From the IMG/VR virus record IMGVR_UViG_3300018933_000070, positions 1-52,215 of that record: DNA of 52,215 nt. One strand, 5' to 3'. Shown piece after piece: positions 1-52,215 of this stretch. The translations under genes were made by a program, and so were the position numbers. The stretch comes from a virus (taxonomy: Duplodnaviria > Caudoviricetes). The first letter of the stretch is position 1. The number at the start of each line of letters is the position of its first letter. Under the pieces are notes generated by a model. The model saw nothing but the letters and a program-made list of their open reading frames with translations. It had not been told where the DNA came from and did not search any database.

Positions 1-159
1 TCAGGCCCCTCTTTTCTTACGCCGCACTTGCTTCAAGTACTTCGCGAACGAGTCATAATCATTGATTAGTGTATTGAATTGCTCTGAATCCAGATACACC
101 AGCGGCACAATGACATTACCCTGTACGGCGTAATCAAGATACTGAATGCCTTTAGACAT
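1..159 (-). CDS. Small hypothetical protein (52 aa, MSKGIQYLDY...)
   Basis: AAAGGAGG RBS upstream of ATG at 159; ORF track start at 219 probably over-extended. Confidence 0.6.
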   Translation of the reverse strand: MSKGIQYLDYAVQGNVIVPLVYLDSEQFNTLINDYDSFAKYLKQVRRKKRGA

Positions 160-259
160 CAGGATCCCTCCTTTATGCCTCTTCTTAATTATATCTCCAA
201 TATAACGACAATGATTCATGAATGCAAACCTTTAAGTGAAAAAGCGAAAATTTCCTCAC

Positions 260-463
260 CTACCCAGCATACTTAAATGTACAACTCTCGCGAAGATAAC
301 GCGAATCTCCCACCTTGACACTGTCATCAGTAATTTCATATATCCGTCCGCAGCCGATCAGCTCGTCCTCTATAAATACGGCGACAGGTGTTTGATCGAG
401 CATAGCGGTATGAAAATGTATATCCGCGGTCAGCGGCTTCATAAATCGTCTCATCATAATCAA
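260..463 (-). CDS. Small hypothetical protein, beta-rich
   Basis: 67-aa ORF, co-oriented with the neighbouring small gene. Confidence 0.5.
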   Translation of the reverse strand: MIMMRRFMKPLTADIHFHTAMLDQTPVAVFIEDELIGCGRIYEITDDSVKVGDSRYLRESCTFKYAG

Positions 464-660
464 AATATTACCATAATGTGCTTGTGTTTGGGATATTTAA
501 AGCACAAAAAGTCCAAGTCAGCCAGTAATATGCTTACATGTAGCAGTGTGCTTCTGGGAGATTGAGCTGCCGGGTATGTCTGGACACAATCCCGAATACC
601 ATTACTTACCGCCCCTTTATCGCATAGCTAAGCGCTATAATTCGGAAAAGGGGTGTTTCT

Positions 661-1515
661 ATGTTCATCGAACCAATGTTACTTGCGACCGCCCCCAGAC
701 CGTATTCCGATCCGAATTACATCTATGAGCCCAAGATCGACGGGCACCGGCTCCTGTTCTCACAGAAGGACGGCAAGATCCGGTTGTATACCCGGCACGA
801 GACGGACTGTACGCGGCAATATCCCGAGCTCCTGACGCCGTTTGAAGATGATATCCTTCTGGACGGTGAGGTGGCTTGTACCGACCCAGATACGGGGCTG
901 GTGGACTTTGAGCAAGTCATGACACGATTCCAGGCTAAAAAGGATCCGCGTATCAAGCAGTTGGCCGCAAAGTCACCAGTGACATACGTGGTGTTCGATA
1001 TCCTTCGATACAAAGGTCAAGACCTTCGGAAATTGCCACTCATGCGCCGCAAAGAGATCCTGGCCGGCATCAGCATGCCCAACAAACATTTTGGCGTTAT
1101 ACCTTATGTGGAAGGTGCAGGCGAGGCTTTGTTTGAACAGATGGTGTCTCGGAAACTTGAAGGGATGGTCGGCAAGAGAAAAAACAGTCTGTACGTGAGT
1201 CGGCGATCGCCAGACTGGCAAAAGGTAATCAACTGGTCCCATACTGACGTGATCATAACGGGGTATCGTAAAGATGAATTTGGATTGCTTACAGCTGTCC
1301 TTAATGAGTCTGGTCGGCATCGGCCAGCTGGAATTGTGGAGTTTGTAACGCAGGCGGCTCGCAAAGAGTTCTATTCGAAAAGTCGGGGACTTGTAGCAGC
1401 CGAGGATAAAAAATTTGTACTCTTGGATCCCAAGATACATGGGCGGGTGAAGTTTCGGAATTGGACTAAGTCAGGTATGCTCCGGACTCCGGTCTTCATG
1501 CATTTCATCGAGTAG
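661..1515 (+). CDS. ATP-dependent DNA ligase (LigD/LigC-like ligase domain plus OB domain)
   Basis: EPKIDGHR (KxDG adenylation motif), LDGEV, YVVFDIL, EGMVGK, C-terminal LRTPVF; AAAGGGG RBS. Confidence 0.93.
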   Translation: MFIEPMLLATAPRPYSDPNYIYEPKIDGHRLLFSQKDGKIRLYTRHETDCTRQYPELLTPFEDDILLDGEVACTDPDTGLVDFEQVMTRFQAKKDPRIKQLAAKSPVTYVVFDILRYKGQDLRKLPLMRRKEILAGISMPNKHFGVIPYVEGAGEALFEQMVSRKLEGMVGKRKNSLYVSRRSPDWQKVINWSHTDVIITGYRKDEFGLLTAVLNESGRHRPAGIVEFVTQAARKEFYSKSRGLVAAEDKKFVLLDPKIHGRVKFRNWTKSGMLRTPVFMHFIE

Positions 1516-1540
1516 CTTTTAATCACCTAATCTATCCATA

Positions 1541-1577
1541 AAAAAGACCCTAAGCCAAAGTGCTTGAGGGTCTTTTT
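1541..1577. terminator. Bidirectional intrinsic terminator between ligase and the convergent moron operon
   Basis: AAAAAGACCCT...AGGGTCTTTTT inverted repeat. Confidence 0.85.
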
Positions 1578-1593
1578 ATCGATGCGATGAGTA

Positions 1594-1830
1594 TTAATTC
1601 AGCTTATTATGAATCAAGTTTCGTTCCTCAATAATATACTCTGCCCAATATTCTGGGGGGTAGTGTCCAATAAATTCAGGGTCATCTTTTAGAATTTCCA
1701 GAAAAGTGGACTCCTCTATAAGCGTCAAGGCGTCCTTTCTTTCAATATCATAGGACGAGGAGATGGATTCGAGCACCATTTGCTTTAATCTTAACTCTAC
1801 ATATTCATCACTATAATGCATGCTCATCAT
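1594..1830 (-). CDS. Small acidic helical protein, DUF3791-like putative antitoxin (78 aa)
   Basis: ATGA overlap with the stop of the upstream gene; AAGGAAGTGA RBS; pattern 'ALTLIEESTF..L.DDP....HYPPEYW' resembles DUF3990 partner proteins. Confidence 0.6.
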   Translation of the reverse strand: MMSMHYSDEYVELRLKQMVLESISSSYDIERKDALTLIEESTFLEILKDDPEFIGHYPPEYWAEYIIEERNLIHNKLN

Positions 1831-2417
1831 CTCACTTCCTTTACGTCCTTTAGTATCAACCATTCAGCTGCTGTCTGTGTATGGACAGATAACTGGTCTT
1901 GGTAGTTATTCCCTTTGTACATCGGTTTCATACCTTGTATTACTTCTTCACGACTAATGATACCTTTTTTAAAGTCACCTAACAATACCCCAATATTAGG
2001 TTTACCATCTGCTAAGGGACCATAGACCAAGGGGATGTTTTGATCTATATTATGCAATTCCCCGAAATCTGTGAGTAGTCTGTTGCTTAAAACAAAATTA
2101 CCCCATTCTTCATCAGGCTTATCAAATATTTTGCAATTGCTCTTGATTTGCTCTTCAGTGATTGTAAGTTCATACTCACATACTATGGGGTGAACAAGGT
2201 CGTTAGAACCTGCCTTAATTCGCAATCGGTTGTACAGATTGGTTTTCCTAACCGCCTGTCGCTCCGCTTGGTAACTTTGACTCGTTAAGTAAAACCCTTT
2301 CCCAAAATCAGGTCGCGGATTCGCGCCACTAACATTAACGTCGATCCCCTGCCTCAGAGACATTAAATTGTTACTGGTTGTGCCGTGAAAGAGTCGTTTT
2401 GGAAGTTGATTTTTCAA
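1827..2417 (-). CDS. DUF3990-family ADP-ribosyltransferase-like protein (putative toxin)
   Basis: LFHGT, DFGKGFYLT, EEWGNFVLSNR, VYGPLADG and QLSVHT motifs typical of DUF3990; TTG start overlaps upstream TGA. Confidence 0.8.
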   Translation of the reverse strand: MKNQLPKRLFHGTTSNNLMSLRQGIDVNVSGANPRPDFGKGFYLTSQSYQAERQAVRKTNLYNRLRIKAGSNDLVHPIVCEYELTITEEQIKSNCKIFDKPDEEWGNFVLSNRLLTDFGELHNIDQNIPLVYGPLADGKPNIGVLLGDFKKGIISREEVIQGMKPMYKGNNYQDQLSVHTQTAAEWLILKDVKEVR

Positions 2418-2893
2418 TTTTCTACAGTCTCCTTGTGAAACACTTGACTGAAAAACTCTTCATATACGTCAATTGGATCTTTTTCTCCAAAGCCAACACT
2501 GTACACTGGCTTAATTTGTTGTTCAGCCATATTAAGAACTAGACCTATTGTTTTCCAGACTTGAGACTTTGTTGTTTCAAACAAACCTGCCGAGCTAAAA
2601 GCGACTTTCCCTGATTTTAAATCTATTATAAATTTCCCCATCTTCAAGCGGGCATTTATAAGATGAAGATAAATCGAAACTTCAGAAAGCCTTTCCATTG
2701 GAACATTAGTTGGAAATGCCGATTCAATAATAAAATACTCTTCATCAATATTAATTATTAAGTCTGTTGAATAGTCACCATTACCATCATCTGTACTGAA
2801 TGGCACTATAAACTTGTTATCCTGCTCCTCAAAGACTAATTCAAGCTCATTAAGAATTTTTTTAAATTCGCTATAGTTTTTATTAACATCCAT
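2414..2893 (-). CDS. YbjN / type III secretion chaperone-like protein
   Basis: 159 aa, acidic; 'PTNVPMERLSEVSIYLHLINARLKMGKFIIDLKSGKVAF' matches the YbjN pattern. Confidence 0.7.
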   Translation of the reverse strand: MDVNKNYSEFKKILNELELVFEEQDNKFIVPFSTDDGNGDYSTDLIINIDEEYFIIESAFPTNVPMERLSEVSIYLHLINARLKMGKFIIDLKSGKVAFSSAGLFETTKSQVWKTIGLVLNMAEQQIKPVYSVGFGEKDPIDVYEEFFSQVFHKETVEN

Positions 2894-2939
2894 GTTTTAA
2901 CCCCTACCTTAATTTTATGTACGTTCTTAAATAAATCAT

Positions 2940-2966
2940 CTTCGACACATCTAAGACGTTTTCCTT
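2940..2966 (-). promoter_or_regulatory. Putative SigH-type promoter for the three-gene moron
   Basis: Minus strand AAGGAAAA-N12-GTCGAAG resembles the SigH consensus AGGA...GAAT; TGTCGAA also matches a Spo0A box. Confidence 0.5.
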
Positions 2967-3000
2967 TTTACTTCTGTGTTATTTTCAACATACTAAAACA

Positions 3001-3038
3001 AAAAAAGCCTACCGGCACATAAGTCGGTAGGCTTTTTT
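3001..3038. terminator. Bidirectional terminator after the endolysin
   Basis: AAAAAAGCCTACCGGC-loop-GTCGGTAGGCTTTTTT. Confidence 0.88.
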
Positions 3039-3803
3039 CTAATTCTGCCCTGCTTCAATTTCCTGCAACTTCTTCTCTAGTTCCTCGATCCGGGCGGTAT
3101 TACCTCCGATCAATTTAAGGAAATTCTTCCGGAGCCGGTTGAACACAACAGCAACCTCTTCTCGAGTGATCGGCGCACCCGGCCGACTGCCGTCCACATA
3201 ACCGTTCTTTTTCATTTCTTCCCAAGCTGAAGCTGCCCAGGGGCTTACCACGTTGATATCACGCTCTTTAGTCACCTTCACGCCCTCCTCCTGTAATGTT
3301 TTTATTCTCTTGAGAGCAGCATTCACCTTTGATTGTGCCGGTTTAACGCCATTGCGAAGTTGGGCGCACGTCAGACCAAACACCATTTCAAAGTGCGGAT
3401 AATCTTTAAACGTCTTCCAATCGCCGCCCCAGTCAAAACCTATCTTCTTTGCTTCCTCCACAACTTCAAGCCAATCGAAGGTTTTGTCAAAGTCACCATC
3501 GCGTCGCATGTCCCAGCTAACACTTTTACCGTCCGGCGTTAGCAACGCAAAATCGATCGCCAATCCAAAGTTATGGAAACTGTGCCCGCCCTTTGCATTC
3601 GTCACAATAGCTCCTGGCTTAGTTCTGCCCTGCTCGTATAAGGCATTCTGCTCCGTGATTGTCCGTAACCCTTGGGTTATCACTATCGGCACCCCTCGGG
3701 CGTGACAGCGCTCAATTAGCAGTTCGGCAGCCTGTTTCACTACTGGATGCAAACCGTTAAGACGTGCTGCCGATTTGCTCTTTACTTGCTCCAGCGACAA
3801 CAT
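3039..3803 (-). CDS. Endolysin: M15 L-Ala-D-Glu peptidase (CwlK/Ply500-like) with an SLH-like C-terminal region
   Basis: QGLRT..EQ, SFHNFGLAIDF, WGGDW..FKDYPHFE; C-terminal WA...GYVDGSRPGAPITREE; AGGAGG RBS before MLSLEQ. Confidence 0.92.
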   Translation of the reverse strand: MLSLEQVKSKSAARLNGLHPVVKQAAELLIERCHARGVPIVITQGLRTITEQNALYEQGRTKPGAIVTNAKGGHSFHNFGLAIDFALLTPDGKSVSWDMRRDGDFDKTFDWLEVVEEAKKIGFDWGGDWKTFKDYPHFEMVFGLTCAQLRNGVKPAQSKVNAALKRIKTLQEEGVKVTKERDINVVSPWAASAWEEMKKNGYVDGSRPGAPITREEVAVVFNRLRKNFLKLIGGNTARIEELEKKLQEIEAGQN

Positions 3804-3805
3804 TC

Positions 3806-4078
3806 TTACTCCTCCTTCTGAACGCCAATCTTGGCCTGCTTCACAGCCTGGTGACCAAATACAGCAAAAGCCCCTGCAAGAATGCCCTGAATCAGTGCTT
3901 CGACTGACCACCCGATCAGGCCGATTGTCAGCCAAACAGCGATAATCAGAACAAGGTATACAATGCTCCAATCCGGCACCTTCGGCGTTTTCTTCAAGAT
4001 GAACCCGATAACCCAACATGCGGCCACTACGATAAGTAGCCGCGGATCGATCAATTCAAAAATCATGTTCCATTCCAT
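3806..4078 (-). CDS. Phage holin
   Basis: 90 aa, 2-3 transmembrane segments, KKTPKVPDWSI motif, directly upstream of the endolysin. Confidence 0.88.
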   Translation of the reverse strand: MEWNMIFELIDPRLLIVVAACWVIGFILKKTPKVPDWSIVYLVLIIAVWLTIGLIGWSVEALIQGILAGAFAVFGHQAVKQAKIGVQKEE

Positions 4079-4095
4079 TTACAAATCATCCTCTC

Positions 4096-4386
4096 TTATT
4101 TTTCTTCCAGCCGGTCCAGCCGTTTGTGCGCTTGTTTCGCCGATTCCTCGACTCGCGTGATTCGCTCGGATAATCCGTCCATACGCTGTCCTTGCATGCG
4201 AAGATCTACCCGAATATCATCAATGCCTCGCTTGATGTATGACACATCAGTCTGTAGTGATGCGTCCGCTGTCGCCTCTTGGGCAACCTCATCCTTGAAT
4301 GCCTTGGTTCTACCGATCCAGCCGAGCAACATGCCGCTAATGGCACAAATTGCCCCAATGAGTGTAATCATCACATTGAAATCCAC
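4096..4386 (-). CDS. Holin-associated membrane/coiled-coil protein (XhlA/BhlA-like)
   Basis: N-terminal TM, C-terminal RITRVEESAKQAHKRLD; lysis-cassette position; GTG start inferred. Confidence 0.7.
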   Translation of the reverse strand: MDFNVMITLIGAICAISGMLLGWIGRTKAFKDEVAQEATADASLQTDVSYIKRGIDDIRVDLRMQGQRMDGLSERITRVEESAKQAHKRLDRLEEK

Positions 4387-4464
4387 CCTTCTTCCCCCTG
4401 TCTCTTTGAATAAAAAGAGCCCCTGGACCACTCCAAGGGCATAAAAAATACGCCTTTCGGCGCG

Positions 4465-4605
4465 CTATGCTACGTATTCAATGCCTGTGATCTGCTGGTA
4501 TTCCTCCGCTGTGATCATCTTGGCAACGACAAAGGTCTTCAGACTGTCATCATTGTACAAAGGATGCTGGTTATCGTAATAACGCTTGATGATCGGATAC
4601 CACAT
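4465..4605 (-). CDS. XkdX-family small tail protein (46 aa, not in ORF track)
   Basis: Hand translation MWYPIIKRYYD...ITAEEYQQITGIEYVA; ITxEEYxxITG is the XkdX signature. Confidence 0.85.
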   Translation of the reverse strand: MWYPIIKRYYDNQHPLYNDDSLKTFVVAKMITAEEYQQITGIEYVA

Positions 4606-4908
4606 TTACACTGCACCTCCTTTCAGTGCAGCGACTTCAAGCAACAGACTGCCTACGGTATCTTCAAGGGAGGCTATCGTTGCCTTATCATTGGCGCTCT
4701 CCAAAATGAGGTTCCCAACAGTCTGATTCAACTCAGTGACTTGTTGGGACAGCGTAGGTTCCGGGTCTGGGAGCTCAGGATACTCGTCAGCAAAAACAAG
4801 GAAATTCCCCTCAGTTATATTTTGCTCCTCGATTAAGAACAGGTCAGAATGCTCCTGAATAAGTGTTTCGCGCTCTGCCAAAGTGGTATATTGTTTTTTT
4901 ACTCGCAT
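4606..4908 (-). CDS. Tail fibre-associated/assembly protein (XkdW-position)
   Basis: Between tail fibre and XkdX; C-terminal coiled coil. Confidence 0.55.
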   Translation of the reverse strand: MRVKKQYTTLAERETLIQEHSDLFLIEEQNITEGNFLVFADEYPELPDPEPTLSQQVTELNQTVGNLILESANDKATIASLEDTVGSLLLEVAALKGGAV

Positions 4909-4925
4909 TCAAATTCCCCCTCCTT

Positions 4926-6410
4926 CTAACTTCGCGAACTCCAAACTTCAATATTTGTAGAAACTTTAAAATCTCGTAAATGCACATAACCTCCGCTCTT
5001 ATTTGTCCACACATACACCTGAATTTTATCATTTCCATTAATGGTAATATCCTCTATATACCCAATGTAGGATGAGGTGACTGATCGCAGGGTGCCCCTA
5101 GGCGTACCATTAACATATATCTGTCCGTACCCAATAAACCCATCTTGTACACCTAAATAGAATTGGACGCGATACGTACCAGCCATAGATATAACACACC
5201 CGAACCCTATTCCAGGGGAGGTTCCGAATGTGCTAAGGGGACCTATTTCTTCGAAGAATTTCATCTTATCCCCTGGACCAATTGTTTTAAGATTACCTAT
5301 AACCGGCCCGAATGACACGCCGTCCCTAAGGTTCTCTGGTTTAATCCCAGTTGCCGGGGCTGTTACCCAGGAACTACCGTCATAATAACCCCGAGGTGGG
5401 GAGATAAACACGCGGTCCCCAGCCCATACAGTCATATCCTGACCCGGCATATGGTGGTTTTCGGCGCTTCGGTTTGGCATACTGCCGTTAAATGGACCGC
5501 TTGCATTTGAGGCGCTCTTCCCGGCCAATAGATCGGCTGCCGTTGCATTGCCTGTTGCTCGGATGATTGCCGAGATCTTTGGAATGAGCTGCGCCCAGGA
5601 TTCACTTGTGGATGCCGGTACACCTATGGAGTTGAGCGCGGCAACCACATTCGCTTTCTGCTCAACTCCAAGCTGCTTTGCCGCAGTCGCCTCCGAATAT
5701 GCGGAGTCCGCCCGTGACTGTGCGGTAGCAGCTGCTGTCACTCCCGCGCTCCCCCGGTCATATGCAGCCTTTACTGCTTTTGGTGTCGCGGCCATCGCCT
5801 CGGACGTACTGTCGGTAGCGCTGGATAGCTGTGTGATGCCCTTTTGCGTTAGGGATGCGTCTGGGACGTCGATATTCTCAATTCTCGCCAATATTTCTTC
5901 AAGGCTGATATTTACCCGTTGATCCGTTGACGTGATAACTCCACTGGTATCCGTCGCTACATAAAAAAGCAACACCCCTGCTTTGGCTGTTGCCTGAGAT
6001 GTTGTCTTTTTGACGATCCCATCGGTATCTACATACAAATACTGCCCTTGAGTTGGATTAAGCGTCATATTGCCGGCAGGTACTTCAAGCCGACGGCCAC
6101 CGACATAAGCCACCCCAGCGGTCCAGGATGCTGTGAGGCCTTGTGTGCTGCACTGCAATCCCATAACCCCATCGATCACGGCAACAAAATTACCAGCAAG
6201 CTCTTTGGTAAGCTGCTCAATCAGGATATGAGCTCCTTCGATTCCACCCTCCATGTTATTAAGCCTGGCGGATGTGATCCGGGTACCTGCCTGAACCAAT
6301 TCGAATAGAGGCCGCCCCGTCTGCGGATCCGTTTTTTGCTTACCAGATCCATCTAAGATAGGGCGAGACATGTCCGGTATTTCATCTAACCACTGTTGCT
6401 TATTATACAA
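4926..6410 (-). CDS. Tail fibre protein
   Basis: Phage fibre repeat DASLTQKGITQLSSATDSTSEAMAATPKAVKAAYD; follows baseplate genes. Confidence 0.88.
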   Translation of the reverse strand: MYNKQQWLDEIPDMSRPILDGSGKQKTDPQTGRPLFELVQAGTRITSARLNNMEGGIEGAHILIEQLTKELAGNFVAVIDGVMGLQCSTQGLTASWTAGVAYVGGRRLEVPAGNMTLNPTQGQYLYVDTDGIVKKTTSQATAKAGVLLFYVATDTSGVITSTDQRVNISLEEILARIENIDVPDASLTQKGITQLSSATDSTSEAMAATPKAVKAAYDRGSAGVTAAATAQSRADSAYSEATAAKQLGVEQKANVVAALNSIGVPASTSESWAQLIPKISAIIRATGNATAADLLAGKSASNASGPFNGSMPNRSAENHHMPGQDMTVWAGDRVFISPPRGYYDGSSWVTAPATGIKPENLRDGVSFGPVIGNLKTIGPGDKMKFFEEIGPLSTFGTSPGIGFGCVISMAGTYRVQFYLGVQDGFIGYGQIYVNGTPRGTLRSVTSSYIGYIEDITINGNDKIQVYVWTNKSGGYVHLRDFKVSTNIEVWSSRS

Positions 6411-6723
6411 TTGACTTCACCTCCAACTTCACTTCAAACTCAAATCCGATGAGGAAACCACGATCATTTTTAACCACATTCATGAATTGATTAGCAAGCG
6501 TTCTGCCCTGGGCATCCATCAAGGACGCTCCAAGGATCTGCTTCCCAATGGCGTCCGTCTCACCAAGAAATACATACTTCCGAACAGACCGACCAGATAT
6601 CACGGTATTGTGAATCGGATACTCAATAAGCTCGCCGCCGACGTTGACTAAGGCGTGGTCAATACGAGAATCAATGTCCTGTACTACGTAATCAAGCAGC
6701 AGTGGCTGAATAACATCTGCCAT
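6403..6723 (-). CDS. Baseplate/tail fibre attachment protein, hypothetical
   Basis: Coupled ORF within the tail operon. Confidence 0.6.
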   Translation of the reverse strand: MADVIQPLLLDYVVQDIDSRIDHALVNVGGELIEYPIHNTVISGRSVRKYVFLGETDAIGKQILGASLMDAQGRTLANQFMNVVKNDRGFLIGFEFEVKLEVKSIV

Positions 6724-7376
6724 TATGATGTCCCTCCTTGCATGGGTATTTCAAAACCAGTGATCGGGCTGTCGATGCCGGTACGTGTCGTCGCCGCCCC
6801 AATGGTTATGTTCTGCGTCGCCATCGCGCCGCTCGTCCCCGGCTCCATCGGCATTTCTAGCCCGCAAATTGGGAAATCAATGCTGTGCTTGTAAGCCTTG
6901 GCACTCAATGTGATTGTTGACGAAGGCGCCTTTACAACAGGGACTGCCCGATTGATGTGTACTGGACGGATATATTCGAAATCACCAAATAGCCCCTCGA
7001 GGCTGATCGGGGAGCTGGTATCATATTCAAAGTGAATCTCTTTTGCCAGAAAATCTTCTCTCACATCTAGTAGTTTTCCGTATTGAGCACCCAACTGCCG
7101 GAGAATCGACAATTTGAACGGTTTCTTGGCTAAACGCTTCCGGCGGATTGCCTCCCGCCTCTGCTCGATTGTCCCAAGCTGTTCTGTACGAAAGTAAATC
7201 CACTCCCAAAGCCCAAGTCCCCATGTCGCACGCTTCAACAAGAACTGGTCTACCAGATCATCCATCTTCAATTCGCGCGAATCGATCTCTTCCTCCATGA
7301 CGGAAAAGTGCCAGCCCGCCACCTCGTTTTCATACCAATAGGGCGGCAAAACTTCCCGGTACCGAACAGGAATCAT
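6723..7376 (-). CDS. Baseplate wedge protein (XkdU/YmfQ/DUF2313-like)
   Basis: LPPYWY, ATWGLGLWE, EQRREAI, IRPVHI motifs. Confidence 0.8.
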   Translation of the reverse strand: MIPVRYREVLPPYWYENEVAGWHFSVMEEEIDSRELKMDDLVDQFLLKRATWGLGLWEWIYFRTEQLGTIEQRREAIRRKRLAKKPFKLSILRQLGAQYGKLLDVREDFLAKEIHFEYDTSSPISLEGLFGDFEYIRPVHINRAVPVVKAPSSTITLSAKAYKHSIDFPICGLEMPMEPGTSGAMATQNITIGAATTRTGIDSPITGFEIPMQGGTS

Positions 7377-8197
7377 GAAAGAATCACCTCAACCTGCAGA
7401 ATAGATACGGGCGGGATGTCCACGTCCTGATCGCCATCATTAAGCGTAAAGGCGCTGTAGTTCTCAACTCCCGGCGCAAGCAGGAGAGCGGCGATATAGT
7501 TATACAACAGCTTGCTACGGCCGTTTGCGTAACTGATCACACGCTGCCGGATCAGTTCAGCCAGCTTTTGAAGGTCTTCAGCTGTTTCCAGTGTAGCTTT
7601 CACGGTGACAACAAATATCGGTGCCGGATGCACGGCCAGATCATGCCCAGCAATGCGGTAATCCTCCCACATCAGTTCCTTGACCCGCTCAGCAAACTCT
7701 GGCGTGATCGGCTGCCCGGACATATCCGTGAGGTATAGATCGATTGAATTGTCATGGCGTTCCTTCTCACGGGCTACGGCATTGCCCACGCCTTGGATTT
7801 CTTTTGCCCAAGTTTCGTAATCTTTCCGGCGTCCGCTCCCCTCTTCGTTAAACGCTCGATCCAGAATCCGTAGCCGATAGTCATCGTTCGATTCTCCTTC
7901 TTTGCGCGGAATCCCGTCGGCCCACCCGTGGGCATCCAAAAACTCATCATCTGCCCAAATGGGTGTGGCCTGCAGCACGCCATATCCCCACAATTCTTGT
8001 TGCTCGGCAAGCTCCTGAGCGATCGGGTACCACATGTCATAAAAAAACTCCCCTTCGCCAACCGGCGGCGGCGGTAAACCACGCTCATTAGCGAGCGCAA
8101 TCACACGATTCACCCAACGTTGATAGATCATTTCGGGTGTTTCTTCCAGTACAGGCATACTCGGAAATTTTGGTAAATCATTAATTGTTAGGCTCAT
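7373..8197 (-). CDS. Baseplate J-like protein (XkdT-like)
   Basis: FLDAHG...ESNDDYRLRI...GSGRRKDYETWA. Confidence 0.88.
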   Translation of the reverse strand: MSLTINDLPKFPSMPVLEETPEMIYQRWVNRVIALANERGLPPPPVGEGEFFYDMWYPIAQELAEQQELWGYGVLQATPIWADDEFLDAHGWADGIPRKEGESNDDYRLRILDRAFNEEGSGRRKDYETWAKEIQGVGNAVAREKERHDNSIDLYLTDMSGQPITPEFAERVKELMWEDYRIAGHDLAVHPAPIFVVTVKATLETAEDLQKLAELIRQRVISYANGRSKLLYNYIAALLLAPGVENYSAFTLNDGDQDVDIPPVSILQVEVILS

Positions 8198-8637
8198 ATC
8201 TCGATCACCTCATTTAGTTCAGCGCTGCCAACCAGACCGGTGATAAGGACAGTTAATTCCATTCCGCGATCAACACGGGATATCGAGATTACTTCGGCCT
8301 CCTCGATCTCAGGGTGAGCCGTTAATGCCTCTTCGATGTCGCGGATGATCTCATGATCTTCCCAACCTGACCATTCTGATTTTTCAACGCCCACATCCTC
8401 ACCATAAACCACGTACTGAAACCGTTCAGTACAAAGGATCTTCATTGCCGTTTCAACAAGGAACTCCTCATAAGTTTCGGTACGTACAGGCCCCCCGAAC
8501 TCATCCAGAACAGCCCTACGGTTGTGGTAATCTATTTTATAGGTCCATTTGGTAGCGGAAGGAATGGAGTCCACCAAATCGGTAACATCGACTTCATCCA
8601 ACTCCATATCAGGAAAAAGTGTATCTTCCTCGTCCAT
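8194..8637 (-). CDS. gp25-like baseplate protein (XkdS/DUF2634-like)
   Basis: KILCTERFQYVVYG.D.G.E, IEEAL..HP. Confidence 0.8.
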   Translation of the reverse strand: MDEEDTLFPDMELDEVDVTDLVDSIPSATKWTYKIDYHNRRAVLDEFGGPVRTETYEEFLVETAMKILCTERFQYVVYGEDVGVEKSEWSGWEDHEIIRDIEEALTAHPEIEEAEVISISRVDRGMELTVLITGLVGSAELNEVIEI

Positions 8638-8640
8638 CCG

Positions 8641-8967
8641 CTATCGCTCCTTTCCGAGAACGTAATACCGCTGTCCGGTCATCCGGGAAACAATGAGCCG
8701 ATCGCCAACCTTCAGGGGGCTTGGGACTAGTAATTTCCCTTTCATCGTTGAAGCTTCAGGCTCCGTCACTTCAAACGTAACTTCCATTTCATGTTCCTGA
8801 AGATAATCCGCAATGACCAGGCTCCCGGCTTCATAAGGATAGGGATCGCCGTCCACTTCGATCTTCGCATCCGGCCAGCTCAGGAGCGTTGCTCGCTCCG
8901 TATCACGCGCATCGATGCGATCCTTCGTCTTGTTCTGTAACAGCTTAATTGCATCCAGCAGCATCAA
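8641..8967 (-). CDS. Baseplate spike-like protein (XkdR/DUF2577-like)
   Basis: LKVGDRLIV...GQRYYVLGK. Confidence 0.75.
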   Translation of the reverse strand: MMLLDAIKLLQNKTKDRIDARDTERATLLSWPDAKIEVDGDPYPYEAGSLVIADYLQEHEMEVTFEVTEPEASTMKGKLLVPSPLKVGDRLIVSRMTGQRYYVLGKER

Positions 8968-9944
8968 GCTTCCCTCCTTTCCAAGACCAACTTGACGGTG
9001 AATATCCCGTTTCTCCAGCTGCTATCGGCACTCACCACGATCCATTTGGTGACCACCGTTGTCTTAATTAACACAAGCCACCCAGCGCGCAGTCCGGCCA
9101 GCGTGTAGTCATTATGACGAACTGTGATCTTCTTAATCTGCTTAGCAGATGACATGGCCTTAACCCTCTGCGTAGCTATTGTGGTCGGGTTCTCATCTTC
9201 CTCCACCTCAATGATTTCTTCCATACGACCAAATGTTTTGAGTGCATCGGCATTCGTTTTCGTAACAGAAGAAACGATCTTGTCATCCTTATATTTCTGC
9301 GCGGTGACCACCGTGTACGTTTCTTCCAAGTCGTATCCTGCGGTACTGGCCTCCATCTGTTCGGGCACAAAAATAGGCACGCGTTCGTTTGTGCCCTCTC
9401 GAACCACCTGCAGATAAAAGTGTTTATCCGTCCGGATCGCATCCACATGATAACGGTAGCCGCTACGCTCATATGCTTTTTGCAGCACATCCAAGATGAT
9501 TTCGGAATGCGCCATTGTCCCGTACCTTTCGTCTAGGTTAAACCCCAGATTGGGGCAGCGGAAGTCAACACCCGTGGTTTTAATGTAGCGTTGCAGTTCA
9601 GCTCCTGCTTCCCCTTTCAGATACGGCCGGGTCCCTTTATTCTTAGCCAAGTACCAACCGATTTCACGAGCCTCGATTTCCCAAACTCCCGAGAATTCAT
9701 CCTTTTCATATTTGATGATTGGCCCGTGGAAGAATTGGTTTTTGTGATGAAGGAGATCCTTGCCTACCCTATGAGAAAAGCACATCAGCATACCGGCCAC
9801 GCTGACCGATGGAATATCACGCAACCTAACTGTCAAGCTCCGGGCGATTTCATCCCTTTGAGATGACCACGACACATCTGTTATCGCGGGAGTCAGGGCC
9901 GATCTGGCATCGTTTTTGCCATAAATGACTGCAAACTTATCCAT
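8964..9944 (-). CDS. Baseplate hub protein (XkdQ-like)
   Basis: Size, position, and 'VSWS...ARSL', 'LRAG' motifs. Confidence 0.75.
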   Translation of the reverse strand: MDKFAVIYGKNDARSALTPAITDVSWSSQRDEIARSLTVRLRDIPSVSVAGMLMCFSHRVGKDLLHHKNQFFHGPIIKYEKDEFSGVWEIEAREIGWYLAKNKGTRPYLKGEAGAELQRYIKTTGVDFRCPNLGFNLDERYGTMAHSEIILDVLQKAYERSGYRYHVDAIRTDKHFYLQVVREGTNERVPIFVPEQMEASTAGYDLEETYTVVTAQKYKDDKIVSSVTKTNADALKTFGRMEEIIEVEEDENPTTIATQRVKAMSSAKQIKKITVRHNDYTLAGLRAGWLVLIKTTVVTKWIVVSADSSWRNGIFTVKLVLERREA

Positions 9945-9955
9945 GATCCCCCTCC

Positions 9956-10606
9956 TTACATCGGTTTGGCCAAAGCCGCTGAGATTTTGTTTCTTTGAGC
10001 TGTATAATCAAATGCACCTTTCGCGTTATCAGCGGATTCCTTGGCTGCTTTGCTCTTTTTCTTGTTTTCGGCTTTTTTCTTCTTTTCACTTGATTTCTTT
10101 TTATTTTTTTTATCCGATTTGGCCGTTGTGTTCGGCCTACTCTTAGAAGCTTTGGTGATGATTACACCCGGCTTCAGGAGCTGCTTCGTATTACTGTAGG
10201 TTACGATTTTTACAGGCTTATGCTCGACCAGCGTCATTGTAATGTGGATATTGCCCTGGCCATCCTTATATACAATGTCCATGCTTTCAATCAACATGGT
10301 CTGGGAAAACAGTTCTTCAAAATTCAGGACAACGGGTTTCGGTTTCCACTTTTCTAGCAGCTGCCACGTCGTCTCTGGACGTTTGTAAGTGACCGTTTGC
10401 TTCTTGTCTGTCTCCCACAATTCACGCCATCCTCGAGGCAGTATAGTCGAAAAAGAAACCCTCTGCAGCTTGGCAGAGGGTTTCCCTGTTCGTTCCTGAC
10501 CTGTAATTACATTAAACGTATCAACGTTGTTGCCAGTCGTGATCTGGATTTCGGCAGGGGTGATAGGGAATGTTAACCGAATCGCCCCTTGAGACATAGC
10601 CAGCAT
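9956..10606 (-). CDS. Tail tube initiator-like protein (XkdP-like) with a Lys-rich C-terminus
   Basis: FPITPAEI...L.EHK pattern; follows the tape measure gene. Confidence 0.7.
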   Translation of the reverse strand: MLAMSQGAIRLTFPITPAEIQITTGNNVDTFNVITGQERTGKPSAKLQRVSFSTILPRGWRELWETDKKQTVTYKRPETTWQLLEKWKPKPVVLNFEELFSQTMLIESMDIVYKDGQGNIHITMTLVEHKPVKIVTYSNTKQLLKPGVIITKASKSRPNTTAKSDKKNKKKSSEKKKKAENKKKSKAAKESADNAKGAFDYTAQRNKISAALAKPM

Positions 10607-10609
10607 AAT

Positions 10610-13600
10610 TTAACCCCCTGTCTCCAGTGCTTTATACAATTCCTCGCCAAACACTTGCCGGATGAGCGCGCGGCCTTCAGGGCTGGTCAGGGCCTTTGCA
10701 AACGATTGGAAATCAGTAATCCCTGCTGCAAGCCCACCAAAGTCCATTGTGATATTTCCGATAGTCACCGTTTTAGAACCGGTTGCCCCCTGCTCTGTTA
10801 GCGGGGTTGTCCTCAACGGAATACTGCCTCTGGACATGCTCGGCCCCTCGATTCCATCCACGCCTTCTTGCATGGTCCCGGCGATCAGGTTCATGCGCTC
10901 GCGTATCCTTGCAGGGTTCAGTCCATCCGCAAACATGTTCACAAAATTAACCGCCCATTTGTCCGAATTACTGGCCGGTCCTTCTTTGGTCGGTGAACTG
11001 AATCCCAGATAGTTTTTGATGACACCCGCGGCTTGAGAAACAACGGATGTCAGAGACGGGAATTTATTACGCATGCCGGCGGCCATCATTGATATTAGAT
11101 TACTTCCCCAGCTGCTGCCCTGACTGACTACATTTTGGATCGACTGCAGGTGTTGCCTAGTCTGTGATGCTGCAGTGCCGGCGGAGGAACTGACGCCGGA
11201 AAAACTCCGACCCGCCTCCCTAGCTCCAGATACAATTTCTTGGGCGCTGCTCTTTGAAGTTTGGGCAAGGTTCTTGGTTTTCTCTCCCGCCTTTTGCGCT
11301 TCAACCCCAACACCTTTAATATCATCCTGAGCCACCTTAGCTTTTGAACGTTCCCAAATGTCCGAGAATGAGGACTTTAGGCCGTCCATAGCCTTCTTTA
11401 CACCAGACTGATCCACAGCGTTCGAGATCGCTTCTTTCATTCCTTTTTGACCCACGTCTTTATAGAAGCTTCTCAAAGCAGCTTGAACCTTGACTTGGTT
11501 CTCGGCAGTTCCGGTAAAGGTGAGTTTGGATTCAGGCCGCGGTTCTTCAGGAGGCGGCTCCTTCTTTTTAATTCCCAACCACCCAGCAGCGGTATCTCCC
11601 CATGATCCTAATGTATCTTTAATCGAATCAGCTGTGCTATTCGCCCACGTAGATACGTTTGAGGAAATGTTCGAGAAGGTATCCACCACTTTCCTGGTGA
11701 TACCCGAGTCGTCAAACCAATTCCCAACCTTCTCTCCCACAAAGTTCCCCACGTAAGCACCGACCATCGAACCGATCGGGCCAGCTAAGGAGCCAACAAC
11801 GCCACCTATCGCTCCCCCAGCTACACCACCTACTACAGAGCCGCCTCGGGTAGCCACGGCTTCATTAAATCCTTCCTCCTTGGCTACCGTGTATAGATCA
11901 TAGGCGCCGATTGCTGTTCCTCCAACAGCACCAAGAATACCACCTGCCCGCATTAATCCCTTGGCGCTACCGCCTAACGAGATACCGCGTGGAGTCCGTC
12001 CTTTTGCCGGCTTGACGTCACTTGATTGCGTAGGTAGAGGACGATCGATGTCCGGCATGGAGCCAGTCCGATTCCTTCCCCGACGGCGGTTTCTGCCTCT
12101 TCTTCTATCCCCTCCATCATCGCCGCCGACATTGCCTGTAATATAAACACGACCGGCGTTAACATTCATCGTCGATACGGATTGAAGCTCTGGTCCATCA
12201 ATTGAAGGAGAGTCGCCCCCGCCAAATTTAAGTTTGGTAGGAAGCTTGTTCCATATCCACTTACCTCCAGCGGATGTCATACTCCAAATCCGTTTTCCTG
12301 CCCCAACCAAGTCTTTGTTAAGCTGCATAATTCCTTTAGTAAAGGAGGTAATCGCCTTGACGACGAGAACACCGGCCAATCCCATCAGCGCTGTATTTAT
12401 CATTGCAGTATGATCTTTATAAAAACCTATTATATTTTCGATTCCTGTGGCAATACCCGATCCAAAAGCCTCAATACTGTCCTTGTTCTCAACCAGCAGC
12501 GAGTTGAGCTCTTCCATCGCAGGAATGGATGCTTGCATGATAGTTCCGCCGATGTCTTGCAACTGCAATTGAATTTGCGCTCGGGATTGCTTGTATTCCG
12601 TAAGCGGATCGGCTTTTTGCTGTGCTGCAACCAATCGATCCGCGGTGCCAGTCATATCAGGGGCTTTATCGAACGCAACACCATAGGTTTTTAAGATGGC
12701 GTCTGCATTGTCTTCTCCCGTTGCTGAACCTAGTTGTGTTAGAGACTGTTTCAATGTATTGCGGTCCTGACTGGCCAGATCAGCGACTAAAGCGGCTATT
12801 GCGCCCTGCGCCTGCTGCTTGTTGCCAGAGTTAATGTCGGCCGTAAAGGCAGCCGCTTGTCTTTGAGCATCATTTTTTCCGGACCCGCGACTCAGGAAAT
12901 AGTTAACCATATCCCCTGTGTTAAGCGCCTTAACGCCGAACACCTCTTTAAAAAAGTCGCCTGGCTTATCGAAATTGAAGGCCCCTTCTTGGACTGTCCG
13001 TGTTAAGAAATTGGACATTTGGTCAGGAGTTACCCCGCTGCTTGCAAAATAAGGACTGTACTCCCAATAAGTATCGAGCATGTCCCTTTGACGGTCTCCA
13101 ACTTTCTCATACGAATACAAAATGCTATCCGCTATTCGTCCTGGACTCTCCTCGAAAACAGAAACCATCTGCGCAATAGCCCTGTTGATTTCTTCAAAAG
13201 AAGCATCCGGTAACACATATTGCATTTTAGATGATGCAATAAGCGCCTCTTGCACTTGGGATTTATCCTGCATCATTGGGGCAATGTCGGCAAGGCTCCT
13301 AGCCCCTGCAGCACGATCTGGAATGATCGCATGTGCATATAGTTCGTCATTAGCAACAAGCGCCCGGTTCCTCTCTTGTGCTGACAGGTAAGGAGCGACT
13401 CGAGCAGCTTCCGTGTAATAATCCCCCACTCCTCCGAAAAGGGAATCCGATACCCCGCCGCCTAACACCATGCCGCTGCCGACCGCTGCCAAGGCAGAGA
13501 TTTTGGCAGATATGTTGTCGATGAGTGGGCTGATTTGATCGTCAGCCCTGAGCGTAACATGGGCATCGCTCATGGATCGCACTTCACTGTCGGCGCGGGA

Positions 13601-13900
13601 GACCGACCGCCGGAAGTTTTCCGCACTCGCCCGCGCACGGCTGAACAAATCGCCGATTGCTGTTCTCCCCATTTGACGGGCTTCACCGGCTGCTCTACCG
13701 ATCTGAGCTCCAAGATCGCGGGCTGATTCACTCGCACGGCGGGCACTGGTAATAAAGTCTTGTCCCATCTCCCCCGCTGCTCGGCGCAGCCTTGACACAT
13801 CATCTTGCGTCGATTGAAATCCTCGCTGCATGCGACGCAGCGTGCCGGACACCAAATCTTGGGCTTCAATGGGAACCGTTATGCGTTTCGCCGTTGCCAT
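10610..13900 (-). CDS. Tail tape measure protein
   Basis: About 1100 aa, Ala/Gly-rich, GAFNFDK, LGFSSPTKEGP; follows the chaperone genes. Confidence 0.92.
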   Translation of the reverse strand: MATAKRITVPIEAQDLVSGTLRRMQRGFQSTQDDVSRLRRAAGEMGQDFITSARRASESARDLGAQIGRAAGEARQMGRTAIGDLFSRARASAENFRRSVSRADSEVRSMSDAHVTLRADDQISPLIDNISAKISALAAVGSGMVLGGGVSDSLFGGVGDYYTEAARVAPYLSAQERNRALVANDELYAHAIIPDRAAGARSLADIAPMMQDKSQVQEALIASSKMQYVLPDASFEEINRAIAQMVSVFEESPGRIADSILYSYEKVGDRQRDMLDTYWEYSPYFASSGVTPDQMSNFLTRTVQEGAFNFDKPGDFFKEVFGVKALNTGDMVNYFLSRGSGKNDAQRQAAAFTADINSGNKQQAQGAIAALVADLASQDRNTLKQSLTQLGSATGEDNADAILKTYGVAFDKAPDMTGTADRLVAAQQKADPLTEYKQSRAQIQLQLQDIGGTIMQASIPAMEELNSLLVENKDSIEAFGSGIATGIENIIGFYKDHTAMINTALMGLAGVLVVKAITSFTKGIMQLNKDLVGAGKRIWSMTSAGGKWIWNKLPTKLKFGGGDSPSIDGPELQSVSTMNVNAGRVYITGNVGGDDGGDRRRGRNRRRGRNRTGSMPDIDRPLPTQSSDVKPAKGRTPRGISLGGSAKGLMRAGGILGAVGGTAIGAYDLYTVAKEEGFNEAVATRGGSVVGGVAGGAIGGVVGSLAGPIGSMVGAYVGNFVGEKVGNWFDDSGITRKVVDTFSNISSNVSTWANSTADSIKDTLGSWGDTAAGWLGIKKKEPPPEEPRPESKLTFTGTAENQVKVQAALRSFYKDVGQKGMKEAISNAVDQSGVKKAMDGLKSSFSDIWERSKAKVAQDDIKGVGVEAQKAGEKTKNLAQTSKSSAQEIVSGAREAGRSFSGVSSSAGTAASQTRQHLQSIQNVVSQGSSWGSNLISMMAAGMRNKFPSLTSVVSQAAGVIKNYLGFSSPTKEGPASNSDKWAVNFVNMFADGLNPARIRERMNLIAGTMQEGVDGIEGPSMSRGSIPLRTTPLTEQGATGSKTVTIGNITMDFGGLAAGITDFQSFAKALTSPEGRALIRQVFGEELYKALETGG

Positions 13901-13905
13901 GTTGT

Positions 13906-14094
13906 TCACCCCCTCCCCCGGCTTCTATTGAGTTTCTTTAACTCCTCCTCAGCTAACATGGATGCAGCCAAGCAAAAGTGATACTGTCGATTCAGATCCA
14001 CGTCATAAGGCAAGACTTCAGCAGGCAGTTTTTTTTGGTTGATCCAAAAGGACGCTACCCAGCTTGCTTCTCCGTCTCGCCGGATGAGTTTTTT
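13906..14094 (-). CDS. -1 frameshift extension of the tail assembly chaperone (lambda G/GT-like)
   Basis: In-frame A AAA AAC heptamer at 14094-14088; the -1 frame is open for 62 codons (KKLIRRDGEASW...RGRG) to TGA at 13906. Confidence 0.85.
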   Translation of the reverse strand, partial: KKLIRRDGEASWVASFWINQKKLPAEVLPYDVDLNRQYHFCLAASMLAEEELKKLNRSRGRG

Positions 14095-14480
14095 GCTTCT
14101 TTTAACAGTTCTTCCTTCGTTTCTTTGAAATTTCGGACTGCTTTACTCAGTTTACCGTATTCGTCCGGATCCGAAAGAAGCCGGGGCGGCAACTCAAACT
14201 TTTCAACACAGTTGAAAGCCTTCAGCAGCTCGATGTTGTTCCAGTCGAAATCATGCTCGGTCGCCTTCACAATCATGACGTCAAGGTCGTTGTAGGTCTC
14301 TTTGGCAGTACCATCATCGTTGTAGGCCAACTCATATGCCCGACGCACATCCACAGTCGTCAGTTTGCGTACGGACCACTGTTCACCATCAGCTTCCACT
14401 GTGATGGTTTCTGGTTTGCTGTTCCCTTTACCTCTTGCCAAGTATTTCTGTAATTTGTCGCTCATCATATTTGCCTCCAT
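14055..14480 (-). CDS. Tail assembly chaperone (XkdN-like)
   Basis: Between tube and tape measure genes; ends EAKN before a slippery site. Confidence 0.85.
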   Translation of the reverse strand: MEANMMSDKLQKYLARGKGNSKPETITVEADGEQWSVRKLTTVDVRRAYELAYNDDGTAKETYNDLDVMIVKATEHDFDWNNIELLKAFNCVEKFELPPRLLSDPDEYGKLSKAVRNFKETKEELLKEAKNSSGETEKQAG

Positions 14481-14506
14481 TAATTGAAATTTGGTTTTAG
14501 GTGAAA

Positions 14507-14530
14507 AGAAAAAGGACGGTTGCCCGTCCT
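14507..14530 (-). terminator. Intrinsic terminator after the tail tube gene
   Basis: AGGACGG-GCAA-CCGTCCT followed by TTTTCTTTT on the minus strand. Confidence 0.75.
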
Positions 14531-14974
14531 CTACGCCATGTAATCCGGGAATTCTTCAACAAATTCGAAGTCAGATGCGGTACCTTCTAAGGTGATATCA
14601 ATACCGCTGTTGCTATCGATCTGAGCCACGATAATATCCATGTTGCCATGAATATGGATGCCGGTGATTAGAACTCGCTCAACGTTACCCGTTTGCATAT
14701 CCTCTAGCGCACCGGTGATGCGATCCAAGAACATCGTCTTGCCCGCCTTGAAATCAGACAACAAGCGATAGCGCAGGCGTGATTCCAACTTAGACATGAC
14801 CAGTTTGACTGGGATTTCATAACCCACGATCTGTTTCGTCTTCGCCATCTTTCGAGCGCGCACGACATCCAGTGTTTCAGGTTGCAAAATGACCTCGATC
14901 TCCTTAATTGTTTGGATCGGATCCCCGTTGTCATCCTGGACGGATAGATTCCGGCCAATCAGTTCGCGTTCCAT
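14531..14974 (-). CDS. Tail tube protein (XkdM-like)
   Basis: 147 aa directly after the sheath gene. Confidence 0.85.
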   Translation of the reverse strand: MERELIGRNLSVQDDNGDPIQTIKEIEVILQPETLDVVRARKMAKTKQIVGYEIPVKLVMSKLESRLRYRLLSDFKAGKTMFLDRITGALEDMQTGNVERVLITGIHIHGNMDIIVAQIDSNSGIDITLEGTASDFEFVEEFPDYMA

Positions 14975-14977
14975 CGA

Positions 14978-16330
14978 TTACGCCACCTCCCATGTGATAT
15001 AGAATGCTTCAATCGCATCAAGCGGTTTGGCGTACAGCTTAAAGTAAGCATAGTCAAAGTCGCTAACTTGATCAGGATCTTCCGTGAAAGTGTATTCCGA
15101 TGCGATGGCTTTCTGAGCAGCACGAATGGACAAATACTCCAACACGGAAGCAATGAACATCCCCCGGCCATCTTTGTCATTGTCGAGTTTCGCCTTTTGC
15201 TTTTTAGCCGCACCATAAATGTCGTTAAGGATCTGGTCGATCGTCATAGATACACGGATCTTACCGAAGTCCTCCCGCTCGCCAGCTCCCATGGTGGTCA
15301 ACGTATTGACTGCCGACTCAATGATGTAGTCATACCCATCACGCGTGGCCATGAGTGTTCCTTCGGTCAGGCCCTTCATAACCTCGCTGTGGCTCCAATC
15401 AATGGCTGCCAATGTCATCGGCACCTTAACACCTGTGAAGGACTTGTTCGCAGGCGTGCCGGCCAGCAGACCTGCCACCCACGCAGCCCATTGAACGGAA
15501 TTATAGGTTTTACCGTTGGTATGTGTACCAGCTAAGGAACAATTGACAATGTAACGGGCATTCATTGCGCGGCTGCGCGCGTTATGTTTTTCAATGTCCG
15601 TGTCATCTGCAGCAGGTCCAGCAACAACCAGCTGCGCCAGTCTGCGAGCCTTTGTCCGTCGATCGAGCAACCACTGTTTGGCAGCTGCTTGAACGGCTGG
15701 ATCAGTTGCGGGAAGATAGAATACATCAAATGTTAGGCCATCCACCCGATTAAATATACGACTCCAGTCGGAAGCTGTGATGGTCCCGGTTCCAGATACT
15801 CCCCCGGTCAGTGGAGTGTAATCCACATCTGCCATATCTAAAGCGCCCAATGCCTTGAAGCGAACCATGTTGGATTTCTTCAGTGCTTCTTCCGCGGATT
15901 GTTTATCGGCCACCAAGAATGTCTCAGTGTCATAGAGTCCTTTGGTATCCCGCACGACGATCTCTTTTTTGGTCGCATCGACCAGGCTCGTCCGGATCAT
16001 GTACTCAAAATCGTTGCCGCGCAACCCAGGGTAACGCGCTTCAATCGTATAACTGTCGGCCACCGTCGCCGCTGCCGTTTTTTCCTGTTCGTTGGTCACC
16101 CGGTACCCGACCACCGTTGCCCCCGTTTCGGCGGCGAGCTCCAATACATCAACCTGCAGACCGCTCTCTTTCAGGCGCTCGGAAGTGTCCGCCATATCCA
16201 CCGCAAAATTAGGTGCCCCCCATTCTGCCTGGTACGGGACCAGCACCCGCCCCATCGACGGCGCAACCCTGGCCTTGGCCAGCGCAATCAACTCGACATA
16301 CGCGCCTGGTCTAACTCTCTGAATTGACAT
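14978..16330 (-). CDS. Tail sheath protein (XkdK-like)
   Basis: RPGAY N-terminus, ARYPGLRGN, AAWVAGLLAG, FGKIRV; start MSIQRV with AGGAGG RBS. Confidence 0.92.
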   Translation of the reverse strand: MSIQRVRPGAYVELIALAKARVAPSMGRVLVPYQAEWGAPNFAVDMADTSERLKESGLQVDVLELAAETGATVVGYRVTNEQEKTAAATVADSYTIEARYPGLRGNDFEYMIRTSLVDATKKEIVVRDTKGLYDTETFLVADKQSAEEALKKSNMVRFKALGALDMADVDYTPLTGGVSGTGTITASDWSRIFNRVDGLTFDVFYLPATDPAVQAAAKQWLLDRRTKARRLAQLVVAGPAADDTDIEKHNARSRAMNARYIVNCSLAGTHTNGKTYNSVQWAAWVAGLLAGTPANKSFTGVKVPMTLAAIDWSHSEVMKGLTEGTLMATRDGYDYIIESAVNTLTTMGAGEREDFGKIRVSMTIDQILNDIYGAAKKQKAKLDNDKDGRGMFIASVLEYLSIRAAQKAIASEYTFTEDPDQVSDFDYAYFKLYAKPLDAIEAFYITWEVA

Positions 16331-16562
16331 TCCACGTGTCCTCCTTCTTTGCCTCTGGACGTAGGTAAGCATCCAGCCGGCTTTGTACATCTTGCTGAGA
16401 TAGCAGATCGTCTGCCTTGCAATTGAAAAGGGCGCCTGCTACCTCGAAGCGTTCGTGCTTCAAGGCTGCGGCGCCCTCAATCCATTCTTGCTTCGTCCGC
16501 TTGTTCACGTCCGAATGGACCGAAGCTGCGGAATCATCTTTTTCTTTTCGTTTTGTACTCAA
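16311..16562 (-). CDS. Small pre-sheath protein
   Basis: EVAGALF motif; position. Confidence 0.65.
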   Translation of the reverse strand: MSTKRKEKDDSAASVHSDVNKRTKQEWIEGAAALKHERFEVAGALFNCKADDLLSQQDVQSRLDAYLRPEAKKEDTWNVNSES

Positions 16563-17026
16563 GGTGTACGCTCCTTTCCATATGCAATGTAGAATTCATT
16601 GATCTTTGGAACTGGATCCTTTGGAACAGAAAGCAGATACGAATATCGGAAGGTAACCTCGATCCTGTCCTTTTCTGGTCGGGTGCGAGGTGGTTCGATA
16701 ACCAACGCGACGCCGAAACGTTGGGATGAATAACAGAACCTTCCCTTCCGCAGAAAGGTGAAGAACGGGGTAAGATCAAAGGGAATCGGCTCACCCTCAT
16801 CTTCCTCCGTCATACGTTCCTTATCAAAGTGGAACACCAGCCCCACATCCTCAATAATCCGGTCAGCCCGCGGCGTATGGACCTTGTCGGACACCAGAGC
16901 CGTCTCAATAAACACCGATGGCCGCTCGAAATTCCCAGCAAGCCACTGCGTTCGGTCACGAAGGATTGGAAGATCAGGGTATACCTGACGCACAATTTCA
17001 GCCCATGCTTTCAAACCTGCATCCAT
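16559..17026 (-). CDS. Tail terminator/completion protein (XkdJ-position)
   Basis: FERPSVFIE; gene order. Confidence 0.65.
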   Translation of the reverse strand: MDAGLKAWAEIVRQVYPDLPILRDRTQWLAGNFERPSVFIETALVSDKVHTPRADRIIEDVGLVFHFDKERMTEEDEGEPIPFDLTPFFTFLRKGRFCYSSQRFGVALVIEPPRTRPEKDRIEVTFRYSYLLSVPKDPVPKINEFYIAYGKERTP

Positions 17027-17550
17027 CAGCGCAGCACCCTTTCCAGTTCAATTTCCAAACGTTTAATAATCAATTGATTCATCCCGCCTTCAAATTCTGA
17101 AACCGCCAAATCAAAGTACCGTCTGCCGATAAAGGATCGCGGCTTGGCCATAAATCCACCCTTTGCATTGCGATCATATACAAACGAACCGCCGCTGTTC
17201 CAGTATCCCGGCACGAAATGAGCCTTATGGATCGTGTATCCCTCGTTAATCAACCGTGGATAACCCCAGACATTCTGATCGGTTGAATCCGTACCAAGAT
17301 TGGATCCTACTTCAAGCGTAATTGCATTGCGATCAACATCCCATTCCCATACGTTCCCTTCTCCGCCTCGAGTAAATGAATTCCACATCAGTCCCGTGTC
17401 GATCAGTCCTTGACGATCAATCTCGTCAATGACGTGGTTCAATAAAGCTTCTCCCAAAGCTTCTGCAATATTCGTAAGAACCTGCTTCATTCCCTTGTCG
17501 GCAAGTTGACGAAAACGGCGCGCCAATCCATCGAAGTCGTTAACGGTCAT
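17026..17550 (-). CDS. HK97 gp10-like neck protein
   Basis: IDTGLMWNSF, VGSN, INEG, FIGRRYFD. Confidence 0.8.
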   Translation of the reverse strand: MTVNDFDGLARRFRQLADKGMKQVLTNIAEALGEALLNHVIDEIDRQGLIDTGLMWNSFTRGGEGNVWEWDVDRNAITLEVGSNLGTDSTDQNVWGYPRLINEGYTIHKAHFVPGYWNSGGSFVYDRNAKGGFMAKPRSFIGRRYFDLAVSEFEGGMNQLIIKRLEIELERVLR

Positions 17551-17863
17551 TGCCTTTCACCTCGCATGTCACCAGTAATTCGCGCCAGTAACGACGCGGG
17601 ATCGAGTCAATGACCAAATAACGACGGCCATGCAGAAGCACTTCGTCACTAAGCTGGACGTCCGCCCTCTTTGGAACACCGATGGTCTTTTTGACAATGT
17701 ACAACACAGGTTTGGAGTCGGTTTTTTCAGAAGTCTCTGTCTTGATTACAAAACATTTCAGATCAGCAACCTTTCCAGACTTGCGATCACTGAACAGATC
17801 ATCACCATCCCTCTTGCTGCCCACCCGGTACACAGCAAGAGGTGCATTAAAGCGATGGTTCAC
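17540..17863 (-). CDS. Head closure/head-tail joining protein
   Basis: GTG start overlapping upstream TGA; DEV..HGRRYLV. Confidence 0.65.
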   Translation of the reverse strand: MNHRFNAPLAVYRVGSKRDGDDLFSDRKSGKVADLKCFVIKTETSEKTDSKPVLYIVKKTIGVPKRADVQLSDEVLLHGRRYLVIDSIPRRYWRELLVTCEVKGNDR

Positions 17864-18246
17864 AGCAAATAGGCCGTGATGTTGCCACCATCCGGCCCTT
17901 CCTGCTGTTTTTTGACCCAGAGGAATAGGATTGCGTCGACGTCCGGGTTCCCCGTGGTTTTGCCGGCGATCGCCTGCCGAGTGTATGTCCAAGCCCCGTC
18001 ACTCTCAGATGCGTAGTTCCGTGCGACAGCAGCCAGGTATTCCTCACTGTCCTGCAGGGCCAGCCCCTCGGCTAATTTGACCCATGCCAGCATGAGCTGC
18101 CGATCCACGACCTCCGGAAAGGGTACGGGTAAATACAGTTCGATGCGCGCCTGTGCGTCATCAATGTACTGTTCCAATTGTTGGGTCGTCGCCTCCTGAA
18201 TAGGGGTTACGCGGCTACGCTGTCGTAGAATTGTTGCTGTCAGCAT
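17860..18246 (-). CDS. Head-tail connector (YqbG/DUF3199-like)
   Basis: Start MLTAT; 'AWVKLAE', 'SESDGAWTYT'. Confidence 0.7.
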   Translation of the reverse strand: MLTATILRQRSRVTPIQEATTQQLEQYIDDAQARIELYLPVPFPEVVDRQLMLAWVKLAEGLALQDSEEYLAAVARNYASESDGAWTYTRQAIAGKTTGNPDVDAILFLWVKKQQEGPDGGNITAYLL

Positions 18247-18577
18247 TTTTACCGTCAGCTCCCTCTGTCTTACCTGGATCGTTGACAGGCGGATCATTAT
18301 CAACCGGAGCAAGATCCCCTTTCAAAGCTTTTATCAGCTCCGGCTTTTTCATCTCCGCATAACCATCGATACCCACCAGTTTCGCTTTGTCTCTGAGCTG
18401 AGGGACGGTCAAGTCCTCTAAAGGAATGACCTTTTCCTCATTGATGTCGAAATCAGGTCGCTCACGAAGTTTTTTCACAATCGATTCATTCTCGACCATT
18501 ACCGGCACTTTGGCAGGAAACCGGATGCCATAGAGCATCAAAGACGTATTATCCCCCCGATAAGTAATGAATGGCAT
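18215..18577 (-). CDS. YqbF-like protein with a Rho-N/HeH-like motif
   Basis: LTVPQLRDKAKLVGIDGYAEMKKPELIKAL. Confidence 0.75.
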   Translation of the reverse strand: MPFITYRGDNTSLMLYGIRFPAKVPVMVENESIVKKLRERPDFDINEEKVIPLEDLTVPQLRDKAKLVGIDGYAEMKKPELIKALKGDLAPVDNDPPVNDPGKTEGADGKNADSNNSTTA

Positions 18578-19512
18578 TAGAATGTCACCCCTTCCGCATA
18601 ACTGACAGCTCCCGGCTCTTCGAAGATAGAATCATAGTCCGAATGGATCGCATAGAAGCGCTTGTCCGCATAAATAGCTTCTTTACCTTCCGTGGTCTTC
18701 CGGATCTGCATGTCATAGGTATTCACCAGTACAAAATTCTGATGATAGGTGAACAATACAGCACCTTCTGGCATGTGTGGCACTTCCTCCACATCGTAGG
18801 AGTTGATTTTCTTCACACCACCAGTGATTTGCAGTTGAATGGATGCGCTGGTATCCTTCTCAGCCAGCTTCTGCAGCCGCTCACTGAAAGTGTTCGGATG
18901 CATGAAATACTTAAATTCACCGCTAGCACGCAAGCGTGTTGGAATGGCTCTTTCCAGTTCGAAGAAGATTCCCACCTTCTTTTCAGCCGGAAGCGTGGCC
19001 CAGTCAATAAAATTCCCCTTGGACTTCGCTTTCTTCAGCCATCCGTCATTGATCTTCAAGAAATCATAATCAGGGTCAGTGTTGGGTGTAGCTGTATCCC
19101 CGTTGAATCCGAGATCTTGCATGTTTTCGCCGAAGTTTCTTGTCATAGCTGCCATGATGATATCCTCAGCGTTTTGACCACGGACACGTTGAGTCTGACG
19201 GATGAACTCTTCCGTAATTTCAAAAGGCAGCACGACAGGAGCTACAGCGTAAGGCACTTGCGGGAAAGTAGGAGCAGCCGTATTCGTCGCCCCAGCATTC
19301 TCAACCTTGCTTCGAAGATTACGACCGGTTACACCGATCTTATCGATGGTGCCCTTTGCACTGGTACGAGTCACCGTGCGGATCCCTTTCAAAAAGCTTG
19401 TCGATTCGTAAGCCATTTCCGTGAATTTGTCTACCTGCTCATAATTGAGAGCAGTTTGGTCCATTGGTGTAACGATGGTCGATTTCTGAATGATTTGTCC
19501 GTTGGTTTTCAT
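18577..19512 (-). CDS. Major capsid protein (XkdG-like)
   Basis: DLGFNGD...DFLKINDGWLK; position. Confidence 0.9.
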   Translation of the reverse strand: MKTNGQIIQKSTIVTPMDQTALNYEQVDKFTEMAYESTSFLKGIRTVTRTSAKGTIDKIGVTGRNLRSKVENAGATNTAAPTFPQVPYAVAPVVLPFEITEEFIRQTQRVRGQNAEDIIMAAMTRNFGENMQDLGFNGDTATPNTDPDYDFLKINDGWLKKAKSKGNFIDWATLPAEKKVGIFFELERAIPTRLRASGEFKYFMHPNTFSERLQKLAEKDTSASIQLQITGGVKKINSYDVEEVPHMPEGAVLFTYHQNFVLVNTYDMQIRKTTEGKEAIYADKRFYAIHSDYDSIFEEPGAVSYAEGVTF

Positions 19513-19545
19513 ATACTTATTTATCTCCCTTCAAATTTGGACTGA

Positions 19546-20778
19546 TTAAAGCAAGCCGCTGAAGCTTACGCCTCCGTTGGCAGACTTCTTAATGTCGTCT
19601 TCGGGCTCGCCCTGCGCGGATCCGCCGCGACTGTTTTTAACAAGCTGCACATCAGCGGCCAGTGTGGTCATTTGCTCTTGTAGTGGGGCTAGCGCTTTCG
19701 CAATGACGTCCGCCAAAGCATCGGACTGCGCTTCATTTCCGCCCTCTGTGATGGCTGCAGGATCGGCTCCTTCGCCCTCCTGCTTCTTCAGTTCCGTCAC
19801 ATCGGCGGCCAAACCTTCAACCTGCTTAACGATCGGCTGAATGGCAGCCGCAACAGCTTTTGCAATATCTTCTGGTTTCAAATCGTCATCCTCCTCTTGC
19901 TCCTCATCTACTTCGGGAGCCGTCTTATTTTTCAGTTCGGTTAATGCGTTGATGGCATCATCAATGTGCTTCATATTGCCGCTAGAGATTTTCTTCCCTG
20001 CCTTGGCAATGGCTTCAGGCGGCTTACCAATGGCTTTTACAATGTCTTCATGCACCAGGACGTCCTGGGCAATATCGACGAAGTCCTGCAGTGCTTCGCG
20101 AATGATTTCCGGGTCTGTTTCCGTCCCCGTCTCCCATGAGTCCCAACGAAAAAGAACCGCGTTCAGAGCGTCTTGAGCAGCCCAGAATTCACGGTTCTTT
20201 CGGTTTTTATTGTATTTGTCAGCAACAGCACCCTTTTCGATCAGGCCAAGAGCTTTCGCTATTCGATTTAGCAGGCCCTTGGATACCTGTTCTTCTTCCT
20301 GGATCTCTTCTCGTTTGCCCACACCCCACATCGAAAACCCGGTGATTTCGCCTTTCTGAATGGATTCCCATGTCTCATCGTCCGTCACCTTAACGCCAGC
20401 GACCCACGATCCTTTGACAATCACCTGATCGCCAATTTCCATATCACACGGAGCAATATAGGATTCGACTACATAACCTTTGTCAGCTTCCAAATCATGT
20501 TGCTTATCGATATTGTAGGTGTGTTGGTTTTCCATGAACAAATGAGCTGCCTTTTCAATTTCATCTGCAGTCATCTGATCATCGTGAGCATCCGGCGTAT
20601 CTGGTTGGTACACAACCCCGATCACGATCCGTTTAGTATCATCCACTTTGGCAATCTGTACTTGCTTTTGAATCGCGTTTTTACCCGCGCTCTTTATGAT
20701 GGCGAACGGTACCCCGTTGGCGCCTTTATCAACGAGCGACAAGTGTGTAATTTTGGCGTCTTTCAATTTGAATGGCAT
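19546..20778 (-). CDS. Prohead protease/scaffold (XkdF-like)
   Basis: SLVDKGAN, DAHDD, IDKQH, ESYIAP, ITGFSM; coiled-coil C-terminus. Confidence 0.88.
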   Translation of the reverse strand: MPFKLKDAKITHLSLVDKGANGVPFAIIKSAGKNAIQKQVQIAKVDDTKRIVIGVVYQPDTPDAHDDQMTADEIEKAAHLFMENQHTYNIDKQHDLEADKGYVVESYIAPCDMEIGDQVIVKGSWVAGVKVTDDETWESIQKGEITGFSMWGVGKREEIQEEEQVSKGLLNRIAKALGLIEKGAVADKYNKNRKNREFWAAQDALNAVLFRWDSWETGTETDPEIIREALQDFVDIAQDVLVHEDIVKAIGKPPEAIAKAGKKISSGNMKHIDDAINALTELKNKTAPEVDEEQEEDDDLKPEDIAKAVAAAIQPIVKQVEGLAADVTELKKQEGEGADPAAITEGGNEAQSDALADVIAKALAPLQEQMTTLAADVQLVKNSRGGSAQGEPEDDIKKSANGGVSFSGLL

Positions 20779-20860
20779 TTTTCTTCTCACCTCCTCTCAG
20801 GAATAATCCAATGACAAACAGGCATGACAATAAAAGTACCATACCTACTACTTTCCTCAT
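20729..20860 (-). CDS. Unannotated 43-aa membrane peptide (MRKVVGMVLLLSCLFVIGLFLRGG...)
   Basis: GAGGTGA RBS, ATG at 20860, one TM helix, fills the gap between head genes. Confidence 0.45.
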   Translation of the reverse strand: MRKVVGMVLLLSCLFVIGLFLRGGEKKNAIQIERRQNYTLVAR

Positions 20861-20876
20861 ATTCAGTTCACCTCGC

Positions 20877-21707
20877 TTAATCCATAACCAACTGCATCGT
20901 GCAGCGGCAATTTACAATCTCTTTGGCTCCCCCTGCCGGATCGCCCGGATACATCAGCTTGCTGTCCCCGACCTTAAACGGCTTGTCCAACGCAACCACT
21001 TGGCCATTCGCTTTCCGGTGGGATTTCCGAGTCCGTGTGCCGGCAGCAGAGCGCCATTTCTTACCCTTGGCCACCTCAGATTGCTTCCAGCCTTCCAGCT
21101 TCCCACCGTTGGCCGCTGCCGTGCTCATGGTGCGCGAGATGCGTTGTGCCCGCTGCATGGAAAACGGTCCATCTTCTCCCTCAGCTGCCTGGGCGCTGAT
21201 TTCCTGAACCAGCAAGGCACGTTCAGATGGCGTCTTCCCTTCATCGATCGCTTTTTCAAAGCTACGCAGCAGTGTATCTGTGGAGGCCGTGTTCATATCC
21301 GGTACCAATTCGCGAATCTCTTTCACGAATTCCCTTGCTGCCTTGTTCTTGGTACTCCAGATCTTTGCATCGTCCAAAGCAACCAACTCTGATTCTCCGG
21401 CCAAATGAAACAATGGCTCGAACGCTTCCTGTATGGCCTGCTCAAACATATCCGAGAACACTTCCGAGGTATGAAGCGAGATAAGCACCTTTGCCAGCTC
21501 GCCGATGTCACCCAGGGATTCCTCACTCAGTTCCGCAATCGCATCTTGCAGCGCCTCACCCTGAAGTTCCAATATCTCCATGATTCGTTCTTCGGCCTGC
21601 TTATACAGCTGTTCCAGTACCTTACGCTCCACATAGGTCAGCTCAAGGCTATCCAGAAACTCATCATCATCGGCCTTAGCAATTAGCGTCCAGCATGCTT
21701 CACACAT
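20877..21707 (-). CDS. Head morphogenesis protein (Mu gpF / SPP1 gp7-like)
   Basis: KKW...RTRKSH..ANGQ...YPGDP...VNCRC; start MCEAC. Confidence 0.88.
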   Translation of the reverse strand: MCEACWTLIAKADDDEFLDSLELTYVERKVLEQLYKQAEERIMEILELQGEALQDAIAELSEESLGDIGELAKVLISLHTSEVFSDMFEQAIQEAFEPLFHLAGESELVALDDAKIWSTKNKAAREFVKEIRELVPDMNTASTDTLLRSFEKAIDEGKTPSERALLVQEISAQAAEGEDGPFSMQRAQRISRTMSTAAANGGKLEGWKQSEVAKGKKWRSAAGTRTRKSHRKANGQVVALDKPFKVGDSKLMYPGDPAGGAKEIVNCRCTMQLVMD

Positions 21708-23181
21708 GTGCGCCCACCTCGGCCCCGCCTTTACGTAGCAATCGCTTGGCGATCGTAACAACCCGCTCCTGCAGGTTATCCGTGTCGTTGTATTTCTCTG
21801 AATCGAGCAACTCTGGTTGGCTTCCAGCAAGCTGAGCAATCGGCGTATCAAGATATTCAGGGCTGTATTTGCTTTCATCGATCGTTGTCCCCAGAACGTC
21901 CTCTGCTATCGGGATCAGGTCACGTACCAGCATAATGCCACGGTCGGCGATGAAATCCAACATCGATTTACGGTCATCCGGATCAATGATGTTCGGACCG
22001 CGTAGTACCGCCCGCACCCGGAAAATCCCCATTGCTGGGAACAGTCGCTTATTGAACAGCTCGTTCATGATCCATTTGCGATAGGGTTCAAAGACTTGTT
22101 CCTCCGCAAATTGAAGCGCAGCCTGAGCTGTTGCACGGTTATAATCCGAGCTCTGGCCGACCAAGATCGGCGGCAGCCGGAAGGCGGACAGGATATCGGA
22201 TTTCTTCTCCTTGCCGTATTCGAGGAAAAGGGCGTCCTGCTGTAAGAGGTCGTTCAGCTTATCCAGCTTTATTGCAACCTTCTCGACCTTCTCATCCATT
22301 GGACCGCCTGTTTCTTCTCCCTTAGCTTCGAGGTATAAGATTCCGCCTTGAGACTGTGAGCCCTTGACGTTCTTCAGCAGTTCCATAGACTGCTTCGTCA
22401 GTTTCCCATTTGTTACGGTCAGGATCATGGACAGCATGCGGCCATTGCTAAAATAGGAAACGTTCAGCTCCTCAGCTTCGCGAGCCCCTACTACGCCAGG
22501 CGCATTTCCGAACCACCTTGGTTCCCCATATGCGCCATCGTTACCAATGCGCAAGGGGATGATTTGATTATTGGTGCCTTCAGTACCGAACAACCTGAAC
22601 CAAACCACGGATGTCCCCCGCTTCATGGCATAGCGCCGGGCATAGATTTCCTGCGAAAACTCTTCGATCTTCTTGGTTGAGCTTATTCTCCGTTTCCGCT
22701 TGATCGTTGTAAGGTTGCTCTCCCTGGTACAACGAACATACTTCGGATCCATCCGAAAAATCGTTGGGAACTCACTGCCTGACGGCCATGCAACCTCCAA
22801 ATTCCCCATTCCAGTGCTTTCGAGATCTTCAATCAGCTGGCTCACAATCTCGTCCGGCGAATCCTCTAAATTACAGGTCTCCAGGAACCGTTCAGCCCGG
22901 TCCCATTCTTCCTTGGCTGTGCTGTCATCTTCACCCGGCAAGTACTCTAATGCGATGCCATGACCAGCGATATTACGTTTATAAGCTTCTATGCATTGCG
23001 GAATGATATTGCTGTTTTTGACAAGCTGCCTGCAGCTGGCCGGATCATTACCTGGTTCAAATGGTAACAGGCCATGCTGATCATAGAGCTTATCAAATAC
23101 ATCGGGTAGCTGAGCGCTGGACGGGATATGTCGTCCCCCCTCCTTTGCGATCGGGAACCAAGCGGCATTGCCTTCGCCCAT
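21700..23181 (-). CDS. Portal protein (PBSX/XkdE family)
   Basis: YGEPRW, YFSNG, AFRLPPILVG..DYNRATA. Confidence 0.9.
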   Translation of the reverse strand: MGEGNAAWFPIAKEGGRHIPSSAQLPDVFDKLYDQHGLLPFEPGNDPASCRQLVKNSNIIPQCIEAYKRNIAGHGIALEYLPGEDDSTAKEEWDRAERFLETCNLEDSPDEIVSQLIEDLESTGMGNLEVAWPSGSEFPTIFRMDPKYVRCTRESNLTTIKRKRRISSTKKIEEFSQEIYARRYAMKRGTSVVWFRLFGTEGTNNQIIPLRIGNDGAYGEPRWFGNAPGVVGAREAEELNVSYFSNGRMLSMILTVTNGKLTKQSMELLKNVKGSQSQGGILYLEAKGEETGGPMDEKVEKVAIKLDKLNDLLQQDALFLEYGKEKKSDILSAFRLPPILVGQSSDYNRATAQAALQFAEEQVFEPYRKWIMNELFNKRLFPAMGIFRVRAVLRGPNIIDPDDRKSMLDFIADRGIMLVRDLIPIAEDVLGTTIDESKYSPEYLDTPIAQLAGSQPELLDSEKYNDTDNLQERVVTIAKRLLRKGGAEVGAHV

Positions 23182-24870
23182 CTATATCCACCCCACTTCT
23201 TCCTCATATTCATTCTGTTCTTCCCGCTTCTGCTGTTTCTTTTTGAACCATTCAAACCATTTGTCTGCTACTTGTCTCACCTGAAGGGCTATGGAATAGG
23301 CCATGACACGGTCATCGTTACAACCGCTATCGGCCTCTGCTTTGCCGTTCTTGTCAATCAGCGTCATACATTCGCTGTACAGATCCGGACAGTAAATGTC
23401 GAAAAGCTGATCGCGGATCGCTTCCTTAAAGTCGCTGATCATCACAGGACGGGTTGCCTGGTTGGTGTTCCATCCCATCGTTCCCTTCTTGTGCATAAAG
23501 AGCAGCGGATAGTGGCAGGTATTGAACAACGTATTCAGCACCGATTCCCCGGTATTATTGTTCTCTACGGCCAGAAGCGCGGTATTGTAAAACAAACCTA
23601 GCGTATTCAGTTTTTTGCCATACAAGTCAGTGTCCCATTTGCCGTGCAGAGCCGCGCACATTTCGCCTGTACGCACCTCGATTACATAGGCGGCATCATA
23701 GTCACCATCTTCTTTACCTTTGGCCGTATCAGCAGCCAGAACGTATTGCTTGCCAGGCTCCGGCTTGCGGTAGATAACGAGCTCGCCAGCCTCGTGCGAA
23801 GGAATGATCTTGTTCTTAACAAAATCGATTTCATGGAAGCTGCCTTTTACGCTGATCGCATCCCGCAGACGTTTGATAAACTTGTTATCAAAGATGCCTT
23901 CGCCGGACAGCAGGAACGCGTCATCAGGCTCCGAAGGATACTCCTGATCGAACTGCCGCGGATCACCACCGCAATCGTTCCGGATGGTGTATCGGCGCCA
24001 CTGTAATTGCTCATCGTCGAGCCCGTATTTCTGTTTCAGCTCCAGTTCTTCTTCGGTTGGTTCGAAGCCAGGCGGGACCGGTTTACGGTAATCCGGCATT
24101 TCAAACCAAGCAAAAAAGAGCGGATCGAAGTCGCTCTCGCCCTTTACAGCTGCATCCCACAATGATTTGAACTCTTCCATGCCGTTAGCGGTTGACTCAA
24201 TCACACCCAAGCTACCCGGTTCCTTCGATAGGGCGGCTAGCAAGGACAGCAGATGCCGTTTCTTCTTCTTCGCAGGCCAAAAGGCAAACTCAGAAGCGTG
24301 CAGGTAATGGATTGTGTCTGAACGGGCAAGGACCCGGCTCTCCGCCGTCTGTACGGTAATCTTCGATTTCAGTCCTGGATTCTTCCGACGATCTGCTGGG
24401 CGAATCGCCGGATTCTCGAAAGTCAGCTTCTTCGCGTTGTTTTTCCGGGTCATTGGCTGGATAATCGGTGGGACCTTTTCATAATAAAGCTGGAACATAT
24501 CATACAGGTTGCTGGACGCGTCGGAAGATTGAGCAACAATAAAGCCGTTCTTCGCTTCCTGCAGCGAAGTGAAATAATATATCAGCGCCTCCGTGACCGT
24601 AGAGAATCCCATCTGGCGGGCCTTTAAGATAACAATACGAACGGGCTTTCCACCTGAGATATCCGTGAATACCTTCGATGCATAGCGACGCTGAGCATCG
24701 TTGAGTATAAGAGGGACGATTTCACCGGACTTGTTCTTTATCTTCAGCATCCGGAAACAGAATTGTTCGAAGTCGGATAGAATCGCCTTCAGTTCTTCCA
24801 GTTTATCTGGCCGCTTCCGGAGCTTCCGTTTGATCCGCCGGCGGTGCTCATTTGCAAGCAATATTACCAT
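23182..24870 (-). CDS. Terminase large subunit
   Basis: LKARQMGFST Walker A, HASEFAFW, IESTANG, ADTAKG, DDRVMA. Confidence 0.93.
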   Translation of the reverse strand: MVILLANEHRRRIKRKLRKRPDKLEELKAILSDFEQFCFRMLKIKNKSGEIVPLILNDAQRRYASKVFTDISGGKPVRIVILKARQMGFSTVTEALIYYFTSLQEAKNGFIVAQSSDASSNLYDMFQLYYEKVPPIIQPMTRKNNAKKLTFENPAIRPADRRKNPGLKSKITVQTAESRVLARSDTIHYLHASEFAFWPAKKKKRHLLSLLAALSKEPGSLGVIESTANGMEEFKSLWDAAVKGESDFDPLFFAWFEMPDYRKPVPPGFEPTEEELELKQKYGLDDEQLQWRRYTIRNDCGGDPRQFDQEYPSEPDDAFLLSGEGIFDNKFIKRLRDAISVKGSFHEIDFVKNKIIPSHEAGELVIYRKPEPGKQYVLAADTAKGKEDGDYDAAYVIEVRTGEMCAALHGKWDTDLYGKKLNTLGLFYNTALLAVENNNTGESVLNTLFNTCHYPLLFMHKKGTMGWNTNQATRPVMISDFKEAIRDQLFDIYCPDLYSECMTLIDKNGKAEADSGCNDDRVMAYSIALQVRQVADKWFEWFKKKQQKREEQNEYEEEVGWI

Positions 24871-25748
24871 CCTAAATCATCCTCGCCATCATCTTCATCG
24901 TCGTCAACCTCCTCCTCATCGCCACGTCCTAATACTTTGAATTTATCCAACTCCAACCGTTCGCGAGCGATCTTCAGTTTTTCTTCCTCTTGTTTCATGT
25001 TTGCGATTAGATTGATTACGCGGAGCTTCTTATCTCTTGTTTTAACCAGAGCTTCCTCCTGCTTGAGGATTTTGTCCAGTTTTGAGGTTATGACGGTCGT
25101 AATCTCGGTGACTTTCATGCCTTCAGTAAGGACGGGGACCTGCATTTGTTTCCCACTCTTAGGGCTGGTGTAAGGTACCAAGTCTTTTCGCTGGGTGAGC
25201 TCCTCCTTGATCTTCCGTTCATGATCGGTCAGTCCTTCTTCCAGAAGCTTAACCCTCTTCATATGACGCCGTTCTTGGAGAGTAAGCATGCGGAGCTGTT
25301 CTTCCAACTGGACAAGGGGAGTTGTGTCGATCAACTCAAGCAGCTCCATTTCCTCATCTTCAAGAGTGTCGAGGAAAATCGTCTCATACATGCCATGTTT
25401 CAACGCCTTCTTGTTGCGATATGGTCCACCCGGACCACCGCGGTTTCCCTTGGCATTTTGGTTGCCGGGAGGGGCGCCGCCACGGTTACCGACAGCGTTT
25501 GTGTTCCCTCTGGGCGCTCCCCTTGACTTCGGGACGCTCCCTTTCGCTCCATTTGGAGCGCTCCCTTTGGAATAGGCTTCAGCGCTCCCATTCAATTCAT
25601 CTTGCCAACGGTCCACAGCTTTCCACTTTCGGACTCTGGATTCCGGAATAGAAAGAGCGACGGCGATGTCTTTAAGCTTCATCGTCCCGCCGCTCTCCAA
25701 CCACATTTGTTTCGCCTTGTCCCGTTCGGGACTTCTCCTTCTGGCCAT
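24864..25748 (-). CDS. Terminase small subunit
   Basis: N-terminal HTH (VRKWK..DRW), GAP.GN.NA repeats, ALKHG. Confidence 0.9.
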   Translation of the reverse strand: MARRRSPERDKAKQMWLESGGTMKLKDIAVALSIPESRVRKWKAVDRWQDELNGSAEAYSKGSAPNGAKGSVPKSRGAPRGNTNAVGNRGGAPPGNQNAKGNRGGPGGPYRNKKALKHGMYETIFLDTLEDEEMELLELIDTTPLVQLEEQLRMLTLQERRHMKRVKLLEEGLTDHERKIKEELTQRKDLVPYTSPKSGKQMQVPVLTEGMKVTEITTVITSKLDKILKQEEALVKTRDKKLRVINLIANMKQEEEKLKIARERLELDKFKVLGRGDEEEVDDDEDDGEDDLGW

Positions 25749-25824
25749 GTTACACAATCACCACCCCCAACGAATGAAGGCAGACCTATGGCCCGCCTTC
25801 TCTTCAATGTTAAGCCTGTTTTAC

Positions 25825-26034
25825 TTACCTCCTATGATAGAGATAAGGCGGCCATTCGTACCTTACCTGACCAGACTTTGAACGTAGAGCTTGTAGCCTT
25901 TCCTCAAGGGAAGAGCCGCTCAGCTCTTGGATTCGTTCCTCAAGACTCGGGGCCCGTTTGGTGAGTTCGGCTAACCGCTCTTCGATGGAATTCTCCTCGT
26001 ATCCGTTCATTTTCAAGTAATTAGGTAGTTTCAT
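25825..26034 (-). CDS. Hypothetical protein with three S[IL]EER[LI] repeats
   Basis: GAAGGA RBS; internal repeats. Confidence 0.5.
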   Translation of the reverse strand: MKLPNYLKMNGYEENSIEERLAELTKRAPSLEERIQELSGSSLEERLQALRSKSGQVRYEWPPYLYHRR

Positions 26035-26126
26035 TTTTGTTCATTCCTTCTATTTGGTGTCACCCCTTATGAGGGGTGCACATTCAATATAGGCAGAATT
26101 GGCGAAAGTCTAACGCGTTTTGGAAA

Positions 26127-26342
26127 TCACAGATCATCCTTCTGCAGTTCAATATCTATTTCAATCAGCTTTTTCAGGTCATCCACCGTCCTGATCTCGA
26201 TTCGTCCGTCCTGAAAATCTTTGACCCACTTGGCTATTCCGGCTTTGACGATCTTGCGGTACTGCTCCTTGCTCTCGAGGATACCTTCCATGACTTCAAG
26301 CTCGTGCTGCAGAAGCAAATCTTTATTCTCAGGTGTTCCCAT
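26127..26342 (-). CDS. Hypothetical helical protein (71 aa)
   Basis: GAGGGG RBS; amphipathic helices. Confidence 0.7.
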   Translation of the reverse strand: MGTPENKDLLLQHELEVMEGILESKEQYRKIVKAGIAKWVKDFQDGRIEIRTVDDLKKLIEIDIELQKDDL

Positions 26343-26375
26343 TGTCGTTCCCCTCGGCTTTCCGTTATGATGGAA

Positions 26376-26478
26376 TGCGAGATAGCGGATGTCAGCTAAA
26401 TGCCGCGCGCGGCGGGCCGCTATCTCAGCCGGGGGATACCCTGGTCTATGAGGAGGACGTTACCGCGTCCTCCTTTTA
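26376..26478 (+). ncRNA. Candidate structured small RNA antisense to the late operon
   Basis: TTGTCG-N18-TATGAT upstream; stems GAGATAGCGG/CCGCTATCTC, GCCGGGG/CCCTGGT, and AGGAGGACG/CGTCCTCCT plus U-tract. Confidence 0.5.
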
Positions 26479-26526
26479 ATATGTCTCGACAAATTAAATA
26501 ACCGCCCCTAGGCGGTTGGTCTAAAG

Positions 26527-26919
26527 TTAATATATTCTATACCCTACAAGATGATATCGTGCGTCTACCGTGTCGTTCCTTAGGTCCATCTCCACAGTTC
26601 GCCCATCAGGTCTGCATAAGCTAATCTTTATTTCAAAATACTGTGTACCATGGATCGCATCCACAGGTCTTGCTTTTTCATTTTTCATATTAGCTGTTAC
26701 ACGCTCATTGATTGAGAGTATTTGTTCGCAATCAAATTTTGAATATTTTTCTTTGAAAATCATATTTAACGATGCGATGATCTCTGGTTTCAGTTGTTGT
26801 AGAAGTGCTCTTTCAGTAACTTCTAGTTTGGGGTCTGGATGGGCTGAAGCTTGTGCCTCCAAAAAAGGAAAACTTCCAAGGAAAACAACGACGATTACTA
26901 ATACGAATTTTATCTTCAC
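26527..26919 (-). CDS. Secreted DUF3888-like protein
   Basis: Signal-peptide-like VKIKFVLVIVVVFLG...AQASA; ERALLQQL.PEI; AGGTGA RBS. Confidence 0.6.
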   Translation of the reverse strand: MKIKFVLVIVVVFLGSFPFLEAQASAHPDPKLEVTERALLQQLKPEIIASLNMIFKEKYSKFDCEQILSINERVTANMKNEKARPVDAIHGTQYFEIKISLCRPDGRTVEMDLRNDTVDARYHLVGYRIY

Positions 26920-26983
26920 ATAATCACCTGGCCATTTTTTTCTTAGTATGGCCATGCTAAGAAAAGATATGTAGACAGCTGAT

Positions 26984-27415
26984 CTAGTTTCTTAAAATAT
27001 CTAAATAATTTGGAGGAAAGTCATTCTTATCAGGGTCTTTTAAGTGCTTTACGCTGATAAGCTTCACTTCTCCAAATGTTACTTCAAAGGTGAACCTATC
27101 TTTTCCGACTGGGATATGTGGGCCTACAAACGGAACAGCTTCTAACGTTATTAAGAAAATGAACCCGCGAAATCCGTTTACTCGTTCAACGCTTATTACA
27201 TCAACAAAATTGGGATAAAATAATGGTACTTCCGTTAGCAATGGCGCATAAATTTCTGGAAGCTGCTCTTGCATGTATGGTAATAGGAAAATCATTTACA
27301 TGTCTTGGAACTGTAGTTCTCTCGATTCTTGGGGCTTATTTATTTCGCCATAGCAAAATCCTGTTTGTAGAACCAAACTCAGTATCAATGAACATACAGT
27401 TAACTTTTTTATCAT
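26984..27415 (-). pseudogene. DUF3888 protein with an in-frame nonsense codon
   Basis: MIKKLTVCSLILSLVLQ...SRELQFQDM-TAA(27298-27296)-MIFLLP...PFVGPHIPVGKDRFTF in one frame. Confidence 0.75.
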
Positions 27416-27472
27416 TGAAAGCACCATCCTTCGAAGGAATAACAACTTTATCCTTTGAAGGATATCGATGAT

Positions 27473-28762
27473 TTATACAATACGATGAATAAGAACAGGC
27501 TCGATACCAGTAGTTGCCTGGTACCGCTTCTTAATGACATCGCAGAATACCGGATCGAGCTCCAAAGTCCGACATCTGCGTCCCATTTGATCGCAGGTCA
27601 TGAGTGTGGACCCCGATCCTCCGAAGAAATCAACTACTTCATCACCCTTCTGACTGCTGTTGCCGATTGGTATGGCCAAGAGCTCGAGTGGCTTCTGCGT
27701 CGGATGAACATATTTGCTGACATCTCCGCGGGATACCTCCCAGACAGTTGCTGGTTCCGCTGGCTCACCAGGAAGGCCGGCGCGCCATACCGTCGATTGG
27801 CGGCGGTCGCCATACCAAGCAGGAGCCTTGCCGCGTAGATGAGCATAAAAGACCGGTTCATGCTGCCAGCGATACTGTGACCAGCCAAACGAAGCGGCAT
27901 TCTTCACCCAAACGCACTGGCTGCGAACGACAATGCCGGCAGCGTTCATGGCATCCTCAAACTCTCGCTGATAAGACGACGGATGGAAGACATAGATAGC
28001 AGCCGTAGGCTCCATGATCGACGAGTACCGTTCAAAGACAGCATGCAAAAAGCCCGCAAATTCCTCTGCGGGCATATTGTCGTTCATTATGCTGCTTCGG
28101 CCATCAGCGGCCAGGCGCTCTGAATCACTTTCGATTGCCACGTTGTACGGCGGATCCGTGACAACTAGGGCCGCCTTGGCTCCTTCCATCAATCGGGAGA
28201 CGTCTTCCAGATCCGTAGCATCTCCGCAGACCAACCGATGGGGGCCGAGCTGCCAGACATCACCCCGCTGCGTCTCGGGTTCTTTGATGTCTTCCAATGC
28301 CTTCCCTATGTCGAAGTCATCCTCAACGACTGGCTCTTCAATATCTGGAACTTCGGGCAGATTACTGACAAGGTCTTCGATCTCCTCTTGGTCGAATCCG
28401 GACAAATAGAGATCCGCGCCTGCCTCCTGCAGCTCTGACAGCAGCCTGGCCAACGCTTCCTCATCCCATCGTCCGGAAACCTTGTTCAGCGCCAAATTAA
28501 GCAGTCGTTCCTGCTGATCGTCCAGGTCAACGACTGAAACCGGGAGTTCGGTCCGGCCTAGCTCATGAACCATGATCTTATATCGTTGATGCCCGCCAAC
28601 CATGTTGCCGGTACGTTCGTTCCAGACGATCGGCTCGACATATCCAAACTCCTCGATACTACTCTTTAGTTTTTCATATTCTGGATCCCCTGGCTGCAGA
28701 TCAATCCTCGGGTTGTAAGTAGCTGCGTTAATCCGGTCTATCGAGATGACTCTGATATCCAT
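27473..28762 (-). CDS. ParB-like N-terminal domain fused to an N6/N4 DNA methyltransferase
   Basis: YNPR, GGHQR; TDPPYN, HPTQKP, DFFGGSGST, ELDP. Confidence 0.92.
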   Translation of the reverse strand: MDIRVISIDRINAATYNPRIDLQPGDPEYEKLKSSIEEFGYVEPIVWNERTGNMVGGHQRYKIMVHELGRTELPVSVVDLDDQQERLLNLALNKVSGRWDEEALARLLSELQEAGADLYLSGFDQEEIEDLVSNLPEVPDIEEPVVEDDFDIGKALEDIKEPETQRGDVWQLGPHRLVCGDATDLEDVSRLMEGAKAALVVTDPPYNVAIESDSERLAADGRSSIMNDNMPAEEFAGFLHAVFERYSSIMEPTAAIYVFHPSSYQREFEDAMNAAGIVVRSQCVWVKNAASFGWSQYRWQHEPVFYAHLRGKAPAWYGDRRQSTVWRAGLPGEPAEPATVWEVSRGDVSKYVHPTQKPLELLAIPIGNSSQKGDEVVDFFGGSGSTLMTCDQMGRRCRTLELDPVFCDVIKKRYQATTGIEPVLIHRIV

Positions 28763-28936
28763 GCCTTCACCATCCTATTTGAGTTGAGTTGGTTTCGCAT
28801 ATACACGTACGTCAAATAGGAGCACACGCCAACGCTATGCCCCTTCTCTGCCGTTTTCCTGACCCGTTCCACTATTCGTCCGTGATCGATCACAAACGCC
28901 TTAAATCGGCTTATATTTCGCGCGTGGTCCGAGAGC

Positions 28937-28962
28937 AAAAAGAAAAAGCACCCGAAGGTGCT
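28937..28962 (-). terminator. Intrinsic terminator
   Basis: AGCACC-TTCG-GGTGCT-TTTTCTTTTT on the minus strand. Confidence 0.8.
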
Positions 28963-28967
28963 GATCC

Positions 28968-29285
28968 CTATTTCGCTTCAATCCATCGAGCTCCATCATC
29001 ATCGTTCTTAAAGAACGACAACAACTGGCTCATTGCGCTCTCCAAAGCTTGCTCGACTGTATCTTCACTATTACGAGATGAAATGTACGGGCCTGCTTGA
29101 TTAGAGCCTTGGTAATAATGGCTTGTAGAGTAATGATACTTTCCATCACTGCCAAGATCAATTCTTATAGTGATCTCTGTACTGCCAATGTGGTCGTGAT
29201 GAATCCATACCCTCCATTCACCAACGTTCTCATAGGACTCTACAACCTGCTTGTACGACTGAAGTATATCCAAGTGTTTCGACAT
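28968..29285 (-). CDS. Hypothetical moron protein (105 aa)
   Basis: GGAGGTG RBS, own SigH-like promoter and terminator. Confidence 0.75.
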   Translation of the reverse strand: MSKHLDILQSYKQVVESYENVGEWRVWIHHDHIGSTEITIRIDLGSDGKYHYSTSHYYQGSNQAGPYISSRNSEDTVEQALESAMSQLLSFFKNDDDGARWIEAK

Positions 29286-29308
29286 TCTATCACCTCCTCG
29301 ACATCACA

Positions 29309-29335
29309 ATTCGACATGAGGAAGGATTTCCCTGC
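29309..29335 (-). promoter_or_regulatory. Putative SigH-type promoter
   Basis: GCAGGGAAAT-N10-GTCGAAT. Confidence 0.55.
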
Positions 29336-29449
29336 CTAACAGAAAGCAATAATAGCACAAACAATCAACGCCCATAATGGTATTGATATCATCAGACCAT
29401 TTAACATCCCATTAAACACACCTAGAATATTATGCTCATCTTCGTTCAT
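29336..29449 (-). CDS. Small membrane peptide (37 aa, MNEDEHNILG...PLWALIVCAIIAFC)
   Basis: AAAGGAG RBS; hydrophobic C-terminal helix. Confidence 0.55.
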   Translation of the reverse strand: MNEDEHNILGVFNGMLNGLMISIPLWALIVCAIIAFC

Positions 29450-29571
29450 GTTCAAGGCTCCTTTCACACCGCTGTTTGCAGCAGAACTGCTTGGTCCCCG
29501 TCCATTGCCCCCAAAAACAACCTTTGCATTTATCAGGCTGCTTCGGTTTATATCGTGGCCGTTGCAGCTTA

Positions 29572-29658
29572 TTACGTTTTCCGGCCATGTCGACGTTCCT
29601 CTCGATTTCTTGGTGAGCTGCCTGCTGTCACTTTGATCAACCATTGGATCCACTTCAT
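29572..29658 (-). CDS. 28-aa Arg-rich peptide MKWIQWLIKVTAGSSPRNREERRHGRKT
   Basis: AAGGAGCGTGA RBS; hand translation. Confidence 0.45.
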   Translation of the reverse strand: MKWIQWLIKVTAGSSPRNREERRHGRKT

Positions 29659-29684
29659 AAAAGATCACGCTCCTTAGCGAAAAT

Positions 29685-29715
29685 AAAAAAAGCCGCTCCG
29701 GGAAGGAACGACTTC
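29685..29715 (-). terminator. Intrinsic terminator in the late leader
   Basis: AAGTCGTTCC-TTCCC-GGAGCGGCTT followed by TTTT on the minus strand, with G-U pairs. Confidence 0.65.
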
Positions 29716-30009
29716 AGAATATATATTCAGTTCATATCTGCAAAGAGATCCGTCAGAGCATGGCGACCGTGCCGGCCGCAGCAAAAACGCTGCGCTCTTT
29801 GCTTTAAAAGCATCTGTACTTAGTAACTAGATACGTTTGACAAGACCATTTTAACGAGCCCGAAAAATTCGAGTCAAAACCTAAAATCGCCAAATTATCG
29901 AAATAGCTCCAAAGTATGCGAATAGTTCATCAGATATCTCACTATTTTGATATTTGTCCCCGTTTGTATTATTCTGGAAAGTGACAAGTCATAGACAGGA
30001 GAGTTATGG

Positions 30010-30126
30010 TTGAATAAAACGTTATCAATTGTTATCACTACAGTAGTCGCACTCTTATTTGTATCAGCCATAACAAGCATTGTAGCTGGTATCGTCACAC
30101 TCTTGATTGTGTCAGCACTCTTGTAA
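30010..30126 (+). CDS. 38-aa very hydrophobic peptide MNKTLSIVITTVVALLFVSAITSIVAGIVTLLIVSALL
   Basis: TTG start, AGGAG RBS, TTGATA-N17-TATTCT promoter at 29947-29975. Confidence 0.55.
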   Translation: MNKTLSIVITTVVALLFVSAITSIVAGIVTLLIVSALL

Positions 30127-30269
30127 TGCATTAATCAATACTCGGCCACTTCAGATTTTAGTTCCTGTCTTAAAGTGGTAATAGAAAAAGCGAGAAGAGG
30201 TACGCCCCGGTTACAATTGCCGCATTTATGCGGCTCGTGCGTGTCATTCTCGCCTTTTTCTATGCTTAC

Positions 30270-30349
30270 ATCCTACCACGGGAAAACCGTCATGTGATGC
30301 TCAAGTTAGGGTCACGTTAGAGTCAATTAGTGTTCAGTTTACGGTCAAA
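30270..30349 (-). promoter_or_regulatory. Late promoter with six 11-bp-periodic repeats (putative ArpU/RinA-type activator sites)
   Basis: TCA at 30290, 30301, 30312, 30323, 30334 and 30345 (minus-strand units such as TTGACTCTAAC); extended -10 TGGTAGGAT. Confidence 0.75.
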
Positions 30350-30490
30350 TTCCGCTTAATTCCATGCATGTTCTGCTTAATCAATTTTCCTGATATTAAA
30401 GCAGATGAGGTTATTAAGCTAACGGCAGGATAATGCAATGAGCAAATGGACAACCTTGGTTACAAATGTATAGGGGGCACAGCTAACTTC

Positions 30491-30521
30491 TTGACTTAGA
30501 GTGAACTCTAAGTATTACTCT
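30491..30521 (+). promoter_or_regulatory. MerR-type promoter/operator 1
   Basis: TTGACT-N19-TACTCT with palindrome CTTAGAG-TGAA-CTCTAAG. Confidence 0.85.
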
Positions 30522-30571
30522 CTTTTTATAGCACAATTTAAGAAATGGCATATCAAATTTAATGGAGGCGA

Positions 30572-30946
30572 TTGAAATTGACATATTCGATTGGTGAATT
30601 TTCTAAAATCGTTGGGGTAAGCGAACATACATTGAGGTATTACGAGAAAGAAGGGTTGATAAAAGTAAACAGAGACGAGAATAATGTGAGAGTTTACTCG
30701 GATAAAGACAAATTATGGGTTGAAACTTTGCTCCATCTAAAAAAATCGGGGATGTCACTAAAAGATATGAAACAATTTATCATGTGGGGGTATATGGGGG
30801 ATGAGACAATGGAAGAAAGGTTAGCACTTCTAAAAAAACATCGAAAAAAAGTAATAGAAGAATTCGAGAAGATTCGTCAAAGCTTAGAGTTTCTTGATAC
30901 TAAAATAAATTTTTATGAAAATGAATTAGGAAACTGTTTCTCTTAA
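30572..30946 (+). CDS. MerR-family regulator (AdhR-like)
   Basis: YSIGEFSKIVGVSEHTLRYYEKEGL; C-terminal Cys. Confidence 0.93.
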   Translation: MKLTYSIGEFSKIVGVSEHTLRYYEKEGLIKVNRDENNVRVYSDKDKLWVETLLHLKKSGMSLKDMKQFIMWGYMGDETMEERLALLKKHRKKVIEEFEKIRQSLEFLDTKINFYENELGNCFS

Positions 30947-30982
30947 TATAATTAAAGGAAAAAAATAGAAGAGAAAATCCGC

Positions 30983-31013
30983 TTGCTTTAGAGTGCGCTC
31001 AAAGGAGTAACCT
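30983..31013 (+). promoter_or_regulatory. MerR-type promoter/operator 2
   Basis: TTGCTT-N19-TAACCT with TTTAGAG-TGCG-CTCAAAG. Confidence 0.75.
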
Positions 31014-31097
31014 ATTCTTGCTCCATTAGATTCATGTTGGGGAATACGCAGTGAAAAATGGGGAAAATTAAGTTTACAAAATTAGGAGGATTACTTT

Positions 31098-31940
31098 ATG
31101 GCTAACAATAAAGTTTGGTTTATCACTGGTGCGGGTCGCGGTATGGGGGTTGACATTGCAAAGGCTGCTCTTGCGGCTGGGCATCGTGTAGTTGCTACCG
31201 GGCGAAATACTGAAAAGGTATCCAATGTTCTAGGGGAGCATGAAAATCTGCTAGTCTTCAGATTGGACATCACTAACCCTTCCGATGCAGAAGCTGCTGT
31301 CAAGGCAGCAGTTGATCGATTTGGCACCATTGATGTGCTGGTCAACAACGCCGCCAACTTCTATGCAGGATATTTTGAGGAGTTGACTCAAGAAAATATC
31401 GAGCGTCAAATTGCTACCAATGTCTTTGGCCCGATGAACGTCACCCGTGCTGTATTACCTATTATGCGTAAAAATCGTTCCGGCCACATCATTTCCATCT
31501 CATCAATCGCGGGTCTTGTTGGACAAGAATATGTTTCTGCTTATTGCGCTTCTAAGTTCGCTCTTGAGGGATGGATGGAATCTCTGCACCATGAAGTTGC
31601 TCCGTTTGGTATCAAAACTACCATCGTTGAGCCGGGGTTCTTCCGCACCGAATTGTTGGAGCCGGAGTCAACATTCTGGCCCGAGTTGACAATCGACGAT
31701 TATACCGAGCGCTCCAATAAAAGCCGCACTATGTTTGAGTCAGTAAACGGGAACCAACCTGGAGACCCAGCCAAACTTGCTAAGGCGCTGCTCATTATTG
31801 CAAACGAGAAGGAGCCACCGCTGCGCTGGATCGCTGGAGTTGATGCAATAGCTGGTGCTGAGCAGAAGGTAGCAGAACTCCAACAGCAGATCAACACTTA
31901 CCGTGATTTATCAATTTCTCTTGCGCATGAGGATGTATAA
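31098..31940 (+). CDS. Short-chain dehydrogenase/reductase
   Basis: TGAGRGMG, NNAA, YCASK. Confidence 0.95.
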   Translation: MANNKVWFITGAGRGMGVDIAKAALAAGHRVVATGRNTEKVSNVLGEHENLLVFRLDITNPSDAEAAVKAAVDRFGTIDVLVNNAANFYAGYFEELTQENIERQIATNVFGPMNVTRAVLPIMRKNRSGHIISISSIAGLVGQEYVSAYCASKFALEGWMESLHHEVAPFGIKTTIVEPGFFRTELLEPESTFWPELTIDDYTERSNKSRTMFESVNGNQPGDPAKLAKALLIIANEKEPPLRWIAGVDAIAGAEQKVAELQQQINTYRDLSISLAHEDV

Positions 31941-32019
31941 TTACGAGTTATCGATGCTGATAACCCGTATTGCAACTGTTTTGTATTAAGCTAGTGGGAA
32001 AAGTTAGTTCAATTAAAAT

Positions 32020-32067
32020 AGCGGTAAACTAAGAACTTTATTTCGCATCTTAGTTTGCCGCTTTTTG
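32020..32067 (+). terminator. Terminator between SDR and the convergent arpU-like gene
   Basis: AGCGGTAAACTAAGA...TCTTAGTTTGCCGCT-TTTT. Confidence 0.75.
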
Positions 32068-32079
32068 TTGCCTTACTTC

Positions 32080-32571
32080 TTAAAACTCCACATTATCTTG
32101 ATCAAAGAATCCCATCAGTTTTAACGTGTTAGCCATGCTCTCGGTTCCCTCGATGATCTTTCTACGGATAGTGCTGTCAGACAAGCCGTGGCGAAAGAAT
32201 AACAACGTCTCCTTGTAAGAGTAACCCTGCATATACCTAAACTCGACAGCCTTCCTTGCCTCGTCATCCTGAATTAATCCAAAGGCCCTCTCGAGTTGCC
32301 TAGTGTAGAACTGATATTTCTGATATACCCAGCGCTGCTTTTCAATCAGAATCGTAGCGTTGGCAGTCTTATCAGCATGCAGATCTTCCTGATCGATACG
32401 GCGAGCTGCTTCGCCATCTATGGCCACTTGTTTAAGGTCCTGTTCGAATTTCTCAAAATCCTGCATAAGCATAGTCATCTCTTTATATTTGCTGAGCAGG
32501 AATTTAGTGCGCTGGATCTCTGCTTCATTTGCTTTTGGAAAGAGCTCTGCTTGTCCCCATGCCATCGCCAT
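32080..32571 (-). CDS. ArpU/RinA-family late transcriptional activator
   Basis: Last gene of the early operon; sigma-region-4-like C-terminal HTH. Confidence 0.7.
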   Translation of the reverse strand: MAMAWGQAELFPKANEAEIQRTKFLLSKYKEMTMLMQDFEKFEQDLKQVAIDGEAARRIDQEDLHADKTANATILIEKQRWVYQKYQFYTRQLERAFGLIQDDEARKAVEFRYMQGYSYKETLLFFRHGLSDSTIRRKIIEGTESMANTLKLMGFFDQDNVEF

Positions 32572-32677
32572 TCCCCTCATTCCCCTTTATGCTATAATTA
32601 CTGAGAGGAATATATTACCGATTGACCCCCGCCCCGGCCAAGGATATGGGGGTCATTTATTTTTTGGAGGTTATCAA

Positions 32678-33388
32678 ATGTACGAGATTTCTTTCCCTAC
32701 TACAGACGAAATGAAGAAACTGAAGAAATTATCTACCCACTTTGAATTTACCGATTCAGAATTTATAAGTGAACAATTCACAATTTTAGATGATGAGACA
32801 ATTGAAATTAGAACTTGGGCTCGTATCTTGGCTCAACGCTTACGTGAATTAAATTTTAGTTATATGATGGCCTCATTTTATTATCAGAACGGCATCCCAG
32901 ATGAACCCTATTATGATAGAACAAACGATAAGTACTTCCCTAACTTCACAGAGAATCAACACCTGCTAAACAAAGAAGGTTTTGAATATTACAGTGAAGT
33001 CTTTCTTTTCAAATCCTTTTCCGCTCTAGACACAGTTGCACATATTCTATCAATAAATTACGGTATAAAATGGGCTATGATCTCATTTAACAACAATTTG
33101 GTTAAAAAGCTACTTCAAATTGATCCCCAAAAATTTGAGAGGTTGATAGGTATTGTCGAATCAAGTATTTTTAATGAAATTCGAACCTTTAGAAATAATG
33201 CAACCCACAATGCTTCTCCCGGTCAGGTGGACTCCGGCATATCTACGGATCAAAATGGAATGAATATTTTGTCTATTGGAAGTTACACTCCTGTATCGAA
33301 GAGATATCCGTTATTAACCTCTCTCAAAGACATGGTATTCGAAGTAGTAGGCATAGCCAAAATGAATAACCCTAAACAATCTTCTTGA
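32678..33388 (+). CDS. HEPN-domain protein (Cthe_2314-like), putative RNase/abortive infection
   Basis: KSFSALD..AHIL and RNNATHN (RxxxxH); AT-rich, opposite orientation; GGAGG RBS; extended -10 TGcTATAAT at 32590-32598. Confidence 0.8.
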   Translation: MYEISFPTTDEMKKLKKLSTHFEFTDSEFISEQFTILDDETIEIRTWARILAQRLRELNFSYMMASFYYQNGIPDEPYYDRTNDKYFPNFTENQHLLNKEGFEYYSEVFLFKSFSALDTVAHILSINYGIKWAMISFNNNLVKKLLQIDPQKFERLIGIVESSIFNEIRTFRNNATHNASPGQVDSGISTDQNGMNILSIGSYTPVSKRYPLLTSLKDMVFEVVGIAKMNNPKQSS

Positions 33389-33390
33389 GG

Positions 33391-34995
33391 TTATAACGTA
33401 AACTCCATCTGCCCAGCTCCTACAGCTTCCTTGTATCTCTCCAATGTTAGAGCATTGCCTGATCCCGTGCAAAGCTCAGGCAGATTCGCCCGGACTAGAG
33501 CCTCGGCGAACGGCGGCGGGACTGCGTTGCCGCAGCGAGCAACCTGAGCACTCTTTGAGTACCGTTTGCCGTCGGCATCAACATCGATGATGTAATTCGG
33601 CGGGAATCCCTGTGCGGCAAATAGTTCGTGGGGCTCTAGCATCCGCATGCCGATATCTACGATCTGGTAATCAACCCCATGGATCGTTACTAAGCCGAAC
33701 CTGTCCTTCGTGGTAACCGTGTGCAGGGGTTCGCCCAAGTTCTGGCCGTTATCAGCACTGCCGTAATATTTGAGCAGGAAGGCCCGAACCTCGCCGACGT
33801 GCAACCCACCGGCTGTGATTGTCGGCATCGGCTCCGCGATCGACTGGCCGTCTCGGCAGGTGCCCCGCAGCTTGATCAAGTGACTCGTTACCAATCCATA
33901 ACGGTTTGAAGTGTCCTGTGTAAGTAGCGGTCGGTCGAGCGTTTGCCCACGAGCGCTGTCGTCGTAGGAGTGGTACTGAGTCAGGAAAGCGGTAACTAAG
34001 CCCATCGCATGTGCGGCGCCTGCTGGACGTTCAGCCCCCGCGCCGGATGTGATTGTATGGAGTGGGTCAGACATTGGGTGTCCAATTGCACCACCGCGGA
34101 ACTTGGTAATATGCGGAATGACAATTCCCCATCCGTTCTTCGCTGTGATTGTTTGGAACGGCTGATCTATCTCTTGGCCTCTGAAAGCGTCGTCTTTGCT
34201 ATGGTTGACTTTGATCACGAATGGCCTCGGGTTATCAAAAACGAACTTTTGCAGTCCTCGGGCGATTCGTCTCATAGTGTTCTCCGCTAGAGGTCGTTTT
34301 CTTTCAAAGATGCTCGGGCATGGAATCGACCAGTCGATAATTTCGGCTGCCGTTCGCCATGGCTTCAGTTTACCGCTCTTTACCTCCTCACTCTCCGGAT
34401 CGCCATGCGTCGGATACGGCCAAACGATTGGGAGGCCGTCACGCCGAGCAACCACAAATAGCCTTTTTCTAATCGTCGGTGCACCATAATCGCACGCCCG
34501 AAGCTCCCGGCTATCCACCACGTAACCCAGGCTTTCAAGCTGTGATTTCCATTGTTCGTAAGTCTGGCCTTTCTTACTTTTTAACGGGCGACCCTTTCTT
34601 ACAGGGCCCCACGTTTTGAACTCCTCCACATTTTCAAGGATTATGACCCTTGGTCGAACCTTTCCAGCCCACTTGAGAACAATCCATGCCAGGCCACGGA
34701 TTTTCTTTTCTACCGGCTTTCCGCCCTTGGCCTTGGAAAAATGCTTACAGTCTGGAGAAAACCATGCCAATCCGACTGGCCTCCCCTTGGTCGCGTCACG
34801 GGGATCAACATCCCAAACCGATTCGCAGTAATGCTCCGTCTCAGGGTGATTGGCGCGATGCATAGAGATCGCTGCTGGATCGTGGTTAATCGCAATATCT
34901 ACACTCCGGCCGGTTGCCAGCTCGATCCCTGTAGAAGCTCCCCCGCCGCCGGCGAAGTTGTCTACGATTAGTTCTCTTGGTGTCAAAAATTTCAT
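33391..34995 (-). CDS. DNA cytosine-C5 methyltransferase
   Basis: FAGGGG, SPDC, ENV, R.RLF, AQGFP, GNAVPP. Confidence 0.93.
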   Translation of the reverse strand: MKFLTPRELIVDNFAGGGGASTGIELATGRSVDIAINHDPAAISMHRANHPETEHYCESVWDVDPRDATKGRPVGLAWFSPDCKHFSKAKGGKPVEKKIRGLAWIVLKWAGKVRPRVIILENVEEFKTWGPVRKGRPLKSKKGQTYEQWKSQLESLGYVVDSRELRACDYGAPTIRKRLFVVARRDGLPIVWPYPTHGDPESEEVKSGKLKPWRTAAEIIDWSIPCPSIFERKRPLAENTMRRIARGLQKFVFDNPRPFVIKVNHSKDDAFRGQEIDQPFQTITAKNGWGIVIPHITKFRGGAIGHPMSDPLHTITSGAGAERPAGAAHAMGLVTAFLTQYHSYDDSARGQTLDRPLLTQDTSNRYGLVTSHLIKLRGTCRDGQSIAEPMPTITAGGLHVGEVRAFLLKYYGSADNGQNLGEPLHTVTTKDRFGLVTIHGVDYQIVDIGMRMLEPHELFAAQGFPPNYIIDVDADGKRYSKSAQVARCGNAVPPPFAEALVRANLPELCTGSGNALTLERYKEAVGAGQMEFTL

Positions 34996-35091
34996 CTTAA
35001 TCCCCCCACAAGAAATAGATCATATGTTCTATCCGAAGCATGTATTTAGATACCCCGGTCAGCTTCGACCGGGGCTCGCTTGCATCTATCC

Positions 35092-35940
35092 TTAGGCCAC
35101 GCCGTGGCTCATCATTACCTTTTTGACTTCTTCCTTGTACTTGGAGATTTTGCCGCTCAATTGCCCAGAGGTCATCCCCACTTCTTTAGCGATCTCCCTC
35201 CAGGTCACTCCATCCTTCCGTTTACGCTCGAACAACCTTGGGAAGTCGAGCTGAAGGTCTGGGAAAGATGGGCGCTGCGAGAGGATGTATTGTTCCAACT
35301 CTTCCGGGCTGATCTCGACGTCGCCAGCAGTTTGGTTTTCCTCGGCAGCAGCTGGAGCGCCATCCTCCCCCGATTCCTGATCAGTATCCTCGAAGTTCAT
35401 TTCCTGATCGCTTGGAGGCTGTTCGTCTTTTGTTTCCTTCATCCATTCCGGCAGATCGGATCCTTCCTGAGCTTTTCCCTCACCCATAATTCCCTTATCA
35501 TTGTCACTCAGCTCATCGCCTTCTTCTGTCGGCGGTGCGTCTTCTGCCGGCGGCTCCCCTTCCGGATCTCCTGCCTGATCCACGCCAAGACCCGATTCTT
35601 CTCCTGTACCCGATTCATCAAGTGGCAGCTCTGCCTGGTTCTCGTCCTTTTCAGGCTGCTCGACCGATGTCACCACGCCGGAGGCATCCGTTGTTACTTG
35701 GCGGCCGCCTGTGTATAGCTTGTACGCGTCGTCATCCTCCTCATCAAAATCGAATGACATTTGCGGATCCCCAAGGAATACGTTAAGCTCTTCCCCCTGG
35801 TTGTTACTTAAGAAGACCAAATGCGGTAATGCTGCTTTAAGCGGAAAGGTCAATTTAATCTCAATAGACGATTCCCCAATTTTGATGCCTTTCGCTAATT
35901 CTCCAGTAAGCTTCGCAAAATCTTTCCCCATATCGATCAC
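35092..35940 (-). CDS. Hypothetical protein with a long acidic linker and C-terminal HTH
   Basis: D/E-rich centre; TWREIAKEVGMTSGQL. Confidence 0.75.
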   Translation of the reverse strand: MIDMGKDFAKLTGELAKGIKIGESSIEIKLTFPLKAALPHLVFLSNNQGEELNVFLGDPQMSFDFDEEDDDAYKLYTGGRQVTTDASGVVTSVEQPEKDENQAELPLDESGTGEESGLGVDQAGDPEGEPPAEDAPPTEEGDELSDNDKGIMGEGKAQEGSDLPEWMKETKDEQPPSDQEMNFEDTDQESGEDGAPAAAEENQTAGDVEISPEELEQYILSQRPSFPDLQLDFPRLFERKRKDGVTWREIAKEVGMTSGQLSGKISKYKEEVKKVMMSHGVA

Positions 35941-36479
35941 TTTCCTCTCTTCTTTTTCTTATTTGCCGGCTTCTTTGCCGGCGGATTTATAATGTTATGA
36001 ATGACTTCCTGCTGCGGTTTGGTGAGCGGAACATCTTCATGAATCGCTCTAATAATTTGTGCCAGGACAAATGCGTCCCGGACGTTATCGCTTGGGTGTT
36101 CAAACCCCCAGCGTTTGAAAATAGGCAAGATCAAATCGTCTTTCGATCCTTTCCCCACCCCGGTAGCAAATTTTTTGAGCTGGGTAGGAGCTACCTCGAT
36201 GTATTTCTGCTTTCGAACATGCAGTCCGATGCGGATTGCCCAGCCTATTGCGTACTGTTGTCCCACAAACGAACCCGTCGAACCATGAGAAAACCCTTCG
36301 ATGGCCACCCTGTCGGTTGGTTGGATTAACCGGAGTGTCCGGACAACGACATCGTTGATCCGTCCAGCATCTAACGCCCCCTCCGCTTGAATCTCAATCC
36401 TTTTCAAGACATTACCGTTCGGGTCCAATATAGCGACCCCTGTTTTGGTTGAGTGGTCAACACCGACATATCGGTTCAT
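35937..36479 (-). CDS. RuvC-like Holliday junction resolvase
   Basis: VGVDHS..TG, AIEG, PTQLKKFATG, DNVRDA. Confidence 0.8.
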   Translation of the reverse strand: MNRYVGVDHSTKTGVAILDPNGNVLKRIEIQAEGALDAGRINDVVVRTLRLIQPTDRVAIEGFSHGSTGSFVGQQYAIGWAIRIGLHVRKQKYIEVAPTQLKKFATGVGKGSKDDLILPIFKRWGFEHPSDNVRDAFVLAQIIRAIHEDVPLTKPQQEVIHNIINPPAKKPANKKKKRGK

Positions 36480-36604
36480 ATCCCCACCTTCTTCAACTGT
36501 TCGGCGGCATACCGATAAGCTGCAGCAGCTGCCTCGTTATCTACGACCTCTGCCTTCGTTTCAAGATCGTCAATAACCCTTTTGATTTCTTCTCGCACTT
36601 CCAC
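36476..36604 (-). CDS. Small hypothetical protein (42 aa, VEVREEIKRVIDDL...)
   Basis: AGGAGG RBS; stop overlaps the resolvase ATG. Confidence 0.5.
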   Translation of the reverse strand: MEVREEIKRVIDDLETKAEVVDNEAAAAAYRYAAEQLKKVGI

Positions 36605-36746
36605 GTTTCTTGGCCCTCCTTTTTCTCTTGGATTTCAACCAGCCACGAAGCACGAAAACCTCTCCTATCTGTTTGCCGTCGTGATCGTATATGATCTCCC
36701 ATGGTACCTCTTGAAAAAACGGATCGATGGAGGCCTTACTATGCAT
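36570..36746 (-). CDS. Small hypothetical protein (58 aa, MHSKASIDPFF...)
   Basis: Coupled to upstream ORF; hand translation. Confidence 0.5.
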   Translation of the reverse strand: MHSKASIDPFFQEVPWEIIYDHDGKQIGEVFVLRGWLKSKRKRRAKKRGSARRNQKGY

Positions 36747-36924
36747 GTAATCGACCCCCGATCGACATGGCCAGATTGAATTCCTTCACGCCCTCTTCGA
36801 TAAGTGCCGGCTCCATGTCAGCAAATTCGGCGAGCAGTTCCTGCTGATCCGGCATCAGACCGGTATGAATGTACCGATGCCTCATGTACTCATAAACGTG
36901 CCAGTGACTCCACCTGCTCATCAC
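36739..36924 (-). CDS. Hypothetical protein
   Basis: Coupled ORF in the replication operon. Confidence 0.6.
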   Translation of the reverse strand: MMSRWSHWHVYEYMRHRYIHTGLMPDQQELLAEFADMEPALIEEGVKEFNLAMSIGGRLHA

Positions 36925-37079
36925 GCACCCCGCCGGATCGTCCGCGAGCTGTTAGTGTACCGATGAATCAGGACCATAGCTGCAGGTGTATCTCGCTCTA
37001 CGAGCCAGTTTTCGGGGTTGAGTCCCCGGTCTTTGATTTCAATTCTTTGCCGCCTCGTCGGCCGCTTTCCGTTCTTCAT
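36921..37079 (-). CDS. DUF6906-like small protein (52 aa)
   Basis: MKNGKRPTRRQ...GLNPENWLV. Confidence 0.7.
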   Translation of the reverse strand: MKNGKRPTRRQRIEIKDRGLNPENWLVERDTPAAMVLIHRYTNSSRTIRRGA

Positions 37080-37100
37080 CTCCCATTAGCCTCCTTTGGC

Positions 37101-38525
37101 TTACGCGTATTGGCGCTTCTCCAAATTGACCACCTTGTGCTGACGCGGCGGCTGCGGACCAGGATCCATATGAACCCGGTCGTAATTGACGAATTTATTA
37201 AACTGCTTCAGGAAGACCAGCTCGACAGTGCCGACCGGGCCGTTCCGCTGCTTCGCAATGATGATCTCGATGATGTTCTTCTTCTCGGATTCCTTGTCGT
37301 AGTAGTCATCCCGGTACAGAAAGGCCACGATATCCGCATCCTGCTCGATCGATCCGGATTCTCGAAGATCGCTCATCATCGGACGCTTGTCCTGCCGCTG
37401 TTCCACACCACGGCTGAGCTGGGAAAGTGCTATGATCGGAACATCCATTTCCCGAGCCAAGTGCTTCAGCGTCCGGGAGATCTCCGATACCTCCTGCTGC
37501 CGATTCTCCTGCCCGCGGCCCTTGCTGGCGCTTGCGATCAGCTGCAGGTAATCGATCACGATCAGGCCGAGGCCTTCCTGCTTCTTAAGACGCCGGCATT
37601 TCGATCGGATATCATGGACTGTGATTCCCGCAGAGTCATCGATCAGGATGTTCGTTCCGCCCAATACTCCGGCAGCGTGTGCCATCTTGGTCCAATCCTC
37701 CGATCCCATATCCCCGATCCGGAGTTTGCTCGCCTCGAGTATGCCCTCAGCACTGACCATCCGAGTGACCAACTGCGCCGCTGACATTTCCAGGCTGAAG
37801 ATAGCGACAGGTTCCTGGGCACGTGTAGCCACGTTCTGAGCGATATTGAGCGCGAATGCCGTTTTCCCGACCGATGGCCGCGCCGCGACAATGATCAGAT
37901 CGCTGTTCTGCAGGCCACCAAGGATGGCGTCCAGGTCCGTGTATCCTGTCTCGATGCCCGTGACCTTACCGGTTTTGTACACTTCGGCCTTGTTCTCGGT
38001 CGACTCGATGACTTCGACCAGGACGTCGTTGATCCGCTTAAAGTCCTGCTTAGGAGCTGCGCGATCTGCAAGACTCGTAGCGACCTGCTGCGCTGATGCA
38101 ACCAAGCGCTGTATATCCTCACCAGCCACAGCAGCCTGTATCCCGGCCATACTAGACCGGATATACTCTCGCAACATGAACTTGTTTTGTACGGATGTAA
38201 CGTACGTTTCTATGTTCGCAGTCGTCGGCACTGAATGGGCAAGTTTGGACAAGTAGCTGACGCCGCCAATATCCTCAAGCTCTCTCTGATCCTGTAGACG
38301 CGAAGACAATGTCACCAGGTCAATTGGCTGCCCTTCCTCTGCCAGCTCCACCATCCGGTTAAAGATGATCCGATGCTCTGTGCGATAAAAGGCTTCCGGA
38401 ACCAGTACCTCAACGTACTCGTACACATCCGGGTTGATCAAGATCGCGCCCAGCACCGAACACTCGGCAGCCAAATCATGCGGCATCTCCGGTAGAATCA
38501 TGTCAGGAACGTCTGAGTTTCGCAT
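37101..38525 (-). CDS. dnaB: Replicative DNA helicase, DnaB family
   Basis: AARPSVGKT, FSLEM, IDYLQL, LSQLSR, DLRESGSIEQDAD, KQRNGP. Confidence 0.96.
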   Translation of the reverse strand: MRNSDVPDMILPEMPHDLAAECSVLGAILINPDVYEYVEVLVPEAFYRTEHRIIFNRMVELAEEGQPIDLVTLSSRLQDQRELEDIGGVSYLSKLAHSVPTTANIETYVTSVQNKFMLREYIRSSMAGIQAAVAGEDIQRLVASAQQVATSLADRAAPKQDFKRINDVLVEVIESTENKAEVYKTGKVTGIETGYTDLDAILGGLQNSDLIIVAARPSVGKTAFALNIAQNVATRAQEPVAIFSLEMSAAQLVTRMVSAEGILEASKLRIGDMGSEDWTKMAHAAGVLGGTNILIDDSAGITVHDIRSKCRRLKKQEGLGLIVIDYLQLIASASKGRGQENRQQEVSEISRTLKHLAREMDVPIIALSQLSRGVEQRQDKRPMMSDLRESGSIEQDADIVAFLYRDDYYDKESEKKNIIEIIIAKQRNGPVGTVELVFLKQFNKFVNYDRVHMDPGPQPPRQHKVVNLEKRQYA

Positions 38526-38838
38526 AGATGGACTCCTTCCAGCCTGGCGGCGGCGGGCACGCTTCCTGTTTGGCGCGGGCTCGCTCGGCGAAATATTCTT
38601 CGGTCAATGACTTCATGCGGTCACGCTCGATTTGTTCCCCCAGGCTTCCCCGGATCTCAGCGATGTTGGGCGGATACTTGCTCTTCCTGATATGTTCGTC
38701 CACATTTTCTTGAGCTACCTCAAAAGGGAAGTCCTGGAGATACTTATGGTCGGCCTTCACTCGATCTACCGAAGCGTCAAAGGCTGGATAGTATTTCGCA
38801 ATGTGTTTATAAAGCTGGGCAACTTCAACGATTTCCAC
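38503..38838 (-). CDS. Helicase loader/inhibitor (G39P-like)
   Basis: KYPPNIAEI; position between initiator and helicase. Confidence 0.7.
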   Translation of the reverse strand: MEIVEVAQLYKHIAKYYPAFDASVDRVKADHKYLQDFPFEVAQENVDEHIRKSKYPPNIAEIRGSLGEQIERDRMKSLTEEYFAERARAKQEACPPPPGWKESIYAKLRRS

Positions 38839-39706
38839 GCTTCTTCTCCTCCTCGATAAAGCGATCTAGTTCGTCTATTTGCTCTTGTTGTTTTGTTCGT
38901 CGGCCCCGCTGTGGAGAAGATCCAAGGGCGACCGGGCGGTTCGGCAACGCACCATCGGTTATGGATTCATCCACCTGCGATTTACTCCACTCGTCAAGGC
39001 AGCGAGGGATGCAGTAGGCCATGTTTCGGATTTTGTCCCAAGCGTGTTTGGGCTTGTACTCCGCAAATGATTTATCAATGCTCCGCTTTACGATCTCTAG
39101 CGGGATACCTGTGGCAACCATCTTCTTGATCTCGTCAAAGTCTGAAGCGCTGACGTTTAGCCCCTGACCTCGTCTCATGCAAAAATAACTCTCGACTTCA
39201 TGTGCAAGTTTCAAAATGGTCTCAGGATCAGTAATAACAGCAACAGCATTGTGTATCTCTGTAATATCTTTATTAGATCGGAAGTTTTCTTCCGGGTGAT
39301 CGGAAGATTCCTGCCGATCTCTGTCGTCCAGATCGGAAGAATGTTGCCGATCTCCTAAGTCAGAGCGGAAACTTTCTTCCGGTCTGTTTTTGAATTTTTT
39401 GGAGTTTCGGACCGTAAAAACGAGTCCGTAGGGTGCTCTGGTGACTTTTATGTATTGGTTATCTTCGAGCGTCTTGATCCACGACCGGATCGTCCGGTCC
39501 GATACCCCGAATTCATTTTCAAGGTCGCTAATTTTAACTGGCTTGTTCCCTAGGACGATTCCCCAGACAATTCCGTCCCTTTCGACTTCCTTCGTCGTGG
39601 AGCTGATGCACCAAAGGAACAGCCAAATTGCTGATCCTATTTTCTTGTAATGTCTGTGTTCCAACAATCCGGAGTACATCGGAAAAGGGTAACTGCCTTC
39701 GGGCAT
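38825..39706 (-). CDS. Phage replication initiator (HTH plus DnaD-like domain)
   Basis: N-terminal winged HTH; internal iterons; C-terminal IRNMAY....W. Confidence 0.8.
   Translation of the reverse strand: MPEGSYPFPMYSGLLEHRHYKKIGSAIWLFLWCISSTTKEVERDGIVWGIVLGNKPVKISDLENEFGVSDRTIRSWIKTLEDNQYIKVTRAPYGLVFTVRNSKKFKNRPEESFRSDLGDRQHSSDLDDRDRQESSDHPEENFRSNKDITEIHNAVAVITDPETILKLAHEVESYFCMRRGQGLNVSASDFDEIKKMVATGIPLEIVKRSIDKSFAEYKPKHAWDKIRNMAYCIPRCLDEWSKSQVDESITDGALPNRPVALGSSPQRGRRTKQQEQIDELDRFIEEEKKRGNR
39275..39385. repeat. Four palindromic iterons (CGGAA...CCG), probable phage replication origin
   Basis: Copies starting at 39279, 39301, 39334 and 39366, next to an AT-rich tract. Confidence 0.75.
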
Positions 39707-39717
39707 TCGCTCATCCC

Positions 39718-39906
39718 CTAAACTTGCTTATTCCGATCGTCACGAAGGTATACGATCGGGTATTTAACTTTCACAACAGTCCACCCGGGACAGCCTCGAG
39801 CGAAATACTCGCGTGTCTCCCGCTTAAAATCTTCCGGATCAGATTGCATTAAGCTCCAGATCCGCTCGCCCATCATGCTGCGCATTAAAGGCTTGCCATC
39901 GATCAT
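39718..39906 (-). CDS. Hypothetical protein
   Basis: Coupled ORF. Confidence 0.65.
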   Translation of the reverse strand: MIDGKPLMRSMMGERIWSLMQSDPEDFKRETREYFARGCPGWTVVKVKYPIVYLRDDRNKQV

Positions 39907-40610
39907 CGCCCGGCCACCCGGACCATCTTTCCGGTCACTTCCTGAATCTCTCGCTTGAATCGCTCCTCATCACTGTTTCCGTCCGATAAGTGCAGCAGCC
40001 AAATCTCTTGTACTTTTCGGGTATCATTGGCTTTCAAGAAATCTTTTACATGTTCCAGACCAAAGTGCGACTTCAGCAGCCGCCGCATTTGTCCAGGATG
40101 CAATTGGCCGGATGCCACCCGTTCCCTCACAATATCCATTGAATAATTGCATTCCACCATGATGTGGGTCAGATCACGGAAGCGATGCCGGCAATAATAG
40201 GTGTCCGTCAAAAAGACCAGTTTATCCCCGGCCGTATTGGCCAGAAGGAACCCTAGCGGCTCCTCGACGTCATGCTGTATGTCAAAGGGGAGGATCGACC
40301 AAGTGCCAACTTGAAACGGCTCCATTGCCTTGATGACCTTCAGACGATGCCCGGAGAGCCCTCTGGCATCCGCTGTCCCCTGGCTGGTATAAACGTTGAT
40401 TCCCGCCTTCATAACGTCCTTGGCAGCCTTGCTGTGGTCCAGGTGCTCATGCGTGATCAAACAGCCGGCAATCTCAGTCATGCGAAACCTCAACGCTCGC
40501 TGCAGGGATTTGAAAGGAAAGCCGGCCTCCAGCAGGAGAGCTGTATGCCCGTCCGAGATCCGGTAGGCATTACCCGCGCTGCTGGAGCCGAGGCATTGAA
40601 TGTCGATCAT
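39903..40610 (-). CDS. Metallo-beta-lactamase-fold hydrolase (YycJ-like nuclease)
   Basis: GSSSAGN, THEHLDH, HD, TDT, ECNY, LLHLS. Confidence 0.9.
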   Translation of the reverse strand: MIDIQCLGSSSAGNAYRISDGHTALLLEAGFPFKSLQRALRFRMTEIAGCLITHEHLDHSKAAKDVMKAGINVYTSQGTADARGLSGHRLKVIKAMEPFQVGTWSILPFDIQHDVEEPLGFLLANTAGDKLVFLTDTYYCRHRFRDLTHIMVECNYSMDIVRERVASGQLHPGQMRRLLKSHFGLEHVKDFLKANDTRKVQEIWLLHLSDGNSDEERFKREIQEVTGKMVRVAGR

Positions 40611-41671
40611 CAGAAATCAGGCCCCTCAGTGCCGATCGGAGGAATATCATCCGGATGGATTTCGAAATCCATTTCTCCTTGGGCAGCCGGCTCTACATTG
40701 CTCTTTGATGAGCGAGCTGTTTCCCTTGGCTGTTCCGGATCCGGTTCAGGTTCAGCGGCCGGAGGCGTAATGTCGATGACGTTTTTATTGGCATTGGCTC
40801 TGATCTCCTCATTGACCTCAGATTCGGCGAAATCACTCTCCATTTGCTTCAGTCGGAGATAATCATCATCAATCTTTTGGCTATCGATGGTGATGTCACT
40901 ATGGGCGGCCCGGTATACCGTCTTCCAACACATTTTCTCGTACCAGCCTTCGACCCTTTCCTTTCCGACCTTTTGACCGTTCTCCCATTTGTCTTTCTCG
41001 CCACCCCAGAATTCTGGGCTAGCATGGTCCGGTTTCCTCTTCTCGATTTCAGCAATGGTCATCATGACCAATTTGTTTTTCTCCGGGGCCTTGGTATACG
41101 AATGGAAGTAGAAGCCCCCGACGATCTTCCCGCGATCAAAAGCATTTTTAATTTCAAACTCGTACCCTTCATGAGGATGATTGGCATCCTTCTTAATTGG
41201 TCTGAAATAGTCGTTTGAATAAACAAGTTCAACCGTTACATGATCCGGAACGTCCAGCCCATATTTCACAGCCTTGAGCTCCAATCCTCGATACCCCTCA
41301 ATGAATCCAATGTCGTACTTGCCTGTATTGTTGTTCTTGAATGGAACCAGACTGATGTGATTAGGTTGTGAGGGATCAAACCCGATTCTGGCGTAGGCAA
41401 CAACATCCCGGGCAAGCTTCTCCATATTGACATTGTTCCAGGTGACCGGAAGTGGATCCCGGTATCGTTCCGATTTCTTCAGCCGTTTCTCTTCAGCAGA
41501 CTTTAGAACGGAGTCCAGAGCGACAAAGTAGTTCTGAGCGAGTCGTTTTTGAAAGTTCGTCAGGGCCACTTCACCGACGTTGGAACCGAACTCGGCTATA
41601 ACTTTGGTCATGAACCGCTCGGACTGAGTTGGCTCTTTCTTCGTAACAGCCGCTTGGTTTTGGGTAGACAA
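40610..41671 (-). CDS. RecT-like single-strand annealing recombinase
   Basis: LVPF..GYRGL, ELVYSND.F, WYEKMCWKTV; acidic tail. Confidence 0.8.
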   Translation of the reverse strand: MSTQNQAAVTKKEPTQSERFMTKVIAEFGSNVGEVALTNFQKRLAQNYFVALDSVLKSAEEKRLKKSERYRDPLPVTWNNVNMEKLARDVVAYARIGFDPSQPNHISLVPFKNNNTGKYDIGFIEGYRGLELKAVKYGLDVPDHVTVELVYSNDYFRPIKKDANHPHEGYEFEIKNAFDRGKIVGGFYFHSYTKAPEKNKLVMMTIAEIEKRKPDHASPEFWGGEKDKWENGQKVGKERVEGWYEKMCWKTVYRAAHSDITIDSQKIDDDYLRLKQMESDFAESEVNEEIRANANKNVIDITPPAAEPEPDPEQPRETARSSKSNVEPAAQGEMDFEIHPDDIPPIGTEGPDF

Positions 41672-43759
41672 TTATATCGCCTCCTGCATATTGTTATGTG
41701 CCACGATGCGCAGCTTCTTGTTTTTATCTTTCCAAACGGCACTTGCCTCTTCATAACTACCATGCAGTTTGATTAGTTCATCCTTCGTATCATCTGGCAA
41801 ACTATCAAATGTCGGAGGAACTATTAATCTAATCACCTGGGAATCCGTATCAATCAGCTGCGTTACCGATTCAGCGTTATCAATAAAGATAGGTGCCGAG
41901 AATCCGTAATGCTCGCTGAGAGTATTAATGATATCCAGGCCTACATTGATTTGAGCGGCATTGTTAAGTCCTCCGTCATATGGGACGCCGTTATAAAGCG
42001 TCTTGCAGACATCGTTCAGGCCGCCATTGAGTTGTTCTTCAAACAGCCGGAACCGGGCGTATCTGAATTTACTGTTGATTTTGGACTCGAGTGCGGAAAC
42101 TTTGGTCCGCGTAAACTCTTCCGTCAAGTAGAGTTCATGCTGCAGCCGCTCGTATTCAGTAGCCAGCTTCCGCTCCTGTTCAGTCAATTCGGCGATTCGA
42201 TTTTCAATCGCGGCGGCGGCTGCAATTTTTAACTTATCCGATTCGAGCTCGCTGACTTGATCCCTGAGCAATCTGATTTCGGCTTGAACCTTGCTGATAG
42301 CGTCGGAAGCAGAGGAACGAAGCTGCTCAATTTCTGAGCGTACGGTCTCAGCCTCTTTTTGTTTGGCCTGGTACTCTGGATCGTCGGCCGGATTGGAAAC
42401 GGCCGCCTGCAGGTCGACTAGCTTTGCTTCAGCTGCGGATACTTCCTCTTGCTTCACTGAAAGTTTCTCCTCTAATGCGGACATGCTCTCTTCCAGATCA
42501 AACATGGAATGCTTGAGCTTTCTTGCCTCATCAGCAGCGGACTTGCCTTCGGCAGAAATACGTTCAAGCCGCTGAGATTTGGAAACATTGAAATCGGCCA
42601 GTGCCTTGTCCTTCGCTGCCTGTACTTGATCAGCTGGGAGGACTTGTCCGCAAGTCGGACAATTTTCATCGTGCTCATGTTCATGGGCGGGGAACTCCAA
42701 CCCGTTAGCAGCATGCCATTCCTCCCTCAGCCGTTCCGCTTGGCTCTCAGCTCGTTCGATTTGCCGCTTGTATTGCTCAATCTCGCGTCGCCCTGCAGAT
42801 ATTCTGGCTTGCAGATCAGATGCTTCGCCGCGAAGTTGCATCAACCGCTCCCGTTGCTTGTTCACGGCTTGCAAGCCATCTGCTTGGACTCGTTGTTTGA
42901 TGTCCGTCAGCTCGGCGTTGATCTCCCGTAGATGGATTTCCTTGGCCGCCAGCTCACCGCCAGACTGAATGCGCTGCAGTTCCGCAGTCTTCGCGTCTAT
43001 CCTGCCGCGCAAGGTGTCGATGTCTTCCTGTAGCAGCTCTGCGTCCAAATCGGAGACATCCGGCTTGTCACGGTATTTCTCGTCGATCCTTGTCGGGATC
43101 TCCTTGATTTCCTTATTGATCTCAGCAAGCATTGATTTAATCGTTTGCTTATGCTTTTCAACCGTTCGCTCCTCCAAGATAGCAGCCAATGGAGTTAGCT
43201 CTTTGTTGCTGGCGATAATCTCCGCATCCGTCATGTCTCCGCAGACCTCCAGCAGGACTTTTCGACGGGCTTCCGGCTTCAGCACCTCGTTAAAATAAGA
43301 AGGGCTGGTGAGAAGCTTGAACACATCTTCGCTGATCAACGCATCAACTTCGGCCTTGTACTCTTTTTCCTTAACAGGAACCCCGTCCACAAAATAATTA
43401 GTTGTATGGCCGTCGAATACAGATGTGGCTGACCCCCGTTTCTGTGTCCACTTTTCGCTAAACACTCTCCGGAACGTTCGACGGCGCTGATTAACCAGGA
43501 GGACTCCCTCAACTTCATGTTCAAGGCCGTGCCGTACAACTTTGCCGGCCTTGTCCAGCTCCTTTATTTCAAACTTCTGTTCGGACCGATTGGCACTGTC
43601 CTTTCCGAACAACAGCCAAGTGAAGCCATCAAACAATGTTGTTTTGCCAGTTGCATTATCACCAAAGGCATCCACATTCCCGCCGTTAGCTTCGAGAACG
43701 AAGTCGCGGAATCCCTTAAAATTACGGAACGTCAGACGCTCCAGAACAATCTTCTTCAA
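41672..43759 (-). CDS. SMC/Rad50-like AAA ATPase
   Basis: NFKG, GDNATGKTT, CPTCGQ hook, IFIDNAE. Confidence 0.88.
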   Translation of the reverse strand: MKKIVLERLTFRNFKGFRDFVLEANGGNVDAFGDNATGKTTLFDGFTWLLFGKDSANRSEQKFEIKELDKAGKVVRHGLEHEVEGVLLVNQRRRTFRRVFSEKWTQKRGSATSVFDGHTTNYFVDGVPVKEKEYKAEVDALISEDVFKLLTSPSYFNEVLKPEARRKVLLEVCGDMTDAEIIASNKELTPLAAILEERTVEKHKQTIKSMLAEINKEIKEIPTRIDEKYRDKPDVSDLDAELLQEDIDTLRGRIDAKTAELQRIQSGGELAAKEIHLREINAELTDIKQRVQADGLQAVNKQRERLMQLRGEASDLQARISAGRREIEQYKRQIERAESQAERLREEWHAANGLEFPAHEHEHDENCPTCGQVLPADQVQAAKDKALADFNVSKSQRLERISAEGKSAADEARKLKHSMFDLEESMSALEEKLSVKQEEVSAAEAKLVDLQAAVSNPADDPEYQAKQKEAETVRSEIEQLRSSASDAISKVQAEIRLLRDQVSELESDKLKIAAAAAIENRIAELTEQERKLATEYERLQHELYLTEEFTRTKVSALESKINSKFRYARFRLFEEQLNGGLNDVCKTLYNGVPYDGGLNNAAQINVGLDIINTLSEHYGFSAPIFIDNAESVTQLIDTDSQVIRLIVPPTFDSLPDDTKDELIKLHGSYEEASAVWKDKNKKLRIVAHNNMQEAI

Positions 43760-44013
43760 GCGATCTCCTCCTTAACGGAATACTCGAGGCCAACATCTTG
43801 AACCGTTGGTTCGAGCTTCTCTGGATATTTCATTTTTTCGAAATGCTGGCGGATCGCATATTCGATCTCAGCCAGCTGCTCATCGTTACAATGAATCTCT
43901 ACTGTGCCGCTCTTCCCTCGAACCGACAGGATCGTCGGCGTATACATTCTTTGGGGCTGTACCACGGTTTCAATACGTTCGCCAGTAATATCAAGGGACA
44001 TCGCTGCTCCCAT
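43756..44013 (-). CDS. Hypothetical protein
   Basis: Coupled ORF. Confidence 0.6.
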   Translation of the reverse strand: MGAAMSLDITGERIETVVQPQRMYTPTILSVRGKSGTVEIHCNDEQLAEIEYAIRQHFEKMKYPEKLEPTVQDVGLEYSVKEEIA

Positions 44014-44073
44014 GCTGGATCACTCCCTCTTGTGTGATTCGCCCCCATCTGGTAATATGGGGGGCATAAAAAC

Positions 44074-44349
44074 TTAATGTTTGGCACCAGATATGACCCG
44101 TTGCTGCGGGTCATTTTCTGTTTGGTCGTGTTCGACGATCGTCTTCCACTCTACGATGACCGGGCAGTTCTCGATGCTCGCGATCAGGGCATCATTTTCG
44201 TCGAGCACGTGAAATTCAGAAAAAACCCCGTTGTCGTGCTCATAACCCACCTGCTTGACCTCGATGACCTCCCGGCCGTTTACCTCAGTTCCGACCTCAA
44301 AGATTCGCGTCGGATTGCTGACCACTGTCAATTTTTGAATCACATTCAC
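44074..44349 (-). CDS. Hypothetical protein
   Basis: AAAGGAGG RBS, GTG start; SIENCPVIVEW. Confidence 0.7.
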   Translation of the reverse strand: MNVIQKLTVVSNPTRIFEVGTEVNGREVIEVKQVGYEHDNGVFSEFHVLDENDALIASIENCPVIVEWKTIVEHDQTENDPQQRVISGAKH

Positions 44350-44375
44350 GGCATTTCCTCCTTTCATATGTATTG

Positions 44376-44491
44376 CGAGGCGGTCCAGGGGGTGGGCACC
44401 GCCTCGGATGCGTCAGCCGCATCTCTCGACGCCAGACAGGAGTAAGGTTATGATACTGTCCGACGCCGGGAGACAGGGCCGAAGCTCTGTC
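44376..44491 (-). ncRNA. Four tandem hairpins in an early-operon intergenic region
   Basis: C-UUCG-G hairpin, a 16-bp stem with several G-U pairs on the minus strand, GATGCG/CGCATC, CGAGGCGGT/ACCGCCTCG. Confidence 0.5.
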
Positions 44492-44496
44492 AGTCT

Positions 44497-44739
44497 TCAC
44501 CCGAGCACTGCCTCGATCTGGTCTATTGCATTCGCCAACTCGGAAGTTGGCAGCTTCTTCAACATAGAAGCAGCATTGAACCAATTCTGATAGGCTTCCT
44601 CCCGCTGTCTCTGGAGCTCATGTAATCGCTGAAAGTTCTCCGGGTCCGCCTGGATCAATTGTGAAATAGTTTCTGTGCTTTCTCTGAGTGCTCGAGTAGT
44701 GGCAATGTATGCTTCTGCAGGTGATGCGGGGGCCGTCAT
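44497..44739 (-). CDS. Hypothetical protein
   Basis: Coupled ORF. Confidence 0.65.
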   Translation of the reverse strand: MTAPASPAEAYIATTRALRESTETISQLIQADPENFQRLHELQRQREEAYQNWFNAASMLKKLPTSELANAIDQIEAVLG

Positions 44740-45014
44740 AGCTCAACCCCCTTGCGCTTCTGACGTTCAACGATTAAAATAGACGACAAGAGACTCATTA
44801 GTCGTGATCTCAACCGAGACTGCCCTGGCCGGCGGTCTTTTTTCATTTCCAGTTCTTTTTCCGCGAATCTAATCATGTTGTTTAGATAGGCGATTCCATT
44901 CACGAGTTTGTTGGAGTCGATCATCTTATCCGGATTGCGAACGATGACCTGCAGGTTATGTTCTGCGTTTTTTCCAGCCTCCAGAGCTTGTTTTACTAAA
45001 TCACTTCTCAACAT
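44736..45014 (-). CDS. Hypothetical protein
   Basis: GAGG RBS; operon context. Confidence 0.65.
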   Translation of the reverse strand: MLRSDLVKQALEAGKNAEHNLQVIVRNPDKMIDSNKLVNGIAYLNNMIRFAEKELEMKKDRRPGQSRLRSRLMSLLSSILIVERQKRKGVEL

Positions 45015-45023
45015 CCCGAAACC

Positions 45024-45539
45024 TCATTTCATATATTTTTTTGCTTTCAAAGTTGAGCGGTGCTCTTTCCAGGTGGCCAACCACGAGAATGAATATTCCT
45101 TGCATAACACCGCTGCCAAATGAGTCAGCGCGGTGATCGCCTCGACCGTCTCCATAAGTAGCCGTTTAATCTGCTGACGTTCTGACTCGTCGATCTGCTC
45201 ATTGGTCTTGCTGATCGGGGCTTGTCCGGATACAGCGAGCACCTCCTTGATTTCCTCAATGCTCTTGATCAGAACACTCGCCCTATGTAGATCCACATTG
45301 TTGAGCCAGGGGGCGAAGGCGCCGCCGGTGACCTCCCCAGCTGCAGCAATGTAGAGCTGGCCGTCATCGTAATGTGTTGCTGTGCTTCGCATGATATCTT
45401 TCGGCGCCTTCCGAGAACCTTTGATGATCTTGCCAAGCGTCGAGTTATCGATCTTGGCCACTTGTGCAGCCTGGATTTTTGTTTGGCCTTTACGTTTGAG
45501 GACTTCCTCAAGCGCGCTGCCGAATTGTCCAATCGCCAT
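45024..45539 (-). CDS. XRE-family HTH protein (phage regulatory)
   Basis: TKIQAAQVAKIDNSTLGKIIKGSR. Confidence 0.75.
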   Translation of the reverse strand: MAIGQFGSALEEVLKRKGQTKIQAAQVAKIDNSTLGKIIKGSRKAPKDIMRSTATHYDDGQLYIAAAGEVTGGAFAPWLNNVDLHRASVLIKSIEEIKEVLAVSGQAPISKTNEQIDESERQQIKRLLMETVEAITALTHLAAVLCKEYSFSWLATWKEHRSTLKAKKYMK

Positions 45540-45630
45540 AATAATCTGATCTCCTTTGCCCAATTATTGGGATGATATTGGACAAGGAACTGTTGTAATA
45601 TTTACTTGTGAGCAAAACCTTCCCCAATCG

Positions 45631-45876
45631 TCATCCCCTTCGCCGCTGGCAGCTGGTACCGCTCCGGCGGCTTTCTTCTATCCTCTTCAAACTTTCCGAC
45701 GCTTCTTTCAAAACTCGTTTCCGTTCAAGCTTAGATAGGCTCTCCGGGTTTACTGCGTAATTTGGAAGTGACATATCCAATGCGACTTCAACATCTATGT
45801 TTTTCAGCAAACTTCTAGTTACTGTTGCTGATACACAGGCGGTTCTGGAGGTTTGACGAATCCAGCGAAAACGCAT
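45631..45876 (-). CDS. Hypothetical protein
   Basis: AAGGAG RBS before MRFRW. Confidence 0.55.
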   Translation of the reverse strand: MRFRWIRQTSRTACVSATVTRSLLKNIDVEVALDMSLPNYAVNPESLSKLERKRVLKEASESLKRIEESRRSGTSCQRRRG

Positions 45877-45877
45877 T

Positions 45878-46015
45878 CTAAGCTCCTTCCTCGAGTTCAA
45901 GATCTTCTTTTTTTTCTGGAACAGGAGCTTCGTGAATGATTCTAAGAGCTTCGACCATTTTCTCCATGTCCGGTGTATATTCAGCGTTATAAGTTATTCC
46001 AGGAGGATTTTTCAT
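45878..46015 (-). CDS. Small hypothetical protein (45 aa, MKNPPGITY...)
   Basis: GGGGTG RBS; hand translation. Confidence 0.5.
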   Translation of the reverse strand: MKNPPGITYNAEYTPDMEKMVEALRIIHEAPVPEKKEDLELEEGA

Positions 46016-46035
46016 GAGCTACACACCCCGTATCA

Positions 46036-46179
46036 TTAGAATTTGATCAGTACATACCGTGTTTTATTTGGGTCGGGCCACATGCTGTGCAGTGTCCATC
46101 CTTCGGACAACAATTCATTTACTTTTGCATAATCAAATGTTTCTTTGACGGCAGTAGCTTCAGATAATTGATGTTCCAT
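46036..46179 (-). CDS. Small hypothetical protein (47 aa, MEHQLSEA...VNELLSEGW)
   Basis: AAAGGATG RBS; hand translation. Confidence 0.55.
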   Translation of the reverse strand: MEHQLSEATAVKETFDYAKVNELLSEGWTLHSMWPDPNKTRYVLIKF

Positions 46180-46225
46180 GGTATTCATCCTTTCTTTTGT
46201 CTGCTTCTTCATTGAAGAGAGTGAC

Positions 46226-46399
46226 TTAAGGATTTGTGTGCGTTTTTTTCTTCGTCATTCTACGCCTGGCATCTTCGATAACCTTTTCGAAGGCCGTCAT
46301 TCCAGCGGAGGCTTCTCCTCTCAGATTCATTCCACAGATCTTGCAGTAGTTGTCCTTCTCGCTGATCTCGTGGTTGTAACAGCGTGGGCAGTTATTCAC
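46226..46399 (-). CDS. Small zinc-ribbon protein
   Basis: CPRC...CKICG; GTG start after GGAGG. Confidence 0.6.
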   Translation of the reverse strand: MNNCPRCYNHEISEKDNYCKICGMNLRGEASAGMTAFEKVIEDARRRMTKKKTHTNP

Positions 46400-46415
46400 C
46401 TCACCCGACCTCCTT

Positions 46416-46652
46416 TCAAGCAGTGCCTTTTCCGGACAATGATTCTTGTGCATTTTTTGCACAGTTTGATTCAAAAAAAACCGGCCACTCAAACTGAAGC
46501 ACCTCTGCAATTCTTTTAGCAACCCTAACACTTGGCACAGTCCCATTTTCAATCTTGGTATAATAAGACCTTTCGATTCCAGCCAACTCGGCAACTTTTT
46601 CTTGCGTTAGGCTCAATTGAGTTCGTTTGTCAATTAAAAATTGAGTGTCCAT
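46416..46652 (-). CDS. Cro-like XRE HTH regulator
   Basis: LTQEKVAELAGIERSYYTKIENG; divergent from the repressor. Confidence 0.88.
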   Translation of the reverse strand: MDTQFLIDKRTQLSLTQEKVAELAGIERSYYTKIENGTVPSVRVAKRIAEVLQFEWPVFFESNCAKNAQESLSGKGTA

Positions 46653-46763
46653 AGCTCCACCCCCTTGTGAAGTTTCTACACATATTATAATGTGCATTTA
46701 ATTCACAGTCAACTACTTATGTGTAATTTTATCACAATTATTTTTTTGTGAATTTTTTTCACT
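46447..46763. promoter_or_regulatory. Five TGTG-N9-CAC(A/T) operators of the lysis/lysogeny switch
   Basis: At 46447, 46666, 46691, 46720 and 46747. Confidence 0.8.
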
Positions 46764-46803
46764 TATAATATTCAATAAATATTATGGTGAATGAGGTATA
46801 AAT

Positions 46804-47211
46804 ATGGCTTCATACAATGAAAGGCTTAGGGAATTACGGTCACGAAAGAAAATATCTCAACAGGAACTATCTGATCGTCTTGGGTTTAATCGTGCAACAT
46901 ATGCACGATACGAGACCGGTAATACGCAACCTGATTTTGAAACACTTAAAAAACTAGCCGATTTCTTTGAGGTGAGTACTGACTACTTGTTGGGGCGAAC
47001 TGATAAACCACGTTTTTCAATTCAATCAGATGGTTTTGACGAGAGAGAACAAGCCGAATTCGAAGCATTTATTAACAATCCAGAGCACGGAATATTCTTC
47101 AAAGATTATCTGGACGCACCAGAAGAACGTCGTGAGGAAATGAGGATCATTTTCAAAGCGTTGATGGAAAAAGAAAAAAACCGGAAGCCAGGACAAAGAC
47201 AAGGTGAATAG
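46804..47211 (+). CDS. Prophage repressor (ImmR/XRE family)
   Basis: SQQELSDRLG..RATYARYETG..QPD...LADFFEVSTDYLLGR. Confidence 0.92.
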   Translation: MASYNERLRELRSRKKISQQELSDRLGFNRATYARYETGNTQPDFETLKKLADFFEVSTDYLLGRTDKPRFSIQSDGFDEREQAEFEAFINNPEHGIFFKDYLDAPEERREEMRIIFKALMEKEKNRKPGQRQGE

Positions 47212-47676
47212 AGCAAATACCTCAGCCGATGGGGATTTAATTAGTGGTGATTATTTTGAATCATGAAGAGATCAGAAAAGGGGTAACCCAATCTCGTGAG
47301 AGTGAGTCTGGAGTAAATTGGTTGTTCGGTGAGATAATTATTATTGCAGTGATATCAGGTATATACTTTTCTTCATGGTGGATTTTCGGAGGAGTTTTTC
47401 TAGGTTCGATTATTCTTATGAACATTAAACCAGTACGATATTTGTTATTTATCATACTTTCTTTAGGATGTGGAGTTGTAGGCTGGATTATCGGGCAATG
47501 GTTCGACAGCCTAGGTGCTTCGGTTGTCATTGCAGTTATTGCTACCTTAGCTTCTGGAGGGGCGCATATCTATGCTAATAAGTGGTTGAATGATATCTAA
47601 TAGTCTGAACTTATACAAGTCACCTCAACAACAAGGGGAGTAAATCCTGAAGCAAATACCCCATCCGATGGGGATT
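47212..47676 (+). repeat. 26-bp direct repeat (24/26 identical) at 47212-47237 and 47651-47676
   Basis: AGCAAATACCYCAKCCGATGGGGATT. Confidence 0.85.
47244..47600 (+). CDS. Multi-pass membrane moron protein
   Basis: About four hydrophobic helices; AT-rich. Confidence 0.75.
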   Translation: MVIILNHEEIRKGVTQSRESESGVNWLFGEIIIIAVISGIYFSSWWIFGGVFLGSIILMNIKPVRYLLFIILSLGCGVVGWIIGQWFDSLGASVVIAVIATLASGGAHIYANKWLNDI

Positions 47677-47695
47677 ACATGGTGGTATTTATGAA

Positions 47696-49057
47696 ATGAG
47701 CATACTTGATATTTTTAGAATAAAGAAAATAAAAACTGAGCTTGAAAATGTTCGTGCTAATTATGAGAGTTTAAAAAAAATCATGACACCTGAACATCAA
47801 GAAACATTCGATTTATCGATAGAAATATCTAAGTTATCCCATGAAAAAAACTTGTTATTAGATGAAATCCAATTACAAAAAAATAAATTAGATGTGTTGC
47901 ACTCACAGTATGAAACCAAATCGAAGGAGCTTCTGGATCTAGATGAACAAATTAGCCTGGAATCCTTTTCTCTTTATAAACCCAAGTTTGAATTTGCAAA
48001 TAGCACTATCTTTAAACAAAAGCTTGATACGCTACGAGATGCGCAAAAGTTAATGATCAAGGAAGGCACAGCCTGTGTAGGTAGCCAAAGCTGGACAGTG
48101 AACAACAATAAGGCAGAAGGAAGAAAAATGGTCAACGACATGATTAAGCTTTCGCTTAGGTCATTTAATAACGAGTGCGACGTTTGCGTTGCGAATGTCA
48201 AGTTTAATAATATAGCCACTTATGAAAAAAGGATAATCAAATCATATGAAACTCTGAATAAGCTGGGAAAGATAATGCAAGTTTATATTTCTGAGGAATA
48301 TTTACAACTAAAATTGACAGAGCTATATCTCGCATATGAGTACTCAGTAAAAAAACAAGAGGAGAAGGAAGAACAACGCCAGATCCGCGAACAAATGCGT
48401 GAAGAGGCCCGTCTCCAGCGTGAGATTGATGAGGCAAGAAAAACTATCGAAAAAGAAAAACGCCATTATACAAATGCTTTAGAGAAAGCAATGAAACAAT
48501 TAGAGCTGTGCAAGTCAGAGGAAGAACGATTACTCATTAGTGACAAAATAGCCGAGCTGCAAAAAAATCTGCAGGAAATTGAAGTAAGTCTTCAAGAAGT
48601 TGACTATCGTGAAGCCAATCAGAGGGCCGGTTATGTGTATGTAATATCTAATATAGGATCATTTGGAGAAGGTGTGTTCAAAATCGGTATGACTCGAAGA
48701 CTCGATCCTTATGATCGCGTATACGAACTTGGTGATGCCTCAGTGCCGTTTAATTTTGATGTCCATGCTATGATTTTTTCGGACGATGCTCCCACTCTAG
48801 AGGCAAAATTACATAAAACGTTTGAAAATAAACGTTTAAATTATGTTAATAAACGCCGAGAGTATTTTAAAGTATCAATAGATGAAATTGAGCAGGTAAT
48901 AAAAAACAACCATGATAAATCAGTTGAATTTATTCGAACATCAGCTGCTGAAGAATATCGTGAATCAATCTTATTAAGAAATCAGCAAGAGATCGTTGAT
49001 TCAGAACAACAACATGCTTGGCAAGAGGTCGCAGTTGGAAACCAACATAAAAATTAG
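47696..49057 (+). CDS. DUF4041 plus T5orf172/MUG113 (GIY-YIG-like) coiled-coil protein
   Basis: RSFNNECD; GYVYVISNIGSFGEGVFKIGMTRR; ASVPF.FDVHA; RREYF. Confidence 0.88.
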   Translation: MSILDIFRIKKIKTELENVRANYESLKKIMTPEHQETFDLSIEISKLSHEKNLLLDEIQLQKNKLDVLHSQYETKSKELLDLDEQISLESFSLYKPKFEFANSTIFKQKLDTLRDAQKLMIKEGTACVGSQSWTVNNNKAEGRKMVNDMIKLSLRSFNNECDVCVANVKFNNIATYEKRIIKSYETLNKLGKIMQVYISEEYLQLKLTELYLAYEYSVKKQEEKEEQRQIREQMREEARLQREIDEARKTIEKEKRHYTNALEKAMKQLELCKSEEERLLISDKIAELQKNLQEIEVSLQEVDYREANQRAGYVYVISNIGSFGEGVFKIGMTRRLDPYDRVYELGDASVPFNFDVHAMIFSDDAPTLEAKLHKTFENKRLNYVNKRREYFKVSIDEIEQVIKNNHDKSVEFIRTSAAEEYRESILLRNQQEIVDSEQQHAWQEVAVGNQHKN

Positions 49058-49135
49058 AAATCGGGAAATTAATCGCTAACCTTTATATCTACTACAGAAA
49101 CAGCCAGTCACTGGCTTTTCTTTTTAAGAATAAAC

Positions 49136-49149
49136 CGAACATACATTCT
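49136..49149. promoter_or_regulatory. LexA (SOS) box-like site upstream of immA and int
   Basis: CGAACATACATTCT versus Bacillota consensus GAAC-N4-GTTC (one mismatch). Confidence 0.5.
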
Positions 49150-49165
49150 CACAGGAGGTTGCACC

Positions 49166-50050
49166 ATGTTTAGATTTTATGAAACCACTCCATTAGAACA
49201 ATTTGTTGAAAGGACTTATACACATAACGGAATACATACGCCGCAACAGCTGACCGTCGAAGAATTATCCAGGCGTTTGAATATTTGGGTTCATTACAAA
49301 AAGGTCCGGAGTCGTGCGGTAGAAACTGTACCCGGAAGGTATAGTATTTTTCTAGATAATAGATTAACGCCTGAAAAACAATGGGTTGAATTCTTGCACG
49401 AACTCTGTCATTTACTCCGACATGCCGGCAATCAAATGGTGTTACCTAAATCATTTACTAAGGCTCAAGAAATAGAAGCAGACCATTTTGTGCTCTACGC
49501 TGCCATGCCAATTTCTATGATATCCAAGCTCTCACTACCGGATAATCAGACGGATGCTATTCGTTTCTTAGCCTCCACATTTAGAGTTCCGATCTGTATT
49601 GCAAAGCAAAGACTGGAGCAAATCCAGCGAAGGGTATATCACGGAAAGTTGTTGCACGAAACTTCAAAGCTCATGGAGACCCGGAATCGAATCAATTATG
49701 AAGATATCCCAAGCCAGAGTGAAACGACCTTCTATGCTTATTTCGATCCAAGCGGTGATTACATCGAGCCTTCCCAAATTATTATTCAGGTAGATAAAGA
49801 GACCCTTCTTTCTCAAGAGGAACTTTCCTTCTCTCTAGATGGTCCATTCAAACGAATTGAAGAGAGCCAACTGGAGGCCTTCGTCGACTGTAAACCTATA
49901 AAGTTTAATGATTTGGATTACACCAGAGATGGGAAGATCAGTCTAAAGCTGAGCCATCTGGCCAGCAGGTATTATAATTCGGCCTTCAAATTCATTGTTC
50001 AGCGAAAGGATATAGAGCAAGTACTGCATTTTTACGGGGCGAATTTTTAA
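49166..50050 (+). CDS. ImmA/IrrE-family metallopeptidase (anti-repressor) with a C-terminal extension
   Basis: HELCHLLRH.GNQ, E.EAD.F. Confidence 0.88.
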   Translation: MFRFYETTPLEQFVERTYTHNGIHTPQQLTVEELSRRLNIWVHYKKVRSRAVETVPGRYSIFLDNRLTPEKQWVEFLHELCHLLRHAGNQMVLPKSFTKAQEIEADHFVLYAAMPISMISKLSLPDNQTDAIRFLASTFRVPICIAKQRLEQIQRRVYHGKLLHETSKLMETRNRINYEDIPSQSETTFYAYFDPSGDYIEPSQIIIQVDKETLLSQEELSFSLDGPFKRIEESQLEAFVDCKPIKFNDLDYTRDGKISLKLSHLASRYYNSAFKFIVQRKDIEQVLHFYGANF

Positions 50051-50062
50051 GGAGGGATCCTA

Positions 50063-51820
50063 ATGATTAACTTTGCTGAAAATCAATTCAAAGATGTTGC
50101 TATATATCCCCGAGTATCCAGTGATGATCAACAAGAACGTGAAACTATCCAAAGTCAGATTGAGTTTGCAATCAAATATTGCGAGCTCCATGGCTTAAAT
50201 ATTGTTGATTGGTATAAGGATGATGGCGTGTCAGGGATCATCCCACTTGATGAGCGACCAGAGGGCAAACGTCTTCTAGAGGATGCCAAAGCCGGTAAAT
50301 TCAAAAGCGTCCTCATCTATAATATGAAACGTCTTGGCCGGAAGGCACGCGTGACACTTGATGCCATCTATCAGCTTGAAGAATATGGAGTTACCATCAA
50401 ATCCATGACGGAACCTTTTGATACCAGTACTCCAATGGGCAGATTCGTCATTACTGTTCTCGCTGGCCAAGCAGAGTTTGACAGAGATACTTTGCTTGAA
50501 ACCTTATGGCATGGAGCAAATCGTGTTGCCCGTCAAGGCCAATGGCTGGGGGGAATCGTACCGTATGGCTATGTGGTTATAGATAAATTTCTCCAAGTTA
50601 ACGAGGAGCCTCTCCCGGGGAAAGAGGATCTGTCTGAAGCCGGCGTAATTCGACTAATGTATCACCTTGTTGGAAACGAGAAATGGTCAACCATACAAGT
50701 GGCGGATTACTTTAACTCTTTAAAGATTCCACCGTCCTATGTAAAAGATGGGAGGAAAATAAAGAAAGGAAAACGAAAAGAGAACACGGCCGGAGTCTGG
50801 ACCCCTGGACGAATCAGGAACATGATTGTAAACACGACCTATAAAGGACTCCATGTATACGGTAAACGTTCAAAAAAGGAACGGGAGCTCATTGAAAGAG
50901 AAGTCCCATCAATCGTATCAACAGATCTATGGGATAAAGCTCAAGTTGCGCTTCGCGATAATCAAATTGAGGCTTTTAGAAACCAAACACGACACAATCT
51001 CCTCCGAGGCCTTATTAAATGTGGATCCTGCGGATTAACTTATCATGGTGCCGCGTTCGCTGGGGCTGGACGTAAACCCCAAGCTTATTATATTTGCGGA
51101 GGTAAGACTGCATACAGGGGGCCCGCTCAAGGAAAGTGCTGCTCCAAGAACATTCCAGCTGAATGGATAGAAAAACATGTATGGGATGAATGTGTTCAAT
51201 TTATTGAGAATCCAGGAGAAGCCCTCGAGCAATTAAATGACGGAATGCAGATCAGAAAATCAAAAATTGGAGAGTACCTATCGGAGAAAGAAATTGTACA
51301 AAAGAGCATTGCAGATAAGCAAAACGAGCGACAAGGTATCCTGACCCTATATCGCCAGAAGATGATAACGGCTTTAGATGTTGAAAAGCAGCTTCAAGAA
51401 ATCATGTCTGAAACAGCTGCCTTAGAGAATCGATTAAATGAACTCGATTTATTGATAAATGCTGAAAATGATCTATCTAAAGATTTTAAGACAGCGGAAG
51501 ATCTGCTCTATGATCTTCGTATGAAAATTATCGCCGGCAATAACGCTCCAACCTTCAGCACCCGCCGCGAAATTGTTAAAACGCTGGTACATGAGATAAT
51601 CGTCGACACAATTCCATCACCGACCGGCGGAAGACCAAAAGCATCTGTAAATGTGAAATATGCTTTTAACAAAACGGTTCCCGCTGATTTAGCGTTTGCC
51701 AAAGGTAAAAATCACACGGTTGTCCGTGCGGCTATTACGGCAGCGACCATCCGGCCCAGCAATGCACCTGCAGCGTGGCGAGAATCGCCCAATACCGCGC
51801 GCGGATATCCGGCCCCTTAA
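50063..51820 (+). CDS. Large serine recombinase (integrase); last ~33 codons are host comM sequence
   Basis: YPRVSSDDQ, DDGVSG, RLGR, PYGY, LLRGLIKCGSCG zinc ribbon, coiled coil. Confidence 0.95.
   Translation: MINFAENQFKDVAIYPRVSSDDQQERETIQSQIEFAIKYCELHGLNIVDWYKDDGVSGIIPLDERPEGKRLLEDAKAGKFKSVLIYNMKRLGRKARVTLDAIYQLEEYGVTIKSMTEPFDTSTPMGRFVITVLAGQAEFDRDTLLETLWHGANRVARQGQWLGGIVPYGYVVIDKFLQVNEEPLPGKEDLSEAGVIRLMYHLVGNEKWSTIQVADYFNSLKIPPSYVKDGRKIKKGKRKENTAGVWTPGRIRNMIVNTTYKGLHVYGKRSKKERELIEREVPSIVSTDLWDKAQVALRDNQIEAFRNQTRHNLLRGLIKCGSCGLTYHGAAFAGAGRKPQAYYICGGKTAYRGPAQGKCCSKNIPAEWIEKHVWDECVQFIENPGEALEQLNDGMQIRKSKIGEYLSEKEIVQKSIADKQNERQGILTLYRQKMITALDVEKQLQEIMSETAALENRLNELDLLINAENDLSKDFKTAEDLLYDLRMKIIAGNNAPTFSTRREIVKTLVHEIIVDTIPSPTGGRPKASVNVKYAFNKTVPADLAFAKGKNHTVVRAAITAATIRPSNAPAAWRESPNTARGYPAP
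51712..51730. other. Prophage/host junction (att site)
   Basis: CACGG-TTGT-CCGTG dyad; host frame CPCG begins at 51721. Confidence 0.7.
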
Positions 51821-52215
51821 TGGACCGGATCGATCTGCAGGTTGACGTGCCAAGGCCCAAGGAATGGCCGGGAAGCACGCCGCCGCTGTCCTCGAAGACG
51901 ATGCGCGATCGGGTCTATGCCGCCCAGACCATTCAGCTGGAGCGATACCGCCAGCTTCCGATCCGCTGGAACAGCGAATTGTTCGGCAGCTATTTAAGAA
52001 CCCACGCAGCACTCGATAAAGCTTCAGCGGAGCTGCTGCAGGTAACGCTCGATTCCCTGGGGCTCAGCATGCGGGCATATGACCGGATTTTAAAGCTGGC
52101 ACGGACGATTGCGGATCTGGAGGCATCCGTTGAGATACAGAGCCGCCACGTTGCCGAAGCCATTCAATACCGCCAGCTGGATCGGCAGTACATCGTTACG
52201 GAGGAGCCTGGCTAA
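51721..52215 (+). pseudogene. comM: 3' part of the interrupted comM/yifB Mg-chelatase-like ATPase
   Basis: CPCGYYG...CTCS...YRARISGPLMDRIDL, LSMRAYDRILKLARTIADL, HVAEAIQYR. Confidence 0.9.

Follow-up and report, generated by a model that had tools for sequence, protein, structure and literature searches.

The locus examined here raises the question of whether three short genes behind the lysis genes of a prophage, encoding a predicted ADP-ribosyltransferase (ART), a small acidic protein, and a chaperone-like protein, form a toxin-antitoxin-chaperone (TAC) system built on a fold other than that of SecB. The window, by which we mean the whole stretch of 52,215 nucleotides that was analyzed, comes from an IMG/VR provirus record. 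Between positions 2893 and 1594 it carries three minus-strand open reading frames, of which the middle one begins with TTG. Read in the direction of the genes, the cassette and its borders are as follows.

3002 to 3038, minus strand: upstream hairpin and U-run terminator, from folding energy against shuffles
2894 to 3001, minus strand: AT-rich leader, GC 0.29 in the sliding window 2701 to 3000
2414 to 2893, minus strand: gene 1, 159 aa, predicted YbjN/type III secretion class I chaperone fold
1827 to 2417, minus strand: gene 2, 196 aa, DUF3990, predicted ADP-ribosyltransferase, putative toxin
1594 to 1830, minus strand: gene 3 (X′), 78 aa, acidic helical protein, putative antitoxin or neutralizing partner
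1541 to 1577, minus strand: downstream terminator hairpin, from folding energy against shuffles

A first-pass annotation of the DNA had described three AT-rich genes joined by short overlaps, and the ORF coordinates, the sequence, and the base composition bear this out. Genes 1 and 2 share a 4-base TTGA (2414 to 2417), genes 2 and 3 share an ATGA (1827 to 1830), and Shine-Dalgarno-like purine runs, seen by eye in the sequence, precede all three starts, including the ATG at 2893. Homologs of the small protein begin at a methionine equivalent to that at 1830, which supports this start for gene 3 and rules out a longer, 89-aa version from 1863. GC content is 0.372 for the cassette (1594 to 2893) versus 0.482 for positions 3039 to 52215; in sliding windows it is 0.29 to 0.44 over 1501 to 3000 and about 0.48 to 0.55 on either side.

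The cassette lies in a moron slot, as had been proposed, directly following the holin gene (3806 to 4078; PHROG holin family, 4e-22) and the endolysin gene (3039 to 3806; PHROG endolysin families, 1e-45) of the prophage, with matches to PHROG tail-fiber families at 4926 to 6410. It occupies the end of the prophage, apart from the early and structural genes. The terminator postulated on each side was found as a hairpin with a U run. The hairpin at 3002 to 3038 folds at −22.1 kcal/mol on the minus strand (z −6.6) and also on the plus strand (−24.9 kcal/mol, z −9.7), while that at 1541 to 1577 folds at −21.1 kcal/mol on the minus strand (z −5.5) and −18.8 kcal/mol on the plus strand (z −5.2); on the minus strand, 0 of 200 shuffles were as stable in either case. 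The former ends the endolysin transcript and shields the upstream side of the cassette. The latter closes the cassette and is shared convergently with the plus-strand gene for an ATP-dependent DNA ligase (661 to 1515). A simple pattern scan listed no terminators, which we attribute to hairpin loops longer than the scan's 8-base limit, and Rfam gave only sub-threshold hairpin artifacts in the window, including at 3002 to 3038. No tRNA genes were found in the window. The cassette had also been credited with its own promoter, a claim that we could not uphold: a sigma-70 scan of 1400 to 3200 returned 5 sites against 5.0 expected from shuffles, and the leader (2894 to 3001), where a cassette promoter would have to be, contains no sigma-70 site with at least 9 of 12 matches.

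The product of gene 2 (P0002) matches Pfam DUF3990 (PF13151) over residues 27 to 186 at 73.2 bits (E = 2.3e-20; gathering score 32.2), in agreement with its original assignment, and Pfam places this family in its ART clan (PMC7955679). Its AF2 model (pLDDT 93.2) matches ART structures. Each of the top eight VIA-align hits is an ART domain of the diphtheria-toxin or exotoxin-A type (Z 8.0 to 8.9, rmsd 3.6 to 4.9 over 131 to 139 residues), and 48 of the top 50 are titled as ART superfamily members, the exceptions being a phage pre-ejectosome chain and an uncharacterized NMR structure; Foldseek returned PARP1 (5e-4) and also ParT. The H-G-T and F-G-x-G-F-Y motifs from which the H-Y class had been deduced are present as H11-G-T13 and D37-F-G-K-G-F-Y43. 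Residues H11, T13, D37, F38, G41, F42, and Y43 are invariant in 22 homologs, and G12 and G39 are nearly so. In a profile alignment with the catalytic domain of diphtheria toxin (E = 0.017), H11 falls on H21 and Y43 on Y54 of the toxin, which we take to be NAD-site residues. Altogether, the model and alignments clearly point to a predicted ADP-ribosyltransferase with the ART fold, of the H-Y-[E/D/Q] (diphtheria toxin/PARP) class. According to the alignment and the AF2 model, a predicted strand at 174 to 178 carries the invariant Q175, and its place on the predicted fifth strand makes this residue a candidate for the third catalytic position. The protein is mildly basic, while the products of genes 1 and 3 are both acidic. 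We also considered a secreted polymorphic toxin, which is ruled out by the lack of an N-terminal delivery domain, the first strand of the ART lying about 8 residues from the N terminus.

The small gene had been labeled DUF3791-like, and here our results differ. None of the 10 X′ family members searched matches Pfam DUF3791 (PF12668) at E ≤1, and hhalign assigns X′ a probability of 3.5% against true DUF3791, compared with 80% (E = 1.4e-5) against the middle gene (X) of the canonical DUF3990/X/DUF3791 cassette. By profile comparison, gene 3 thus appears to be distantly related to the unnamed gene in the middle of the PADLOC PDC-M13 cassette and not to be a Pfam DUF3791 gene. Atlas structures resembling X′ (TM 0.66 to 0.77) carry the automatic name DUF3791, which we treat only as a lead. 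On its own, gene 3 has no Pfam, PADLOC, or PHROG match. The two cassette proteins other than the ART, P0003 and P0001, have no PADLOC match at E ≤1, and neither NCBIfam nor PHROGs yielded anything informative on any protein of the cassette. The product has a pI of 4.50, is helical, and ends in a conserved HYPPEYWA-type motif; its family of 7 members was extended to 15. In the clade linked to YbjN-like genes, X′ measures 73 to 78 aa, and its YbjN-less relatives measure 68 to 86 aa, with no extra tail. Since X′ shows no length extension relative to these relatives, the chaperone-addiction extension typical of TAC systems is not visible, and X′ might still contain a short internal or C-terminal chaperone-binding motif.

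For gene 1, the annotated YbjN/CesT type is corroborated by the Pfam matches of relatives, by the AF2 model, and by Foldseek. The protein itself scores 16.1 bits against Pfam YbjN (PF10722; E = 0.014), below the 22-bit gathering score, while among 49 aligned relatives 39 match YbjN (E ≤0.01, best 2.6e-16) and 6 match CesT_Tir_1. With the model (pLDDT 93.3, pTM 0.85) as query, Foldseek produced 14 matches at E ≤1e-3, led by Escherichia coli YbjN (6vu7; 4.5e-5, TM 0.57/0.63), with DR_1245, ExsC, AmyR, CesT, and SycT among the further top matches and no chain titled SecB among the rows listed. We conclude from the modeled fold that gene 1 is predicted to encode a divergent YbjN/type III-chaperone-fold protein. 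It is acidic (pI 4.55; 4.4 to 4.8 for the YbjN-like proteins of three loci) and, in an otherwise fast-diverging sequence, keeps a conserved C-terminal tail ending in ETVEN that is modeled with low confidence (last block pLDDT 66). Fold and acidity are shared with YbjN, AmyR, and DR_1245 and with the class I type III secretion chaperones (CesT, SycT, SicP, and ExsC), and the Pfam matches of its relatives fall in the same two families. Unlike these proteins, gene 1 sits in the prophage of a Gram-positive host, beside an ART gene and with no secretion-system context. It also differs from the generic YbjN genes of sampled Bacilli, found in 5 of 401 genomes, which have DUF3990 nearby at 0 of 7 places.

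The first-pass annotation had staked its reading on co-occurrence of the YbjN gene with the other two elsewhere, and such co-occurrence was found. On a compost metagenome contig (L012), a YbjN-like gene (1819 to 2274) is followed by DUF3990 (2277 to 2891) and X′ (from 2888). A second IMG/VR provirus (L024) reads YbjN-like (4525 to 4998) and DUF3990 (4995 to 5600) up to the contig end; its DUF3990 protein is 100% identical to P0011, named Paenibacillus sp. Root52 at NCBI. Three separate searches each placed a protein (P0004, P0007, and P0028) on a 28,821-base contig, from which we infer a third recurrence of the triad on one contig of that length. The first junction is a TTGA in L024 and a 2-base gap in L012, where the second junction is again an ATGA. 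Both cassettes are AT rich (GC 0.33 to 0.34 versus 0.50 to 0.57 in the flanks), bounded by hairpins, and preceded by holin and endolysin genes. The three genes are real, tightly coupled, and co-inherited. Across the window, L012, and L024, the YbjN-like proteins share 28 to 40% identity versus 52 to 57% for the ART. The flanking prophages differ: judged by eye rather than by scan, the endolysin is of the M15 type in the window and in L012 and of the amidase type in L024.

The four YbjN-linked DUF3990 proteins all fall within one clade of 10 rows (support 99/97), 4 of which have known genomic context, and a YbjN-like neighbor was found in 0 of 54 other DUF3990 locus records outside that clade. 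Among the loci read, the gene 1 subfamily is seen only beside this one DUF3990 clade. By HMM, 37 of the 56 other locus records have a small partner of the X type after DUF3990, and 54 of these 56 have no YbjN-like gene, so the third gene is not needed for the core function. Searches for close relatives elsewhere returned little. A YbjN-like protein named Paenibacillus cellulositrophicus (P0005) is 69% identical, and a word-based search gave no matching close DUF3990 for it. Single-protein scans of viral contigs for close relatives (P0001, P0002, P0034, P0035, and P0038), a genome-contig scan with YbjN alignment A1, and tblastn of P0001 against phages and plasmids found nothing, and a genome-contig scan with alignment A2 found only 4 distant loci. 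The YbjN-like profile matched 0 of 61 genomes, a sample in which one family stands for its order and which lies outside the Paenibacillus host lineage, so that rarity beyond that lineage is only weakly tested; 5 of the same 61 genomes carry a distant DUF3990, none with a YbjN neighbor.

We compared the cassette with described systems, beginning with the PADLOC defense candidates (PDC), untested systems found by their embedding in BREX, DISARM, or restriction-modification loci (bioRxiv 10.1101/2024.01.29.577857). Gene 2 matches only PDC-M13, PDC-M10, and PDC-M42 models (PDC-M13B, 3.6e-21; PDC-M13A, 2.5e-16; PDC-M10A, 2.3e-10). Four canonical DUF3990/X/DUF3791 cassettes hit all three PDC-M13 model sets, and from these HMM matches we derive the composition of PDC-M13 as DUF3990, X (the "B" models), and DUF3791 (the "C" models). 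In rumen genomes, PDC-M13 has been reported to be one of the more abundant calls (PMC13356809). The present cassette has a DUF3990 ART of the same family as PDC-M13 and PDC-M10, is likewise a three-gene unit on a mobile element with a candidate function only, and resembles PDC-M13 in the small helical gene directly downstream, distantly related to the PDC-M13 middle gene. Its PDC-M13 gene set is incomplete, however: only the DUF3990 gene matches, and no DUF3791 ORF lies between the two terminators. Whereas the canonical order is DUF3990, X, DUF3791, the extra gene here is upstream and has a predicted type III chaperone fold, neither X′ nor the YbjN-like protein matches a PADLOC model, and the DUF3990 proteins belong to separate clades. 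Accordingly, two statements of the first-pass annotation need amending. DUF3990 does have a usual partner set, but this is X, with or without DUF3791, and not DUF3791 alone. The combination was called undescribed, which holds for the YbjN-bearing variant, the new element here, and not for DUF3990 cassettes themselves, which are already listed as defense candidates PDC-M13 and PDC-M10. No experiments on any DUF3990 cassette were found in the literature searched.

CmdTAC, which the annotation had described correctly in drawing its analogy, combines an ART bearing the HY-[E,D,Q] signature, an antitoxin on which folding depends, and a chaperone sensing capsid protein (PMC11618068). Both systems have three genes in a mobile-element or defense setting, an ART of the diphtheria-toxin class with the HY-[E,D,Q] signature as toxin (putatively so here), a small partner adjoining it, and a third component from a peptide-binding chaperone family (PMC11618068). 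The cassette is nevertheless not a SecB-type TAC member in the sense of Bordes and Genevaux: its chaperone-like protein has a predicted YbjN/CesT and not a SecB fold and is encoded first instead of last, and X′ is a compact, helical protein of 78 aa in which no long disordered chaperone-addiction tail is visible. ParST, MbcTA, Xre-RES, NatRT, and DarTG likewise pair an ART-superfamily toxin with an adjacent neutralizer (roles that are putative here), and the gene 2 model aligns with ParT (Z 7.9), MbcT (7.6), NatT (6.8), RES (6.5), and DarT (5.3). These toxins belong to other families (RES and DarT), with other active-site signatures and antitoxin folds, and none has a YbjN-like third gene. For the TY-chaperones of ARG-centric systems, chaperone domains of the YbjN/T3SS type have been predicted to be linked with ADP-ribosylation conflict (Iyer et al. 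2022, PMC9503650), and the present cassette is similar in this respect. Those neighborhoods are centered on ADP-ribosylglycohydrolases proposed to reverse viral ADP-ribosylation, and DUF3990 does not occur in the text of that article (PMC9503650). Finally, DUF3990 forms the C-terminal domain of Serratia marcescens Rhs5, a predicted T6SS effector with a small ORF directly downstream as predicted immunity protein (PMC4524185). The shared Pfam domain, found there at the Rhs toxin-domain position, and the small downstream ORF recall genes 2 and 3, but Rhs5 is a large predicted T6SS-delivered protein, while gene 2 encodes a stand-alone protein of 196 aa with no delivery domain.

The explanation that we favor, with a probability of roughly 45%, is a conserved, insulated three-gene prophage moron around a DUF3990 ART, consisting of a toxin, a small neutralizing partner, and a clade-specific chaperone-like third component, and serving in defense or addiction. 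The putative ART would be a growth-arresting toxin that spends NAD+ on modifying a macromolecule of the cell or of a phage. X′, acidic and 78 aa long, would bind and neutralize it and perhaps aid its folding, in the manner of CmdA with CmdT. The YbjN-like protein, also acidic, would be a peptide-binding accessory, held at a fixed ratio to the other two by translational coupling, that keeps the lysogen's complex inactive or stable. If a second phage infected the cell, or the prophage were lost, this balance would be upset and the ART set free, resulting in abortive infection or addiction. By analogy, the cassette may then work in outline like a TAC system whose third component has a fold other than that of SecB. 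Complex prediction with the YbjN-like protein (A3) as partner scored 0.00 and 0.01 for the ART (A4) and X′ (A9) alignments against a mark of 0.32, values that count neither for nor against a complex, with the YbjN-like protein entered as a monomer; class I chaperones usually act as dimers. A more specific version, in which the YbjN-like protein is a sensor chaperone silencing X′-ART until a superinfecting phage supplies a structural or early protein that titrates the chaperone off and frees the ART, seems distinctly improbable at present. The faster divergence of the YbjN-like protein fits the tracking of phage proteins, but relaxed constraint would produce the same pattern.

The roles of the two acidic proteins could also be exchanged, with the YbjN-like protein inhibiting the ART directly as antitoxin or immunity protein and X′ acting as adaptor, folding helper, or regulator, which would make this a two-inhibitor or type II-like toxin-antitoxin system and not a chaperone-addicted one. 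The first gene overlaps the toxin start and encodes a strongly acidic protein in all three loci, an arrangement like that of antitoxin-toxin operons; its low-confidence tail is conserved against a fast-diverging background, X′ lacks a chaperone-addiction-like extension, and T3SS-chaperone homologs have been predicted to be non-cognate antitoxins (PMC13092808). However, the near-universal neighbor of DUF3990 is the X-type partner and not a YbjN-like gene, so that neutralization is more simply the role of X′, and we consider the exchange unlikely. A further possibility is that the YbjN-like gene is an unrelated passenger that, within a single lineage of Paenibacillus prophages, happens to be inherited along with a module of two genes, DUF3990 and X′. 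The restriction of the association to one small clade and the absence of DUF3990 near the generic YbjN genes of sampled Bacilli are consistent with this, but in each of the three loci read the YbjN-like gene still overlaps DUF3990 or lies 2 bases from it despite the low identity of the YbjN-like proteins, the flanking prophages differ in their endolysins, and no locus read has the subfamily without DUF3990. We regard a passenger as very unlikely.

The ART might instead be a phage effector acting on a host or rival-phage target, in takeover, lysogenic conversion, or counter-defense, with the YbjN-like protein as a folding or holding chaperone, X′ as a modulator, and no suicidal toxin involved. 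Class I chaperones classically hold effectors, and DUF3990-X′ pairs are present in phage genomes beside integrase or repressor genes (Geobacillus virus E3 gp30-gp31 and L026) and ahead of a terminase-like gene (L025, seen by eye rather than by scan). Furthermore, ARTs with which phages modify macromolecules of the host are widespread (PMC9503650). Set against this are the terminator insulation and the terminal position of the cassette, the presence of the family on many plasmids and chromosomes and inside defense loci, its use at the C terminus of an Rhs effector predicted to be antibacterial (PMC4524185), and a tightly coupled acidic partner of the kind typical of self-protection. An effector role therefore seems rather improbable, and we retain the toxin with its neutralizing partner and chaperone-like third component as the preferred reading.

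Control of the toxin by the YbjN-like protein would carry the TAC principle past SecB-like chaperones and give the enigmatic YbjN family a concrete role. Should the protein exert it as a sensor chaperone, a second, structurally unrelated chaperone class would have converged on the CmdC/SecB role in TAC immunity, and a YbjN-family protein in Gram-positive bacteria would have its first assigned molecular job. If the ART is active, knowing whether it targets protein, DNA, or RNA would establish the biochemistry of an entire Pfam family in the ART clan. DUF3990 cassettes are common in defense loci and on mobile elements, where we found them on phages, proviruses, and 75 plasmid records, and the present clade offers a compact, insulated, naturally three-part version whose parts are separable. 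The X′ family, for its part, follows DUF3990 genes very widely.

The window is an IMG/VR provirus whose minus-strand order runs from replication and packaging genes through a tail fibre and holin to an endolysin, and the three-gene cassette lies among these features:

4926-6410, minus strand: tail fibre
3806-4078, minus strand: holin
3039-3806, minus strand: endolysin
3002-3038: strong hairpin with a U run, directly after the endolysin
108 bases between the 3002-3038 hairpin and the first cassette ORF: AT-rich leader
2893-2414, minus strand: gene 1, 159 aa
2417-1827, minus strand: gene 2, 196 aa, TTG start
1830-1594, minus strand: gene 3, 78 aa
1541-1577: second hairpin, after gene 3, convergently common to the cassette and the ligase gene
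661-1515, plus strand: ATP-dependent DNA ligase (PHROG 114, 3.8e-32)

The cassette ORFs overlap at TTGA (genes 1 and 2) and ATGA (genes 2 and 3), and GC content is 0.372 in the cassette versus 0.482 in the remainder of the record. In a simple scan, promoter hits did not exceed chance and the 108-base leader had none, so the promoter of its own with which the first-pass annotation credited the operon stays an expectation rather than an observation. Rfam and tRNA scans of the window returned nothing relevant. The ligase gene, which converges on the cassette terminator, may be the final gene of the prophage or the first of the host; no boundary tRNA was found. At its longest, the endolysin ORF spans 3039-4019 and runs into the holin ORF in a different frame; in the shorter version (3039-3806), endolysin family matches start near residue 10, so the real start is probably near 3806.

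Gene 2 encodes a DUF3990 protein with a predicted ADP-ribosyltransferase (ART) fold, as had been proposed. It matched Pfam DUF3990 at 2.3e-20, and PARP and the diphtheria toxin C domain also scored weakly, below threshold; PMC7955679 lists DUF3990 as a member of Pfam's ART clan. Exhaustive structural comparison of its AlphaFold model (pLDDT 93.2) ranked diphtheria-toxin, exotoxin-A and cholix-type catalytic domains best (Z 8.0-8.9), with ParT, MbcT, PARPs, NatT, RES, DarT and Tpt1 lower, and Foldseek gave the same ART outcome. Both H11 and Y43 belong to the residues invariant across a 22-sequence alignment (the others being T13, D37, F38, G41, F42, N112, R113, D137, G138, Q175, S177 and H179), and the YHGT and GFY motifs pair with residues 21 and 54 of diphtheria toxin in a PDB-sequence profile search (E 0.017). 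Q175 is a candidate for the third catalytic residue, which would match the signature HY-[E,D,Q] that PMC11618068 gives for the ART toxin CmdT. In the predicted T6SS effector Rhs5, DUF3990 occupies the C-terminus, and the next gene, a small ORF, is its predicted immunity gene (PMC4524185).

The chaperone fold proposed for gene 1 is likewise supported by its relatives and its model, which mark it as a YbjN/type III chaperone-fold protein. Its own Pfam YbjN score fell below threshold (E 0.014). An exhaustive search by profile turned up 85 relatives, with 7 below 1e-10. In a 49-row alignment comprising 46 of these relatives plus three close sequences, with fused, short and lower-ranked sequences dropped, 39 rows matched Pfam YbjN and 6 matched CesT_Tir_1. 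The model (pLDDT 93.3) matched E. coli YbjN, DR_1245, AmyR, ExsC, CesT, SycT, SicP and other class I chaperones. The protein is acidic (pI 4.55). Past its last helix, a C-terminal tail of about 10 residues (2414-2446, ending ...ETVEN) has low model confidence yet is kept across most of an otherwise fast-diverging subfamily, and might serve as a short motif for binding or degradation.

Gene 3 had no Pfam, PADLOC or PHROG match. Six close homologues, together with profile hits immediately following more distantly related DUF3990 genes, make up a 15-member family with the motif ...F..L..DP.F..HY.P.YWA..I. In another DUF3990 clade, DUF3990 is followed by X, a protein of 80 aa, and then by a genuine DUF3791 protein, an arrangement that PADLOC model matches identify as the defence candidate PDC-M13; the third genes matched DUF3791 in 4/4 cases tested (1e-14 to 3e-24), and the middle genes in 0/4 above threshold. 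Profile-profile comparison linked the gene 3 family to X (80%, E 1.4e-5, 44 columns) and not to DUF3791 (3.5%), which Pfam matched in none of 10 family members tested. The DUF3791-like identity initially assigned to gene 3 is not supported; the gene product is instead a distant relative of the middle partner, here X′. The Atlas model of gene 3 resembles clusters auto-named DUF3791 (TM 0.66-0.77), a lead only, since this is a helical protein of about 70 residues. The PDC-M13 models (PDLC04433-04446, seen via loci L028 and L029) have mixed A, B and C labels, with DUF3990 matching A and B, X matching B and C, and DUF3791 matching C and A, so that the label of a match does not reveal which gene it is. 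A divergent DUF3990 clade (L008 840-1385; L009 1041-1421) has a longer downstream partner of 126-181 aa, uncaught by X profiles, that may be X in a fused or extended form, judging by eye from a similar "...YGYS...A...L...Y" start.

Profile scans of every locus examined showed that the triad recurs, within one DUF3990 clade. The proposed pairing of a YbjN gene with the ART gene was found at a compost metagenome contig, L012, as YbjN-subfamily, DUF3990 and X′ (proteins P0040 and P0012), and at an IMG/VR provirus, L024, as YbjN-subfamily and DUF3990, where the contig stops inside the cassette. P0011, a protein named from Paenibacillus sp. Root52, has the same sequence as the L024 DUF3990. The YbjN-DUF3990 junction is TTGA in L024, and the L012 junctions are a 2-base gap and ATGA. 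Both cassettes are AT-rich (GC 0.33-0.34 versus 0.50-0.57 in the flanks), bordered by hairpins and placed directly after holin and endolysin genes; the L024 endolysin, read from translations by eye, seems unlike the type in the window and L012. We infer a fourth triad from P0004, P0007 and P0028, for each of which the longest contig is given as 28,821 bases. A maximum-likelihood tree scatters the four YbjN-linked DUF3990 proteins through one 10-row clade (support 99/97) and places the PDC-M13-type proteins in a separate one (100/96). A word-based search returned no YbjN partners for the other six clade members; since it also missed those at L012 and L024, its silence is uninformative.

Beyond this clade the YbjN-like gene was absent from the records examined. 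Among 56 other DUF3990 locus records (L007 and L047 duplicate L004, L049 duplicates L009, L051 duplicates L003, L053 duplicates L010, L013 nearly duplicates L002, and L064 overlaps L062), only L012 and L024 had a YbjN-like neighbor, and HMMs detected an X-type small partner in 37. Across 401 genomes drawn evenly from the class of genome G001 (Bacilli), DUF3990 occurred in 19 (22 places), never beside a YbjN-like gene, and the YbjN-subfamily profile matched weakly in 5 (7 places), none adjoining DUF3990. Priestia and Planococcus plasmid loci carry only DUF3990 and an overlapping small ORF. These loci indicate a core of DUF3990 and X with a modular third gene, which is missing, a downstream DUF3791 or an upstream YbjN-like gene.

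Other DUF3990 settings were also recorded. A Kiritimatiellae MAG contig (L005 1-6905) has three DUF3990 genes in 7 kb, two with X and DUF3791, interleaved with small antitoxin-like genes and ORFs that by eye are PIN-type-toxin-like, and resembles an island made up of toxin-antitoxin-like cassettes. In Geobacillus virus E3, gp30-gp31 (L006 2980-3790), annotated as hypothetical proteins, are a two-gene DUF3990-X′ form with a site-specific integrase on one side and an Arc-like repressor on the other. In PLSDB, 75 plasmid records carry DUF3990 genes, most of them from Bacteroides (40) or Clostridium (15); some are small and non-mobilizable, as might be expected if the family served in addiction or defence.

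Because its chaperone fold differs, the cassette is not a member of the SecB-type toxin-antitoxin-chaperone (TAC) systems. It draws on the toxin family of PDC-M13 and on a relative of that system's middle gene, but falls outside PDC-M13 as defined by the PADLOC models, having no DUF3791 gene and no model match for X′. The earlier claim of novelty stands for the YbjN-DUF3990 combination, of which we found no description in the open-access article texts searched, but not for DUF3990 cassettes, already known defence candidates through PDC-M13. The cassette is real and conserved, though rare, and can be tested; its proposed function is one that we infer.

By analogy, the cassette fits a toxin, a neutralising partner and a chaperone-like accessory: gene 2 would be a toxin neutralised by a partner protein, the YbjN-like protein would be a clade-specific accessory, and the prophage would retain the whole as a moron. 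The toxin/partner reading draws on conserved coupling, insulation at the prophage end and spread across mobile elements and defence loci (bioRxiv 10.1101/2024.01.29.577857), and the charges, mildly basic for the ART and acidic for both partners, were counted toward it. CmdTAC offers a precedent for an ART of this class acting in this way; there, the antitoxin also aids toxin folding and a phage capsid protein displaces the chaperone (PMC11618068). Homologues of T3SS chaperones have been put forward as antitoxins (PMC13092808), and PMC9503650 predicts a link between YbjN-type chaperones and other ADP-ribose conflict systems. X′ has no chaperone-addiction-like extension, which makes it less likely that the TAC mechanism is copied literally. 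Identity is 28-40% for the YbjN-like proteins versus 52-57% for the ART, a faster divergence that is compatible with either a sensor role or weak constraint.
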